Source: Alphaproteobacteria bacterium (GTDB lineage: Bacteria; Pseudomonadota; Alphaproteobacteria; UBA828). From it: DNA of 64,000 nucleotides. Position 1 is the first letter of the stretch, and each line of letters opens with the position of its first letter. The DNA lies in contig CBDCQT010000010.1 of assembly GCA_965220745.1 (NCBI GenBank), forward strand, positions 750,702 through 814,701, in the 5' to 3' direction. Of the stretch, positions 1 through 64,000 are shown in pieces. The position numbers and the translations under genes are program-made. A model generated the notes under the pieces. The model saw only the letters and a list, made by a program, of their open reading frames with translations, ran no database searches and was not told where the DNA came from.

Positions 1-1938
1 ATGTTCCTCGCCAACGACCCCTGGGTCGGCGCCGCACACCAGATGGACGTGATGGTGATTTGCCCGGTGTTCTGGGAGGGCGAGCTCTTCTGCTGGATCA
101 CCAACTGCCTGCATCAGTACGACATCGGCGGCATCACGCCGGGGAGCTTCTGTCCCGCCGCCGAGAGCGCCTTCGACGAAGGAATCCTGATTCCGCCGGT
201 GAAGATCGTCGAGAACGACGTGGTCCGCCGCGATATCGAGGAGCTTTACCTGCGCTCCTCGCGCAAGCCCGAGATGGTGGCGCTCGATTTCCGCGCGCAG
301 CTCGCCGGCAACATGAGCGCACGCGAGCGCTTGCTGCAGCTTGTCCGCCGCTACGGGCCGCGCACGGTCAAGGGCGTGATGAAGCGCATCATCGACAATG
401 CCGAGACCGCCTTCCTCGCCAAGCTGGAGCGCTTGCCCGACGGCGCCTGGAGCGACCGCACCTACGTCGAGGCCTGCCGGCCGGGGGACCGGCGCACCCA
501 TCGGGTCCAGATCACCGTCACCAAGAAGGGCAACCGGCTGATCTTCGACAATGACGGCACCGCGCCGCAGGACGGCGCCATGAACGCCACCTACTCCGGC
601 TGGCGCGGCTCCGTCATGGTGGCGATCAACGAGCTGCTCGCGTGGGACCAGTATTTCGCGGTAGGCGGCGCACTCAGGCACATCGACTTCGACCCGACGG
701 CAGGCACGCTCAACTGCGCCGACTTCCCGGCCAGCGTCTCGACAGCGCCCACGCAGTCCATGGAGATATCGCTTTATCCCGCCTACAACGCGATCTCCAA
801 GATGCTCTTCTCGGACGAAGAGCTGCGCGGCGACATCATGGGCATCGGCGGCACCAGCCAGTGGCCGGCCACGCTCTTCCGCGGCATCGACCAGTGGGGC
901 GAGCGCTACGGCTACCTGTTGATCGACCCCATCGGCGGCTCCATCGGCGCCTTCGCCCATGCCGACGGCATCAACACCGGCGGCCAAGCGCGCACGCCGA
1001 TCTGCCAGCTCCCCAACGTGGAGCACAACGAGCAGAACTTCCCGCTGCTCGTGCTCTACCGCAAGGAGCTGCCGGATTCCGGCGGCGCCGGCCGGTATCG
1101 CGGCGGGCTTTCCGCCGAGACCTGCTTCATCCCCCACAACACCGAGCGCATCACCCAGGACACGCTGTCCTCGGGCAACGCGACGCCCACCTCGACGGGG
1201 ATGATGGGGGGCTTCCCGTCCACCACCAACGCCTACCAGTTTATCCGCGAGAGCGACATTCTGGAGCGCATGGCCGAGAGCCGCCTGATCGACGACTGTT
1301 CGCAGGTCTCAGGCCGGCCCGAGCATCTGGAGCTGCGGCAGGAGAACTTCGATCAGCACCCGGCGGATGTTTATGCGGTGCGCTGGTCCGGCGGCGGCGG
1401 CTTCGGCGATCCCATGCGGCGCGACCCGGCGAAGATCCAGCACGACCTGCTGCACCAGAACGTCACGCCGGAGGCGGCACGGGCGATCTTCGGCGCCGTG
1501 CTGAGCGAGGACGACACCACCGTCGATGTCGAGGCGACCGAACGCAACCGGGCCGCGATCAAGGCCGACCGCCTCGCACGCCTTACCAACGGCGCGACGC
1601 CGCAGCCTGAGCGCAACGGCGACCTGCGCCTGCGTGCGACCGATTCCCTCGACATACGCGAAGATGCTTCAGGCGCCTACTGGGCCTGCGGTGACTGCGG
1701 GGCGTCGCTCGGCCCGCTCGATGCCAACTACAAGGACGCCTGCCTGCAGGACGTGCGGCCGGTCTCGGAGTCGAACCCGCTGATCGGCGATCCTTCCCTT
1801 TTCGTGGACGATCCCGTCGAGTTCCGGCTGTTCTGCTGCCCCGGCTGCGGCGCGCAGATCGAGAACGAGATCGCCGTCGCCACCGACCCGATCCTGCGCG
1901 ACATTTCCATCGCCATCCCGGCCGCGCACGATGGCTGA
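1..1938 (+). CDS. Hydantoinase B/oxoprolinase family protein with C-terminal acetone-carboxylase gamma-like Zn-binding domain (probably 5'-truncated)
   Basis: NDPWxGxxH, HxxDIGG, DSGGAGRYRGG and GGGGFGDP motifs. The C-terminus has CGDCG...CCPGCG. The NDP motif normally lies ~100 aa into the protein, so the ATG at 1 is probably internal. Confidence 0.85.
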   Translation: MFLANDPWVGAAHQMDVMVICPVFWEGELFCWITNCLHQYDIGGITPGSFCPAAESAFDEGILIPPVKIVENDVVRRDIEELYLRSSRKPEMVALDFRAQLAGNMSARERLLQLVRRYGPRTVKGVMKRIIDNAETAFLAKLERLPDGAWSDRTYVEACRPGDRRTHRVQITVTKKGNRLIFDNDGTAPQDGAMNATYSGWRGSVMVAINELLAWDQYFAVGGALRHIDFDPTAGTLNCADFPASVSTAPTQSMEISLYPAYNAISKMLFSDEELRGDIMGIGGTSQWPATLFRGIDQWGERYGYLLIDPIGGSIGAFAHADGINTGGQARTPICQLPNVEHNEQNFPLLVLYRKELPDSGGAGRYRGGLSAETCFIPHNTERITQDTLSSGNATPTSTGMMGGFPSTTNAYQFIRESDILERMAESRLIDDCSQVSGRPEHLELRQENFDQHPADVYAVRWSGGGGFGDPMRRDPAKIQHDLLHQNVTPEAARAIFGAVLSEDDTTVDVEATERNRAAIKADRLARLTNGATPQPERNGDLRLRATDSLDIREDASGAYWACGDCGASLGPLDANYKDACLQDVRPVSESNPLIGDPSLFVDDPVEFRLFCCPGCGAQIENEIAVATDPILRDISIAIPAAHDG

Positions 1939-3322
1939 CGCCGCGCCCTCCCACGCGCCCTCTAACGCCCACGCCGACCTGATGGCGCGGGATGCCGCGC
2001 GCGTCTACGGCTGGCGCTACCAGCCCGCAATCCAGTTCGATCGCGGCGAAGGCATCTGGCTCTACGACGTCGACGGCAAGCGCTACTACGACCTGACCGC
2101 CGGCATGATGTGCAACGTGCTGGGCCACTGCCACCCCGAGCTGGTGGAGGTCATGCGCGCGGAGGCCGGCAAGCTCTGGCACGAGAACTCCTGGTACTCG
2201 AACCCTCATCTCGTGCGCTTCGCCGAGCGTATCGGGAGCACCCTGCCCGACGGGCTGGAGGTGGTGAACTTCGCCGTCACCGGCTCGGAGGCGAACGAGG
2301 TCGCCATGCGCATGGCGCTCGCGGTCACCGGCAAGCACGACATCCTCTCGGTGATCCGGGGCCTTCACGGCGGCAGCCTCGCGGTCGAATCCGTGACCAC
2401 CATCGGCGGCGCCCGGCGGCGTCATCTCGGGCCCCTGCTGGCGCCCGCCAACGCGCCCGCGATCTACGCGCCCTTCTGCTACCGCTGCCCGATCAACCTC
2501 GAGTACCCCGCCTGCGACGTGGCCTGCCTCACGCAATCGCGCGAGCTGATCGACCACGTGACCTCGGGCGATATCGCCGCAGTGCTGGCGGAGACCATGC
2601 TGGTCGCGGGCGGCATGGTGGTGCCGCCGCCGGAGTGGCTGCCCCGGCTCAAGCAGCTTTCCGAGGCCGAGGGCGCGTTGCTGGTTCTGGACGAAGCCCA
2701 GCTCGCGCCTGCGCGCACGGGCAAGCTCTGGGGCTTCCAGCACTACGACGTGACCCCCGACATCGTCACCTTCGCCAAGGGCATGAGCGCAGGGCTTGCG
2801 ATCTGCGGCGCCGTCACCACGCGCGAGATCGCGGAGCAGGCGCGCGGCAAGGCGGGGCTCCCCTGGGCCGGCACCTACTCCGGCGACCCGCTGCCGGCGG
2901 CGGTCGCCGACAAGCAGTTGGAGATCGTGCTGCGCGACAGGCTGGACGAGCGCGCCGCCGCCATGGGCGATGTGCTTCGCGCCGCGCTGGAGCGTGTGCG
3001 CGATACCCACGCGGTGATCGGCGACGTGCGCGGCCAGGGGCTCTACCAGATGCTCGACATCGTGAGCGACAAGGAGAGCCGCACGCCCGACCCCGCCATG
3101 GCCGAGCGCATCCGCCTCAACGCGGCCCTCGGCGGCGTGATCGTGATCTGCGTGAAGAATTTCTTGCGCATCTGCCCACCGCTCACCGTGACCGAGGCCG
3201 AGATCGAAGCCTTCACCGAGCGCCTCGACCGCGCCGTCCGCCTCGCCCTCGACGGGCACCCGAAGGACGTGGATTTCCGCGCCTCCAGCTCCCTCGCCAT
3301 GGGAGGCGTCGCCGCCCAATAG
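1931..3322 (+). CDS. Class III PLP-dependent aminotransferase
   Basis: GEGIWLYDVDGKRYYD, LGHCHP, TGSEANE, DEAQ...RTG, PDIVTFAKG (PLP Lys) and DVRGQG motifs. Overlaps the upstream stop codon. Confidence 0.9.
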   Translation: MADAAPSHAPSNAHADLMARDAARVYGWRYQPAIQFDRGEGIWLYDVDGKRYYDLTAGMMCNVLGHCHPELVEVMRAEAGKLWHENSWYSNPHLVRFAERIGSTLPDGLEVVNFAVTGSEANEVAMRMALAVTGKHDILSVIRGLHGGSLAVESVTTIGGARRRHLGPLLAPANAPAIYAPFCYRCPINLEYPACDVACLTQSRELIDHVTSGDIAAVLAETMLVAGGMVVPPPEWLPRLKQLSEAEGALLVLDEAQLAPARTGKLWGFQHYDVTPDIVTFAKGMSAGLAICGAVTTREIAEQARGKAGLPWAGTYSGDPLPAAVADKQLEIVLRDRLDERAAAMGDVLRAALERVRDTHAVIGDVRGQGLYQMLDIVSDKESRTPDPAMAERIRLNAALGGVIVICVKNFLRICPPLTVTEAEIEAFTERLDRAVRLALDGHPKDVDFRASSSLAMGGVAAQ

Positions 3323-3431
3323 TCCGCGCGACACACACCCCGCGCGCGTTCCGCGCGACACAGACCATGACCAAGCCCGGAAAACCGGGCTAATCTCACC
3401 GGCAAGACCAACGGGTTGAGAGACTGCCGTC

Positions 3432-4838
3432 ATGCGGCCGCTTCGGCCTGCAATAGGGTTGCTTTGCCTCTGTCTATGGCTCTGCCTCGCCGGCATGGCG
3501 GGGCCGCCGGCGCAGGCGGCCGACGACGACCTCGACGCGGCGCTCGACCGCGTTATCGCAGCACGCGGGCTCGAGCCCCTTGAGGCGCCGCGGCTTGTGA
3601 TCACGCCCAAGTTTCGGCTCGGCCAGATGCTCTTCTTCGACCCCATCCTCAGCGGCACGCGGGACGCGGCCTGCGCCACCTGCCACCTGCCGGGGCGCGG
3701 CACGTCCGACGGCGTGGCGCTCTCCTTGGGCGTGCGCGCCACAGGCCTCGCGGAGCAGCGCCGCGCGCTCGACACCGAGCGGGTGCACCCGCGCAACACG
3801 ATGGATATCTGGAATCGCGGCCACCCGAGCGTGCGCAACATGTTCTGGGACGGGCGCGTGAGCGAGATCGAGGCGCCGGTGAGCCGCTTCCAGACCCCGA
3901 TGATGGATTACCTGCCGGATGGGATCGAGAGCGTGCTGGCGGCGCAGGCGCTCTTCCCGCTCGCCGGCGAGGAGGAGATGCTGGGCTTGCCGCACGACCG
4001 CTCGGCGCCCGACCTTCCCGGCGGCCACGGCGACAAGCCCAACGAGATCGCCCAGGCCGCGGCCGGCTACGACGAGTTCGAGCCGCAGCGCTTCGTCGCA
4101 GTCCACGACGCGCTGATGCGCCGGCTCCTCGGCCAGGCCGGTACGCCGCTCACCGACTGGCAGATCGCCTACCGCCGGCTCATCGTCCAGGCATTTCCCG
4201 ACACGCTGCTCGGCGCCGTCACCATGGGCGACCTCGCCAATGCCCTCGGCCACTTCCAGGAACTGGCCTTCGTCACGCACGAAACGCCGTGGGACCGCTA
4301 TGTCGCGGGCGACAAGGACGCGCTCGACGCCGCGGCGAAGCGGGGCGCGCTGCTCTTCTACGGCAAGGGCCGCTGCGTCGCCTGCCACAGCGGCCCGCTC
4401 TTGAGCGACTTCCAGTTCCACTCCCTCGCCGTGCCCCAGATCGGCCCAGGTATCGACGAAAGCGGCGACGACCGCGGGCGCTTCGAGGCAACGCGAATCC
4501 CCCGGAACCTGTACCAGTTCCGCACACCGCCGCTCCGCAACGTCACGCTCACCGCGCCCTATTTCCACAGCGGGGCCGTCAAGAGCCTGGCCGACGCCAT
4601 CGCTCTCCATCTCGCCCCGCCCGCTGCGTCACCGAACGAGTCCGAGGCCGACGCGCTGCGACGTGCGAGCTTTTCACCCATGCTCAGGCGCGGCATCGCG
4701 CTCAGCGAAGAGGAGCGCGCGAGCCTCCTCGCCTTCCTTGAGAGCCTGGAGGACGCCCAAGCCGATAGCCGGGCCCTAATTGTCCCCGAGAGCGTACCGA
4801 GCGGCCTGCCCGTGCCAGCGCTGGACGCCGATGGCTGA
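3432..4838 (+). CDS. Di-heme cytochrome c peroxidase/MauG family protein, exported
   Basis: Signal peptide, LGQMLFFDPILSG, two CxxCH motifs (CATCH, CVACH), FWDGR and FRTPPLRNVxxTAPYFHSG. Confidence 0.9.
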   Translation: MRPLRPAIGLLCLCLWLCLAGMAGPPAQAADDDLDAALDRVIAARGLEPLEAPRLVITPKFRLGQMLFFDPILSGTRDAACATCHLPGRGTSDGVALSLGVRATGLAEQRRALDTERVHPRNTMDIWNRGHPSVRNMFWDGRVSEIEAPVSRFQTPMMDYLPDGIESVLAAQALFPLAGEEEMLGLPHDRSAPDLPGGHGDKPNEIAQAAAGYDEFEPQRFVAVHDALMRRLLGQAGTPLTDWQIAYRRLIVQAFPDTLLGAVTMGDLANALGHFQELAFVTHETPWDRYVAGDKDALDAAAKRGALLFYGKGRCVACHSGPLLSDFQFHSLAVPQIGPGIDESGDDRGRFEATRIPRNLYQFRTPPLRNVTLTAPYFHSGAVKSLADAIALHLAPPAASPNESEADALRRASFSPMLRRGIALSEEERASLLAFLESLEDAQADSRALIVPESVPSGLPVPALDADG

Positions 4839-4854
4839 CCGGCGTACCGCCCCT

Positions 4855-4868
4855 TGTAACCGGTTACA
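4855..4868. promoter_or_regulatory. Perfect palindrome TGTAACCGGTTACA, candidate operator upstream of aprM
   Basis: 14-bp perfect palindrome in an AT-rich intergenic stretch ~85 bp before the aprM start. Confidence 0.5.
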
Positions 4869-4951
4869 TAGGATATATGTTACCCTTCCACCGGATGAAT
4901 CGATACAGTCGCGCCCGGCGTTGAACGGAACAGGCCGACCGGGGGAATAAC

Positions 4952-5728
4952 GTGTTCACCAGTAATCCCTTTGCCGTGCTTTCGGAATCCATACCGCCCT
5001 CCGCGATACAGGCCTACGTGGGCGTCATGATTGCGCTGGTCGTGGTCGGCACCCTGTTCGACGTCTGGCACAAGGGGAGCGCCGCTTATTTCTTCGCAAG
5101 TTGGCGGAACTCACGGGGCAAGGGCACGCAGAATGTCGGCGGCGGGAAAATACTGTCGCTCGCGATCCAGACCGCTCTGGTGGAGGTCCTAACCTCTGCG
5201 GAATTCGGCTTAGGCCGCCGCCGGGTTGCCCACCTGCTGACCATGTACGGCTTCCTGCTCTACGTCGTGACCACCGTCGTCATGGTCTTCTGCCCCGCCG
5301 CGGCGACGCCCGCCGTCCTGCCCCAGCTCTGGATCGCAGGCGCTTTGCTTGTCTGCCTCGGGGGCTACTGGTTCTGGTTCTTCATCCGGGTCGACGTGTC
5401 GGCCGAGGGCCATACGCCCTTCCGCATCATGCGCGCCGACCTGTTCGTCCTCTCGCTTCTCGCCACCACGTCGCTGGGGCTGATCTGGGCCGCGCTGCAG
5501 TCGGTCGAGAGCTGGGGGACGTACATCGTTCTCGTCCTCTACCTCATCGCCACGACGGTGCTGTTCGGCTCCGTTCCGTGGTCAAAGTTCTCGCACATGT
5601 TCTTCAAGCCGGCGGCGGCCTTCGAGAAGCGGGTCTCGGAGGCGGCCGGTTCGCGGAGCAACCTGCCGGCCCCCGCCGACGAGCCCGAAACGCTCGGCAT
5701 TGCCCGCGAGCGCCCCCGCCACTACTGA
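4952..5728 (+). CDS. aprM: APS reductase membrane anchor AprM
   Basis: Multi-pass membrane protein with RRVAHLLTMYG and WSKFSHMFFKP motifs, directly upstream of aprB. GTG start. Confidence 0.88.
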   Translation: MFTSNPFAVLSESIPPSAIQAYVGVMIALVVVGTLFDVWHKGSAAYFFASWRNSRGKGTQNVGGGKILSLAIQTALVEVLTSAEFGLGRRRVAHLLTMYGFLLYVVTTVVMVFCPAAATPAVLPQLWIAGALLVCLGGYWFWFFIRVDVSAEGHTPFRIMRADLFVLSLLATTSLGLIWAALQSVESWGTYIVLVLYLIATTVLFGSVPWSKFSHMFFKPAAAFEKRVSEAAGSRSNLPAPADEPETLGIARERPRHY

Positions 5729-5771
5729 TCGGCCCTCCACCGGTCTTCGATAGAGGAGAGTACCGAACCCC

Positions 5772-6233
5772 ATGCCGACCTTCGTCTACATGACCCGGTG
5801 CGACGGCTGCGGCTACTGCGTCGACATCTGCCCGTCCGACATCATGCACATCGATAAGACCTACCGGCGCGCCTACAACATCGAGCCCAACATGTGCTGG
5901 GAGTGCTACTCCTGCGTGAAGGCGTGCCCGCAGCATGCCATCGACTGCCGCGGCTATGCCGACTTCGCGCCCATGGGTCACAGCGTCCGGGCGCTGAGGG
6001 AAGAGGCGAAGGGCACCATCTCCTGGAAGATCAAGTTCCGGGACGGTGAGGAAAAGGACTTCGTTTCTCCCATCCGGACCACGCCTTGGGGCTCGATCAA
6101 GCCGCCGGCCGACTACGAGGCGCCCACCGCCGAGGCGATGAAATCCCAGGAGCTGGCGCATGAGCCGGACGCGCTCAACATCGAGGCGCTGCCCGCGATG
6201 GCGCCGGAGCGCTTCAAGCAGGGACTCCTCTAG
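5772..6233 (+). CDS. aprB: Adenylylsulfate reductase beta subunit
   Basis: MPTFVYMTRCDGCGYCVDICPSDIMH and EPNMCWECYSCVKACP (two 4Fe-4S sites). AGGAG RBS. Confidence 0.97.
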   Translation: MPTFVYMTRCDGCGYCVDICPSDIMHIDKTYRRAYNIEPNMCWECYSCVKACPQHAIDCRGYADFAPMGHSVRALREEAKGTISWKIKFRDGEEKDFVSPIRTTPWGSIKPPADYEAPTAEAMKSQELAHEPDALNIEALPAMAPERFKQGLL

Positions 6234-8077
6234 TGGGCCTGTTCTCACGCCGCAAGACGGTCTTCGTCGACGCGGACATCCTCGTCATCGGCGGCGGCAT
6301 GGCCGGCTGCGGGGCGACCTACGAAGCCGGCTACTGGGGACGCGACCTGAAGGTGGTCTGCGTCGAGAAGGCGAACATCGAGCGCAGCGGCGCGGTGGCC
6401 CAGGGCCTCTACGCGATCAACTGCTACATGGGCATGCAGTGGGACGAGAATCAACCCGAAGACCACGTGCGCTACGCCCGGAACGACCTCATGGGCCTGG
6501 TGCGGGAGGACCTGGGCTACGACATCGCGCGCCACGTCGATTCCACAGTGCACAAGTTCGAGGAGTGGGGCCTTCCCATCATGCGGGACCCGGAGACCGG
6601 GCGTTATCAGCGCGAGGGCAAGTGGCAGATCATGATCCACGGCGAGAGCTACAAGCCCATCGTCGCGGAGGCCGCGCGCAAGGCCGCCACCGAAGTCTAC
6701 AACCGGATCATGGTGACCCACCTGCTGACGGACCGGACGAAGCCCAACCGCGTCGCCGGCGCGGTCGGGTTCAACGTCCGCAGCGGGGAATTCTATGTCT
6801 TCCGCGCGAAGGCCGTCATCGTCTCCGCCGGCGGCGCGTCGCACATCTTCAAGCCGCGCGCGGTGGGCGAAGGCATGGGGCGCACCTGGTACGCGCCCTG
6901 GAGCAGCGCATCGGCCTACGCGCTGCCGATCCTCGTCGGCGCCAAGATGACCCAGATGGAGAACCGCATCGTCCTCACCCGCTTCAAGGACGGCTACGGC
7001 CCGGTCGGCGCCTACTTCCTCCATCTCAAGACCTACACCGAGAACGCCTACGGGGAGGAGTACGAGTCCAAGTGGTACGACCAGACCAAGGCGCTGGTCG
7101 GCGACTACATCGACATGCACCCGGTGCCCACCTGCCTGCGCAACCACGCCTTCCTGGAAGAGGTCAAGGCCGGCCGGGGGCCGATCCGCATGGTGACGAA
7201 GGAGGCCTTCGCCGATCCCCACAAGGAGCAGGTCGGCTGGGAGAATTTCCTCGGTATGACGATCGGGCAGGCGGTGGTCTGGGCCTCCCAGAACATCGAT
7301 CCCAAGCACACCAATCCGGAGCTGACCACGTCGGAACCTTACGTCATGGGCTCGCACGCCACATGCTCAGGCGCCTGGGCGAGCGGCCCGGAGGACTGCG
7401 CGCCGACCGACTACCAGTGGGGCTACAACCGGATGATGACCGTCGACGGGCTGTTCGGCGCCGGCGACACCATCGGCGGCTCCGCCCACAAGTTCTCGTC
7501 CGGGTCCTACACGGAGGGCCGGATCGCCGGCAAAGCGGCGGTCAACTACGTCAACGACCTGAAGGGCGAGCAGCCGCAAGTCAGCGAGAAAGAGTACGAG
7601 GACCTCAAGACGGTCATCTTCCAGCCCCTGGAGACCTACCGGGTCAATCGCAACGAGATCGTCGCGGGCACGGTCTCGCCGAGCTACATCCTGCCGATTC
7701 ACGGCCTTCAGCGCCTCGAGAAGATCATGGACGAGTACGTCGGCGGCATCAGCGCCGCCTACACGACGAACGAGCCCATGCTCACGCGCGGGCTGGAGCT
7801 GCTGGGCATGCTCAAGGAGGACCTCGACCACCTCGGGGCCGAGGACCTGCACCAGCTACAGCGGGCGTGGGAGCTGCACCACCGGGTGCTCGCCTCGGAG
7901 GCCGTGACCCATCACACGATGTACAGGACCGAGACGCGGTGGCCCGGATACTACTATCGGGGCGATCATCCGAAGCTGGATGACGCCGACTGGCACTGCT
8001 TCACCCTGTCTCGCTACGATCGTGACTCCGGCGAATGGGCCATGGAGAAGGCCCCCGTCTACCACATCGTGGATTAG
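6233..8077 (+). CDS. aprA: Adenylylsulfate reductase alpha subunit
   Basis: GGGMAGCG FAD motif, RSGAVAQGLYAIN, WQIMIHGESYKPIV, RFKDGYGPVGA, HKFSSGS and ETRWPGYYYR. Appears full length. Confidence 0.97.
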   Translation: MGLFSRRKTVFVDADILVIGGGMAGCGATYEAGYWGRDLKVVCVEKANIERSGAVAQGLYAINCYMGMQWDENQPEDHVRYARNDLMGLVREDLGYDIARHVDSTVHKFEEWGLPIMRDPETGRYQREGKWQIMIHGESYKPIVAEAARKAATEVYNRIMVTHLLTDRTKPNRVAGAVGFNVRSGEFYVFRAKAVIVSAGGASHIFKPRAVGEGMGRTWYAPWSSASAYALPILVGAKMTQMENRIVLTRFKDGYGPVGAYFLHLKTYTENAYGEEYESKWYDQTKALVGDYIDMHPVPTCLRNHAFLEEVKAGRGPIRMVTKEAFADPHKEQVGWENFLGMTIGQAVVWASQNIDPKHTNPELTTSEPYVMGSHATCSGAWASGPEDCAPTDYQWGYNRMMTVDGLFGAGDTIGGSAHKFSSGSYTEGRIAGKAAVNYVNDLKGEQPQVSEKEYEDLKTVIFQPLETYRVNRNEIVAGTVSPSYILPIHGLQRLEKIMDEYVGGISAAYTTNEPMLTRGLELLGMLKEDLDHLGAEDLHQLQRAWELHHRVLASEAVTHHTMYRTETRWPGYYYRGDHPKLDDADWHCFTLSRYDRDSGEWAMEKAPVYHIVD

Positions 8078-8142
8078 TACTACAGTTGCATATTAGTCGA
8101 TGATGTGATGTCCTCGCTGCGTGATGGACGGGAAGAGGGGGA

Positions 8143-9342
8143 ATGATGAGTATCGCGGCCTGGTCCGGTTCCCTCGTGGAGTGGGAGGGTGAGCTGTCGT
8201 CGCTGAAGGCGCGTCTTGGCCCGGTCTTCGGCCGGCGCGAGCTTCGCGAGACGGGAAGCGCGTTTCTGGATGGCCTCCTGTCGGGGATTGCGCGCAAGAC
8301 CGGATGGATGCTGTCGGAGCACGCGGGCTTTGAACGTCCCTGGCGGATCCAGGGCCTCCTGGGCCGAAACCGCTGGGATGCTGACGCGCTGCGCGACGAG
8401 GTGCGTGCCTATGTCGTGGAAGCGCTCGGTTGCGAGGACGGCGTCCTGGTGGTGGACGAGACAGGCTTTCTGAAGAAGGGGCGTCACTCGGTCGGGGTCG
8501 CACGCCAGTACACGGGGACTGCAGGCCGCATCGAGAACAGCCAGGTCGGTGTCTTTCTCGCCTATGCCGGCCGTTTCGGCCAGGCCCTGATCGACCGGCG
8601 CCTGTACTTGCCGAAGGATTGGGCCTCGGATGAGGCCCGGCGGGCGAAGACGGGCGTCCCGGCCGACCTGACCTTCGCCACCAAGCCCGCGCTGGCACGG
8701 GAGATGGTGGCGCGCGCCCTGGATGCGGGCGTTCCCTGTGCGTGGGTCCTGGCCGATGCGGTCTACGGGTCGGACTTCGGCCTGCGCTCCATGCTGGAGG
8801 AGCGAGGACAGGCCTACGTGCTGGCGATACGCAGCAACCATCATCTGCGCTTCATCGACGCCGCGGGCTTGATTGAAACGACCCCTGCTCAGATCGCCGA
8901 CGGTCTTGACCACGACGCCTGGTCGGCCCATGCCGCCGGCGAGGGCAGCAAGGGTCTGCGGCTCTACCACTGGGCGCGGTTCGCTCTGCCCTGGGACTGC
9001 CCCTCGGGCTGGCAACGCTGGCTCCTGATCCGCCGCTCCCGGAAAGACCCGGAGAAGCGGGCCTACTATCTTGTCTTCTGTCCCGTCGCCACGAGCCTTG
9101 CCGAGCTGGCAGGCGCCGCCGGTCTGCGCTGGACCATCGAGGAATGCTTTCAGCGGGCCAAGGACGACCTCGGCCTCGATCACTGCGAGGCCCGCTCCTG
9201 GCACGGCTGGCACCGCCACATGAGCCTCGTCATGGCCGCCGCCGCCTTCCTTGCCAAGGTGACTGCCGACATGCGCCGCATGGCATGCCGCAAACGGAAC
9301 AAATCGAGTCCAGTCATGGCAACAGCCGTCTCGCCGCCATGA
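8143..9342 (+). CDS. IS701-family DDE transposase
   Basis: VDETGFLKKGRHSVGVARQYTGTAGRIENSQVGV, ADAVYG and RWTIEECF...LGLDHCEARSWHGWHRH. Confidence 0.95.
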   Translation: MMSIAAWSGSLVEWEGELSSLKARLGPVFGRRELRETGSAFLDGLLSGIARKTGWMLSEHAGFERPWRIQGLLGRNRWDADALRDEVRAYVVEALGCEDGVLVVDETGFLKKGRHSVGVARQYTGTAGRIENSQVGVFLAYAGRFGQALIDRRLYLPKDWASDEARRAKTGVPADLTFATKPALAREMVARALDAGVPCAWVLADAVYGSDFGLRSMLEERGQAYVLAIRSNHHLRFIDAAGLIETTPAQIADGLDHDAWSAHAAGEGSKGLRLYHWARFALPWDCPSGWQRWLLIRRSRKDPEKRAYYLVFCPVATSLAELAGAAGLRWTIEECFQRAKDDLGLDHCEARSWHGWHRHMSLVMAAAAFLAKVTADMRRMACRKRNKSSPVMATAVSPP

Positions 9343-9509
9343 ACGCTCTCGTGCCGACAGTGCCGGAGGTCCGCCATCTGCTCGCCAAGCTCCTTCTCAG
9401 GCCGCCGATCTGTGCCGCGTTCGTCATGCAGTGGTCTCTCTGGCGACGAAGACACCAAGCCCGTGCCGCACGAGCCCATTACAAACATCGCCACAAAACG
9501 CAACTGTAG
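9339..9509 (+). CDS. Small IS701 terminal ORF (TVPEVRHLL...WSLWRRRHQ)
   Basis: ATGA-coupled to the transposase stop. Resembles the basic C-terminal tail of other IS701 transposases. Confidence 0.5.
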   Translation: MNALVPTVPEVRHLLAKLLLRPPICAAFVMQWSLWRRRHQARAARAHYKHRHKTQL

Positions 9510-9514
9510 TATTA

Positions 9515-10355
9515 GGCCGCGTACTCATAAAGTAATTGTCGGCGAGCGCGAATCATGATTCAAGCTCCCAAATTGCGGGAGCCTGCCGATGAACCGCTAC
9601 GACCTGACCGACTTCGAGTGGGGCGTGATCGAACCGTTGCTGCCGAACAAGCCTCGCGGCGTCCCCCGCGTGGACGACCGGCGCGTGCTCAACGGCATTA
9701 TGTGGGTGCTCCGTTCCGGCGCTCCCTGGCGGGACCTGCCGGAGCGCTACGGGCCCTACACCACCTGTTACAACCGCTTCAATCGCTGGCGCAAGAACGG
9801 GGTGTGGGATCGCCTTATGGACGCCATCGTTGAGGCTTACGACGGCGACATACAGATGATCGACAGTTCCAGCGTCCGGGTTCACCAGCACGCAGCGGGC
9901 TCAAAAAGGGGGGTCCGGATCGTTGCATGGGTCGTTCCCGAGGCGGACTGACGACGAAGATTCACACCGTAGTCGACGCCAGCGGACTGCCGCTCCGCTT
10001 CGCCTTGAGCCCCGGTCAGGCCCACGACAGCACGCTTGCCGGAGCTTTGCTGGACGATCACCTGCCGCCCGACAGTTTCGTGCTCGCCGACAAGGCCTAC
10101 GACGCCGATTGGATCAGGGCGATGATCGAGGCGCAGGATGCGGTGCCGATCATCCCCGATCGCAGCAGCACCACCAGGACCCATGCCTTCAGCCGCGTGC
10201 TCTATCGCCTGCGCAACCGCGTCGAGCGTTTCTTCAACAAACTCAAACAGTTCCGGCGCATTGCAACGCGCTACGAAAAACTCGCGGCCAACTACCTCGC
10301 CATGATCAAAATCGCCGCAATACGCATCTGGTTGCGTGCTAATGAGTCCACGCCC
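9515..10355 (+). mobile_element. IS5-family (IS427-like) insertion sequence (841 bp)
   Basis: Imperfect TIRs GGCCGCGTACTCAT / ATGAGTCCACGCCC, flanking TA dinucleotides (9513-9514, 10356-10357) and two overlapping transposase ORFs. Confidence 0.88.
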
Positions 10356-10358
10356 TAG
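9589..10358 (+). CDS. IS5-family transposase, orfA (9589-9951) plus orfB (9927-10358) joined by a probable -1 frameshift
   Basis: orfA: DLTDFEW, DDRRVLNGI, WRDLPERYG, IDSSSVRVHQH. orfB: GRSRGGLTTKIH, ADKAYD, RNRVERFFNKLKQFRRIATRYEK. Slippery run AAAAAGGGGGG at 9903-9913. Confidence 0.9.
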
Positions 10359-11792
10359 TACTACAGTTGCATATTAGTCGATGATGTGATGTCCTCGCTG
10401 CGTGATGGACGGGAAGAGGGGGAATGATGAGTATCGCGGCCTGGTCCGGTTCCCTCGTGGAGTGGGAGGGTGAGCTGTCGTCGCTGAAGGCGCGTCTTGG
10501 CCCGGTCTTCGGCCGGCGCGAGCTTCGCGAGACGGGAAGCGCGTTTCTGGATGGCCTCCTGTCGGGGATTGCGCGCAAGACCGGATGGATGCTGTCGGAG
10601 CACGCGGGCTTTGAACGTCCCTGGCGGATCCAGGGCCTCCTGGGCCGAAACCGCTGGGATGCTGACGCGCTGCGCGACGAGGTGCGTGCCTATGTCGTGG
10701 AAGCGCTCGGTTGCGAGGACGGCGTCCTGGTGGTGGACGAGACAGGCTTTCTGAAGAAGGGGCGTCACTCGGTCGGGGTCGCACGCCAGTACACGGGGAC
10801 TGCAGGCCGCATCGAGAACAGCCAGGTCGGTGTCTTTCTCGCCTATGCCGGCCGTTTCGGCCAGGCCCTGATCGACCGGCGCCTGTACTTGCCGAAGGAT
10901 TGGGCCTCGGATGAGGCCCGGCGGGCGAAGACGGGCGTCCCGGCCGACCTGACCTTCGCCACCAAGCCCGCGCTGGCACGGGAGATGGTGGCGCGCGCCC
11001 TGGATGCGGGCGTTCCCTGTGCGTGGGTCCTGGCCGATGCGGTCTACGGGTCGGACTTCGGCCTGCGCTCCATGCTGGAGGAGCGAGGACAGGCCTACGT
11101 GCTGGCGATACGCAGCAACCATCATCTGCGCTTCATCGACGCCGCGGGCTTGATTGAAACGACCCCTGCTCAGATCGCCGACGGTCTTGACCACGACGCC
11201 TGGTCGGCCCATGCCGCCGGCGAGGGCAGCAAGGGTCTGCGGCTCTACCACTGGGCGCGGTTCGCTCTGCCCTGGGACTGCCCCTCGGGCTGGCAACGCT
11301 GGCTCCTGATCCGCCGCTCCCGGAAAGACCCGGAGAAGCGGGCCTACTATCTTGTCTTCTGTCCCGTCGCCACGAGCCTTGCCGAGCTGGCAGGCGCCGC
11401 CGGTCTGCGCTGGACCATCGAGGAATGCTTTCAGCGGGCCAAGGACGACCTCGGCCTCGATCACTGCGAGGCCCGCTCCTGGCACGGCTGGCACCGCCAC
11501 ATGAGCCTCGTCATGGCCGCCGCCGCCTTCCTTGCCAAGGTGACTGCCGACATGCGCCGCATGGCATGCCGCAAACGGAACAAATCGAGTCCAGTCATGG
11601 CAACAGCCGTCTCGCCGCCATGAACGCTCTCGTGCCGACAGTGCCGGAGGTCCGCCATCTGCTCGCCAAGCTCCTTCTCAGGCCGCCGATCTGTGCCGCG
11701 TTCGTCATGCAGTGGTCTCTCTGGCGACGAAGACACCAAGCCCGTGCCGCACGAGCCCATTACAAACATCGCCACAAAACGCAACTGTAGTA
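10359..11792 (+). mobile_element. IS701-family insertion sequence, copy 2 (apparently identical to copy 1)
   Basis: Same TIRs and identical ORF translations at a constant 2281-bp offset. CTAG target duplication at 10355-10358 and 11793-11796. Confidence 0.93.
10424..11623 (+). CDS. IS701-family DDE transposase (copy 2)
   Basis: Translation identical to 8143..9342. Confidence 0.95.
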   Translation: MMSIAAWSGSLVEWEGELSSLKARLGPVFGRRELRETGSAFLDGLLSGIARKTGWMLSEHAGFERPWRIQGLLGRNRWDADALRDEVRAYVVEALGCEDGVLVVDETGFLKKGRHSVGVARQYTGTAGRIENSQVGVFLAYAGRFGQALIDRRLYLPKDWASDEARRAKTGVPADLTFATKPALAREMVARALDAGVPCAWVLADAVYGSDFGLRSMLEERGQAYVLAIRSNHHLRFIDAAGLIETTPAQIADGLDHDAWSAHAAGEGSKGLRLYHWARFALPWDCPSGWQRWLLIRRSRKDPEKRAYYLVFCPVATSLAELAGAAGLRWTIEECFQRAKDDLGLDHCEARSWHGWHRHMSLVMAAAAFLAKVTADMRRMACRKRNKSSPVMATAVSPP

Positions 11793-11834
11793 CTAGCCTG
11801 GATTTCTAGCCACGGTCGCGGCCGGTTACAGCGC

Positions 11835-12683
11835 TCATGAGCCTCGCTGCTCGTCGAAAAACCGGCAGAGCTCGCCGTTGGGCACCTGCCCTTCGGAATA
11901 GGTGAAGGTGCCGCGGTCACGCATTTCCTCCGCCGCCCGACGTATGACGCCGAACGTGGCCCGAGCCAGCGAGCCGCCGATGCTCACCCGCTTCACGCCC
12001 AGGTCCTCGAGCTGGCTCACGCTCATCGGACTGCCGGCAAGGCCCATGACCACGTTGACCGGCCCGTCGACCTCCCTCACCAGCCGGCCGATGGTCTCGG
12101 GGTCCTTGACGCCGGGGACGTAGAGGCAGTCCGCACCCGCTTCCCGATACATGTTGACCCTCGTCACCGACTCCTCGAACGGGTTCGGATGCCCCATGAG
12201 GTAGCACTCGGCCCTCGCGGTCAGCGTGAACGGAAACGGCAGGGACGCGGCAGCGCTCGCCGCAGCCTCGATCCTCTCCACCGATAGCGCCCGATCGTAG
12301 AGATCGCCGGTGCCGTAAGCGGCGGCATAGTCCTCGATGCTGGCCGCCACCGCGCCGGTCTCGGCCGCCAGGCGGATGGTCTTGGCCACCTCTTCCGGCG
12401 AATGTCCGTAGCCGTTCTCCGCATCCATGCTGACGGGTATCCGGAGCGCGCCTGCAATCCGTTCGGTCTCCTCCAGCGCCGCTTGGCGGGTGAGCACGCC
12501 TTCGTAGTCGGGGAGACCGAGGCAGAATGCGATCCCCGCGCTGCTGGTGCCGACGGCGGGGAAGCCCGCAGCCTCCAGCATGTAGGCGCTGCCGGCGTTC
12601 CATGCGTTCGGCATCACGAATATGCCGTCGGCCAGATGCAGGTCCTTGAATGCCTGCCCCTTGGTTGTCTGCGCTTCGCTCAA
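11835..12683 (-). CDS. Isocitrate lyase/PEP mutase family protein
   Basis: MPNAWNAGSA, GTSSAGIA, DAENGYG, IED, LTARAE, YREAGADCLYVPG and LGVKRVSIG. TTG start after an AGGAG RBS. Confidence 0.88.
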   Translation of the reverse strand: MSEAQTTKGQAFKDLHLADGIFVMPNAWNAGSAYMLEAAGFPAVGTSSAGIAFCLGLPDYEGVLTRQAALEETERIAGALRIPVSMDAENGYGHSPEEVAKTIRLAAETGAVAASIEDYAAAYGTGDLYDRALSVERIEAAASAAASLPFPFTLTARAECYLMGHPNPFEESVTRVNMYREAGADCLYVPGVKDPETIGRLVREVDGPVNVVMGLAGSPMSVSQLEDLGVKRVSIGGSLARATFGVIRRAAEEMRDRGTFTYSEGQVPNGELCRFFDEQRGS

Positions 12684-12713
12684 CGGATCGTCTCCTGCGT
12701 TATCGGCGGCTGG

Positions 12714-13616
12714 TCAACCGGCGGACTCCACCGCATCCACGAAGGAGTCGACGAGGTTGTCCGAGGCGTTGACGACGTGCTCCGGTCCGGGGAAGCGGCC
12801 CTCGTGGACATCGGCGACGAATTCCCGGAAGCCGGCCAGCCGCTCGGCCTGCATCGCCTGCTTCATCTTGTAGAGGTGCCGGTACTGCTTCGAGTGCCGG
12901 GGGTAGGGAGGCGGGTTGTTGCCGAGGATGTCGTCGGCGAACAGGAACTGGATATCCCCGCCGCTGCCCGCTCCGATGGACGACGTAAGCAGCCGCGTGC
13001 GCTTGCTGATCTCGACCAGCAGCTGCGCGGGGATGACCTCGACCTCCACCGCGTAGGCGCCGGCGTCCTCGAGGGCCTTGATCTCGCGATAGACCCACAT
13101 CGCCTCGTCGAGGGTCTTTCCGACCGCGCGCAACCCCCCGGTCCATGTGCTCTTGCGGGGGACCAGCCCCGCGTGGCCCTGGATCGGGATGCCCGCGTCG
13201 GCCGCCGCCGCCACGAAGCGGGGGCTCCACTGGCACATGATCGCGTCCGCCCCGAGCGCCATCGCATCGTAGCCGATGCGGACCGCTTCGACCTCGCTCG
13301 CGGCGGCGACGAGCGGCACGGAAAAGGCCATGAACGTGTTGGGGGCTGCGCGCCGGATCGCCGCCGTGAGCTCGGGTTGGCGGGGATCGAAGCGCGCCTT
13401 CATGGTATCGATACCGGCCTCCTCGGCGGCCGCCGCTTCCTCCGGGGAGAACGGCAGGGTCTCCACCAGCACGCGCTTTCCCTTCTGATCTCGCAGGTCC
13501 TTCACGGTGTAGTTGCGGGTCCCGTACGCACCCCCGAGGGTCATGACCCGCTTCAGCCCGCGCGCCGCCGCATCTCTGGGCGGAATGCCTCCGTCCCCGG
13601 TCGCGTGGCTGGTCAT
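12714..13616 (-). CDS. PanB-like (ketopantoate hydroxymethyltransferase family) protein
   Basis: GIPIQGHAGLVP, GGLRAVGK, LEDAGAYAVEVE, SIGAG, ADDILG and GRFP. Start uncertain (13616 or 13544). Lacks the canonical LVGDS motif. Confidence 0.75.
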   Translation of the reverse strand: MTSHATGDGGIPPRDAAARGLKRVMTLGGAYGTRNYTVKDLRDQKGKRVLVETLPFSPEEAAAAEEAGIDTMKARFDPRQPELTAAIRRAAPNTFMAFSVPLVAAASEVEAVRIGYDAMALGADAIMCQWSPRFVAAAADAGIPIQGHAGLVPRKSTWTGGLRAVGKTLDEAMWVYREIKALEDAGAYAVEVEVIPAQLLVEISKRTRLLTSSIGAGSGGDIQFLFADDILGNNPPPYPRHSKQYRHLYKMKQAMQAERLAGFREFVADVHEGRFPGPEHVVNASDNLVDSFVDAVESAG

Positions 13617-13827
13617 GGCTCTTCTCCTTGCTCGCGGTGCTCTGCGAGGCACGTTACCAGAGTTTGCCGAGCGCGTTCGTTCGCGTGGCCCGGTCACGCG
13701 CACGGCGGCCGCGTCCGGTTGGGAACCGGTTCGTGCCGCGCCCGGAAACGCGCTGCGGCGGCACCGGAACCCGGCGCCGCCGCGAGTCATGCGAGTTCGT
13801 CTTCAGGCGCCCGTGGGCGCGTCGGCC

Positions 13828-14631
13828 TCAGGCGGGGCTAGCCGCCGTCGCATCGGCCGGAGAGTGAGCCTTCACCTTCGGGGTCCGAGCGCTCTTGCGC
13901 ATGTCGGTCTTGACGTACTTCGTCGAGTAGCCGTTGAAGAGGTGCCCAAGCAGGCCACGATCGAGATCCGACGTCCCGAACATCCAGTCGGCGATGGGGA
14001 ACGTCAGGTTCATGTTCCGCTCCATCATGATCGACTGGTTGTGGTGCGCCGCGTGGTGGCGCCGGATCGTGTTCACGAACGGGCAGTAGCGCACGAACCG
14101 GTTCTCATCGATGTGGCAGCAGAAGTGCATGAACTCGTAGAGCAGATAGAGGCTGGTCGTGGTGGCGATGACGAGCCAGCCCACGTTCGCCGAGATGACG
14201 AAGCCTGCGATCAGCGCCGGCGGCGTCGACATGAGGATGAACACGACAAGCGCGTAGGGCGGGAAGACGGTCACACGCCAATCATGCTGGCCGGCGAAGC
14301 GCATCTCCTTGTCGGTGAAGAACTGGTGGTGCATGAGCATGTGGCGCGTGTAGATGGCGCGGAAGCCCTTCCACTTGCGCGGACGGTGCATGACCTGGAC
14401 ATGGAGCAGCCACTCGAAGATGTTGCTCGCCAGCAGCACTACGGGAATCGTGAGCCACTCCCACCACAGCATGGTCCCGACATGGGAGAGACAGACGTAG
14501 AGCGCGCAGGCGCCGATGAGGTAGATGATCGCGACGTGCAGATAGCCGTTGTACCAGGCTGCGATGCGCTCCCGGTAGACCTCACGGTAAATCCGCTGGC
14601 GCTCGTCCATCGGTGAGTTCGCGAGTTCCAT
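13828..14631 (-). CDS. Fatty acid hydroxylase/sterol desaturase family membrane di-iron enzyme
   Basis: His boxes EWLLHVQVMH, HMLMHH, EFMHFCCH and RRHHAAHH, plus NMNLTFPIADWMFGT. Confidence 0.85.
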   Translation of the reverse strand: MELANSPMDERQRIYREVYRERIAAWYNGYLHVAIIYLIGACALYVCLSHVGTMLWWEWLTIPVVLLASNIFEWLLHVQVMHRPRKWKGFRAIYTRHMLMHHQFFTDKEMRFAGQHDWRVTVFPPYALVVFILMSTPPALIAGFVISANVGWLVIATTTSLYLLYEFMHFCCHIDENRFVRYCPFVNTIRRHHAAHHNQSIMMERNMNLTFPIADWMFGTSDLDRGLLGHLFNGYSTKYVKTDMRKSARTPKVKAHSPADATAASPA

Positions 14632-14788
14632 GGTCGTGCCCCCTGTGCCCCGTGTTTGAGCGCTGGCGCGCCAAGGCATTCCGAGAGTAATATATTAGTC
14701 GAATATCAACGGCAAAACAAGCATGCTGCTGCCCTGATTGAGGATATTGCGGCGTGCAGGCGCGAGGGCTTCGGCATCGCCATGTCGC

Positions 14789-15472
14789 CTACCAGTCCAC
14801 CGCCGCCCGGGTGATCGATTCGATGTATTCGAGTAGGGCATCGCTCGCCATTGCCGCCGCCGCCTCGTCTCCCGCCGCGATCGCGTTGGCGATGTCGGCA
14901 TGGAGTCGCGCGATCAACGAGAGATCGCCGTCCTGGCGGTGGTGCATGAACCAGAACCGCCGCGAAAGGCCGGCCATCAACGAGATCGCTTCGGACGCGA
15001 ACTCATTGCGGGTCGCCTGGCTCACCAGCACGTTGAACTCGCGATCGAGGCGCATGAAGCGGATGTCGTCGCCCGCATCGGCGCTCTCGTATATCGCGCG
15101 GGCGATTGCCGCGAAACGGGCGCGCTCTTCGGTCGTTGCGCGAGACGCGGCAGAGCGAACCATCAGCCGCTCTAGCTCGCGGCGCACCTCCAGCATCCGG
15201 AGCTGCTTGCCGACGTTGAACTCCGAGACGAGGACACCGCGCCGGGGGAGCACCGTGACCAGCCCTTCCCGCGCCAGGCGCTGCAACGCCTCGCGCACCG
15301 GCGTGCGTCCGATGCCCAGCGTCTTCGAGAGCGCACCTTCGGAGAGCACCTCGCCGGGCTCGAGCCTGAGCGTGCAGATCATCTCCTCGAGCGCGACGTA
15401 TGCTTGGTCCGTGAGGCTGCGGTCGGGGTCCGTGCGCGGGCCCGCATCCGACTCTCTCTCACTCACGCTCAA
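14789..15472 (-). CDS. GntR-family (FCD domain) transcriptional regulator
   Basis: SLTDQAY...LEPGEVLSE...GIGRTPVREALQRL winged HTH followed by an FCD domain. Confidence 0.9.
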   Translation of the reverse strand: MSVSERESDAGPRTDPDRSLTDQAYVALEEMICTLRLEPGEVLSEGALSKTLGIGRTPVREALQRLAREGLVTVLPRRGVLVSEFNVGKQLRMLEVRRELERLMVRSAASRATTEERARFAAIARAIYESADAGDDIRFMRLDREFNVLVSQATRNEFASEAISLMAGLSRRFWFMHHRQDGDLSLIARLHADIANAIAAGDEAAAAMASDALLEYIESITRAAVDW

Positions 15473-15560
15473 GTGCGGCTCCGATACGCGAAAGCATGTT
15501 CGGAAATGGGATGCTTCGACGATTGCGGCGGCGCGTCCCGGCTGCCCGGATGCCGGTATG

Positions 15561-15589
15561 CTAGCCCGCCATTCTCACCACGGCCATGG
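15561..15589 (+). repeat. Solo copy of the dispersed MITE-end repeat
   Basis: CTAGCCCGCCATTCTCACCACGGCCATGG matches the reverse complement of the MITE right end (44518-44546) at 24 of 29 positions. Confidence 0.6.
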
Positions 15590-15649
15590 CGTGTGTGGCG
15601 CGGACGATTCTACGATGTGCGACGCTCAGCCCCGCTTCGGAGCAACGCC

Positions 15650-15955
15650 ATGAAGACCTATGCCGGGGATCGCACCATCGACGGGCTCGTCGTCACCGTT
15701 GACGGCGAGCTCCTGGACCAGAGGCTCGACATACGGCGCTTCAGCGAGACCGGCTTCGAGTGGACCTATGAAGGTCCGCAGTCGCGTCAGCTCGCGCTCG
15801 CGATCCTGGCCGATCACCTCGGTGCAGGCGAGGAGGCGCGCGCCCTCGACCTTGTCGAGCCGTTCATGCGCGGCGTCGTGGCGAACTTCGACAACACGTG
15901 GGAGATGACGAGCGCCGACGTGGCCGCGGCAATCGACGCGTTCGACTCCACCTGA
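15650..15955 (+). CDS. DUF6166-like protein
   Basis: GFEWTYEGPQSRQLALAILADHLG signature. ATG at 15650. Confidence 0.7.
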   Translation: MKTYAGDRTIDGLVVTVDGELLDQRLDIRRFSETGFEWTYEGPQSRQLALAILADHLGAGEEARALDLVEPFMRGVVANFDNTWEMTSADVAAAIDAFDST

Positions 15956-15975
15956 GATTGCGAAGGAACCGGGCG

Positions 15976-16170
15976 ATGCCCAGCAACTACAAGATTCTCG
16001 TCTCCGTGCTCGCCCTCGCGCTCTGCGTGGCGGTGTTTTTCCTCGACGACAGCACCGGGATCGTGCGCTGGGTGACCCTCGCCCTGGGGCCGCTGATGGC
16101 CGGCGCGATCTGGGTTCTGCCCGAAGCCAAGTCGAAGGAAATCCGAAAGGAAGTCGCCAACCGGCGCTGA
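15976..16170 (+). CDS. Small two-TM hypothetical membrane protein
   Basis: 64 aa with two hydrophobic helices, tightly packed between the DUF6166 gene and sat. Confidence 0.65.
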   Translation: MPSNYKILVSVLALALCVAVFFLDDSTGIVRWVTLALGPLMAGAIWVLPEAKSKEIRKEVANRR

Positions 16171-16176
16171 CACCCC

Positions 16177-17436
16177 ATGTCGACGCTGATCCCTCCGCAC
16201 GGCGACGGCCCCCTGAAGCCCCTGCTGCTGGCCGGAGAGGAGCGGGACGAGGCGCTGAAGCGGGCGCGCACACTGAAGCGGCTGCCGCTTTCCACCCGCG
16301 AGGTCTCGGACCTCTTCATGCTCGCCATGGGCGCCTACACGCCGCTCGAAGGCTTCATGGGCGCGGCCGACTGGCGCGGCGCGTGCCTGGAGATGCGCCT
16401 GGAGAACGGGCTCTTCTGGCCGCTGCCCATCACGGTTTCCTGCGGCGAGGATTTCGCCGTGGCCGTCGGCGACGAGGTGGCACTGACCGACGAAGGCGGG
16501 GAGATCCTCGGTGTCCTCGCGGTCAGCGAGACATACGCCATCGACAAGGCCCTCGAATGCCGCGAGGTCTACCGCACCAACGACGAGGCCCATCCCGGCG
16601 TCGCCAAGGTCATGGCGCAGGGCGCGGTCAACCTCGCAGGTCCGGTCTCGGTTCTCTCCGAGGGCGACTTTCCCGAGACCTACCGAGGGCTCTACCTGCG
16701 CCCCGCCGAAACCCGGGCGCTCTTCGCCGAGAAGGGCTGGTCAACGGTCGCTGCCTTCCAGACCCGCAACCCCATGCACCGCAGTCACGAGTTTCTCGCC
16801 AAGGTCGCGCTTGAGGTGTGCGACGGGGTGCTGATTCACCAGGTCTTGGGCGCGCTCAAGCAGGGCGACATCCCGGCCGACGTCCGGGTCCGCGCCATTG
16901 ACTGGCTGGTCGCCAACCACTTCGCGGAGGGGACGGTGATCCAGGCCGGCTATCCCATCGAGATGCGCTACGCCGGCCCGCGGGAGGCCCTGCTGCACGC
17001 CCTCTTCCGCCAGAACTTCGGGTGCTCGCACTTAGTTGTCGGGCGCGACCATGCCGGGCTCGGCGGCTACCACGGGCCCTACGACGCGCACCGCATCTTC
17101 GACGAGATCGGCGCGGACAGCCTCGCCATCCGGCCGCTCAAGATCGACGACACCTTCCATTGCTTCGACTGTCGGGGCATGGCGACGGGGAACGTCTGCT
17201 TCGCCGCCGATGGCGGGATTGAACCGCCAGGCGAGGCGGAGCGCCATCGCGCGGTGGCGGCAGTGGCGACCGGCGATGCCGAGGGTCGGCCCTGCCGCCA
17301 CAGCGACGACGGGAAGCTCCGCATCTCGGGCACTCGGCTGCGCGAGATGTTTGCTGGCGGCGAGGCGATCCCGCCCGAATACAGCCGCGATGGCGTGGTC
17401 GCCATCCTCCAGGCCTACTACGACGGCACCTCGTGA
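16177..17436 (+). CDS. sat: Sulfate adenylyltransferase (ATP sulfurylase)
   Basis: [47 protein letters not shown] and ISGT. Confidence 0.95.
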
Positions 17437-17628
17437 CGCTCTATGATGACGGGAGCGAGGCCGTCGTTGACGGATTCGCAACAGGCCGCGACCGCGGCCC
17501 GCCGCGTTAGCGGCGCCCTCGCGGAGGCGCCGGCCGCAGGCCGGCTGCCGTGAGCGAAAAACTGCCGGAGCGGTTCCGTGTAAAACGGAAACGCTTCGGC
17601 GGGAGCAACAAGGGAACGGAGGAGCATC

Positions 17629-18537
17629 ATGGCGGAGGTATCTTCAGGCGGACGCGATCTGGTGGGCTACGGCGCCAACCCGCCGGCGATCCCCTGGCCG
17701 AACGGGGCGCGGCTCGCGATCTCGGTGGTGGTGAACTACGAGGAAGGCTCGGAGTATTCACATGCCATGGGCGATGCGCACCAGGAAGGGCTCACCGAGT
17801 TCGGCAACTACTCGCTGCCCGAGAGCTACCGCAACCTCGCCATGGAATCGATGTTCGAGTACGGCTCCCGCGCCGGTGTCTGGCGCCTCCTGCGCCTCTT
17901 CGACGAAACCGGGATCAAGTCCACCTTCTATGCCTGCGCCGTCGCCTTCGAGCAGAACCCGGCGGTCGCCCGCGCGGTCGTCGCCGGCGGCCACGAGGTG
18001 TGCAGCCACGGCTGGCGCTGGGAGGAGGTGTTCCGCCTCTCGCGGGAGGAGGAGCGCGAGCACATCCGGCTCGCCATCGAGTCCTTCGAGCGCACCTGCG
18101 GCAAGCGGCCGGTGGGCTGGTACTGCCGCTTCGGGCCCTCGGTCCATACCCGCGAGCTGGTGGTGGAGGACGGCGGCTTCATCTACGATTCTGACGCCTA
18201 CAACGACGACCTGCCCTACTTCGTGGAGGTCTCGGGCAAGCGCCATCTGGTGGTGCCCTATACGTGCGATATCAATGACTTCTCCTTCTGGACGGCACCC
18301 GGCTTCCTCACCGCCGAGCACTTCTATCAATACGCGCGGGACAGCTTCGACACGCTCTACGCCGAATCCGCGACCTGCCCGAAGATGATGTCCATCGGCC
18401 TGCACCCCCGCATGATCGGCCGCCCCGGCCGTATCGCTGGGCTCAGCCGCTTCATCGAGCACGCGCAGGCACACGAGGGCGTCTGGTTCGCAACCCGCGA
18501 GGAAATCGCCCGCCACTGGCAGGAGGTGGCGGGATAG
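17629..18537 (+). CDS. Polysaccharide deacetylase family / PuuE allantoinase-like protein
   Basis: RDLVGYG, WPNGARLA, NYEEGSE, EYGSRAGVWR, SHGWRW, YDSDAYNDDLP and GLHPRMIGRPGR. Confidence 0.85.
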   Translation: MAEVSSGGRDLVGYGANPPAIPWPNGARLAISVVVNYEEGSEYSHAMGDAHQEGLTEFGNYSLPESYRNLAMESMFEYGSRAGVWRLLRLFDETGIKSTFYACAVAFEQNPAVARAVVAGGHEVCSHGWRWEEVFRLSREEEREHIRLAIESFERTCGKRPVGWYCRFGPSVHTRELVVEDGGFIYDSDAYNDDLPYFVEVSGKRHLVVPYTCDINDFSFWTAPGFLTAEHFYQYARDSFDTLYAESATCPKMMSIGLHPRMIGRPGRIAGLSRFIEHAQAHEGVWFATREEIARHWQEVAG

Positions 18538-18546
18538 GGAGGAGAG

Positions 18547-20314
<1,768 letters not shown>

Positions 20315-20337
20315 CGGTGACCGACCTTGCCGGGGCC

Positions 20338-22131
20338 CTAGTAGACCCGTGCCTTGAGGGGAATGGTCTCGACCTCGTTGCTGAGCGTGTGCATGTGCAC
20401 CGGCCGGTAGTCGAGCCTGGTCGCGCCGTCGTCGTCGAGCCAAGCGACACTGTGCTTGAGCCACTTCTCGTCGTCGCGGTCCGGGAAGTCCTCGCGCGCA
20501 TGGCCGCCGCGGCTTTCCTCCCGATTGAGCGCCGAGTGCAGGGTGACGCTCGCCTGGCGCATCAGGTTGTCGAGCTCGATGGTCTCGGCGAGATCGGAGT
20601 TCCAGATCAGCGAGCGATCGGCGACGCCGATGTCGTTGCGGAAGCCGTCCCAGACGCCGTCCAGCTTGCGCGCGCCCTCCTCCATGATCTCGCGGGTGCG
20701 GAAGACGCCGGCGTGCTCCTGCATGGTGCGCTGCATGTCGAGCCGTATGGAGGCCGTGGGCGTCGCACCCTTGGCGTGGCGCAGCCGGTCGAACCAGTCG
20801 AGGCTCTTGTCGAGCACGCCGTTCTGCATCGGCTTGTGCGGCGCGCCGGCCTCGACGATCTCGGCGCAGCGCTGCGCCGCCGCGCGGCCGAACACCACCA
20901 GGTCGAGCAGCGAGTTGGACCCGAGGCGGTTGGCGCCGTGGACCGAGACGCAGGCCGCCTCCCCCACCGACATCAGGCCGGGGACCACGGAATCCGGGTC
21001 GCCGTCCCGCACCGTCACCGTCTCGCCGGTGTAGATGCAGGGGATGCCGCCCATGTTGTAGTGGACGGTCGGGATCACCGGGACCGGCTCCTCCAACGGC
21101 TCGACGCCGGCGAAGATGCGGGCCGTCTCGGTGATGCCGGGGAGGCGCTCGTTCAGCACCTCCGCGCCGAGATGGTCCATCTTCAGGTGCATGTGGTCCT
21201 TCTCGGGCCCGCAGCCGCGCCCCTCGCGAATCTCCATGGTGATCGCGCGGCTCACCACGTCCCGCGAGGCGAGGTCCTTGGCGTTGGGCGCGTAGCGCTC
21301 CATGAAGCGCTCGCCCTCGGAGTTGATCAGATAGCCGCCCTCGCCCCGCGCGCCCTCGCTCATCAGGCAGCCGGAGCCGTAGATGCCGGTGGGGTGGAAC
21401 TGCACGAACTCCATGTCCTGCAGGGGCAGGCCTGCGCGCAGCACCATGGCGTTGCCGTCGCCCGTGCAGGTGTGGGCCGAGGTCGCGGAGAAGTAGGCGC
21501 GGCCGTAGCCGCCGGTGGCCAGGATCACCATGTGGGCGCGGAAGAGGTGCAGCGTGCCGTCGTCCAGGTTCCAGGCGAGCACGCCGCGACACGCGCCTTC
21601 CTCGTCCATTACCAGGTCGAGGGCGAAGTACTCGATGAAGAACGCCGCCTTGTGGCGCAGCGACTGCTGGTAGAGCGTGTGCAGGATGGCGTGGCCGGTG
21701 CGATCAGCGGCGGCACAGGTGCGGTGCGCCTGCTTCTCGCCGTAGTTCAGCGACATGCCGCCGAAGGCGCGCTGGTAGATCTTTCCGTCCGGCGTGCGGG
21801 AGAAGGGCACGCCGTAGTGCTCCAGCTCGATGACCGCGCGCGGGCCCTCCTTGCACAGGTACTCGATCGCGTCCTGATCGCCGAGCCAGTCCGATCCCTT
21901 GACGGTGTCGTACATGTGCCAGCGCCAGTCGTCCTCCTCCATGTTGCCGAGCGCAGCCGAGATGCCGCCCTGAGCCGCCACCGTGTGGCTGCGGGTGGGG
22001 AAGAGCTTGCTGATGCAGGCGGTCTGCAGCCCGGCCTCGGCGAGGCCGAGTGTCGCCCGAAGCCCCGCGCCGCCGGCGCCCACCACCACCACGTCGTCGT
22101 GATGCTCGGCGATCGGGTAGGCCGACGTCAT
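20338..22131 (-). CDS. sdhA: Succinate dehydrogenase flavoprotein subunit
   Basis: [37 protein letters not shown] and ESRGGHAR. Confidence 0.97.
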
Positions 22132-22135
22132 GCGC

Positions 22136-22519
22136 TCACCCCTGCACCGCGATCAGGATCACGGAATAGAGCGAGGCGAGGCAGAGCACGAGGCATAGCA
22201 GGGTGTTAAGGATCAGCAGCACCCACTTGCACTTGCCGTGCACGTAGTCCTCGATCACCACCTGCAGGCCGAGCTTCAGGTGATAGAAGGTCGCGCCGAG
22301 GAAGAGCAGCATCAGCACCGCCGCGACCGGGCCGGATAGCCAGTCGACGAAGTCGTCGCGGTCCGCGCCCGCTGCGATGAGCGACCAGAGCGAGCCCACG
22401 AACCAGAGCGAGAGCGGCACCAGCAGGATCGCGGTCAGTCGCTGCCACCACCAATGGTTGACGCCTTCCTTGGCGGAGCCCAGGTGGCGAACCTTGGCGA
22501 GCGGAGTCTGCAAAGCCAT
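22136..22519 (-). CDS. sdhD: Succinate dehydrogenase hydrophobic membrane anchor
   Basis: [26 protein letters not shown] and [15 protein letters not shown]. Confidence 0.93.
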
Positions 22520-22527
22520 GACGCGCC

Positions 22528-22944
22528 TCAGCCGGCCAGATTGCAGGCGAGGCCGAGGCCCCAGGAGAGGCCGGCCAGCACGAACGAAGCGACGACCACG
22601 GCGATGCCCGAGCCATAGGTCTCGCGGAGCGAGAGACACATGCCGGCATCCCAGAACAGGTGCCGGACGCCATTGCAGAGGTGGTAGAAGAGGCACCACG
22701 ACCAGGCGGCCAGCAGCGCGTAGCCGAGCCACGAGGTCAGGAACCACGCGGTCCAGTCGTAGTAGCGCTCGCCTGCGGCGGCGGTCAGCAGCCAGGCGCA
22801 GAGCATCGCCGCGCCGGACGCCAGAATCACGCCGGTCATGCGGTGCAGGATCGAGAGCACCGAGGTGAGCTGCGGCCGATAAATTGTGAGATGGGGCGAG
22901 ATCGGTCGCGCGCGGGTGCCGCCACCGCTTGATTGATCTGCCAC
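22528..22944 (-). CDS. sdhC: Succinate dehydrogenase cytochrome b556 subunit
   Basis: RPISPHLTIYRPQLTSVLSILHRMTG and YHLCNGVRHLFWDAG. Confidence 0.93.
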   Translation of the reverse strand: MADQSSGGGTRARPISPHLTIYRPQLTSVLSILHRMTGVILASGAAMLCAWLLTAAAGERYYDWTAWFLTSWLGYALLAAWSWCLFYHLCNGVRHLFWDAGMCLSLRETYGSGIAVVVASFVLAGLSWGLGLACNLAG

Positions 22945-23046
22945 GAATTCACCCCCGAAATCCGGCCCTGAGCCGGGCCGTATCAGCGCCTGAGATTTAG
23001 CCCCGGAGGCGGAACCGAGTCAACGCGCGCGGCCTAACTTCACGTG

Positions 23047-23445
23047 CTAATGATCGAAGTGGTAGACGATTTGATCGAAGCGGTCGCGTGGGAAGGAGAA
23101 CACGAAGACCAGCGGCTCTGGACCGGTGCAGCGGATGGCGTGGCGGGCATCCGGCGGGATGTAGATGGCGCAGCCGGGTCCCACCGCTTGCGTGCGGCCC
23201 TCGATCTCCATCTCCCCGCGCCCGCTCATGATGTAGTAGGTCTCGGCGGGCTCGTGGTAGTGGCGCATGAGCTCGGCGCCGGGCGTGATCTCCGCGATCC
23301 CGGTGATGAGACCAACGCTCTGCGTGCTCTCGCCAGCGATCAGCAGCTTCCAGCGGATGCCGCTGCCCGTGGCGAGGTCGGCGTCCTCTCCCCCCTCCCA
23401 GTCGAGCGTGGCCTGATCGACGATGGCTGGCCCAGGCACGGTCAT
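23047..23445 (-). CDS. Cupin protein resembling DMSP lyases DddK/DddW
   Basis: GIRWKLLI, AEITPG, HYHEPAETYY, YIPPDARHA and FPRDRFDQIVY. Strong AAGGAGG RBS before ATG 23445. Confidence 0.7.
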   Translation of the reverse strand: MTVPGPAIVDQATLDWEGGEDADLATGSGIRWKLLIAGESTQSVGLITGIAEITPGAELMRHYHEPAETYYIMSGRGEMEIEGRTQAVGPGCAIYIPPDARHAIRCTGPEPLVFVFSFPRDRFDQIVYHFDH

Positions 23446-23488
23446 CGGCCCCTCCTTTGCCGGTGCGCGATACGAGCGCCCTGGCCCG

Positions 23489-24445
23489 TCAGTCAATCCG
23501 GTTGCACGCGTTCACCGGCGCATCGCCGGCGAGCACCCGCACCACCTCCTCCGCGCCCCGCTGCCTGAGCTCCGCCAGCGAGGCATCGGAGGAGAAGGCC
23601 ACGTGCGGGGTCGCGATTACGTCCGCGCGGGCGACGAGCGCTGCAGGCGGGCTCGGCTCGCCCTCCACCACGTCGAGGCCGGCGCCGGCGAGCTGGCCGG
23701 CGTCCAATGCTTCGATCAGTGCATCGTTGTCGACCACCGGGCCGCGGCTCACGTTGATGAGGAAGGCGCCCGGCTTGACGCCGGCGAGGAACGCCGCATC
23801 CACCAGGTGATGCGTCGCGTCGGTGAGCGGCAGGTGGACGACGATGATGTCGGAGTTGGCGGCGATGCGGTCGAGCCCGACCATTTGCGCTGGCACGGCC
23901 CCAGGCGGCGCGGCGATATCGTGGCCCAGCACGGTCATGCCGAGCGCGTCCAGCTTCCGCGCGGTGCAGCGCCCGATGCGCCCCATGCCGAGGATGCCGG
24001 CAGTCAGCGTCGCCCCACGGCGAAGGCGGGCGCCGGAGGGGTCCCATACGCCCGTCTTCACGGCACGGTCGAAGTGAACCACGCCACGGAACCAGGCGTA
24101 GGCCATGGCCACCGCGTGGTCTGAAACCTCCTCCACGCAATAGTCCGGCACGTTGGCGACCCAGGCGCCGCGCGCGGTCGCCGCGTCCACCGCGATGTTG
24201 TCGAGCCCGACGCCCAGCCGCTGCACGATCTTGAGTGCCGAGGGGCGCGCGATAGCGGCGGCGGAGATTTGGGCCCAGCAGGTGAGGATGGCGGCGGGAT
24301 CGTGTTCATCCACCATGGCTTCGACCGCCTCCGCCGGGCTTGGCTCGGAAGGGCCCGCCACCAGTGTGTGGCCGGCGTCTTCGAGCACCGCACGCTCAAT
24401 GCTCACGTCGGGCCAGGCGAAGTCTGTCTGAAGCACGGTCGCCAT
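23489..24445 (-). CDS. D-isomer-specific 2-hydroxyacid dehydrogenase (CtBP-like)
   Basis: GVGLDNI, NVPDYCVEEVSDH, GMGRIG, INVSRG, GLDV and TPHVAF. Confidence 0.9.
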   Translation of the reverse strand: MATVLQTDFAWPDVSIERAVLEDAGHTLVAGPSEPSPAEAVEAMVDEHDPAAILTCWAQISAAAIARPSALKIVQRLGVGLDNIAVDAATARGAWVANVPDYCVEEVSDHAVAMAYAWFRGVVHFDRAVKTGVWDPSGARLRRGATLTAGILGMGRIGRCTARKLDALGMTVLGHDIAAPPGAVPAQMVGLDRIAANSDIIVVHLPLTDATHHLVDAAFLAGVKPGAFLINVSRGPVVDNDALIEALDAGQLAGAGLDVVEGEPSPPAALVARADVIATPHVAFSSDASLAELRQRGAEEVVRVLAGDAPVNACNRID

Positions 24446-24804
24446 GGGTCATTCTCCCTCATGCCGTGGGGGGCCGTCGCGCTTGCGCCTATCGTAAACT
24501 GCATGTCTTGGCAGGGTCATCGCGGAAAGCACCGGGGCGAGGCATTGAGAGCGAGCTGTAGACACCGCTGGCCGCCGGCGGCAGCGTAGGCCGTCGCCGG
24601 CGGCCAAGGGGCGGGAGCTGCGGGCAGGGAGGAACCCGGTCCCGCCCCTCCCGGCCGGAACCTGCCTTGCGATCCGTTCTTGGCGGAGTTGGACGCGCGT
24701 TCCGCCAAATCTATGCAAGATCGGCCAGTGGGCGGCTATTCAGAGATGGCACCGCCGGACGATAATTGCCAATAGAATTTTTCTGGGAGGGCTATGAAAA
24801 ACAT

Positions 24805-25680
24805 TTATACGTCGCCTGCAGTCTTTGGCTGGGCAACGGCCAGGAGGTCGTAGCCGAGTTCCGTCGGCGCGAGCCGGCAGGCCAGCGCGTCGAGCCAGCC
24901 AATCGGCCGGGAACTGACGACCTTCCGCTCGGACAGCAGGCTCTCAGCCCCGACGCTCGCCACCCGGAAACCAGTCTCCGAAAGGTCGCGGTGCACTTCG
25001 TCGAGCGTATAGAGGTGGTAGAACAGGCGGATCTTACCGTCGGCTTGGTTGCGCTGGTAAAGGACGTCGCCCGGCTCGAGCGTGCCTTCGCGCACCAGAG
25101 GCTCCGAATCGCGCTGCTCGGCGCGGAACCGGCGTTTCGCGTTCGGAACGCTGAGGATCAGGGTGCCTTCCGCCTTCAGCATGGTGCGGATGGCCCGCAG
25201 CAGACGCAGGCGCTCCGAACGCTTGGCAACGTGTGCCAGGACCCCGAAAGCCAACAACGCGAGGTCGAAGGCCTGCGGTAGTTCGGCGGCCAGGTCGTCT
25301 GGGTCATCCCCCCGAATGATCAGGCGTTCGTCGCTTACGAAGCCGCGCAGGCGTTCCGCCAGCGTCTCGCGCGCGACCGGGCTGATGTCGTGGGCCACGC
25401 AGCGCGTCCCGTTCATTTGCAGGAGCGGCAGGGTGTAGCGCCCGGTGCCGGCGCCGACGTCGAGAAACCAGCCACCGGCAACCAGGCACCGTTTCATCTT
25501 CCGCAGAGTGCGCCGGTTCGGGCGTGGGTAACGCCGGTCGTAGAGGCCCGAAGAGATATAGCGACCGTAGCTGCCGGACATGTCCGGCAGTTCCGGCCCA
25601 TGCGGGTGAGCCGATGGTGTCGCGTCGGCCACGATCTGTTCCGCGGCCTTGGGGGCCACCGCCATTCTTCCGTCAAACAT
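24805..25680 (-). CDS. Class I SAM-dependent methyltransferase
   Basis: LDVGAGTGR motif I, HDIS, FDLALL and GTLILSVPN. Start uncertain. Confidence 0.8.
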   Translation of the reverse strand: MFDGRMAVAPKAAEQIVADATPSAHPHGPELPDMSGSYGRYISSGLYDRRYPRPNRRTLRKMKRCLVAGGWFLDVGAGTGRYTLPLLQMNGTRCVAHDISPVARETLAERLRGFVSDERLIIRGDDPDDLAAELPQAFDLALLAFGVLAHVAKRSERLRLLRAIRTMLKAEGTLILSVPNAKRRFRAEQRDSEPLVREGTLEPGDVLYQRNQADGKIRLFYHLYTLDEVHRDLSETGFRVASVGAESLLSERKVVSSRPIGWLDALACRLAPTELGYDLLAVAQPKTAGDV

Positions 25681-25785
25681 CCTGCGTCCTCGAACAGGAT
25701 GTATGCACTCAATCGCGATTCGTATGCTGCCAGTCTTCGGGAGTCGCCGTCAAATTTTCGTGATACTCCGGATTTCCCAACCCGA

Positions 25786-26040
25786 TTATGGCAACCGGTC
25801 CTCAGGCTCCGGTGGCTGGCCGCCCTCCCTGCGCAGCAGGCGGCGCGCCGCCTCGATGTCGGCGTCGGCTTTTCGGGTGGCGAAGAAATCGGCGGTTTTC
25901 ATGGCGGAAACCTTCTCGGCGACAGCGGTCGCCACGAATTGGTTGAAGCTGGTGCCATCTTCCCTGGCGATGTGCGCAGCGGCCTCCTTCAAGGACTTGG
26001 GCAGCCGCAGCGGGTAGGTGCTGGTCTCCTTCTTCGCCAT
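25786..26040 (-). CDS. Ribbon-helix-helix (HicB-like) antitoxin
   Basis: YPLRLPKSLK...DGTSFNQFVATAVAEK. Translationally coupled to the PIN gene. Confidence 0.8.
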   Translation of the reverse strand: MAKKETSTYPLRLPKSLKEAAAHIAREDGTSFNQFVATAVAEKVSAMKTADFFATRKADADIEAARRLLRREGGQPPEPEDRLP

Positions 26041-26456
26041 CACAAGCTCCTCAAGGCCTCCCGGGGCGTCTGCAGCGCGATTCCGAACTGCGCCGGGGCA
26101 TCGCCGAAGTCACGCCGGTTGAACGTCACCAGAGCGTCGGCTCTGCCGTTCACGGCAGTCTCGAACACCATCTCGTCGGCGGGATCGCGGAGCTGAGGGC
26201 GCCACAAATAGCGCACATCGACCGGCTCGCACACCGCACAAAGCGCCGAGACGATGGTCGACACCTCTTCCTCACTCAATCCCGACGCGATCCGCTGCGC
26301 CGGATCGCGGCAGACCGCCTCGTATTCCAACATCAGAGCCACGGACAGCAAGAGCGTGAACCTCTCACTCAAGGCATGATCGAGCAGCGCTGCGGAGGCG
26401 CCGCCCGGGCTGCGCAGACCCGCGACCACGACATTGGTGTCTAATACATATCGCAT
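26040..26456 (-). CDS. PIN-domain toxin
   Basis: VLDTNVVVAG, EYE, LRDPADEMVFETAV and LVTFNRRDF. Confidence 0.85.
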   Translation of the reverse strand: MRYVLDTNVVVAGLRSPGGASAALLDHALSERFTLLLSVALMLEYEAVCRDPAQRIASGLSEEEVSTIVSALCAVCEPVDVRYLWRPQLRDPADEMVFETAVNGRADALVTFNRRDFGDAPAQFGIALQTPREALRSL

Positions 26457-26467
26457 CATATATGATG
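26454..26467. promoter_or_regulatory. Perfect palindrome CATCATATATGATG, probable TA auto-operator
   Basis: 14-bp palindrome overlapping the toxin start codon. Confidence 0.55.
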
Positions 26468-26496
26468 TCACATGATATACGATGACAAGCCTAAAG

Positions 26497-27150
26497 TCAG
26501 GGAGAGCTACGCAGCATCGCGAGCGCCATGCCGACCGCAGCCTGCGAGGGGTCGATGACGGGGCAGCCGAGATGCGCCTCCAGCGGCGCCCGGTAACGCG
26601 CCATGCCGGCGCAGCCGAGGACGATCACGTCCGCACCGTCCTCGTCGCGCAACCGCTCCGCCACGTGCGTCACGCGGTCGGCGACGATGTCTCCCTGTGC
26701 AAGCTGGGTGACCCCGAGCCCGATGGCGCGCTCGCCGGCCATGCGTGCGCTCAGACCGAGCGACGCGATGTAGCGCCGGTGACGCGGGATCGAGCCCTCG
26801 AGGATGGCGACGATGCCGAAGCGCTCGCCCCGCGCGAGCGCCGCCAGGATGCCGCATTGCGCGATGCCGAAGACCGGCGTAAGCGTCGCCTCCCGCGCCG
26901 CGTGGAGGCCGGGGTCGGAGAAGCAGGCGATGACGAAGGCGTCCGCGCTCTCCCGCTCGATCGCGCGGCAGAGCGGTGCCACCACCTCGTCGACATGGCG
27001 TTGGGTCTCGATGCCGGGCGGGCCTTCGGGGAGCGTCATGCAGTCGATTGCAGGCCCGCCCTCGAAGCGCAGGCCATTCACCGCGCGCGCGATATCGTCG
27101 GTGACCGTCGCGCTGCTGTTCGGGTTGATGACGAGGATGCGGGCGCTCAC
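26497..27150 (-). CDS. Asp/Glu/hydantoin racemase family protein
   Basis: ILVINPNSS, IACFSDPGL and VLGCAGM (two catalytic Cys). GTG start overlapping the upstream stop. Confidence 0.9.
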   Translation of the reverse strand: MSARILVINPNSSATVTDDIARAVNGLRFEGGPAIDCMTLPEGPPGIETQRHVDEVVAPLCRAIERESADAFVIACFSDPGLHAAREATLTPVFGIAQCGILAALARGERFGIVAILEGSIPRHRRYIASLGLSARMAGERAIGLGVTQLAQGDIVADRVTHVAERLRDEDGADVIVLGCAGMARYRAPLEAHLGCPVIDPSQAAVGMALAMLRSSP

Positions 27151-28091
27151 GGTGCCTTCCCGCGCGGCGGCACGAGGCCCGTGGTCTCGACGATCAGGCC
27201 GTAATGCTCGGTGCGGCGGTGAGCCGCGAAGTCGAAGGTGCTGGACTTGAGGAAGGCGCCGTCGTCCAGGTCGCAGGCAGCGACGATAACCTCGTCGTCC
27301 ACCGAGCGGGCCTGCGCCACGATCTCGCCGTTGGGCGAGACGATGGCGCTGCCGCCCAGCATGTCCACGCCCTCCTCCCGGCCAGCCTTGGCGACGCCCA
27401 CAACCCAGGCGCCGTTCTGATAGGCGCCGGCCTGCATGGTGAGGTGATTGTGGAAGGCGCGCCGGTGCGGCGGCTCGAAGGCGAGGCCGTTGAGCGCCGG
27501 CGTGTTGTAGCCGATCAGCACCAGCTCGACGCCCTGCAGGCCGAGCACGCGGAAGGCCTCGGGCCAGCGCCGGTCGTTGCAGATCAGCATGCCGACGCGG
27601 CCGCCGAGCGTCTCCCACACCGGAAAGCCGAGATTGCCCACCTCGAAGTAGCGCTTCTCCAGGTGCTGGAACTCGCGCTCGGGCTCGTGCTCGGCGTGGC
27701 CCGGCAGGTGGACCTTGCGGTACTTGCCGACGACCGCGCCCGTCTTGTCCACCAGGATGGCCGTGTTGAAGCGGCGGGTCTTCCCGTCCTCCTGCACCAG
27801 CTCGGCGTAACCGAGGTGGAAGGCGACGCCGAGGGCAGCAGCCTCGTCGAACAGCGGCCGGGTCTCGGGGCCCGGCATCTCCGCCTCGAAGAACGCGTCC
27901 GCCTCCGCGTCGTCCAGCAGCCAGCGCGGGAAGAACGTGGTGAGCGCGAGCTCCGGATAGACCACGAGGTCGGCACCGCGCCCTGCCGCCTCGCCCATCA
28001 GCGCGATCATGCGCGCGACCACGGCAGCCCGCGGCTCGGCGCGGGCGATGGGGCCGAGCTGCGCCGCTGCGACGGTGACGATCCGGCTCAT
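27147..28091 (-). CDS. N-carbamoyl-D-amino acid hydrolase (D-carbamoylase, nitrilase family)
   Basis: YPELALTTFFPR (Glu), YRKVHLPGH (Lys), ICNDRRWPE (Cys) and QHLEKRYF. Confidence 0.9.
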   Translation of the reverse strand: MSRIVTVAAAQLGPIARAEPRAAVVARMIALMGEAAGRGADLVVYPELALTTFFPRWLLDDAEADAFFEAEMPGPETRPLFDEAAALGVAFHLGYAELVQEDGKTRRFNTAILVDKTGAVVGKYRKVHLPGHAEHEPEREFQHLEKRYFEVGNLGFPVWETLGGRVGMLICNDRRWPEAFRVLGLQGVELVLIGYNTPALNGLAFEPPHRRAFHNHLTMQAGAYQNGAWVVGVAKAGREEGVDMLGGSAIVSPNGEIVAQARSVDDEVIVAACDLDDGAFLKSSTFDFAAHRRTEHYGLIVETTGLVPPRGKAP

Positions 28092-29578
28092 GTCTCGCCC
28101 TCCCTCGCCCATGGGGCGTCGTAGTCGCCGCTCTCCGGCGCGAAGCCGTGGACCCGTCGGCCCAGAGGGTGCGCGGCTGCCGGCAGGTCGCAGCGCAGGA
28201 ATTCGCCGCGGCCCGGCTCGCCCAGAACCGCGCCGTCGTCCCAGACGATCATGCCGCGGGAGAGCGTGGTCACCGGCCAGCCGGTGACCGTGCGGCCTTC
28301 GTAGGGCGTGTAGTCGAGATTGTCGTGCAGCATGTCCTGCGAGATCGTCACCCGCCGCTCTGGGTCCCAGATCGCGATGTCGGCGTCGCCGCCGACCGCG
28401 ATGGAGCCCTTGCGCGGATAGAGGCCGTAGAGCTTCGCCGGCCGGGTGCAGCAGAGGTCGACGAAGCGGTTGAGGCTTATGCGTCCCGAGCCCACGCCGG
28501 CCGAGAACAGCATCGGCAGGCGGATTTCGAGCCCCGGCACGCCGTTCGCGATCCGGTTGAAGGGCGCGCCCTTGCCGTGCATCTGCTTGCCCTCCGGGTC
28601 GTCGTAGCGATAGGGCGCGTGGTCGGAGGAGAAGACATCGAACACGCCGCCCTCCAGCCCGCGCCAGACATGCTCCTGGTTCGCCGCATCGCGCGGCGGC
28701 GGGCTGCAGACGTACTTCGCGCCCTTGAAGCCCTCGCGGTCGAGGTCGGCGGCGGTGAGGAAGAGATACTGCGGGCAGGTCTCGGCGTAGAGTCTGAGCC
28801 CGCGCGCCTTGGCTGCGCGGATTTCCTCCATCGCCGCGCGCGCCGAGACATGCACGATCAGGATCGGCAGATCGACGATCTCGGCGAGGGTAATCGCGCG
28901 GTGGGTGGCCTCGCGCTCGGCCGCCGCGGCATGGGCCACCCCGTGGAACTGGGGGGCGGAACGGCCGGCGCCGATCAGCCGCTCCGTGAGCCAGGCGATG
29001 ACGTCGTGGTTCTCGGCGTGGACCATCACCATGGCGCCCTCGCGCCGCGCCGCCGCGAGCACGTCGAGAACCTGGCGGTCGTCCAGCTTGAGCGCGTCGT
29101 AGGTCATGTAGATCTTGAACGAGGTGTAGCCGTCCTTGATCAGCGCCGGCAGTTCCTGCCCCAACACCTGCTCGGTCGGGTCCGAGACGATCAGGTGGAA
29201 TGCGTAATCGATCACCGCCTTGCCGCGGGCGCGCGCGTGATAGTCCTCGACCACGGCGCGGAGCGATTGCCCCCGATGCTGGGCCGCGAAGGGGATGATG
29301 CAGGTGGTGCCGCCGCAGGCAGCCGAGATGGAGCCGGAGCGGAAGTCGTCCGCCGTGGTGGCGCCCATGGAGGACGGCTGGTCGATGTGGCAGTGGCTGT
29401 CGACCCCGCCTGGCAGCACGAGCTTGTCCGCAGCGTCGATCTCGTCCGCGCCGGGGCCGAGGCCTTCCGCGAGTGCGACCACACGGCCGTCGCGGATACC
29501 GACGTCGCAGGCCACCGTGTCGGCGGCCGTGGCCACGGTGCCACCGCGTATGACGAGATCGTAGTCGGTGGAAGCCAT
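28088..29578 (-). CDS. hydA: Dihydropyrimidinase/D-hydantoinase
   Basis: PGGVDSHCH, SFKIYMTY, MVHAEN, VHVS, AETCPQYL and SSDHAP. Confidence 0.9.
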   Translation of the reverse strand: MASTDYDLVIRGGTVATAADTVACDVGIRDGRVVALAEGLGPGADEIDAADKLVLPGGVDSHCHIDQPSSMGATTADDFRSGSISAACGGTTCIIPFAAQHRGQSLRAVVEDYHARARGKAVIDYAFHLIVSDPTEQVLGQELPALIKDGYTSFKIYMTYDALKLDDRQVLDVLAAARREGAMVMVHAENHDVIAWLTERLIGAGRSAPQFHGVAHAAAAEREATHRAITLAEIVDLPILIVHVSARAAMEEIRAAKARGLRLYAETCPQYLFLTAADLDREGFKGAKYVCSPPPRDAANQEHVWRGLEGGVFDVFSSDHAPYRYDDPEGKQMHGKGAPFNRIANGVPGLEIRLPMLFSAGVGSGRISLNRFVDLCCTRPAKLYGLYPRKGSIAVGGDADIAIWDPERRVTISQDMLHDNLDYTPYEGRTVTGWPVTTLSRGMIVWDDGAVLGEPGRGEFLRCDLPAAAHPLGRRVHGFAPESGDYDAPWAREGET

Positions 29579-29589
29579 CGTGCGCCCCG

Positions 29590-30663
29590 CTACAGGTGCG
29601 GGACAACCTCGTCGGCGAGCAGACGCATGGAGCGCCGCCAGCGGGCCTCGTCGTCCCAGTCGTGTGCGGTCGCGATCAGGGTGCCGAAGTCGCCGACCTC
29701 CTCGCGAAAGGCCACGAGTTTTTGGATCACGGTGCGGGGGCTGCCGGCCACGACCATCGCATCGAGCATGTACCGAGTGGTGATCGCCTCGTCCGTCATG
29801 GCGGGGTCGTCCTTCAGCAGCGCGCCGAAGTCGGCGTCCAGCAGCACCGTCCGCAGGTAGTCGAAGTAGAAGGCGAGCGCGTTGTCGGGGCTGGCCAGAT
29901 AGTCCTCGGCCTCGGCGTCGCTCTCGGTCACGATGATGCTGCGGGCCGCGCGCCAGATCGCCGGGTCGGCCTCGCGCCCCGCCGCCTCGCATCCCTCCGC
30001 GTAGGCCTCCCAATGGGTCTTGACGTGGCAGGCGGGAGTGAAGTTGGCCGAGATTGGGATCCAGCCGTGTGCGCCGGCGGTCCGCGCGCTGCCGGAGCGC
30101 GGGCTCATGATCGAGACGGCGATGGGCGGGTGCGGCGTCTGGTACGGCCGGGCCATGACGCCGACGCCGAGATCACTGCGGTAGGCGTCCTTGATCTGAA
30201 AATCCCAGTAGCCGCCGGGGAACTCGTAGGGCGGCTCCTGCGACCAGATCTTCAGGATCGTCTCGATCGACTCCTGCATCATCCGGGGCCGGTCGGGCGG
30301 GTTGTTCAGCTTGAACATCTCGAAGTCGCCGGGGGAGCCGCCGGGGCCGATGCCGAAGATGAAGCGGCCTTGCGCGAGCTGGTCGAACATCGCGGCGTGG
30401 GCGGCGACGATGGCCGGATGCTGCTGCGGCAGGTTGATGACGCCGGTGCCGAACTTGATCCGCTTGGTGCGCTCGATCAGGGTTGCGAGGAAGATGAAGG
30501 GCGAGGTGATCTGCTCCGGCTTGTTGGAGTAGTGCTCGCCGACGTAGACCTCCGCGAAGCCCAGCTCGTCCGCGAGCACAATCGCCTCCTGGTCCTCGCG
30601 CAGCACCGTGAGGAACGGCCGCTCGGGCCGGTGCAACGGCATCATCAGCATGCCGAGTTTCAT
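29590..30663 (-). CDS. LLM-class flavin-dependent oxidoreductase
   Basis: ADELGFAEVYVGEH, TKRIKFGTGV, GRFIFGIG and PYQTPHPP. Confidence 0.88.
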   Translation of the reverse strand: MKLGMLMMPLHRPERPFLTVLREDQEAIVLADELGFAEVYVGEHYSNKPEQITSPFIFLATLIERTKRIKFGTGVINLPQQHPAIVAAHAAMFDQLAQGRFIFGIGPGGSPGDFEMFKLNNPPDRPRMMQESIETILKIWSQEPPYEFPGGYWDFQIKDAYRSDLGVGVMARPYQTPHPPIAVSIMSPRSGSARTAGAHGWIPISANFTPACHVKTHWEAYAEGCEAAGREADPAIWRAARSIIVTESDAEAEDYLASPDNALAFYFDYLRTVLLDADFGALLKDDPAMTDEAITTRYMLDAMVVAGSPRTVIQKLVAFREEVGDFGTLIATAHDWDDEARWRRSMRLLADEVVPHL

Positions 30664-30717
30664 GGCGCTACCTCCCGAAGCCGCTAACCGCCTGCAGCTA
30701 TTGCGCCTGCGCCTACT

Positions 30718-30750
30718 CTAGCCCGGATGACTCGCCACGGTCATGGGCTG
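30718..30750 (+). repeat. Solo copy of the dispersed MITE-end repeat
   Basis: CTAGCCCGGATGACTCGCCACGGTCATGGGCTG matches the reverse complement of the MITE right end at 26 of 33 positions. Lies in a divergent promoter gap. Confidence 0.6.
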
Positions 30751-30826
30751 GTCGGCGTGGTTCGGCGTCCAGGGATCAAGTGCCATAATGCCGGCTCACG
30801 CTGACGGCACTAGGAGGATAGAGACC

Positions 30827-32065
30827 ATGGCCCAGCGCAAGCCGCTGAAGACGCTGCGTATCGGGATGATCGGCGCGGGCTTCATAGCGCGCTTCCACCT
30901 CGAATCCTTCACCGGCGTGCGCAACTGCGCCATCACCGGGGTTTACAGCCCGACGAAGGAGAGCCGCACCGCGCTCGCCGCGCGCGCCAACGAGCTCGGC
31001 CTTGGCCCCTGCACGGCTCATTCGTCGCTCGACAAGCTGATCCGGGCGAAGGACGTGGATGCGCTCTGGATCCTCTCCCCCAACGACACCCGCGTCGCCA
31101 CGATCGAGGCGATCCACAAGGCGACAAAAAGCGGCAAGCGGCTGCGCGGCATCGCGTGCGAAAAACCCCTCGCGCGCAATCTGGCCGAGGCCCGCGCCAT
31201 GGTCCGGTTTGCGGACGACGCCAGGCTCGCCACCGGCTACTTGGAGAACCAGGTGTTCTCGACGGCCGTCGAGCGCGGCAAGGAGATCATCTGGCGCCGC
31301 GCCGTGCCCCTCACCGGCCGGCCCTATCTCGCGCGCGCGGCGGAAGAGCACTCCGGCCCGCACATGCCCTGGTTCTGGCAGGGCGAGAAGCAGGGCGGCG
31401 GCGTGCTCTCGGACATGATGTGCCACTCGGTGGAGGTCGCCCGCCACCTGCTGACGGCGCCGGGCGAGGCGCGCGATACGCTCAGGGTGGTGAGCGCCAA
31501 TGCGACCATCGCCAACCTCAAGTGGACCCGGCCGGCCTACGTGCGCCGGCTGAAGCGGGAGATGGGGCGCGAGGTTGACTACGGCCGCAGGCCCGCCGAG
31601 GACTTCGCGCGCGGCACGCTGGTGCTGGAGGACCCGGACGGCAACGAGGCGATGATCGAGACCACCACGTCCTGGGCCTACGTCGGTGCCGGCTTGCGCA
31701 TCCAGCTGGAGCTGCTCGGCCCGGAATACTCGATGGAGTTCTCCTCCCTCGGCACCGGGCTCAAGGTCTTCATCTCGCGTGCGGTCAAGGGCGCTGCCGG
31801 TGAGGACCTGGTGGAGAAACAGAACGCTGAGCAGGGCCTAATGCCGGCGCTGGAGGACGAGGCCGGGGTCTACGGCTACACCAGCGAGAACCGCCACATG
31901 GTGGAGTGCTTCCGCACCGGCACGACACCCACGGAGACCTTCCGCGACGGGCTTGCCGTGACCGAGATCCTGATGGCGCTCTATCGCTCCGCCGAGCTGG
32001 GCCGCACCGTGCGCTTCGGCGAGGAAGACCTGGAGGACTACATCCCACCCGTGGCCCGGGCCTGA
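30827..32065 (+). CDS. Gfo/Idh/MocA family oxidoreductase
   Basis: IGMIGAGFIA, CEKPLA and GGGVLSDMMCH. AGGAGG RBS before ATG 30827. Confidence 0.88.
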   Translation: MAQRKPLKTLRIGMIGAGFIARFHLESFTGVRNCAITGVYSPTKESRTALAARANELGLGPCTAHSSLDKLIRAKDVDALWILSPNDTRVATIEAIHKATKSGKRLRGIACEKPLARNLAEARAMVRFADDARLATGYLENQVFSTAVERGKEIIWRRAVPLTGRPYLARAAEEHSGPHMPWFWQGEKQGGGVLSDMMCHSVEVARHLLTAPGEARDTLRVVSANATIANLKWTRPAYVRRLKREMGREVDYGRRPAEDFARGTLVLEDPDGNEAMIETTTSWAYVGAGLRIQLELLGPEYSMEFSSLGTGLKVFISRAVKGAAGEDLVEKQNAEQGLMPALEDEAGVYGYTSENRHMVECFRTGTTPTETFRDGLAVTEILMALYRSAELGRTVRFGEEDLEDYIPPVARA

Positions 32066-32187
32066 TCCGGCGGGCGCCGAGGTAGCGCGAGGGTCGGCTT
32101 GCCGGTGAGGTAAACGACGGCCGCTGGCATCAGCGCAGGTCGGTGGTACTGTTTTCGCGACGAGACACGAGCGGACTCGAGGCTCCC

Positions 32188-32835
32188 ATGGCGGCTGAGC
32201 GGCACGAGCGGAACAACATCGGCAGGGCGCTGCAACGCCTGAGAAAGAACAATGACCTGACCCTTGCGGCGGTCAGCGCCAAGACGGGCGTCGCAATCTC
32301 GACGCTCTCGAAGATCGAGAACAACCAGTCATCGCCCAACTTCGACGTGCTGACACGCCTCGCCGACGGCCTGGGCCTGGATCTCCTCGCGCTCCTGGGT
32401 GAGAGCTTCTACACCTTTGCGCACGGCGCCCGGGCGATCACGCGGGCGGGCGGGGGCGTCCGCTACGAGACGCCGCTCGGCACGTACGAGGCTCTGAGCG
32501 GTGAAATCGCCATGAAAGCGCTTCAGCCTGCGGTGGTTCGGGTGCCGGCGGGACGGAGCGAGCCGGCAACCATGAGCACTCATGCGGGCGAGGAAATCAT
32601 CTACATCCTGCGTGGCGGCGTGCGGTTCTACATGGAGCCCTACAGCCCGACCGTTCTGGAGCAGGGCGATTCGGTCCATTTCGACAGCCTGATGCCGCAC
32701 GGGTTCGTCGCCCTGGGCGATGAGGATGCCTTGATGCTTTCCGTGTCGGTGTTCGACAGGGAGAACACCAGGAAGATGATGAAGGACTCCTCGGCTGAGC
32801 CAACCAACGAAGACGCCGGCGGCGGAGAGGCATAG
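32188..32835 (+). CDS. XRE-family regulator with C-terminal cupin domain
   Basis: LTLAAVSAKTGVAISTLSKIENNQSSP HTH and HAGEEIIY...GDSVHFDSLMPH. Confidence 0.88.
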   Translation: MAAERHERNNIGRALQRLRKNNDLTLAAVSAKTGVAISTLSKIENNQSSPNFDVLTRLADGLGLDLLALLGESFYTFAHGARAITRAGGGVRYETPLGTYEALSGEIAMKALQPAVVRVPAGRSEPATMSTHAGEEIIYILRGGVRFYMEPYSPTVLEQGDSVHFDSLMPHGFVALGDEDALMLSVSVFDRENTRKMMKDSSAEPTNEDAGGGEA

Positions 32836-32921
32836 GGAGCGCTCTGCTCGGGGAGAACCGAGATGCCGCCTCGCCCAACGTGGGATGGGGACACCGACAC
32901 GGTTTAGGACGGTGGACGCTC

Positions 32922-34049
32922 TCAGCCGCTGTCATTCCACGCTTGGGCGGCGCGGGCGACGGCGTCCTCGTCGAGCTCAAAGCCCAGTCCCGGACCGTCG
33001 AGCACGGGCAGCGTGCCGCGCTGCAGCGTCAGGTCGGGGCTCTTGACGACGTCCCAGGCCAGCAAGTCGATCATGTACTGGTTGCCGTCGTCGAGGTTGG
33101 GGGTTACCGCCGCCACCTGGTTCGCCGCCGCCGTGGTGATGCCGGTCTCATAGAGGCCGTGGATGCAGACCTCGATATTCGCCGCCGCGGCGACGTGGGC
33201 GACCTCGCAGAAGCGCCGCAGGCCGCCGGTCTCATGCAGGCCGATGACGATAAGATCGGCGGCGTTCTGGCGACAGGCGTGAAAGGCTTCCTGCGGCGTG
33301 AAGACGCTTTGGTCTGCCGCGATCGCGACCTGGCTGCGGGCCCGCACCTGCGCCAGCGCGTCGATGCTCTCCGCATGCGTCGGTTGCTCGACGAGGTCGA
33401 TGTCGAACGCTGCGAGCTTGCGGATCATGCGAACAGCCCGTGCGGGTGACCAGTGCTCGTTGGGATCTACCCTCAGGCGCCTCTCTGACCCGATGGCATC
33501 CCGCACCTTCGCCACGATTTCCGCATCGAGTTCGTCGCCGCGGCCCACCTTGACGTAGATCACGTCGCAACCTGCATCTGCGAAGCGAGCCGCCTGGGTG
33601 GCCAGTTCCTCGGCGGTCTCGCCTTGGGGAAAGCCGAAGTAGCGAACCTCGTCGCGCACCTTTCCGCCCAGCAGCTCATGGACGGGACGGCCCACCGCCT
33701 TGCCCATGACGTCCCAGAGCGCCATCTCCAGGCCGGCCAGTACCTGGCCCGCGAATCGCGGCGCGCTGCAGGTGCCCTTCAACTGGAAGAGTGTGTGGTA
33801 GGCCTCGCCCATCAGCCGAGCGTTCTCGAACGGGCTGCGGCCGATGCAGACATCGGCCGCGAGAGACAGATAGGTGCAGATCCCGTCAGCCGAGGGCGTG
33901 GCGATCGACTCTCCGTAGCCGGTCACGCCCTCGTCTGTACGGACTTCCACCAACACCACGCCGGCGCCGAGGGTGACACCCTGGGCCCAGTGATAGGGCT
34001 GCTTGTAGGGAATCCAGAGCGGCGTCGTGACGATCTCGCTGATTCTCAC
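32922..34049 (-). CDS. Mandelate racemase/muconate lactonizing enzyme (enolase superfamily)
   Basis: GVTGYGE, LEMALWDVMGK, metal ligands in RVDPN, VEQP and ADQS, and PGLGFELD. GTG start at 34049. Confidence 0.88.
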   Translation of the reverse strand: MRISEIVTTPLWIPYKQPYHWAQGVTLGAGVVLVEVRTDEGVTGYGESIATPSADGICTYLSLAADVCIGRSPFENARLMGEAYHTLFQLKGTCSAPRFAGQVLAGLEMALWDVMGKAVGRPVHELLGGKVRDEVRYFGFPQGETAEELATQAARFADAGCDVIYVKVGRGDELDAEIVAKVRDAIGSERRLRVDPNEHWSPARAVRMIRKLAAFDIDLVEQPTHAESIDALAQVRARSQVAIAADQSVFTPQEAFHACRQNAADLIVIGLHETGGLRRFCEVAHVAAAANIEVCIHGLYETGITTAAANQVAAVTPNLDDGNQYMIDLLAWDVVKSPDLTLQRGTLPVLDGPGLGFELDEDAVARAAQAWNDSG

Positions 34050-34066
34050 GTCTCTTCCTCCGGCGC

Positions 34067-35359
34067 TTAGCGGCCCAAGACCAGGTTCGGCAGCCAGAGG
34101 GATACAGCCGGCACGTAGGTCGTGACAATGAGTGTCGGCAGCCAGGCGAACAGGATCATCAGCGTGGTCGGCCACAGCATCTTGTTCACCTGGGTGTTCG
34201 CCACCCGCGCGCCGAGGTAGAGCAGCGGCGCGGTCGGCGGCGTGACGTTCCCCATCCCGAGGTTGACGCCGATGATGGCGGCAAAGTGGATGGGATCCAC
34301 GCCGAGCTTCATGGCGATCGGCAGCAGCAGCGGCGAGGCCAGCAGCACGCCCGAGACATCGTCCATCAGCATGCCGATGATGACGATGACGATGTTGATC
34401 ATGATCAGCGCGACGACCGGGTTGGCGGAGACCGAGAAGATCAGCCGCTCCGCGAGCCCCGGGATGTCCTCGAAGATCAGGAGCCGGCTCACGATCATCA
34501 CGGTGAAGAACATCACCATGACGACGCCGGTGGTGGTGCCGCTCTCGACCAGCGCCTCAATGAAGGTCTTGCGGTTGAGGCCGCGATAGATGAACCAGCC
34601 CACCGGAATGGCATAGAGCACGGCGACGCCTGCGGCCTCCGTGGGCGTCATGATCCCGCCGTAGATGCCGCCCAGGATAACCACCGGCATCATCAGCGCT
34701 GGGAAGGCCTTGGTGCCGCGCCGCGCCGCCTCGCACGAGAATTTCTCCGGCGGAGGCGGCACCACGATCCTCTTCTGCCGCGCCATCAGCACCAGGTTGA
34801 GCGCGCACAGCAGCAGGATCAGGATCAGGCCAGGCATGACCGTGGCGAGGAAGCATTTCAGCACCGACTGGCGCGTCACCCAGGCGTAGATGATCTGGAT
34901 CGAGCTCGGCGGGATGAGCAGCCCCAAGGGGGCCGCATTGGCAATCAGCGACGCCGAGAAGCCTTCGGGATAGTTGGCCGCGCGCAGGCGGGGCAGCAGC
35001 ACCGAGCCGATACAGGTGAGCGTCGCCGCCGCGCTGCCCGAGATCGAGCCAAAGATGGCGCTCGCGATCACCGCCGCGGTCGACAATCCGCCCCGCACGC
35101 GGCCGACGAAGAGCTCCGCCAGATACACCATGGGCACGGCGATCCGGCCCTTCTCCATGATGCTGCCCGCCATGATGAAGAGCGGAATGGCCAGCAGCAC
35201 CAGGTTGTTCATGCGCCAGTGACCCGAGGTCATGAAGGTCATCGGGTCGGTGTCGGTGAAGATCGCGAGGTAGATCATCACCGCCCCGAAGGCGAGCGGG
35301 ACCGGCAACCCGATCAGCAGCACCACGCAGAGCAGGATCAGGGCGCCGAGCAGCATCAT
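34067..35359 (-). CDS. dctM: TRAP transporter large permease
   Basis: LLAIPLFIMAG, GSISGSA, LIPPSS, TPTEAA and GVDPIHF. Confidence 0.92.
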   Translation of the reverse strand: MMLLGALILLCVVLLIGLPVPLAFGAVMIYLAIFTDTDPMTFMTSGHWRMNNLVLLAIPLFIMAGSIMEKGRIAVPMVYLAELFVGRVRGGLSTAAVIASAIFGSISGSAAATLTCIGSVLLPRLRAANYPEGFSASLIANAAPLGLLIPPSSIQIIYAWVTRQSVLKCFLATVMPGLILILLLCALNLVLMARQKRIVVPPPPEKFSCEAARRGTKAFPALMMPVVILGGIYGGIMTPTEAAGVAVLYAIPVGWFIYRGLNRKTFIEALVESGTTTGVVMVMFFTVMIVSRLLIFEDIPGLAERLIFSVSANPVVALIMINIVIVIIGMLMDDVSGVLLASPLLLPIAMKLGVDPIHFAAIIGVNLGMGNVTPPTAPLLYLGARVANTQVNKMLWPTTLMILFAWLPTLIVTTYVPAVSLWLPNLVLGR

Positions 35360-35883
35360 GGCGCGTCACCCCGCGCCTCATCGTGCCCTGTCACGGCGCC
35401 CGGTGGAGGGGCGAGCAGACGCACGAAGTGCATCGCCGAATAGATGGTCATCAAGACGAAGCCGAGGAGGATGACGCCCCGCGGCACGGCCAGCGGGATG
35501 CTGTAGACGGGCGTGGCCGGCAGGTCCGGATAGCGCGAGAGATCGTCCGCCACCATCAGGTAGGCCCAGTAGGAGAGGACCGCCCCGATCAGGACCTCCA
35601 GCCCGAAGATGACGGAGTCCACCCGGCGCTTCGCCGCCTCGGTCCTGAGCCACTCCTTGAGCAGATCGGCCTTGATGTGCGTGTTGTCGAAGCTGCCCTG
35701 GGCCGAGCCGATGAAGTAGAGGGTGAAGGCCGCCGCCATCATCCACTCTTCGTAGGCGAACAGGTTCATCTCGAAGCCGTAGCGCAGCACCACGACCACG
35801 CCGAAGGTGACCGCGATCAGCAGCGAGCAGACGACGAGCAGAACTTTTTGAACGAAGAGGACGGAGCGGATCAGCCTGGCCAT
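35356..35883 (-). CDS. dctQ: TRAP transporter small permease
   Basis: Four TM helices, VVLRY, EE and HIKAD motifs, lying between dctP and dctM. Confidence 0.88.
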   Translation of the reverse strand: MARLIRSVLFVQKVLLVVCSLLIAVTFGVVVVLRYGFEMNLFAYEEWMMAAAFTLYFIGSAQGSFDNTHIKADLLKEWLRTEAAKRRVDSVIFGLEVLIGAVLSYWAYLMVADDLSRYPDLPATPVYSIPLAVPRGVILLGFVLMTIYSAMHFVRLLAPPPGAVTGHDEARGDAP

Positions 35884-35993
35884 TGCCAGCCTCCCGCATG
35901 AGAATTCGGGGGCGCGTCCCGCGTGTCCCTCTCAAACGCCACAGCTACCACAGAGATGGGGACGCGCCGGGTCCACTGCACTTCAGGTTCAGG

Positions 35994-36045
35994 AAAAAGA
36001 CGCCGCGGCCCAGGAGACGTCCGGGCTGGAGTTGGGCCGCGGCGT
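35994..36045 (-). terminator. Intrinsic terminator/attenuator after dctP
   Basis: 13-bp stem ACGCCGCGGCCCA/TGGGCCGCGGCGT followed by a T-run on the minus strand. Confidence 0.65.
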
Positions 36046-36065
36046 TATCCCCCCTTGCCGGACTG

Positions 36066-37067
36066 TCAGTTCGAATCCGCCTGCAGCCTTGACATCAGGT
36101 CGGCGCCGAACTTCTCCTCGAGCAACGGCTGCACTTTGGCCACCACTTCGGCACCCATCGCGGCCAGCTCCTCATCCGTAACGTTGACCACCGTGACGCC
36201 GTGATCCGCGAGCCTTTGCGTGTACTCGGCGTCCACCTTCTCGATCTGGTCGAAGGACCACGCCGACGCCTTCTGGAAGGCCGCCGACACCGCCTCCTGC
36301 TGCGCCGCGTTCAGGCTCTCCCACTTGCCCTTGTTCATGTAGTAGGCGGTGTTCTCCACGAATGCCTTGTAGGGGATGAAGTGGGTGATGATGTCGCGGA
36401 AGATCGTGTAGTAGGACTCCGCGGTGCCGCCCACCAGGCCGTCGACGGTGCCCTGCTGGATCGCCGCCGGCACGTCGCCCCAGTTCATGGTCGTGGTGTT
36501 GAAGCCCATGGCGGTCACCGAGGCGTGCGCGACCTCGGCGCTCCAGATGCGGATGTTCACGCCCTTGGGCCCGGTGGTGGTCGCGTTATCCGGCGCCTTG
36601 GCCGTGGCCACGCCGATGAAGCCCTCGATGAAGATACCCAGGAGCTTCACCCCCTGACCGTCCAGGAGCTCCTCGAAGGTCGTGTAGAAGGCGGAGCCGG
36701 GCGAGAAGGCCGCCCGCATCTGGTCGTAGGTGGAGACCATGAACGGGAGGCCGTTGATCTCCAGCCTGGGGTCGTTGTGGCTGTAGATGAAGGTGTGGCC
36801 GATATCGATGGCGCCGGCGGCGACATCGCCGAAGACCTGCTCGCCGTAGCCGAGCTGGCCGGCAGGGAAGGTCTTGACGCTGAGGCCCACATCGGCGGCT
36901 TCGAGGTCCGCCTGGATCTGGTTGAGCGCCTCCGTGCCGAAGTGATCGATCGGGTGCTGGCCCGCGATCTTGAGGCTTACCTCATCGGCGCTGGCCTGCG
37001 CCGCGAAGACGCCGGCGCTCAGGGCCACTGCCCCCACCAGGGCAGCAATCTGTTTATACAGTTTCAT
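36066..37067 (-). CDS. dctP: TRAP transporter substrate-binding protein
   Basis: Signal peptide, FPAGQLG, GVNIR and MNWGDVPAAIQQGTVDG. GGAGGAG RBS. Confidence 0.9.
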   Translation of the reverse strand: MKLYKQIAALVGAVALSAGVFAAQASADEVSLKIAGQHPIDHFGTEALNQIQADLEAADVGLSVKTFPAGQLGYGEQVFGDVAAGAIDIGHTFIYSHNDPRLEINGLPFMVSTYDQMRAAFSPGSAFYTTFEELLDGQGVKLLGIFIEGFIGVATAKAPDNATTTGPKGVNIRIWSAEVAHASVTAMGFNTTTMNWGDVPAAIQQGTVDGLVGGTAESYYTIFRDIITHFIPYKAFVENTAYYMNKGKWESLNAAQQEAVSAAFQKASAWSFDQIEKVDAEYTQRLADHGVTVVNVTDEELAAMGAEVVAKVQPLLEEKFGADLMSRLQADSN

Positions 37068-37368
37068 GATCTCCTCCATTGTTTGAGCCTGCCGCCGCAC
37101 GGCACGGGCTTTTCACACAGACAGAGATTTTTTACCATATCGGAGAATACATCCTTTTATGGCAAATTGTATGCACGAATGTCATACCTGTGATCGGTCA
37201 TCGAACGGCTCTGCAGCCAATCAGGCGCATCACTGGGTACAGCCCGTGCCGTATTGCGGCATGTTTTCCACGCGCTGACAGTGGAGGCACCGGAACCTGC
37301 TGTCTTGCACGCACCGGACGACTTGGAGAATATTTTCACACAGAGATAAATTTCGAACATCGGACGCT

Positions 37369-38391
37369 ATGGACGCAGAGCAGGCACTCTTCACCGCGCC
37401 GGCGCTGCCGCCCGATATCGAGCCCGACATGCGTGTCGGCTTTATCCTCTCGCCGCGCTTCACGCTCACGCCGTTCGCAGCCTTCATCAACTGCCTGCGC
37501 CATGCGGCCGACGAGGCGGACTTCAGCCGGCAGGTCTATTGCCACTGGAAAATCGTCGCGCCGACGCTGGACCCCATGACGGCAAGCTGCGGCGTGGAGG
37601 TGCGCCCGCATGCGCTGCTGCCGGAAGACGAGACGTTCGACCATCTCGTCGTCATCGGCGGCTTGCTGCCCGCGAGCCTGGAGCACCCGGAAGAGACGCT
37701 GCGCTACCTGCGTCACGCTTACGCGCACAACACGATTATCGTCGGCCTGTGCACGGCGAGCTTCGTGCTCGCCAAGGCGGGGCTTCTTGAAAACCGCCGC
37801 TGCTGTGCCCTGCACTTCGAGCACGTGGGTCAGTTCAAGCGGATGTTCCCGCGTGCCAGGCCGGAGGCCGACCAGTCATTCGTCAACGATGGCGAGATCA
37901 TCACGAGCCCAGGCGGCACGTCGGCCATCGACGTGGCACTTACCCTGGTCGAGTCCTGCTGCGGCAAGGCGCGGGCGGTCAAGGCGTTGACATCGCTCCT
38001 GGTCGACCGGCACCGGGTCGCCCGCCACATGCCGCATCGCCCCTACGGTCACCTGGCGACCTGCGGCAATCGCCACGTGGAGCGGGCGGTGGCGCTCATG
38101 GAGAAGCACCTGGCCACGCCATATACCGTCGGCAGGCTGGCGCAGCGCCTCAGCGTTTCGGAACGCGAACTCAACCGCGCGTTCGCCAAGTATGCCGGCG
38201 ACACCCCGACATCGCTGAGCCGCAAGATACGGCTCGCGCACGGCCATTGGCTGCTGGTCAACACGACCAGGACGGTGACGCAGATCGCCGCCGATTGCGG
38301 CTTCGCCGACGGCGCGCACTTTTTCCGCCGGTTCGGGAGCGTCTACGGTGAGACGCCGACCCGCTTCCGCAACCGCCGCCGCCAGATTTAG
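37369..38391 (+). CDS. GlxA-family (DJ-1/PfpI + AraC) transcriptional regulator
   Basis: GLCTASFVLAKAGLL amidase-like domain and AraC HTH (TQIAADCGFADGAHF). Confidence 0.9.
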   Translation: MDAEQALFTAPALPPDIEPDMRVGFILSPRFTLTPFAAFINCLRHAADEADFSRQVYCHWKIVAPTLDPMTASCGVEVRPHALLPEDETFDHLVVIGGLLPASLEHPEETLRYLRHAYAHNTIIVGLCTASFVLAKAGLLENRRCCALHFEHVGQFKRMFPRARPEADQSFVNDGEIITSPGGTSAIDVALTLVESCCGKARAVKALTSLLVDRHRVARHMPHRPYGHLATCGNRHVERAVALMEKHLATPYTVGRLAQRLSVSERELNRAFAKYAGDTPTSLSRKIRLAHGHWLLVNTTRTVTQIAADCGFADGAHFFRRFGSVYGETPTRFRNRRRQI

Positions 38392-38398
38392 ATGATGA

Positions 38399-38495
38399 GT
38401 CTCATCAGGATCAGCGCCTCGGATCGCTCCTGCGGAACTGGCGCGGGAAGGCTCTGATCGCTCCTGCGCTCTGGATATCGCGGTTGTGGCCGCCG
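38399..38495 (+). repeat. 97-bp imperfect direct repeat, left copy
   Basis: Aligns without gaps to 40470-40566, with an identical core ATCGCTCCTGCGGAACTG. Confidence 0.8.
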
Positions 38496-38704
38496 CCTTC
38501 GATCTGAAGTAGCTTGACGGCGTTTGGGATCCTGCAATCGGTCCAGACGACCTTGAGGATGGGGCCCCCTGCCGTTGGGATCGCGGTCGTCCAGAAGCTG
38601 GCGCTTTAACCAGTATAGCCTTGGAGCAGCCGGAAGTGCTTCACGGTCTGGAGGAGGCCTCAAGGGCCCACTCCTCCGAGGTGTGAGGAGAGGAGAACCC
38701 GGTC

Positions 38705-40447
38705 GTGCCAAACGCTCTTCTGGTCTACCCGGAACACCCTCCGACCTACTGGGGAGCTGACCACGCGCTGGAGCTGACGGGGGTCAAGGCGACCCACCCG
38801 CCTCTGGGATTGCTGACCATCGCCGCGTTGTTTCCTCCGAGCTATGAGCTCCGCGTGGTCGACATGAACGTGAGCGCCTTGCAGGACGCCGACCTCAAGT
38901 GGGCGGATTACGTGTTCACGTCCACGATGATCACGCAACATGTGTCGCTGCGCGCCGTGATCGAGCGCTGCAACCGCGAAGGCGTTCCGGTGGTTGCCGG
39001 CGGGCCTCATCCCACCACGTTTCACGAGGAAATTGTGGGCGTGGACCACTTCGTGCTCGACGAGGCCGAGGAGATCTTCGCGGATTTCCTTCGGGACCTG
39101 GAAGCTGGCACGGCCAAGGCCATCTATCGGGAAAAACGGAAGCCGGATGTGACCCGGACGCCGGTTCCTCGCTTTGACCTCATCGATTTGAAGAACTACG
39201 CCACGATGAGCGTGCAGTTCTCGCGGGGATGTCCATTCGACTGTGAATTCTGCGACATCATCAAGCTCTATGGTCGCGTGCCTCGCACCAAGTCGCCGGA
39301 ACAGGTCGTGGAGGAGCTCGATTCCCTCTACCGCCTGGGCTGGCGAGGCCCGGTATTTCTGGTCGACGACAACTTCATCGGCAACAAGCGAGATGCCTTG
39401 AAGCTGCTGCCGGCGATCGCCGAATGGCAGAAGGCCAGGGGGTATCCTTTCACCCTGATGACGGAAGCGAGCGCGAACCTGGCGCTGATGGACGCAATGA
39501 TGGATGCGATGATCGAGGCCGGCTTCGATACCGTGTTCGTCGGTATCGAATCCCCCAACCCCGAAGCCTTGCTCAAGACCAAGAAAGCGCAAAACACCAG
39601 CAAGACCCAGGAGAACTTCCTCTATCACGCCGTCCGAAAGATCCAGCAGCATGGCATGCAGGTGCAGGGCGGGTTCATCCTGGGTCTGGATAGCGATGAC
39701 GAGGGCGTGTTCGATGCCCAGATCGAGTTCATCCAGGAGACCGGCATTCCCGTCGCTCCTATCTACTTGTTGACCGCCCTGAAGAACACGGACATGTACG
39801 AACGCCTGAAGTCGGAGAACCGGCTTCTGGAGATGCCACTCGGAACCAATGCCATGCCTCTCAACTTCAGGACGGAGATGAGTTACGGCACCTTGATCGA
39901 GGGCTACAAACGCGTGCTAACCACACTCTACGATCCGACCCTGGAGAATTATTTCGAGCGCTGCCTGACCCTGTTCAGGCACCTGAAGCCCGTCCGGCAT
40001 CTTCGAAAGCCCAGGAGCAAGAACGAGATCGATGGAGCTTTCATGACCGTTCGCCGTCGTCTCTCCGCCAGACAAGTTCCTGCCTATTCCAAGTTTATCG
40101 GCAAGGTCTCCAAGGATTTTCCTCGCATGCTTCCCGATGCGATCTATCTGGCGGCCATGGGTTATCACTTCGAAAAGATCACGCGTCAGCAGGTCGCAAT
40201 CCATGACTTTCTGGGCTTCCTGAGAGGCGAGCTGGAGATGTTCCGGGAGACGGCTCCAGGTCGCGCTTCGGAGGTGGAGGAATTTGCGAGCTGGCGGCAG
40301 ACGTCATTCGAGGGAGCCCGGCGGCGTTACGAGTCCATACCCGATGAGTATCGATACCGGGGAGACGGGCTGGACGACGCGCTGCAGTCCTTCCGGCGTG
40401 CGGTGGATGCGCGCGCGGCTGAACCCGTGCGCTCTGCGGTGACTTGA
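38705..40447 (+). CDS. B12-binding radical SAM protein (DUF4070-type C-terminus)
   Basis: PPLGLLTIAA, VVAGGPHPT, SRGCPFDCEFC (CxxxCxxC), VDDNFIGN, GIES and GFILGLD. Confidence 0.9.
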   Translation: MPNALLVYPEHPPTYWGADHALELTGVKATHPPLGLLTIAALFPPSYELRVVDMNVSALQDADLKWADYVFTSTMITQHVSLRAVIERCNREGVPVVAGGPHPTTFHEEIVGVDHFVLDEAEEIFADFLRDLEAGTAKAIYREKRKPDVTRTPVPRFDLIDLKNYATMSVQFSRGCPFDCEFCDIIKLYGRVPRTKSPEQVVEELDSLYRLGWRGPVFLVDDNFIGNKRDALKLLPAIAEWQKARGYPFTLMTEASANLALMDAMMDAMIEAGFDTVFVGIESPNPEALLKTKKAQNTSKTQENFLYHAVRKIQQHGMQVQGGFILGLDSDDEGVFDAQIEFIQETGIPVAPIYLLTALKNTDMYERLKSENRLLEMPLGTNAMPLNFRTEMSYGTLIEGYKRVLTTLYDPTLENYFERCLTLFRHLKPVRHLRKPRSKNEIDGAFMTVRRRLSARQVPAYSKFIGKVSKDFPRMLPDAIYLAAMGYHFEKITRQQVAIHDFLGFLRGELEMFRETAPGRASEVEEFASWRQTSFEGARRRYESIPDEYRYRGDGLDDALQSFRRAVDARAAEPVRSAVT

Positions 40448-40469
40448 AGAACATCTTTGTGGCCGATCG

Positions 40470-40566
40470 GTCTCACCGGGGTCAGCGCGGCAAATCGCTC
40501 CTGCGGAACTGACGCAGGAAGGCCCAAGTCTCTTCGGCTCTCCCGATGTCGCGGTTGTGGGTGCCG
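40470..40566 (+). repeat. 97-bp imperfect direct repeat, right copy
   Basis: Aligns without gaps to 38399-38495. Confidence 0.8.
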
Positions 40567-40654
40567 GACCATCCGCGCCACGTGTCCCCGTTATTCGACG
40601 TATAGCGCTGTGCTATCGTGACGGAAAGTTGGAGGCCGCCGCGGGAGCGATCTC

Positions 40655-41356
40655 ATGGAATTGGCGCTCGATGCCGTCACGTCCGGATATGGCGGTATCC
40701 CGATCGTCCGCGAGGTCTCGCTCGAAGTGGGCACGGGCGAGATCGTCGCCATCGTCGGCCGCAACGGCGTCGGCAAGACGACGCTGATCGAGACCGTCGC
40801 GGGCCTGCTGCCGGTGATGGGCGGCGGCATCACCTTCCGCGACCGAGATGTCACCCGTACCGATGCGCGCCACCGGGCACGTTTGGGCATGGGATACGTG
40901 CCCCAAGGGCGCGGCATCTTCTCCCGGCTCTCGGTCGAGGAGAACCTCAGGATGGGCGAGCTTGTCGGCGGGAAGCGCGCCGAGGCCGCCTTCGAGCGGG
41001 TCTACGAGTGGTTCCCGCGGCTGCGCGAGCGGCGCCGGCAGCGGGCGGGCACCCTCAGCGGCGGCGAGCAGCAGATGCTCGCCATCGGGCGAATTCTGGT
41101 GGGCCAGCCCAGCATCCTGCTGCTCGACGAGCCCTCGGAAGGCATCCAGCCCACCATCGTCGAGCTCATCGCCGACGTGATCGCGAGCCTCAACCAGAAG
41201 GACTCGCTCACCGTGCTGCTGGTCGAGCAGAACATCGACCTGGTGTGCGCGACCGCCCATCGCTGCATCGTGGTGGACAAGGGCGCGACGGCAGCGACGC
41301 TCACGCCGGGCGAGCTCGCCGACCCGGAGGTCGCGCGCAAGTACCTCGCGATCTAG
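40655..41356 (+). CDS. ABC ATP-binding protein (LivF/UrtE-like)
   Basis: GRNGVGKT, LSGGEQQML and LLDEPSEG. Confidence 0.92.
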   Translation: MELALDAVTSGYGGIPIVREVSLEVGTGEIVAIVGRNGVGKTTLIETVAGLLPVMGGGITFRDRDVTRTDARHRARLGMGYVPQGRGIFSRLSVEENLRMGELVGGKRAEAAFERVYEWFPRLRERRRQRAGTLSGGEQQMLAIGRILVGQPSILLLDEPSEGIQPTIVELIADVIASLNQKDSLTVLLVEQNIDLVCATAHRCIVVDKGATAATLTPGELADPEVARKYLAI

Positions 41357-41383
41357 CCAAGCTATCTCACCAGTGTCACGGCC
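41353..41383 (+). repeat. Solo copy of the dispersed MITE-end repeat at a TAG stop codon
   Basis: CTAGCCAAGCTATCTCACCAGTGTCACGGCC matches 44276-44306 at 25 of 31 positions. Confidence 0.6.
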
Positions 41384-41412
41384 CGCTTTGCGGCCCAGGG
41401 AGGAAGAACAGG

Positions 41413-42831
41413 ATGAGCGGTGACGATCTCTGCTTTCAGACTGCGACCGAAGTAATCGCAGCATTCAAGGCGCGCACGCTGTCGCCCGTGGAACTGATGG
41501 ACGCGATCATCGATCGCTGCGAGCGGGTCAACCCGACGATCAGCGCGTTCACCTACACCTTCTTCGACCGCGCGCGGGAACAAGCCAGGGAGGCCGAAAA
41601 GGCTTATGCAGCCGGTACCGCACGGGCGCTGGAGGGCGTGCCTTGCGTGATCAAGGACCTGCATCCGGTCGAGGGCGAAATCACCACGTGGGGCTCCAAG
41701 GTCTATGAAGGCGTACCAGCCGATTACACGGTGCCGACGGTGCAACGCCTGTTCGATGCAGGCATCATCATGCACGCCCGCTCGACCACATCGGAGTTCG
41801 CCCATACCGGGCACGGCCACAGCCCGCTTTGGGGCGTGACACGCAACCCGTGGAATCTTGAACTGAGTCCAGGCGGCTCTTCGGCCGGCGCAGGCGCCTC
41901 GGTCTGCGCAGGGCTCACCACCATCGCGGACGGCACCGACGGCGGCGGCTCGGTGCGCATTCCGGCCTCGGCATGCGGCGTCTTCGGCTACAAGCCGCCG
42001 TTCGGCCGCAATCCGGTCAACCTGCTCGCCACCAATTGGGAGCCGATCCTTCACTTCGGCCCGATCACGCGAAGCGTGGCCGACGGGGCGCTGATGCAGA
42101 ACGTGATGAGCGGACAGCACGTCAGCGACATCACCACGCTGCGGGACAAGGTGGTCTTGCCGGAGAGATTCGAGAGCTTCCGGGGGGCCAAGGTCGCGGT
42201 CTCGATGGACCTCGGCTATTTCGAGGTCGACGACGAAGTGCGCAAGAACACGCAGGCGGCCTTCGACGTGTTCGAGAACGAGCTCGGCTGCACCGTGACC
42301 GAGGTCGATCTCGGCTGGACCTATGCCACCTACGACGCCTGGGTCACCCACTGGCAGGGGCTGTTCTCGGCGATCGCAGGGCATTACCTGCCACGCTGGC
42401 AATACGAAATGGACCCGGTGGTGGTCAATCTGCTCAAGACCGGCGACACCCACAGCGCCGCCCGTGTGCGCCAGATCGAGTTCGTCGCGACCGATATGTA
42501 CCGCTCGCTCGGGCCGATCCTGGAGGAACACGATGTGCTGCTTTGCCCCACCCTCGCGGTTGCCGCCACTGGGGCCGAGCACGGCGGCGACGACGCCGAC
42601 TTCACCATCAACGGCAAGCCCGTCGATGCCATGCTGCAATGGGCGATGACCTATCCGTTCAACCTAGTCAGCCAGTGCCCGGTCGCGAGCGTGCCGAGCG
42701 GCTTCGTGAGCAACGGCGCGCCCTCCGGTCTCCAGATCGTGGGCCGCACCTACGAGGACGAGACCGTGTTCCGCGCTGCGGCCGCGCTCGAGGCGGTCAG
42801 GCCCTGGCGGGGGCAGAGGCCGCCGGTTTGA
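41413..42831 (+). CDS. Amidase signature family enzyme
   Basis: IKD (Lys), TRNPWN, GGSSAG and DGGGSVRIPAS (Ser-Ser-Lys triad). ATG at 41413. Confidence 0.92.
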   Translation: MSGDDLCFQTATEVIAAFKARTLSPVELMDAIIDRCERVNPTISAFTYTFFDRAREQAREAEKAYAAGTARALEGVPCVIKDLHPVEGEITTWGSKVYEGVPADYTVPTVQRLFDAGIIMHARSTTSEFAHTGHGHSPLWGVTRNPWNLELSPGGSSAGAGASVCAGLTTIADGTDGGGSVRIPASACGVFGYKPPFGRNPVNLLATNWEPILHFGPITRSVADGALMQNVMSGQHVSDITTLRDKVVLPERFESFRGAKVAVSMDLGYFEVDDEVRKNTQAAFDVFENELGCTVTEVDLGWTYATYDAWVTHWQGLFSAIAGHYLPRWQYEMDPVVVNLLKTGDTHSAARVRQIEFVATDMYRSLGPILEEHDVLLCPTLAVAATGAEHGGDDADFTINGKPVDAMLQWAMTYPFNLVSQCPVASVPSGFVSNGAPSGLQIVGRTYEDETVFRAAAALEAVRPWRGQRPPV

Positions 42832-42916
42832 CGGCCGGCGCGGTTGCCTTCCCGACGGCGGCCACGGCATACTGACATCGGGACAACAGGTTCTTCACAA
42901 GGGAGGAAGGTAAATC

Positions 42917-44185
42917 ATGTCTAAGGCGATACGACTCCGCTCCAAATGGAAATGGGCGGTTGTGCCGTTAACTCTAGCGGCAGTGGCCTTGTTTTCTAAC
43001 ACCGAAGCGGCCGCAGAGGATCCGATCAAGATCTGCGTGATCGACGATCATTCCGGCGATTTCGCGCTGATAGTAGCGCCAAAGACGCTCGGTTACGAGA
43101 CAGCGATCAAGGAAATTAACGACGCAGGCGGTGTGTTGGGTCGCCAGCTCGAGATGGTCTTCTATGACGGCCAGTCCGACGTCAAGAGGCACCAAGAGCT
43201 CGCGCAAAAATGCATTCTCGACGATGAAGTCGACGTCGTCATGGCCGGTGCGACCAGCTCGGCGCGTGAGGCGGCACGGGCAGTCGCGGTCGAAAACGAG
43301 GTGATTTACTGGCACAACAACCAGGGCGAGGGCGGAATCGCCGACAAGTACTCGTTCTTCACCGGACCCATTCCCGAGCAGCAAATTCTCACCGGTGTGA
43401 GCTATATGATCGAGAAGTACGGGCCCAAGATGTACATCCTGGCGGCCGATTACGGCTTCGGTCAAGTCAGCGCCTTGTGGACGCACGCCGCCGCCGGTCT
43501 TTACGGCGGGGAAGTCGTCGGCGAAGAGTTCATTCCGCTCGGGAACTCCGACTTTGCCGCGACCATTGCGAACATCCAGAAGGCAAAGCCTGACTTCGGC
43601 GTCTTCTATCTGGTGGGCGGCGCCCAGTACAACTACTATCCGCAGGCCGCCGCTGCCGGCGCCAACATTCCGGCGGTTTCGACCGTGAACGTGCAGCAGG
43701 GATACGAGCACAAGCGCTACCCGCCGCCCGCTCTGGTCGACATGTACATCCCCTTCGGGTTCGTCGAGGAGACACCGACGGATTCCGCGCGCGCGTTCGT
43801 CGAGAAGGCGCGAGCGATCAATCCGGACGAGCCCTACATCAACCAGATGACGCGCTGCGCCTACGTCGCGATCCACCTCATGGCGCTGGCGTGGGAGCGG
43901 GCCGGAACGACCGAGACGCAGGCCACCATCGCGGCTCTGGAATCGGGCCTCTCCTTCGATGCGCCTGAGGGCCCGGTCTTCCTCGATCCGGCGACGCACC
44001 ATCTGACCATGGATATCAGGATGGGGCGCGTGAACGAGAATCACGATCTCGAATTCGTTCACGACTTCGGCGCCATCGAGCCCTGGTGGCTCAGGACGCT
44101 CGGCGTCAATCTGGTACGGACCGACGAGGCGAGGCAGTTCCTGCCCTGGGATGACCCGCGCCTCGCGCAGTACAAGACTGAGTAG
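42917..44185 (+). CDS. Urea/amide ABC substrate-binding protein (UrtA/AmiC-like)
   Basis: Signal peptide, EINDAGGVLGRQLE, SSAREA, ADYGFG and FDAPEGPV. Confidence 0.88.
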   Translation: MSKAIRLRSKWKWAVVPLTLAAVALFSNTEAAAEDPIKICVIDDHSGDFALIVAPKTLGYETAIKEINDAGGVLGRQLEMVFYDGQSDVKRHQELAQKCILDDEVDVVMAGATSSAREAARAVAVENEVIYWHNNQGEGGIADKYSFFTGPIPEQQILTGVSYMIEKYGPKMYILAADYGFGQVSALWTHAAAGLYGGEVVGEEFIPLGNSDFAATIANIQKAKPDFGVFYLVGGAQYNYYPQAAAAGANIPAVSTVNVQQGYEHKRYPPPALVDMYIPFGFVEETPTDSARAFVEKARAINPDEPYINQMTRCAYVAIHLMALAWERAGTTETQATIAALESGLSFDAPEGPVFLDPATHHLTMDIRMGRVNENHDLEFVHDFGAIEPWWLRTLGVNLVRTDEARQFLPWDDPRLAQYKTE

Positions 44186-44202
44186 CGATCACTTCTCCTG
44201 TA

Positions 44203-44243
44203 GTCCGGTAGCGGGGCCGCCGTTCAAGGCTCCGCTGCCGGAC
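44203..44243 (+). terminator. Stem-loop after the substrate-binding gene (mRNA stabiliser or terminator)
   Basis: 16-bp stem with G-U pairs and no U-tract. Confidence 0.45.
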
Positions 44244-44279
44244 GCTGACATGCTCTTGTCAGAAAGAGGCGCCGACTAG

Positions 44280-44542
44280 CCCGGATTTCTCACCAATGTC
44301 ACAGCCTGCGTCGCGCCCAGACGTTCGATCCGCCAGGAGCGGGCCGAAAAGCGTATCAGGGAATACGGTTGAGGTTCGCGACGCCGCGGGCGAGCGCCGG
44401 GGCGCGACCCGAAGGGCGGTGCTTTCAGGCCGACAGAGTGTGTCAAGCCGTTTGCCCGATGCCCCACATCGCGCTGCACAGCTTTCCTGCTCTGTCGGCC
44501 TGAAAGCACCGCGCAGACCATGACATTGGTGAGAAAGCCGGG
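44280..44542. mobile_element. Non-autonomous MITE, 263 bp
   Basis: 22-bp TIRs CCCGGATTTCTCACCAATGTCA / TGACATTGGTGAGAAAGCCGGG (1 mismatch), flanked by CTAG on both sides. Internal perfect 23-bp inverted repeat (44416-44438 / 44490-44512). No transposase. Confidence 0.82.
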
Positions 44543-44562
44543 CTAGGGGGAAGGCCCGTCGC

Positions 44563-45453
44563 ATGGAGACGATCTCGTTCATCGTCGGCCTGCTCTACCA
44601 ATACGCCGACACGATCGCGCTCCTCGCCCTCTCGGCCATCGGCCTCATCATCATCTTCGGCATGATGGGCGTCATCAACATGGCGCACGGCGAGATGATG
44701 ATGATCGGCGCATACATCACGTCGTTCTCTTACTACGCCGGCATCCCGACCGCGCTTGCCGTCATTTTCGGCGGCATCGGGGCGGGCGTCGCCGGGATGG
44801 TCCTGGAACGCCTGGTCATACGACGATTCTACGGGCAGCTCTTATCGTCCCTTGTGGCGACATGGGGGCTCAGCCTCATCTTGAGCCAGGGGGCTCTGCT
44901 CGTCTTCGGCCAACTCATCCAGAGCGTGCCGACACCGTTCGGCAGCTTCACGGTCGCCGATCTGTCCTACTCCTACTACCGCGTGTTCATCTTCCTGGTC
45001 GCGCTGGTCATGATCGCGGGCCTCTGGGGGCTCTTCCGTTTCACGCGCTTCGGCGTGCGCGCGCGGGCGACCATGGAGAACCCCAGGATGGCGCGGGCGC
45101 TCGGGGTCGATACCACCCGCGTCTACGCCCTCACCTTCGGGCTCGGCACCATGCTGGGGGGCTTTGCCGGCGGACTGCTGGCGCTGACGTCGACCATCGG
45201 CCCCTTCTACGGCATGACCTATACGCCGCAGGCCTTCATCACGGTGGTCGTGGGCGGCGGCGCGGAGGTGGTGACGGGGCTGCTCGCCAGCGTCCTCTCC
45301 CTCGGTGCCATCAAGACCATCTTCATGAACCAGACGAACATCCTGCTCGGGCACGTCGCGATGCTGGTGCTCGCCTTCGTGATCATTCGCCTGATGCCGT
45401 CCGGAATCTCGGACTGGGTGGAGAGGCGACAGGTCAGGGTGCGGGAGCGCTAG
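44563..45453 (+). CDS. ABC permease (LivH/UrtB-like)
   Basis: GLIIIFGMMGVINMAHGE and TRFGVRARA. Confidence 0.9.
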   Translation: METISFIVGLLYQYADTIALLALSAIGLIIIFGMMGVINMAHGEMMMIGAYITSFSYYAGIPTALAVIFGGIGAGVAGMVLERLVIRRFYGQLLSSLVATWGLSLILSQGALLVFGQLIQSVPTPFGSFTVADLSYSYYRVFIFLVALVMIAGLWGLFRFTRFGVRARATMENPRMARALGVDTTRVYALTFGLGTMLGGFAGGLLALTSTIGPFYGMTYTPQAFITVVVGGGAEVVTGLLASVLSLGAIKTIFMNQTNILLGHVAMLVLAFVIIRLMPSGISDWVERRQVRVRER

Positions 45454-45462
45454 GGAGCCGGG

Positions 45463-46548
45463 ATGTCTGTCATTCAGCGACCCCTGGCACTTCTGGTCGG
45501 CCCGCAGGAGATGGGCCGGACCTGGTATTTCTGGGTCGGCTTCGTGATCGTGATCGGCGTCGGCGCTGCTGCCCCCCAATATCTCGGGCGTTTCGATCTT
45601 CTCAACCTGTCGAACTTCCTGACCAGCATCTTCCTGGCGCTTAGCCTCTGCCTGATATGGGGCTTCTGCGGCATCCTGAGCCTCGGTCAGGCGGCGTTCC
45701 TCGGCCTTGGCGGCTACGCCTACGGCGTCGCGGGCATCAACTTCATCGAGAGCCACGGCAACACCTGGGCCGCGCTCGGCATCGGGCTTTCGGTGCCGGT
45801 GGCGCTCGCGGCGGTGCTTGGCTTCGTCATGTTCTATGCGCGGCTCAAGGGCGTCTACGTGGCGATCCTGATGCTCGTGGTGACGCTTCTGTTCGAGACC
45901 TTCCTCAATCAGACCGCAGGCCAGGGCTGGTTCATCGGTGACGCTCACTTGGGCGGAAACAACGGCCTCGGGCGGTTCTCGGGCGTCATCAAGAAGCCCC
46001 CCAGCTTCATCTTCAGCGAAGGGGGGATCAAGTTCCTCGGCAAGAGCTACGCCTTCTTCTATCTGACGTTCGGACTGGCGGTGCTCTGCTATCTGGGCCT
46101 GCGCATCATGGTGAACTCGAAGCTCGGCTTCGTCATGGTCGCGATCCGGGAGGACCCGGAGCGAACCGAGGCACTCGGCTACGACGTGCGCCTGATCCAG
46201 CTCGTCGTCTTCTGCGTCTCCGCCCTTCTGGCCTCGATGTCCGGCATTCTCTACGTCTCCTGGGGCCGCTTCATCACGCCGGACGTGTTCGGCGTGTACA
46301 ACAATATCCTGCCGGTCATCTGGGTTGCCGTCGCAGGCCGCAAGAGCCTGACCGCTACCGTCATCGGGACCCTCGTGCTGGTCTGGATGTCGCAGCGCCT
46401 GACCGAGACCGACTACGCCTTCGTGGTGCTCGGCGGCATTCTGGTGGGCGCCATGCTCCTGCTGCCGGAGGGAGTCATCACCGGGATCGTCGATCGCAGC
46501 GCCGGACTCCGCGCCCGGCTGGCGGCAAGAATCAGGGCGCAGGCCTGA
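45463..46548 (+). CDS. ABC permease (LivM/UrtC-like)
   Basis: WGFCGILSLGQAAF, LKGVY and AIREDPERTEALGY. Confidence 0.9.
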   Translation: MSVIQRPLALLVGPQEMGRTWYFWVGFVIVIGVGAAAPQYLGRFDLLNLSNFLTSIFLALSLCLIWGFCGILSLGQAAFLGLGGYAYGVAGINFIESHGNTWAALGIGLSVPVALAAVLGFVMFYARLKGVYVAILMLVVTLLFETFLNQTAGQGWFIGDAHLGGNNGLGRFSGVIKKPPSFIFSEGGIKFLGKSYAFFYLTFGLAVLCYLGLRIMVNSKLGFVMVAIREDPERTEALGYDVRLIQLVVFCVSALLASMSGILYVSWGRFITPDVFGVYNNILPVIWVAVAGRKSLTATVIGTLVLVWMSQRLTETDYAFVVLGGILVGAMLLLPEGVITGIVDRSAGLRARLAARIRAQA

Positions 46549-46551
46549 GCG

Positions 46552-47292
46552 ATGCCGCTGCTGGAGGTCAAGAACCTGTCCAAGGCATTCGGCGGGGTGC
46601 GCGCGGTGGACGGCGTCGACTTCTCCCTGGAGCAAGGCGAGCTGCGCTCCATCATCGGCCCCAACGGCGCCGGCAAGAGCACCCTCTTCAAGCTGCTGCT
46701 CGGCAGCATCAAGCCGGACAAGGGCAAGATCTGGTTCCGGGACCGCGATGTCACCCGGGCCGAGCCGCACAAGCGCGCCCACATGGGGATCGGCGTCAAG
46801 TTTCAGCATCTCGGCGTCTACGGCGACCTCACGGTGCGCCACAACATGCAGCTGCCGCTGCAGCACAGCCTCTCGGGCGAGGCGATGGATGCCGAGATCG
46901 CTCGGCTGCTGGAGCGGCTCAATCTCGCTGGTACGGAAGACCGCCGCGTGGCCGAGCTCAGCCACGGCCAGCGGCAGTGGCTCGCGATCGGCATGGCGCT
47001 CGCCATGCGACCGGTCCTTCTCCTGCTCGACGAGCCGACCGCCGGCATGGGGCCGGAGGAGACCCGCGAGACGGGTACGCTCGTCCACTCGGTCCACGAG
47101 GAAGGTGTTACGATCGTCGTCGTCGAGCACGACATGGCGTTCGTGCGTCAACTGGGCGCGCCGGTTACCGTGCTGCACTATGGCCGCGTGTTCGCCGAGG
47201 GATCACTCGCGGCGATCGAGGGCAACGAGGACGTTCGCAACATCTATCTCGGCGCGTCACGAACGATGGCCGTTCGAGGCCGCCACCACTGA
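46552..47292 (+). CDS. ABC ATP-binding protein (LivG/UrtD-like)
   Basis: GPNGAGKST, LSHGQRQWL, LLDEPTAGM and VEHDM. Confidence 0.92.
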   Translation: MPLLEVKNLSKAFGGVRAVDGVDFSLEQGELRSIIGPNGAGKSTLFKLLLGSIKPDKGKIWFRDRDVTRAEPHKRAHMGIGVKFQHLGVYGDLTVRHNMQLPLQHSLSGEAMDAEIARLLERLNLAGTEDRRVAELSHGQRQWLAIGMALAMRPVLLLLDEPTAGMGPEETRETGTLVHSVHEEGVTIVVVEHDMAFVRQLGAPVTVLHYGRVFAEGSLAAIEGNEDVRNIYLGASRTMAVRGRHH

Positions 47293-47319
47293 GGCCGACA
47301 GACCAAGGGAGAGACGGCG

Positions 47320-48309
47320 ATGCAGAGAATCAATCGGGGCGATATTCCCGCCAAGTATGCCTTCGACTGGGAAGACGAGCCGGTGCTCCGGGTGGCGCAG
47401 GGCGAGGCGTTTCAACTGGAGACCGACGACGCGCTTTCCGGCCTGATCGTCGACGACAGCGACGACCCCGAGGTGCACGACTTCACCGGCGAGCATGTCG
47501 TCTCCCTGCAGAGCGTCTGGCCGCCGACCTACAACCCGGTGGTCGGCCCGATCTACGTGGAAGGTTGCGAGCGGGGCGATACGCTTGCCGTCCACATCGA
47601 CTGGATCGACCCCTGGCGCTACGGCTTCTCGGGCATCCTGCCGGGCATCGGTCCGCTGGGGGATTCCAAGCGCTGGGCGGACTGCTCGGAGCCGCACGTG
47701 CAGGTGATCGAGCACTTTCCCGGCCCGAGCGGGCATACGCGGGATGGCACGGGGAAGTACTCCGACAAGCTCACCTGGGACCTGATGCCCTTCTGCGGCA
47801 CGCTTGCGTGCGCGCCGGAGCGCGAGGTGTTCACCTCGCTGCTGGGCCAGGGCCCCTTCGGCGGCAACATCGACTGCCGCGACGTGCGCGCAGGCCACAC
47901 GATCTTGCTCAACGCCTACCACGATGGCGGCCTGCTCTACGTGGGCGACATGCACGGCGGGCAGGGCGACACGGAGTTCACGGGCATCGCCGACGAGACG
48001 CGGGCGACGATCCAGCTGAGCGCAACCGTGATCAAGAACAAGCACGCGCCCTGCGTGCGCATCGAGAAGCCGGACAGCATCGTGGCGGTCGGCGTCAACC
48101 TGCCGATGGAGCACGCGGTCTACGACGCCTGCGACAACATGATGCAGTGGCTCAGGGACGACTACGGCATCAGCGGCAAGGACACGTACATCCGCATGTC
48201 GTGCGACCCGGCGTTCCGCATCCGCACCTACCAGATGGTGCGCGCGGTAACGATCCAGCACGTGGTCGGCGCCGAGTATCCCAAGGAGCGCCTCATCCCC
48301 GCCATCTGA
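47320..48309 (+). CDS. Acetamidase/formamidase family protein
   Basis: NPVVGPIYVEG..GDTLAV, GGNID and GDMHGGQGD.E. Confidence 0.85.
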   Translation: MQRINRGDIPAKYAFDWEDEPVLRVAQGEAFQLETDDALSGLIVDDSDDPEVHDFTGEHVVSLQSVWPPTYNPVVGPIYVEGCERGDTLAVHIDWIDPWRYGFSGILPGIGPLGDSKRWADCSEPHVQVIEHFPGPSGHTRDGTGKYSDKLTWDLMPFCGTLACAPEREVFTSLLGQGPFGGNIDCRDVRAGHTILLNAYHDGGLLYVGDMHGGQGDTEFTGIADETRATIQLSATVIKNKHAPCVRIEKPDSIVAVGVNLPMEHAVYDACDNMMQWLRDDYGISGKDTYIRMSCDPAFRIRTYQMVRAVTIQHVVGAEYPKERLIPAI

Positions 48310-48416
48310 GGCGCGCGTGGAGGCCGCCGGCCGATGTCAGCGGTGGGCTGGGACGCGCCGGCGTTGATGCGGAACCTCGCCGAGCGCCAGCTCGTGTGAC
48401 CGGCGCGGCCGGCGCG

Positions 48417-49454
48417 TCAGCCAGCCGGCACCGGCGCGTCGCTACGCAGTAGCTGTGCGTCCTTCAGATCGGTCCACAACGCAGACGGGATCGACCCTTC
48501 CAGCAGGGCCACGTTCTGGCGCACCTCCTGCGCCGCCATCGCGCCGGGAATGACGCTCTTGACCGCCGGGTGGGCCAGCACGAACTGTAGCGCCGCCGCC
48601 GGCAGCGTCACGCCGTGGCGTTCGCACACGCTCTCGATCCTGCGCACGCGCTCCATGATATGGGGCGGTGCCGGCTTGTAGTTGAAGCGGGCGCCCTCCA
48701 CCGCACCGGTCGCGAGGATGCCGGAATTGTAGGGTCCGCCCAGGATGATGCCGACATCGCGCTCGACGCACATGGGCAGAAACGAGCCAAGCGCTTCCTG
48801 CTCGATCAGCGTGTAGCGGCCGGCGAGGAGGAAGCAGTCGAAGTCGGCGTGGCCGAGCAGCGCCTCGCAGGCCTGCCACTCGTTGAGGCCTGCGCCGAAG
48901 GCCGCGATGCGGCCCGCAGCCTTGAGTTCCTCCAGCGCGCGGTATCCACCCTGATCGAAGAGCTCGCGCACTCTCTCATCCGCTGCGGCCTGGCTGCCGT
49001 GGGTCCACACGTCGACATCGTGAACGAGCAGAATGTCGATGGCGTCGACCCCGATCCGCTGCAGGCTGGCCTCGTGACTGCGCATCACGCCGTCGTAGCT
49101 GTAGTCGTACACCGGCTGCTTCTCGGGCGGGTCCACGAAGAGCCCCTTGGTCGTCTCGTCCACCGAGCCATCGATCAGCAGCCGGCCGATCTTGGTGGAG
49201 AGCACGATGCCCGCGCGGCCGTGGCGCGCGATAGCGATGCCGAAGCGCTCCTCGGAGCGCCCGAGGCCGTAGTAAGGCGCCGTGTCGAACAGCGTGATGC
49301 CGCTCTCGAAGGCCGCGCCCAGCGTGGCCTGCGCGTCTTCTTCCGAGATTCCGCGGTAGAGGTTGCCGAGCGGCGCGCCGCCGAAGCCCAGGCGCGTTAT
49401 GTCGAGGGGACGGGCCGTGCGCCCGCTCAAGCGTACCGTGTTACTTGCCTTCAC
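48417..49454 (-). CDS. Aldo/keto reductase (D-threo-aldose 1-dehydrogenase-like)
   Basis: LGFGGAPLGNLY, FDTAPYYG, STKIGR, YDYSYDGV and LAGRYTL. GTG start coupled to the upstream stop. Confidence 0.88.
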   Translation of the reverse strand: MKASNTVRLSGRTARPLDITRLGFGGAPLGNLYRGISEEDAQATLGAAFESGITLFDTAPYYGLGRSEERFGIAIARHGRAGIVLSTKIGRLLIDGSVDETTKGLFVDPPEKQPVYDYSYDGVMRSHEASLQRIGVDAIDILLVHDVDVWTHGSQAAADERVRELFDQGGYRALEELKAAGRIAAFGAGLNEWQACEALLGHADFDCFLLAGRYTLIEQEALGSFLPMCVERDVGIILGGPYNSGILATGAVEGARFNYKPAPPHIMERVRRIESVCERHGVTLPAAALQFVLAHPAVKSVIPGAMAAQEVRQNVALLEGSIPSALWTDLKDAQLLRSDAPVPAG

Positions 49455-50503
49455 CGCCTGCTTCTCCTGCCACTGTCGCAATCGAACAGCCGCGCCTTGT
49501 CGGGGTCGAGATCGATGCCGACCGCCGCATCCAGCGCGCCCTCATAGTCTTTGTCGGCGCGGACCACGACGTGTTCTCCGTTCATGTCGCAGGTCACGAT
49601 GGTCTCGTTGCCGGTCATCTCGGTGGAATAGATGCGGGCGCGGAGCATGGCCTCGTCCGCGGGCACGAGGGTCGCGTCCTCGGGCCGAAAGCCGAGATAG
49701 ATGTCACCGCGCGGGGCGACGTTGCCGAGCGGCACGGAACCGTCCGGCACGGCAAAGCTGCCGTTCTCCACCGCGCCCCGGACGATGTTCATGGCCGGCG
49801 CGCCGATGAAGCGGGCCACGAAGAGATTGGCGGGGTCGTCGTAGATTTCCTTGGGCGGCGCGACCTGCTGCAGCACCCCTTCGTCCATCACCGCGACCCG
49901 ATGCGCGAGCGTCATCGCCTCCACCTGGTCGTGGGTCACGTAGATCGTGGTCACGCCGAGCTCGGACTGCAGACGCTTGAGCTCCACGCGCATGGCGATG
50001 CGCAGCTTGGCGTCGAGGTTGGAGAGCGGCTCGTCCATGAGAAACGCCGACGGCGTGCGGACCATGGCGCGGGCCAACGCCACCCGCTGGCGCTGGCCGC
50101 CGGAGAGCTGACGCGGGTAGCGGTGCAGCAGGTCCTCCAGGTGCACCTTCTCCGCCGCAGCGCGCACCGCCGCGTCGAGCTCGGCAGCCGGCGTGCCGCG
50201 CAGCTTCAGCGGATAGCCGATGTTCTTGGCGACCGTCATATGCGGGTAGAGCGCGTAGGACTGAAACACCATCGCGACGTTGCGATACTTGGGCAGCACG
50301 TTGGTAACGTCCTGGTCGCCGATCTCGATGGTGCCGCCGCTCACGGTCTCCAGCCCCGCCACCATGCGGAGCGCAGTGGTCTTGCCGCACCCGGATTCGC
50401 CGAGAAGGACCAGAAACTCGCCGTCAGCGATATCGAGGCTGAGGTTCTTAACCACCTCGTTCTGACCGAAGGACTTGCGCACATCGATCATTCGGACGCG
50501 CAT
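49451..50503 (-). CDS. Carbohydrate ABC ATP-binding protein (MalK/UgpC-like)
   Basis: GESGCGKTT, VFQSYALYPHM, LSGGQRQRVA and DEPLSNLDAKLR. Confidence 0.93.
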   Translation of the reverse strand: MRVRMIDVRKSFGQNEVVKNLSLDIADGEFLVLLGESGCGKTTALRMVAGLETVSGGTIEIGDQDVTNVLPKYRNVAMVFQSYALYPHMTVAKNIGYPLKLRGTPAAELDAAVRAAAEKVHLEDLLHRYPRQLSGGQRQRVALARAMVRTPSAFLMDEPLSNLDAKLRIAMRVELKRLQSELGVTTIYVTHDQVEAMTLAHRVAVMDEGVLQQVAPPKEIYDDPANLFVARFIGAPAMNIVRGAVENGSFAVPDGSVPLGNVAPRGDIYLGFRPEDATLVPADEAMLRARIYSTEMTGNETIVTCDMNGEHVVVRADKDYEGALDAAVGIDLDPDKARLFDCDSGRRSRR

Positions 50504-50520
50504 GGCCGGCCTCCAGTCCT

Positions 50521-51573
50521 CTAACCCTTGATCGCGCCGACCAGCAGCCCGCGCGCGATATGCCGTTGGAGAAGGAATGCCGTGAGCACGATGGGCGCAA
50601 TCATGATGACGATCAGCACAGACATGTACCACCACTGCGGCCCGCGCGTCGCGTTCTGCGCAGCCACGAGCATCGGCATGGTCTGCGCGTCCGCCGTCGA
50701 GATGAAGAGCGCGAGCAGGTACTCGTTCCAGGCCAGAATGAGGATGAGGAGCGAGGTCGCCGCCAGCCCCGGCCGCGCGAGCGGCAGCACGATGGTGAAG
50801 AAGATGCGAAGCCGCGAGGCGCCGTCGATCTGGGCACTCTCCTCCAGGTCGAGCGGGATGCCGGCGAAGAAGTCGCGCATCAGCCAGACGACGATGGGCA
50901 GGTTGACCGCGGTGTAGGTGGCGATCAACGCGATGTGCGTGTCGAGAAGGCCGATCCGCTGGAACATGAGGTAGACCGGCAAGACCACCACCACCGGCGG
51001 CAGGATACGGTTGGAAATGATCCAGAACAGAATGTCGTCGTTGCCGAGCGCGCGCCTGAAGTAGCGCCCGACGGCGGCCACGAAGAAGACGAAGAGGATG
51101 ATCGCCACAGGCGCAGCGGCGAACAATGGAGCGCCGAGGCTCGTGACCGTGAAAACGGTGAGTCCCAAAAGGGCCAGAAAGGCGAGGACGTTACCGATCT
51201 TGACCCGGTACTGAATCCGCACCAGCGCGTAGGCCGCGAACGATCCGATCAGGACGCAGACCACCGTGGCGCAAAAGGCGACGATGACCGAGTTTATGTA
51301 TGGGCGCAGCGTGTCGTTGCCGAGCTCGAAGAGGATGTAGTGCCAGGCGTGCATCGAGGGCTTGAAGTCGATGAAGGGAATGAAGTCTGGCCCGTCGTTG
51401 ACCTGCACCGGCAACTTGAACGACGTGATGAACAGCCAATAGAGCGGGAACAGCACCACCAGGAGCCAGAGCACCAGAAGCGTGTAGACCAGCACCTTGG
51501 TGGCGGGCGCCATTGAGGTGATGTCGTACGGCAGGAAGAGACGCCGCAGCAGGGTACGCTCGGGGATGTTCAC
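50521..51573 (-). CDS. Carbohydrate ABC permease (MalG-like)
   Basis: LEESAQIDGA EAA loop and AWNEYL. GTG start. Confidence 0.9.
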   Translation of the reverse strand: MNIPERTLLRRLFLPYDITSMAPATKVLVYTLLVLWLLVVLFPLYWLFITSFKLPVQVNDGPDFIPFIDFKPSMHAWHYILFELGNDTLRPYINSVIVAFCATVVCVLIGSFAAYALVRIQYRVKIGNVLAFLALLGLTVFTVTSLGAPLFAAAPVAIILFVFFVAAVGRYFRRALGNDDILFWIISNRILPPVVVVLPVYLMFQRIGLLDTHIALIATYTAVNLPIVVWLMRDFFAGIPLDLEESAQIDGASRLRIFFTIVLPLARPGLAATSLLILILAWNEYLLALFISTADAQTMPMLVAAQNATRGPQWWYMSVLIVIMIAPIVLTAFLLQRHIARGLLVGAIKG

Positions 51574-52694
51574 AGCTCTGTCCTGCGGGTCCTGCGGCCC
51601 GCGAAGTTGAAGAACGAGAGACAGGTGACGGTGGCTACGAAGAGCAGCATGTAGCCCACCGCCGCCGAGCCGCCGAGATCCTGCGTGCGCCAGGCGACGA
51701 AGGCATGGAGGGTGAGGGACTCGGTGGCGATGCCCGGGCCGCCGCTGGTGAGCACGTTGGGCAGGTCGATGATCTTGTAAGCCTCGATCAGGCGGATCAG
51801 CACGATGGTCGCGGCCACCGGCGCAATCGCGGGCCAGGTGATGTCGCGGAAGATCTGCCAGCCGCCTGCGCCGTCGATGCGCGCCGCCTCTAGCTGGTCG
51901 CGCGGCTGGTTCTCGATGGCGGCGAGCAGCACGATGAACATGAAGGGCGTCCACTGCCAGGTGTCGCCGATGAGCACCACGATGCGCGCGGTCCACGGGT
52001 CCGCCGCCCAGGAGAAATCGGCGAGCCCGAGCCCCGTCCAGATGTCGGCAAACGGCCCCTTGTGTGTGTCGGCGAGCATGCGGAACATGTAGGCGATGCC
52101 GACGGGCGTCACCATGATCGGCAGGAAGAAGACGACCCGGAACAGATTCCGCCCGTAGATATTCTGCGAGCAGAGGACGGCGAGGCCGAGCGCCAGGACG
52201 AACTGAACTGAGACGCCGGCGAAGACGTAGAAGAGCGTCACCACCAGCGAGCCGGGGAAGCCGCCCCCCAAGGTGGCCACCAGAAGAAGGGCCAGCGCGC
52301 CGGCGACGACGAAGGCGATGGAACGGCCGATGACGCCGACCACGGTCGTACCCGGCCGGATCAGGTAGCGAACGAAGAAGAGCAGCAGGAGCGCAAAGAT
52401 CGCGCTCAGGATCAACCAGTCAACGATTCCGAAGACATCGAACGTGCCCAGCAGGTGATACTGCTGGGAGCCGAAGATCAGCTTCTTGAAATTCAGCCAC
52501 TCGACATACCTGAGCGTGAAGCCGCCGGCGGCGAATTTCAGCTTGGTCAGCGTGAGGTAGGCGGAAACCAGCAGCGGAAACAGCGAGAACGCCAGCAGCG
52601 TAAGCACCGCCGGCAGGATGAACACCTTGCCGGCGTTGCGGTCGACCCACTCGGCGACCCGATCACGACGATCGCGGCCCTCCAGAAAGGCCAA
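51570..52694 (-). CDS. Carbohydrate ABC permease (MalF-like)
   Basis: WQWTPF, LEAARIDGA and LTSGGPG. Confidence 0.9.
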   Translation of the reverse strand: MAFLEGRDRRDRVAEWVDRNAGKVFILPAVLTLLAFSLFPLLVSAYLTLTKLKFAAGGFTLRYVEWLNFKKLIFGSQQYHLLGTFDVFGIVDWLILSAIFALLLLFFVRYLIRPGTTVVGVIGRSIAFVVAGALALLLVATLGGGFPGSLVVTLFYVFAGVSVQFVLALGLAVLCSQNIYGRNLFRVVFFLPIMVTPVGIAYMFRMLADTHKGPFADIWTGLGLADFSWAADPWTARIVVLIGDTWQWTPFMFIVLLAAIENQPRDQLEAARIDGAGGWQIFRDITWPAIAPVAATIVLIRLIEAYKIIDLPNVLTSGGPGIATESLTLHAFVAWRTQDLGGSAAVGYMLLFVATVTCLSFFNFAGRRTRRTEL

Positions 52695-52779
52695 CGCTGG
52701 AATGCCTCAGTGCGAAGGAGTGGCTCCGGCGCGCGCGACGGGATGCCGCCGCACGTGCCGGAGCCGGCAGAAGTGACGC

Positions 52780-54270
52780 CTAGAGGCCGAGCGTGGCGCG
52801 ATAGGCGGCAAGCTGGTCGTCAGTGCCGTTCTCTTCGTTAAGCTCGTTCCAGCCGTCCTCGATGGCCTGCATCGCCGTGGCCTTGTCGATCTCGCCTGCG
52901 GCTAGCCGGGAGATGGCGTTGTCGAGCACCACCTGCTGATAGGCCTGGTTCTGCGGGATACGCAGATCGAGCACCATGTTCGGGCTGTCGAGGCTCGCCT
53001 GAATCGCACCGAGATAGTCCTCGGCGGCAGCCTCGCTCATCCCCGCCTGCACCCACAGCGACAGGTCGCCGAACTGCGAGAGACGATAGGGGTTGAAGCC
53101 GGTGATGCCGATGGTCACGTCCTCGTTGGACTGCGCCGGCTGCGACATGTGGGAGAAGAAGGCGTAGGCCGCATCCTTCACCGTGTCGTCGGCATTGGCG
53201 TTGATGCCGCCGGACCACCCGCCGAAGGCGGCGAAGGGCGCGCGGTTGACCCCGTTGATGGCGTGGGGGCAGGTCTCCGCGTCGCACGGCACGAGCGCGC
53301 CGCTGGCGCGGTCGAGCACCGACGTCGAGCCGGGGAGCATGATCGAGCCCACCTTGTCGATCACCTGCGAGGTCTCCGGGTCGATGGCGAGCGTGCCGAT
53401 GTCGCCCCAGTCGATGGTGAGCGCGCAGCGGCCGGAGGTGAACAGGCTCCGCGTGTCGCCCACGTCGAGGTTGATCTCGTCCGGCGGGCCGAAGGCGGTC
53501 GTCGCGGTGTAGATGTCGAGCGCTGCGGCGAACGCCTCGTTGTTGACCAGCGGCGCCATGGTCTCGGTGTCGAAGAAGATGCCCTGCGAGGTCCCCTGCG
53601 ACTGCAGGTAGCCGCCGGCGATCGAGAGGATCATCCAGTAGGCCTGCGCGCTGCGCTTCTTGGAGATGCAGGAGCCGTAGTCCGGCGTCCCGTCGCCGTT
53701 CATGTCCTGGCCGTGGGTGGCCTCGGCCGCGGCGACGTAGTCCTGCCAGGTCTCCGGCGCCGCGATGCCCGCATCGGCGAACACGTCGGAGCGGTAGTAG
53801 ACCATCTGGAAGTCGCCATCGAGGGTGAGCATGTAGGTATCGCCGGCGAACTTCTGCGAGAACTCGCGGAAGAACGGCGCGATGTCGTCTTCCTGCAGCG
53901 CCGAGTCCGCCGCGACCCGCTCGCTCAGGTTCTCCATGTAGCCGGGCACGATGTAGTCCACGCCCCATTGCGGCGCGAACACCGCGGCGTCGATGGAGTT
54001 GGTGCCCGATGCCCAGTCCGTCAGCACCTTGGTGTAAAGATCGGAGAACGGCACCGTGACGATGTTGATCTGCGCGCCGGTCATGGCGTTGAAGTCCGGG
54101 GCGCGGCGCTGTAGCGGCTCGGCGATCTGCGGACCGGTAAAGGTCATGATGTTGACCTCCACGCCGTCGAACTCGCCGGCCGCCTGTGCCGTGCCGGCCA
54201 CGAGACCGAGCGCGGCGACGCCCGCAAGCGGCGCGAGCACCGCCTTCTTGTAGAGAGTCGTGATCTTCAT
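52780..54270 (-). CDS. Carbohydrate ABC substrate-binding protein
   Basis: Signal peptide, MVYYRSD and APETWQDY. GGAG RBS before ATG 54270. Confidence 0.88.
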   Translation of the reverse strand: MKITTLYKKAVLAPLAGVAALGLVAGTAQAAGEFDGVEVNIMTFTGPQIAEPLQRRAPDFNAMTGAQINIVTVPFSDLYTKVLTDWASGTNSIDAAVFAPQWGVDYIVPGYMENLSERVAADSALQEDDIAPFFREFSQKFAGDTYMLTLDGDFQMVYYRSDVFADAGIAAPETWQDYVAAAEATHGQDMNGDGTPDYGSCISKKRSAQAYWMILSIAGGYLQSQGTSQGIFFDTETMAPLVNNEAFAAALDIYTATTAFGPPDEINLDVGDTRSLFTSGRCALTIDWGDIGTLAIDPETSQVIDKVGSIMLPGSTSVLDRASGALVPCDAETCPHAINGVNRAPFAAFGGWSGGINANADDTVKDAAYAFFSHMSQPAQSNEDVTIGITGFNPYRLSQFGDLSLWVQAGMSEAAAEDYLGAIQASLDSPNMVLDLRIPQNQAYQQVVLDNAISRLAAGEIDKATAMQAIEDGWNELNEENGTDDQLAAYRATLGL

Positions 54271-54295
54271 CGGAGTCTCCCTTGGTCGAGTGGGT

Positions 54296-55063
54296 TCATG
54301 GATCGGAGTGAAACAGCGCCGGCTCCCTGGTGGCAAGGGTCGTCAGCATGGTGACGAGCTGGCCCAGGTGATGGCGCAGCGCCTGCTTGGCGCGCTCGGC
54401 ATCGCGGGCCTTGAGGGCGCCCACGATGGCTTCGTGCTCGCGATAGGTTTCCTGCAGTCGTCCCGGTGCCGGCAGCAGGAGCTGCCGCGTCCGGTCGAGC
54501 TGAGCCCGGACGCTCTCGGAGATCCGGCCAAGGCGGCGATAGCCGGTGAATGAGAGCATCAGCTCGTGCATCTGCGCGTCGTGCTCGTAGAAGCCGGTCA
54601 GGTCGCCGTCATCTAGCATCACCCGCTGAATTCTTAAGTTGCGCCTGAGCAATCCAAGCTGCTCGTCGGTGACGCTGCGAGCGACATGCTCGATCGCGGC
54701 AAGCTCCAGGGCCTCGCGGATGAAGGCTCCTTCCCGGATCTCCGCCATCGAGATGCGGGACACGTAGGTCCCGGCCTGAGGGTGCACCTCGACGAGGCCG
54801 TCGGCCGCAAGCCTGGCGATGGCCGCCGATACCGGCGAGCGCGACACGCCCAGCGCTTCGCAGACCTCCGCCTTGCGCAAGATCTCTCCCGGCGCATAGC
54901 GGAGCCCGACGATGGCGTTGCGCAGGCTCAAATACACGCGGTTGGTTAGCGTTCCCTCAAAATGCTCCAGGGTTTCCAGCCGCCCCGTCTCTGGCGTCTG
55001 CGGGACGGTGCCCGGCCGCGCATCTGGCGCAGCCTGGGCCACCTGAGCGACCCTAGCTTGCAT
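54296..55063 (-). CDS. GntR-family (FCD) regulator
   Basis: LGVSRSPVSAAIARL...PQAGTYV HTH and EHEAIV. Start uncertain. Confidence 0.88.
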   Translation of the reverse strand: MQARVAQVAQAAPDARPGTVPQTPETGRLETLEHFEGTLTNRVYLSLRNAIVGLRYAPGEILRKAEVCEALGVSRSPVSAAIARLAADGLVEVHPQAGTYVSRISMAEIREGAFIREALELAAIEHVARSVTDEQLGLLRRNLRIQRVMLDDGDLTGFYEHDAQMHELMLSFTGYRRLGRISESVRAQLDRTRQLLLPAPGRLQETYREHEAIVGALKARDAERAKQALRHHLGQLVTMLTTLATREPALFHSDP

Positions 55064-55064
55064 T

Positions 55065-55076
55065 CTAACATGTTAG
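55065..55076. promoter_or_regulatory. Palindrome CTAACATGTTAG, candidate GntR operator
   Basis: Perfect 12-bp palindrome at the head of the gntR-ABC operon. Confidence 0.5.
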
Positions 55077-55592
55077 CCCTGCCACCGTGACCTGTCAAAG
55101 CAGCCGGAGCGACCCGCGTGCCGGGCGTCGGCCGCACCAGGCTCGCGTGGCCCCACCGAACGACTCGCAATGTCGCCGTTTCGGCTCTTTCAACTCTGAG
55201 CGTTCTTGACGGACTCGACTCATTATGGCGTTCGGAGATGACGATTTAGCGCCCCTATCCCCCACCTATTTGGCACGCTCTACTTGCATAAATCTCTATG
55301 CGTAACGGGGCATAGAATTTGCTAGGCGGGGCATTTTCTTCGTCTGGCGCCGGGTGTTATCCAGGTCATGCGAGCAACGGGAGGGTGGACACCGTCGAGT
55401 GAATGAGAGAGCGGCCGCGAATCGCACACCGCATCAACCGAACAAGGCGAAAAACGCCTCTCACCACCGCGTTGCGCGTAATCGACCTCTCCGGCCATCT
55501 GCGCCCGCCAGGCGGCCCGACCGTGACCGCGTGAACGATGCTAACACCGCCACGCGCCTGTCCGACCGCTTTCGAAATTCGCTTTACGTTAA

Positions 55593-55606
55593 TGAAGAGG
55601 CCTCGT
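55593..55606 (+). repeat. 14-bp inverted repeat, left copy (TGAAGAGGCCTCGT)
   Basis: Exact reverse complement at 58657-58670. A second GAGGCCTCGT follows at 55612-55621. Confidence 0.7.
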
Positions 55607-55893
55607 ATCGGGAGGCCTCGTTTGTGGACTGCGATGGCCAGTTTACCAGCACGGGTCGGACGCTGTCTATAGCCATCGTATCGCCTAAAACAATTTGCCC
55701 GGGCCTACCCCAAGCAACCAACAGCGTAGGAAAGTCATTAGCGGTCCTTCGCCCCGCCGTCAACCCATTCGTTCCGTGACGGCTCCTCCGGAGCATCGGC
55801 TCCAACGTCGCCGCTCGGCCGCATGCCCCGCCGGCATTCCTATAGCCGCTTGGCATACTGCCAGGCAAGCACGCCACATGCGTGCGGCGAATG

Positions 55894-55905
55894 CAAGCGC
55901 CGAAT
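55894..55905 (+). repeat. 12-bp direct repeat CAAGCGCCGAAT, left copy
   Basis: Exact copy at 58437-58448. Both copies lie within ~10 bp of the ends of the integrase pair. Confidence 0.7.
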
Positions 55906-55910
55906 TGCGG

Positions 55911-57191
55911 CTACAGCACGAATTCTCGCGATGCTCTCTCGCCGGTAACCGCCGCAGGTGGGCAGACTCTGCGGGGTGTTACGGGCGCGAAGATATCCTC
56001 CGCAATTCCTTCCGCGACTCTTACGGCAGCGTCCTTGACGGCGTCTCGTGTGAGGTGGGTGTATCGGGCGGTGGTCTGGATCTGGGCGTGGCCGAGCAGC
56101 TTGGCGATCACCGGCAGGCTCTCGCCCAGCGCCAGCGCACGGCTGGCATAGCTGTGCCGCAGGTCGTGGATGCGCACGTCGTCGAGACCGGCGCGGGCGC
56201 GCACCCGGCGCCAGGGCTCGAACAGGCTGGAGAGCCGGGCGCCCGGCTTCGCGCCGGGGATCACCCAGGGGTTGCCGGGCACCTTGTCAATGCCAGCCAG
56301 AACCGCAGTCGCCTCGGGCGAGAGCGAGACCGTGCGCGGGCCGGTCTTGCTGTCGCTGAGATGCAGCTCCTGCGCCTCCAGTCGCACGTCCTCCCAGCGC
56401 AGCGTCAGGATCTCGTTGCGCCGGCAGCCGGTGAGCATCAGCAGACGGAGCGCCGCCGCTGCGTAGGGGGAGATGCGCCCCTCCGCCTCCGTCTCGTCCA
56501 GCACGCGGCCGAGCCGCTGGAACTCCGCGTCGGTCAGGAAGCGCTCGCGCCGGCGCGTCCGGTATTTTGGGGCAGAGCGGCAGGGGTTGCTGATCTCCCC
56601 CGCCACGCCCCAGGCGATGGCCTGGTCGATCATGCGCGAGAGGGTCGCGATCACCAGGTTGGCCATGGCCGGGCGGTCGCTGAGTGAATGCTGCAGGTCG
56701 GCGACCTGGCCACGGCCGAGGGATGAGACGGGACGGGTGCCGAGGGCGGGCACGATGTAGCGCTCGATGGCAAGCCGGTACTGGGCTGCTGTGGTGGACT
56801 TGCAGCGCACCGCCACGTGTTCGCGCAGATAGCGCTGGGCGAGGGCCGCGACGGTAATGCTCTCGGTCTTCTGTGCCTCGGGGACGGGCTCCTCGCCCGC
56901 CCTGATCCGCGCGATGATCAGCGCCGCGCGCCGGCGCGCCTCACTCGCCCCGATCACTCCGTGCCGGCCCACGGTGATGCGCTTCGTGCCTTGGGGCCCC
57001 CGCGTCTGCACCACGTAGACCTTGGCGCCGGAAGGGTAGACCCGGACGCCGAAGCCGGTGAGCGCCCGGTCCCACACCACCGTGTCCCTGCCCACAGGGA
57101 GCGCCGCCACGGTGTGCTCCGTGATCGTCCCCTGCGCGGGAAGTGCCGAGGGCACTGCCGAGGGAAGTGCCGAGGGCACTGCCACGTTCAT
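55911..57191 (-). CDS. Tyrosine recombinase/integrase with N-terminal arm-DNA-binding domain (int2)
   Basis: WDRALTGFGVRVYPSG arm domain. Catalytic residues in GCRRNE, SKTG, HDLRH, LGH and TTARY. Confidence 0.92.
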   Translation of the reverse strand: MNVAVPSALPSAVPSALPAQGTITEHTVAALPVGRDTVVWDRALTGFGVRVYPSGAKVYVVQTRGPQGTKRITVGRHGVIGASEARRRAALIIARIRAGEEPVPEAQKTESITVAALAQRYLREHVAVRCKSTTAAQYRLAIERYIVPALGTRPVSSLGRGQVADLQHSLSDRPAMANLVIATLSRMIDQAIAWGVAGEISNPCRSAPKYRTRRRERFLTDAEFQRLGRVLDETEAEGRISPYAAAALRLLMLTGCRRNEILTLRWEDVRLEAQELHLSDSKTGPRTVSLSPEATAVLAGIDKVPGNPWVIPGAKPGARLSSLFEPWRRVRARAGLDDVRIHDLRHSYASRALALGESLPVIAKLLGHAQIQTTARYTHLTRDAVKDAAVRVAEGIAEDIFAPVTPRRVCPPAAVTGERASREFVL

Positions 57192-58426
57192 GATGAGCCG
57201 CTGTCCTTATCGGCAGTGCCCTCGGCAGCACCATCGGTGCCGATGTCGGCACCGATGCTGCCGCCGACGCGGGCGGCGGAGAGGCGCTCGGTCTCGCGCG
57301 CGAGGTGGGCGTAGCGCGCGGTGCTCTGGATGTCGGCATGGCCCAATAGCTTGCCGATCATGCTCAGGCTCTCGCCCGCAGCCAGCGCACGGCTTGCGTA
57401 AGAGTGACGGAGGTCGTGGATGCGCACGTCGTCGAGGCCCGCGTGGGCGCGGAGCCGATACCAGTCTGCGGTGATGGTGGCGAGGTGGGTACCCGGTTTC
57501 TTGCCGACCATGACCCAGGGGTTGTCCGGCACACGGGCGATGCCTGCCAGCACCGTCTCTGCCGTGGGGGTGAGGGGGACCATGCGGGCGCCGGTCTTGC
57601 CGTCGCGCAGCCGGAACTCGCCGGCGGTGCGGTCGACATCGTCCCAGCGGAGCGTGAGGATCTCGTTGAGCCGGCAGCCTGTGAGCATGAGCAGGCGCAG
57701 GGCGGCGATGGCGTAGGGCGAGACCGCGCCCTCGATCCCCGCTTGCGCCTCTGCTTCCGCTTCGACCAGCGCCTGACCCAGCCTGCGGTACTCGTCGCGG
57801 GTGAGGAAGCGCTCGCGCTTCCTCTCCTTGTATTTGCGCACGCCTTTGCAGGGGTTGGTACCGTCCGCCACCAGGCCCCAGGCGCAGGCCAGGGAGAACA
57901 TCTTCGACAGCACCGAGAGCGCGCGGTTGGCGGCACGGGGAGTCTCGCGGAGCCGGTAGTGCAGCGCCGCCACGTGCGCGGTCTCGACCATGGCAAGGGG
58001 CATCATGCCGAGGGCAGGCAGGATGTGGTTCTCCAGCGAGCCCCGGTAGATGCCGGCGGTATGGGCGTTGCAGTTCTGGGCCACGTGGGCGCTCAGGTAG
58101 CGGGCCGCGAGGTCGGCGACGGTGGCGCCGGCCTGGGCAGGCGGTGCTGCGGGCTCCTCGCCCCGCTTGATGCGGTCGATGGCCTGGGCGGCGCGGAGCC
58201 TGGCCTGTGTCGTCGTAAGCTCGCCGTGGGTGCCGAGCGTGACGCGCCTGGGCCCACCCTGGGCCCGGCTCTGAACCACGTAGACCTTGCGGCCTGAGGG
58301 GTAGACGCGGACGCCGAAGCCCGCCAGCTCGCGGTCCCAGAAGATCCGGTCCCTGCCCGCGACCGCGAGACGGTCCACCTCCCGACCGCACAGCGTCAAC
58401 TCACTACGGCGCGGCACAACCGTCAC
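57188..58426 (-). CDS. Tyrosine recombinase/integrase with N-terminal arm-DNA-binding domain (int1)
   Basis: WDRELAGFGVRVYPSG. Catalytic residues in GCRLNE, GKTG, HDLRH, LGH and STARY. ATGA overlap with int2. Confidence 0.92.
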   Translation of the reverse strand: MTVVPRRSELTLCGREVDRLAVAGRDRIFWDRELAGFGVRVYPSGRKVYVVQSRAQGGPRRVTLGTHGELTTTQARLRAAQAIDRIKRGEEPAAPPAQAGATVADLAARYLSAHVAQNCNAHTAGIYRGSLENHILPALGMMPLAMVETAHVAALHYRLRETPRAANRALSVLSKMFSLACAWGLVADGTNPCKGVRKYKERKRERFLTRDEYRRLGQALVEAEAEAQAGIEGAVSPYAIAALRLLMLTGCRLNEILTLRWDDVDRTAGEFRLRDGKTGARMVPLTPTAETVLAGIARVPDNPWVMVGKKPGTHLATITADWYRLRAHAGLDDVRIHDLRHSYASRALAAGESLSMIGKLLGHADIQSTARYAHLARETERLSAARVGGSIGADIGTDGAAEGTADKDSGSS

Positions 58427-58436
58427 ATCCCAAGGA

Positions 58437-58448
58437 CAAGCGCCGAAT
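58437..58448 (+). repeat. 12-bp direct repeat CAAGCGCCGAAT, right copy
   Basis: Exact copy at 55894-55905, followed by a second CAAGCGC. Confidence 0.7.
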
Positions 58449-58656
58449 AAACGGCAAGCGCACCGTCATCACTTCGCAACCGACCGGAATCACCCGCGCG
58501 AGCGCGAAGGCGCGCGTCCGCCGACGCGCGCGTTTCTGACGCCGCATGGAGTACAAAAAATCAACGTAGATAGAAGGGATTACGTCTGACTCACGCGGTC
58601 CTGCAGGCTCACGCCGGAGACGCTCATTGCAGGTTGTCAGTTCCAGGTCGCCTCGC

Positions 58657-58670
58657 ACGAGGCCTCTTCA
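58657..58670 (-). repeat. 14-bp inverted repeat, right copy (ACGAGGCCTCTTCA)
   Basis: Reverse complement of 55593-55606, ending 4 bp before the GAGGAG RBS-like sequence of lipoprotein 1. Confidence 0.7.
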
Positions 58671-58692
58671 AAATGAGGAGAGCCTGGAAGCC

Positions 58693-60783
58693 ATGAAGAA
58701 GACAAAGCTGACTCGCAGTTTGATGGCAGCGGTCTCGATCGTTGCCCTTTCCGCCGTCATGTACGGCTGCGTCCACAGCGGTGACGGTCCGACACAAGCC
58801 GAGCTCGATGCAGCGGCTGCGGCCCAGGCCGCTGCCGAGGCCGAAGCGGCTGCGGCTGCGGCTGCAGCCGCTGCCGCTGCCGAGGCTGAAGCGGCTGCCG
58901 AGGCCGAAGCCGCTGCCGCTGCCGAGGCTGAAGCGGCTGCTGCGGCCGAAGCTGCTGCTGCTGCCGAGGCCCAGGCTGCTGCCGAGGCCCAAGCGGCTGC
59001 GGATCTGGAGAACACCCAGATGGCGGCTGCAGATGCGGCCGAGGCCGCGATGACGGCATCGGACAATGCCGCGGAGTCGGCCGAAAGTGCCGCGGACGCG
59101 ACGGCGACACTCGCGACTCTGCAGACCGGCAAAGACGCGAACGCCGACGAAATGGGGGGCAACGAGGCCGCCATGGCGGCCCAGGCAGCTGCCGACGACG
59201 CGGCGGAAGCGGCGAGCGACGCCGCGGATGCTGCCGCGGAAGCGGAGGCGGCGACCACCGGCGCGGACGCCGAAGCGGCACTGCGCATGGCATTGAACGC
59301 GCAGGATGCTGCCGAGGCGGCCGAGGCGACGGCGGCCGAGATGGCCGAGGCGGCAATCGAAGCCGCCAAGATGGAACTCCATATCGACGGTACCATGAAG
59401 TGGGTCGATATTGTGGATGACGACGGCAATGTCACCGGCATGAGTTCCGTCGACGCGTCGACTGGCATGCTGACCAGGGGCACCGCCGGGGTTGACCTGA
59501 GCATCACCGGCCTGCTGCGTGGTATGGAGCCAAGCCGCTCGACAGCGGCGAGTGACGGGCAGCACTTCATCCAAGGTACCGGTGTAGACGGCAAGACGGG
59601 CGAAGTGGCGTACAAGCAGGCCAAGGAAGCTGGTTCGGTCGAAATTGGCAAGGTGCTCGACACGTCGGACGACGCGCACCGCCTCATGCTGATCACCAGT
59701 CATCAACGCGATAAGACAGTGCGGGTCTTTGTCGATCGCGAAGACACACGTGTAAATGCTGCGGATGGCGCGACCGCGGTTCTCAATCCCAACATTGCGG
59801 TGACCATTGATACGGTTACCTACAACGTATCAACCTTGTTGGATGGCGCCACCGCAACGTCGATCGGCATGTACTATGAGGCAACGGACCGCATCGAAGC
59901 TAACGATGCGTTTCCCGTCGTCCCCGACGTCGTGGGCACTCCGGCGACCACAGCAAACCAGCTTGACGCCTATGACCGGGTAAAAGTGAACGATGCCGAT
60001 GCCGAGGGTAACCCGGGCGAGGGTGCCCCGGCCAAGGGTGTCGAGATCTTCGAGATCACTGGTATCAACAACGCCGCTGGCAACCCGGTGGTCGCTTACG
60101 CTCGGCTCGAGCGAACGACGGAAACGCCCACCGACGTCATGGCCACTCCGTTCTATCAGCTCGTGGATATCATCGCCGACGCATCGATGACCGACGGTGG
60201 CGATGCCAATTTGACCGCAGACGATTTGCACCCAGTGACGGCGGACATCGCTGTGGCAGCAGACTACAAGCACATCCACTTCGGCGTGTGGGCTGGCCTC
60301 GATGAGGCCAACAAGAGGACCGGTGCGCAGGATCTCGCCGAACTCGGCATCGGTTTCGTGCAGAACATCGAGGGCGGCGTGACCGAAGGCTCGATCACAG
60401 GCACCGCCACGTTCAGAGGCGACTGGGCTGCGTCGGTGCGCAGGAAGTACGCCTCGGATGGCGAGAAGGGAGCCATCAAGCTGGACGACGGTCAGGCGAT
60501 GCTGACCGCGAACTTCTCGGAAGACGAGTTCACGGGCCTTCTGACGGGCCTTGCCACGCTGGAAGGCAGCCTTTCCGGGAACGAGTTCATGGGCACGTCG
60601 GCGTCGAAAATCACGCACCCCGATCTCGAAGCGACGGGCACGTTCGAGGGCTCGTTCAGCGGTGCCATTTACGGGGCGGAAGGTGCGGAGGCCGGCGGTG
60701 TCTTCAGCTTCGACGGCGACGAAGCCGGAGCCTTCGTCGGTGCTTTCGGTGGCAGGGACGTGGACCAACCCGTAAAGGACTAA
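58693..60783 (+). CDS. Surface lipoprotein 1: Ala/Glu-rich stalk plus TbpB-like C-terminal beta-barrel (T11SS cargo candidate)
   Basis: Signal peptide with lipobox MYG|C, AAAEAEAAA repeats, and C-terminus FSGAIYG..EAGGVFSF..FVGAFGG. Confidence 0.82.
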   Translation: MKKTKLTRSLMAAVSIVALSAVMYGCVHSGDGPTQAELDAAAAAQAAAEAEAAAAAAAAAAAAEAEAAAEAEAAAAAEAEAAAAAEAAAAAEAQAAAEAQAAADLENTQMAAADAAEAAMTASDNAAESAESAADATATLATLQTGKDANADEMGGNEAAMAAQAAADDAAEAASDAADAAAEAEAATTGADAEAALRMALNAQDAAEAAEATAAEMAEAAIEAAKMELHIDGTMKWVDIVDDDGNVTGMSSVDASTGMLTRGTAGVDLSITGLLRGMEPSRSTAASDGQHFIQGTGVDGKTGEVAYKQAKEAGSVEIGKVLDTSDDAHRLMLITSHQRDKTVRVFVDREDTRVNAADGATAVLNPNIAVTIDTVTYNVSTLLDGATATSIGMYYEATDRIEANDAFPVVPDVVGTPATTANQLDAYDRVKVNDADAEGNPGEGAPAKGVEIFEITGINNAAGNPVVAYARLERTTETPTDVMATPFYQLVDIIADASMTDGGDANLTADDLHPVTADIAVAADYKHIHFGVWAGLDEANKRTGAQDLAELGIGFVQNIEGGVTEGSITGTATFRGDWAASVRRKYASDGEKGAIKLDDGQAMLTANFSEDEFTGLLTGLATLEGSLSGNEFMGTSASKITHPDLEATGTFEGSFSGAIYGAEGAEAGGVFSFDGDEAGAFVGAFGGRDVDQPVKD

Positions 60784-60816
60784 GGTTCCGTCCAGCGACG
60801 CTCAAAGAGTTGAGGG

Positions 60817-60853
60817 GGCGCCCGGTCCGGCAACGGGCCGGGCGCCATTTTCT
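60817..60853 (+). terminator. Intrinsic terminator between the two lipoprotein genes
   Basis: GGCGCCCGGTCCG-GCAA-CGGGCCGGGCGCC hairpin followed by ATTTTCT. Confidence 0.75.
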
Positions 60854-60877
60854 TACCGCTGTCGAGGAGGAATAGAC

Positions 60878-62644
60878 ATGAAAGCCAGGTTCGCGTCGGC
60901 CGCTCTTCTTGGTGTTGTCCTGATAGCCGCAGCGGCGTGCGGGGGGAGTGACGGCCTGACCTCGGCGGAGGAAGAGGCGCTACAGGAGCAGCTTGAGGCG
61001 GCGGAGGCCGCAGAGGCGGAAGCCGAGCGCCTACGCCAGGAAGCTGAGGCGGCGGAAGCCCAAGCCGAAGCCGAGGCCAAGGCAGCGCAGGAAGCCCAGG
61101 AAAAGGCCGAAGCGGACGCCAAGGCGGCCCAGGAAGCCAAGGAAAAGGCCGAAACCGAGGCCAAGGCGGCCGAAGAGGCACGCGAGAAAGCCGAGGCCGA
61201 AGCGCAGGAGGCACGCGAGAAGGCCGAGGCTGAAGAAGCCGAGCGGCAGCGTCAGGCGGCAGCGGCTGCTGAGGCCGAGCGGCAGCGTCAAGCGGAAGCC
61301 GCAGCAGAGGCCGAGCGGCAGCGTCAAGCCGCCCTGCAGCAACAGCAACAGGAACAGCTTCAACAACAACTGGCCGAGGCCCGGCAAGTGGAAGTCCGTG
61401 CCCGCGCCGAATTGTTCGGTGCGGAGCTGGAGGCGCCTACAGAGGGGACGGCGATCGTCTCGTGGACCCGTGGAAACGACCGCACATTCAGGCCCCAGGG
61501 GACCCTGGACCCCGGCGCGGCGGCACCCAGTGTGCCCGGCGGCTGGAGCAGCGCCGGCTTTACTGGCCATTCCGGAACGGCTAACGCATTGATCAACGAG
61601 ACCGTCTACCTCTACACCAACATCCAGGCGCCCCGCAGCCGCAACTTCTGGAAGGTGCACAACGTGGAGGTGGCGGCAGCGGGATTCAGCGCTCTGGAGG
61701 CCGATACCGACAACGATCCGACGCCGACCGGTACAGCGCAATTCATTACGGGGGATCCCGCCGACACCACATCGGTCACTGGTGTGCGAGTCAACGGCAC
61801 CTACGACGGCGTTCCAGGTACCTTTACGTGCACTGTCAGCGGCACCTGCACGGGCGATACGGTTTCAACCGAGGCTAACTTCGTAGACCTCACCACACTC
61901 GTGGGGACGCACGTTAACGGCGTTCGTCCATTTCTGGCCGGCAGTTGGAGTTTCAAGCCTGGCAGCATCATCTCCCTCGTCAAGGCGGAGGATCAGGCAG
62001 ATCAGGACGATGCATTCCTCTACTTCGGCGCCTGGTCCTCCATCCCGGATAACATCACTGGGACGTACGACTTCAGGTACGTTACAGGCGGGGGAGCCGA
62101 ATCGGGAACCGATTTGGCTAACTTCAACCAACTTATCGGCCCAGCGACGTTTCGGGGCGGCGCGGTCGGCAGGTACGTGACGCAGGGGCAGGTCGGCGGG
62201 CAGAACGCCAAGATCGGCACCTTCACCGCCACCGCCACCTTGAACGCCAACTTCGGCAACGGTACAGACGCCGGCACCCTTAGCGGCAGCATCACCGACT
62301 TCCGTGAAGACGGCAGCCCCCTTGCAGGCTGGCGTGTCACGTTGGGTTTAGCTGATAATGTTGGCATGCCTGCGCCTATCGCGGATGCCGCTGTGGTCAC
62401 TCAGGCTAATGGAACCGTGGCGAACATCGGCGGATTGACCGTGGGAGGTTCGTGGGGCGCCACCTTCTACGGCAGCGACAACGAGGTGCTCGCTGACCGC
62501 ACCAAGTATCCGACGGCCCAATACCCGGTGGTCGACCTCGCGGGTGTGGTTGGCTGGTTCGATGCCGCCGGCCCAGAAACCGGCGATGCCACCGACCCGA
62601 ATGATGTTGCGATTGCCGGAGCCTTTGGCGCCACCCTCCAGTAA
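60878..62644 (+). CDS. Surface lipoprotein 2: coiled-coil stalk plus TbpB-like C-terminal beta-barrel (T11SS cargo candidate)
   Basis: Lipobox AAA|C, EAKAAQEA.EKAE and EAERQRQA repeats, ATFRGGAVG, LNANF, GSWGATFYG and IAGAFGA. GAGGAGG RBS. Confidence 0.82.
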   Translation: MKARFASAALLGVVLIAAAACGGSDGLTSAEEEALQEQLEAAEAAEAEAERLRQEAEAAEAQAEAEAKAAQEAQEKAEADAKAAQEAKEKAETEAKAAEEAREKAEAEAQEAREKAEAEEAERQRQAAAAAEAERQRQAEAAAEAERQRQAALQQQQQEQLQQQLAEARQVEVRARAELFGAELEAPTEGTAIVSWTRGNDRTFRPQGTLDPGAAAPSVPGGWSSAGFTGHSGTANALINETVYLYTNIQAPRSRNFWKVHNVEVAAAGFSALEADTDNDPTPTGTAQFITGDPADTTSVTGVRVNGTYDGVPGTFTCTVSGTCTGDTVSTEANFVDLTTLVGTHVNGVRPFLAGSWSFKPGSIISLVKAEDQADQDDAFLYFGAWSSIPDNITGTYDFRYVTGGGAESGTDLANFNQLIGPATFRGGAVGRYVTQGQVGGQNAKIGTFTATATLNANFGNGTDAGTLSGSITDFREDGSPLAGWRVTLGLADNVGMPAPIADAAVVTQANGTVANIGGLTVGGSWGATFYGSDNEVLADRTKYPTAQYPVVDLAGVVGWFDAAGPETGDATDPNDVAIAGAFGATLQ

Positions 62645-62797
62645 TCGGCCGTGCGCGTACGAGCAGTAACGCGTTACCGCATGGAGCGGGTTCAGGGGTT
62701 TCGAGGCTCTTTTCCGGCGGGTTGATTTAGACTGCGGGTCTCATCATCCCGCCGGAGGCCCCCGGCGCGGCGCCGCCCTCCACCGAAAAGGATTCCC

Positions 62798-64000
62798 ATG
62801 CGCAGTCTCTGTGCCGCCCTGCTCCTGTTACTCGCCCTTCCCGCCGCCGCTCAAGACCTGGATCTTCCCGCCCTGTTCAACGAGGGCATGAGGGCGGTCG
62901 AGCAAGCTTACGCGGAGCAAGACGAGGACCGCCGCGACGCATTGCTTGACGAGGCGATCGCCACCTTCCGCGAGATGCTGGTGGCGGATCCCGGTCTGGT
63001 CCGCGTCCGCCTCGAGCTCGCCCGCGCCTTCTTCCTCAAGGGGGAGGACTCCCTTGCCCGGCGCCATTTCGAGGCCGTGCTGGCGGGTGGCGTGCCGGAG
63101 CCTGTCGCGGTCAATGTCCATGCCTTCCTTGCCGAGATTCGCGCCCGCCGCCGCTGGAGCATTCAAGGCGGCTTCGCGCTGGCGCCGGACTCCAACATCG
63201 GCGCGGGCTCCGAGGAGCGAACCATCCTTATCCCGGTCTTCGGCCAACCCCTGCCGTTCGAGCGGGACGCGGAGGAGCTGACGTCGTCGGGCATCGGCGT
63301 CTCGGTCTGGGGCGGGGCGGAGTACCAGGTGCCGATCGGGGAGCGGCTCAGGCTGCGCGCGGGCGGCGATGCGGCCCGGCGGGAGTACTCGGGCTCGAAG
63401 TTCGATCAGCTCTTCCTCGGCACCCATCTCGGCCCGCGCTGGCTGGTGGACCGGAACACGGAGGGGAGCCTGCTGGCGAGCGCGCGGCAACGCTGGATCG
63501 GCGCCGCACCGGACAATCGCGAGCTGGGCGCGCGCCTGGAGGTGGGGCGCCGGCTCACCCCGCGGGTGACGGCGTTCGTAAACGCCTCCTGGCACGACCG
63601 GCACTACCGGACGCGGACCGAGCTGGACGGGCCGGTGTGGGACGCATCGCTCAGGGGCTTCTGGGTGGTGACGCCGACGGTGCGGGCGGAGCTTTCGGCG
63701 GGCTACGCGCGGGAGCGGCCCGAGCGCGAGCGGGAGCGTAACGCCAGCCGCTGGCTGGGCGCGGGGGTTACGGTGGCGCTGCCGCTGGGCTTCACCGTGG
63801 GCGGCGGCGGCGAGGTGCGCTGGACCGACTTCGAGGACGAGTGGTTCCCGCACACGCCGGTGGGCGAGGACCGTGAGGACCGCACGCGCAGCGTCCGGCT
63901 CTCGGTCCACAACCGGGGCATTACGGTGATGGGCTTCAGCCCGGCGATCGTGGCGGTGCACGAGGAGCGGGAGACCAACGCGCAGCTTTACGACTACGAG
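62798..64000 (+). CDS. Slam/DUF560 surface lipoprotein assembly modifier (type XI secretion translocon), 3'-truncated by the window
   Basis: Not in the ORF track because there is no stop in the window. Manual translation: MRSLCAALLLLLALPAAAQD..., TPR-like VRVRLELARAFF, WSIQGGFALAPDSNI, then amphipathic beta-strands ending ...ERETNAQLYDYE. Confidence 0.85.
   Translation, partial: MRSLCAALLLLLALPAAAQDLDLPALFNEGMRAVEQAYAEQDEDRRDALLDEAIATFREMLVADPGLVRVRLELARAFFLKGEDSLARRHFEAVLAGGVPEPVAVNVHAFLAEIRARRRWSIQGGFALAPDSNIGAGSEERTILIPVFGQPLPFERDAEELTSSGIGVSVWGGAEYQVPIGERLRLRAGGDAARREYSGSKFDQLFLGTHLGPRWLVDRNTEGSLLASARQRWIGAAPDNRELGARLEVGRRLTPRVTAFVNASWHDRHYRTRTELDGPVWDASLRGFWVVTPTVRAELSAGYARERPERERERNASRWLGAGVTVALPLGFTVGGGGEVRWTDFEDEWFPHTPVGEDREDRTRSVRLSVHNRGITVMGFSPAIVAVHEERETNAQLYDYE

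Follow-up and report, generated by a model that had tools for sequence, protein, structure and literature searches.

A conserved inverted repeat around a tyrosine recombinase pair marks a possible invertible cassette upstream of a Slam lipoprotein operon

Does a pair of tyrosine recombinases, lying between two short inverted repeats and immediately upstream of a surface-lipoprotein operon, flip the very DNA by which it is encoded and so connect the operon to a promoter? The locus raising the question belongs to a sponge-associated bacterium of the order Rhodospirillales. It was studied in a window of 64 kb, by which we mean the whole stretch of DNA analyzed; the window stops at the end of contig C10, and the genome is 4.82 Mb in size.

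The inverted repeat and the recombinase pair

The 14-bp inverted repeat is real, exact, and not a product of chance. A preliminary description of the locus had reported that the match extends inward to 21 of 28 bp and that 4 nt separate the right copy from the RBS-like GAGGAG (58675–58680), and both were reproduced on the sequence (Table 1). It had also put the probability of a chance match at approximately 1e-3, in agreement with our resampling: when the two gaps between genes, 847 and 266 nt long, were resampled 5,000 times under a first-order Markov model, an exact inverted repeat of at least 14 bp appeared 6 times (P = 0.0012). Among 110 non-cognate pairings of flanks from the 11 int pairs of the host genome, none reached 14 bp and the maximum was 13. 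The two copies are the only exact occurrences of the 14-mer in the host genome; across the genus there are 40 exact matches in 13 of 21 genomes, against none for the reversed control, and the 14-mer was found in 0 of 28 genomes from other genera of the order. All seven site pairs at most 7 kb apart (in six genomes) face each other around an int pair, and an eighth paired locus, L075, has a partner site with one mismatch. The earlier view of the repeats as site-like elements bounding the int-int segment is supported.

The preliminary description had suggested looking for the repeat at homologous loci, and we take its existence as settled because both copies are conserved across species. The same conservation refutes the idea that two GC-rich intergenic regions match by accident, to which we attach practically no probability. 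The repeat was admittedly found post hoc, and its 8-bp core, GAGGCCTC, is palindromic; the core is not over-represented, as 118 copies were found in the genome against ~185 expected from a rough composition estimate. Against an accident stand the resampling result, the invariance of both copies across species, and the excess of genus matches over the control. Only one of the 11 int pairs in the host genome has an inverted repeat above background and the other 10 are at background, in a scan that covered 600 bp on each side; the hairpins on contigs C8 and C9 lie farther out.

Between the repeats there are two ORFs only, intA and intB, and the stop codon of intB overlaps the start of intA by 4 bp. 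That these are coupled recombinases with catalytic motifs, as described before, is upheld for both genes by Pfam and by alignment to XerD. Both match Phage_integrase (PF00589; E-values 7.8e-22 and 2.9e-22) and have the integrase-subclass N-terminal domain Arm-DNA-bind_3 (PF13356; 1.8e-09 and 5e-11). Both proteins retain, with no difference between them, the residues that align to R, K, HxxR, H, and Y of XerD; TGCR, HDLRH, LLGH, and ARY correspond to XerD R148, H244/R247, H270, and Y279. Kinship to FimB and FimE, which the preliminary description had named as known promoter-flipping enzymes, is not supported: against the NCBIfam models of tyrosine-type DNA invertases (NF007370 and NF007371), the pair scores 16.9 and 18.6 bits, with cutoffs of 221–222. 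Judged by their domains and scores, IntA and IntB belong with the arm-binding, P4-like integrases and are not FimB/FimE-type invertases.

Sites, promoter, and neighboring genes

At both ends of the intB–intA cassette, the 14-mer is one arm of a GAGGCCTC hairpin. Inside the left repeat, 20–75 nt away, a conserved sigma-70-like match that we call P_out reads outward across the repeat; it has 9 of 12 consensus matches plus TG in a consensus scan and points leftward through the hairpin. Its −35 and extended −10 blocks are kept in 18/18 genus loci and 8/8 metagenome loci, and the −35 block has three occurrences in the host genome, each beside a GAGGCCTC hairpin. P_out is a match to a consensus and may be an active promoter. 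We define state A, that of the window, as P_out facing away from the lipoprotein operon and state B as the order intB, intA, promoter–hairpin, RBS.

Table 1. Features of the locus, with positions in the 64-kb window
Feature	Positions	Strand	Basis or remark
GntR/FCD-family regulator gene	54296–55063	−	Pfam FCD 2.8e-27, GntR 7.6e-18
Outer-left flank LO	55568–55592	+	Conserved block GCTTTC-N9-CTTTACGTTAA; ends TAA directly before repeat
Left 14-bp repeat copy, TGAAGAGGCCTCGT	55593–55606	+	Identical in 8/8 aligned loci
Left hairpin/core-like site, GAGGCCTC-GTATCGG-GAGGCCTC	55597–55619		Sequence; 8-bp stem predicted in minus-strand RNA
P_out, promoter-like	55640–55669	−	−35 TAGACA (55669–55664), 18-nt spacer, extended −10 TGGTAAACT (−10 hexamer 55645–55640)
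Terminator-like hairpin between intA stop and P_out	55695–55717	−	Consensus scan only
intA, tyrosine recombinase, 426 aa	55911–57191	−	Pfam match, arm-binding N-terminal domain
intB, tyrosine recombinase, 412 aa	57188–58426	−	Pfam match; 54% identical to intA
Inner-right region RI, intB start to right repeat	58427–58656		Contains ACCGTCATCACTTCG at 58463
Right 14-bp repeat copy, plus strand ACGAGGCCTCTTCA	58657–58670	−	Identical in 5/5 aligned loci
Predicted RNA stem CUCUUCA/UGAGGAG, lipoprotein leader	58664–58680	+	MFE fold
Lipoprotein 1, 696 aa	58693–60783	+	Signal peptide ending in Cys, ATG at 58693
Lipoprotein 2, 588 aa	60878–62644	+	ORF
Slam (T11SS) outer-membrane protein gene, truncated by contig end	62798–64000	+	Pfam SlipAM PF04575 2.9e-19

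The left site resembles the two-arm-plus-spacer layout of a recombinase core, as the preliminary description noted, and its arms are invariant across the aligned loci, a loop base being variable. That much stood, but RNA roles are plausible for the same element and the sites of the window share 14 bp only, GTATCGG-GAGGCCTC on the left against GTGCGAG-GCGACCTG on the right, with loop and second arm differing; at state-B loci, the identity between sites reaches 24–25 bp. Spacer heterology hinders tyrosine recombinases. Of the genus sites that have the promoter region next to the 14-mer, all (11/11) have the outer-left flank LO, and they lie in several different genomic contexts. Its homology to other TAA-type flanks is unconvincing beyond the TAA, and such flanks are therefore grouped by position only. 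On the opposite side, the RI motif, extended to CCGTCATCACT, occurs four times in the genome, always in cassette flanks; CCGTCATCACT and CGCTACAC are candidate arm-type motifs and are offered as a lead only. Two further ideas were dropped: the "geneX" upstream of TAA-type sites is an open frame of 37–67 codons and probably no gene, and a two-output toggle is not supported, as the genes on the LO side vary between loci (GntR, aldo/keto reductase).

In the present orientation of the cassette, the gene next downstream of P_out is the GntR/FCD gene, syntenic in G008 and G009. On the right, a Slam/DUF560 gene lies beside the lipoprotein genes, as is typical of Slam (T11SS) operons for surface lipoproteins. 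Across paralogous loci, lipoprotein 1 keeps its signal peptide, its lipobox Cys, and its 5′ end, with 85–90% identity between paralogous 5′ ends within the host genome; its C-terminal match to NCBIfam slam_lipo is weak (35 bits, below the cutoff of 80). Lipoprotein 2 has no match in Pfam or NCBIfam and has a paralogue with 47% identity on contig C8. The lipoprotein ORFs are undamaged in 5/5 state-A loci inspected, and an Rfam search of 55000–58800 gave no match.

A tRNA-targeting island would adjoin a tRNA or tmRNA gene on one side and carry att sites as direct repeats. The tRNA search of the 64-kb window found none, which bears out the preliminary description on this point; the only second copy of the repeat core in the genome is inverted, and direct-repeat attL/attR were not found. 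The boundary of an indel against G014, G004, and G020 lies at ~54328, away from the repeat; in a search for the island end, the far flank of these genomes maps inside contig C12, and a matching end was not found.

Cassette orientation among relatives

Among relatives, the cassette is found facing either way with respect to the lipoprotein RBS. When the 40 genus sites were oriented on the 14-mer and classed by flank, 11 joined a TAA-flank to the promoter side, 7 an RBS-flank to the promoter side, and 14 an RBS-flank to the intB side; 7 more had a TAA-flank and another neighbor (6 of them ~250 nt from the intB start), and a single RBS-flank had no integrase nearby. All four junction types predicted by inversion therefore occur. 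In BLAST comparisons of the window with five state-B loci (L066, L067, L070, L074, and L075), the int genes and 55593–55909 are inverted relative to 58650–58691, and cassettes with 80–84% identity are found in both states. Between related genomes, homology breaks at the 14-mer: metagenome contig L078 and the G020 locus L084 are 93.8% identical over 308 nt from base 1 of the 14-mer, and outside the 14-mer they are unrelated. With both orientations present in relatives, the cassette looks like a DNA on/off switch.

The expectation that a flip would swap the DNA before the lipoprotein RBS gained from the conserved P_out in the swapped DNA and from the flipped arrangement in relatives, but the state is fixed within orthologous groups. 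The window's own group is in state A in 10/10 loci (seven genus, three metagenome), and no two sisters in the tree differ in state, a minimum of two state changes being required. Such uniformity is compatible both with inversions that were rare and ancient and with a switch that is strongly biased. The loop of state-A left sites is 2 nt longer than that of state-B sites, so inversion alone would not turn any locus into another. We considered L078 and L075 as the same locus in both orientations, but the outer-flank orthology, ~20 nt and a distant 720-nt block, is too weak; L076 and L078 come from a single metagenome assembly and, at 76% identity, are distinct paralogues.

Both orientations in one population, as supposed for a self-contained phase switch, were not seen in Logan contigs from four public runs: the right repeat is bridged in X18, X19, and X20 and the left in X1, in the reference orientation only, in contigs from which rare variants are dropped by construction. 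None of the 15 joints listed, out of 21 for these runs, changes strand. The data give partial support to an invertible cassette and leave present-day switching in this strain unproven. As a separate observation, the X18–X20 contigs break at 55605–55611, and the hairpin bin has 3–4 times the depth of its neighbors; we do not regard this peak as a sign of inversion and read it as other strains or loci with a shared conserved core.

The leader RNA and rival readings

In the predicted leader fold, the 3′ half of the right repeat pairs with the Shine–Dalgarno (SD) GAGGAG, and the 14-mer is predicted to be able to pair with UGAGGAG(A)GCCUCG, burying the SD. The computed probability of a paired SD is 1.0 for the leader in the window and at least 0.95 in 12 of 15 intB-side leaders against 3 of 7 promoter-side leaders. 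In genome G002, promoter-like region, hairpin, 14-mer, SD, lipoprotein, and Slam follow one another with no integrase within 20 kb, and that genome contains one 14-mer only. From these folding models, it is plausible that the 14-mer also has an RNA role.

One could go further and regard the repeats as instances of a hairpin module that works at the RNA or transcription level instead of a present-day recombination site, both arrangements then being old, fixed rearrangements. The leader, consisting of the promoter, arm 1, arm 2 (the 14-mer), and arm 3 (with the SD), would be a translational attenuator or stabilizer, with a terminator-like copy elsewhere, and the int pair would act in something else, island integration for example, or have no function at this locus. 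The uneven SD burial and the integrase-free leader of G002 argue for this, as do the orientation fixed per orthologous group and the contigs showing no second orientation. A generic hairpin, however, needs no inverted identity of 14–25 nt, including the non-palindromic TGAA and the loop, at both cassette ends and in both states, nor would it call for homology to break exactly at the 14-mer; the z-scores of the leader folds are weak (−0.8 to −2.0), and RNA and recombination roles can coexist. We consider this explanation rather unlikely.

The int-int segment could also be a transposon of tyrosine-recombinase type that inserts by lipoprotein leaders in either orientation. SEs are described as having 13–19 bp imperfect inverted repeats with intA and intB (PMC10214605) and RITs as adjacent tyrosine recombinases between terminal inverted repeats (PMC3414803); our segment resembles RIT, SE, GInt, and Tn554 elements in its adjacent, co-transcribed recombinases and its terminal repeats. 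The many paralogous int pairs per genome and the occurrence of the cassette in both orientations agree with this, and the G002 leader could be an empty site. Yet there are no near-identical, recent copies: the other int pairs of the host genome are ~67% identical in DNA, and their homology stops short of the repeats. Moreover, the locus is syntenic beside the same GntR gene in several species, conserved sequence runs on outside the left repeat, and the indel boundary described above does not coincide with it. A third recombinase and the accessory genes of SE, GInt, and Tn554 (a Tfp-, Srap-, or TnpC-type partner) are absent, and no sign of mobility was found. We find insertion by transposition quite improbable.

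A putative switch and known systems

The reading that we prefer, and judge about evenly poised between right and wrong, is that the 14-bp repeats are conserved hairpin-site cores bounding a ~3.1-kb cassette that IntB and IntA flip, connecting P_out to the lipoprotein operon. The order from the left would be a hairpin, P_out, and the terminator-like hairpin; next would come intA and intB, both read leftward, and after them the DNA upstream of intB and the other hairpin. Translationally coupled IntB and IntA would recombine the two inverted sites, and the cassette would flip. In state A, as assembled here, P_out would point away from the lipoprotein–Slam operon and read through DNA of low conservation in the direction of the GntR gene, and the repeat in the leader would pair with the SD, leaving the operon OFF; in state B, P_out and the full 8-bp hairpin would stand directly before the RBS and the lipoprotein gene, and the operon would be ON. 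We infer that IntA and IntB are the catalysts of the inversion and that flipping continues in this strain. More tentatively, an arm-binding tyrosine recombinase pair may flip its own 3-kb cassette and set Slam-operon transcription as well as SD accessibility by bringing the promoter and one arm of the three-arm leader to the operon or taking them away; several such cassettes per genome would provide sponge-associated Rhodospirillales with combinatorial variation in their surface lipoproteins.

If the cassette flips, Slam/T11SS lipoproteins would have their first phase switch run by recombinases; among the papers listed by a full-text literature search for Slam or type XI secretion together with inversion or phase variation, none describes such a switch. 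A flipping cassette would also mean that P4-type integrases have been domesticated as invertases, in a Hin-like architecture with tyrosine chemistry, and that uncultured sponge symbionts use programmed rearrangement of DNA to change their surface. The 14–25-bp hairpin core with its conserved flanks provides a concrete site for testing, and the four junction classes across one genus are a way to recognize invertible elements without reads.

In the Hin layout, short inverted repeats enclose a recombinase gene and an outward promoter, and inversion of the enclosed DNA links the promoter to an adjacent surface-antigen operon or separates the two. Hin is described as a serine invertase acting at hix (PMC11868660). 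Like the Salmonella Hin/hix system, our cassette has recombinase genes and an outward promoter-like site inside short inverted repeats, beside a surface operon; it differs in having two arm-binding tyrosine recombinases in place of a single serine recombinase, a length of ~3.1 kb, and an inversion that is putative. The fimS element has 9-bp inverted repeats, the genes for FimB and FimE lie outside the 314-bp element, and both proteins are without an arm-binding domain. Escherichia coli fim is described as a dual-recombinase system (PMC11868660). Two paralogous tyrosine recombinases, a short inverted repeat, non-identical flanking half-sites, a promoter (putative here), and a surface structure as output are common to fim and our locus; the differences are that intA and intB lie inside the segment and that their products have an arm-binding domain and score 17–19 bits against invertase cutoffs of ~221–222. 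With the island integrases of the P4/CP4-57 kind, IntA and IntB share Arm-DNA-bind_3, SAM-like, and catalytic domains, but here the genes form a coupled pair, the flanking repeats are inverted, and neither a tRNA target nor direct-repeat attL/attR was found. In the Mycoplasma vsa/HvsR and vpma/Xer1 systems, a tyrosine recombinase lies by families of lipoprotein genes with highly conserved 5′ ends; the sites are within the 5′ ends and the gene bodies are shuffled. The similarly conserved 5′ ends of the paralogous lipoprotein genes and the adjoining tyrosine recombinases recall these systems, but at our locus the site precedes the RBS and the recombinase genes lie within the segment.

The inverted repeat and the cassette it bounds

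The exact 14-bp inverted repeat that the preliminary description placed around two integrase genes is borne out by the sequence: TGAAGAGGCCTCGT bounds the cassette on the left and its reverse complement on the right, and no further exact copy exists in the 4.82-Mb, 13-contig genome (the right edge of the window, C10:750702-814701, is a contig end). Markov resampling of both gaps gave an inverted repeat of at least 14 bp in 6 of 5,000 cases (P=0.0012), and none of 110 non-cognate flank pairs reached 14 bp; the chance probability of the repeat is low, and we give a coincidental match practically no credence. In homologous loci, syntenic or paralogous and from related species, the left site, which includes the hairpin GAGGCCTC-N7-GAGGCCTC, is the same in all eight and the right site in all five of those aligned. 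Across the 21 genus genomes an exact scan gave 40 occurrences of the 14-mer, spread over 13 of them, and none of a reversed-control 14-mer; the 14-mer was found in none of 28 genomes from other genera of the order. Sequencing runs containing the stretch are mostly sponge metagenomes.

Features of the cassette, its neighbours and further integrase pairs of the source genome
Feature	Coordinates	Strand	Details
Left repeat	55593-55606		14 bp
Right repeat	58657-58670		14 bp, reverse complement
P_out, promoter-like site	55669-55640	minus	TAGACA, 18 nt, TGGTAAACT
Terminator-like hairpin	55717-55695		precedes P_out, downstream of intA
intA	55911-57191	minus	426 aa; Phage_integrase, Arm-DNA-bind_3
intB	57188-58426	minus	412 aa; Phage_integrase, Arm-DNA-bind_3
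Lipoprotein gene	ATG 58693		right of cassette; then second large ORF, then Slam (PF04575) gene
GntR/FCD regulator		minus	left of cassette; domain match
Further integrase pairs and trio (examples)	C3:182274-184658; C13:706011-708419; C9:24977-27372; C10:166921-168969; C10:316399-318660; C12:31426-35192; C12:182692-184949; C12:465483-467729; C5:128471-130708

The two genes between the repeats proved, as had been claimed, to encode coupled tyrosine recombinases with catalytic motifs: the ORFs overlap by 4 bp, and the products, 54% identical and each with a Phage_integrase domain, retain the R, K, HxxR, H and Y positions aligning to XerD. In Hin/hix, the recombinase gene and a promoter lie within the invertible segment, and in fim, a short inverted repeat flanks the switch; the cassette shares with the former the logic of recombinase plus promoter inside the segment and with the latter that of two tyrosine recombinases plus a short inverted repeat. 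Unlike the invertase families, however, whose cutoffs they miss by far, IntA and IntB are P4-like integrases. RIT, SE and Tn554 transposons do not fit because the cassette has neither accessory genes nor recent copies, and we rate a mobile element as improbable; nor does a tRNA island fit, the window having no tRNA.

The outward promoter-like site inside the left repeat (P_out) and the terminator-like hairpin come from a consensus scan, in which P_out reads outward across the repeat's hairpin. Its -35 block (plus strand TGTC[CT]ATAG) and extended -10 block (AGTTTA[CT]CA) are present in all 18 aligned genus loci, as the best-conserved parts of the alignment, and in 8/8 metagenome loci. In the source genome the -35 block is limited to three places (the window, C8:6044 and C9:17667), all of them 50-70 nt from a GAGGCCTC hairpin.

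Two arrangements among relatives

All 40 sites were oriented on the 14-mer and then classed by outer and inner flank. Outer flanks either end in TAA, with the conserved outer-left motif CTTTACGTTAA or other sequences, or carry the lipoprotein ribosome-binding site (RBS) in reverse complement (CTCTCCTCATT[CT]); inner flanks belong to the promoter side (CGGGAGGCCTCGTTTGTGGACTGC...) or the intB side, and all four combinations were found. The window type, state A, with P_out facing away from the lipoprotein operon, comprises TAA with promoter side (11 sites) and RBS with intB side (14), and the flipped state B comprises RBS with promoter side (7) and TAA with another inner flank (7, of which six, by their coordinates, have an intB start some 250 nt away); one further RBS-flanked site, in G002, has no integrase nearby. 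State B runs TAA-hairpin, rightward intB and intA, terminator, promoter, hairpin, RBS, and BLAST of the window against five such loci aligned the integrase genes, together with 55593-55909, in the orientation opposite to that of 58650-58691. Cassettes of 80-84% mutual identity occur in both states. Site pairs at most 7 kb apart face each other around an integrase pair in 7/7 cases, and an eighth locus has a repeat partner with one mismatch. Finally, contig L078, from a metagenome, and a state-B locus of G020 are 93.8% identical inward from the first base of the 14-mer and unrelated outside it. This homology edge and the flank pattern are, as judged from sequence, marks of recombination at the repeat, and we consider the chances evenly balanced that the cassette is an invertible promoter segment, which IntB and IntA would flip between the repeats.

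The leader RNA and possible switching today

Alternatively, the repeat would belong to an RNA or terminator module, and the rearrangements would be ancient. In folding predictions, the 14-mer of the lipoprotein leader (ACGAGGCCUCUUCA) pairs with UGAGGAG(A)GCCUCG, burying the Shine-Dalgarno (SD) sequence, and because of this pairing, we predict a leader of three arms: the inner side (arm 1), the 14-mer (arm 2) and the SD-containing stretch (arm 3). Moreover, G002 has, at about 9870-10150 of C6 (L095), a lipoprotein-Slam locus with promoter-like region, hairpin, 14-mer and SD, and the surrounding 20 kb contain no integrase gene; the leader thus also occurs where the cassette is missing. The modelled SD pairing shows a tendency rather than a clean split: P(SD paired) is at least 0.95 for 12 of the 15 leaders that adjoin the intB side, whose arm 1 is mostly degenerate, and for 3 of the 7 that adjoin the promoter side, whose arm 1 is perfect. 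The fold z-scores are weak, and we think such a module unlikely.

The invertible cassette first proposed is partly supported: relatives show both orientations, with homology edges at the repeat, but the assembled contigs bridge both repeats in the reference orientation only, and no strand-changing joint is among the contig joints listed. In a tree of the promoter-side region, the window falls among six other genus loci, every one of them state A, and with three further metagenome loci its type is 10/10 state A; the other clade contains seven state-B loci, which are paraphyletic with respect to four in state A. Sister pairs from different species share their state in every case, and two state changes therefore suffice. 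The loop of state-A left sites is 2 nt longer than that of state-B sites; the window's two sites have only 14 bp in common and differ in loop and second arm, and state-B site pairs have 24-25 bp in common. An inverted repeat above background accompanies just 1 of the 11 integrase pairs of the source genome. Present-day switching in this strain is accordingly rated below the invertible cassette itself, as a somewhat doubtful prospect.

Variation in and around integrase pairs

The intB stop and intA start lie inside a 12-nt repeat (57135-57252), with an 18-nt perfect palindrome at 57144-57161 and 57210-57227. A breakpoint recurs at 56138 and 57395-57406, in the near-identical HDLRHSYA-coding stretch of both genes: contigs of runs X18-X20 omit 1256 bp, linking 56138 to 57395 through 6 other letters, and homology of several G005 loci stops at the same place, this shared breakpoint suggesting hybrid intA/intB genes formed by homologous recombination. 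Degenerate GC-rich repeats of 9-24 nt (58798-58983) encode an Ala/Glu-rich stretch in the N-terminus of lipoprotein 1. In the syntenic locus of G009 (L073, G009:C2), a 3.7-kb insert at 7305-10982 separates intB from the right repeat; it encodes a 1225-aa ORF in which a Druantia DruA domain was recognised (7.8e-37). Synteny with G014, G004 and G020 stops at about 54328, where their left flank joins DNA mapping to C12:~402200 of the source genome; this places GntR, the integrase pair, the lipoproteins and Slam in a variable region.

Besides the pair in the cassette, the source genome has about 10 tandem pairs of P4-like integrase genes and one trio, and its relatives have many more. One pair (C8:1-17118, genes at 8358-10772) lies between the copies of an inverted duplication (5966 bp, 99.98% identity) that comprises a lipoprotein-Slam-lipoprotein-Slam operon. 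In one copy the RBS is joined to a hairpin and promoter-like region, in the other to the DNA upstream of intB; the duplication is either real or an assembler product of a population with both orientations. A second kind of outer flank (C9:17420-17700; also L075, L070 and L066) keeps GAATGAGGAGAGCCTGG after the 14-mer, has no lipoprotein start and carries CGCTACACCC and CCGTCATCACT, motifs that recur in intB upstream regions and may be arm-type recombinase binding sites.
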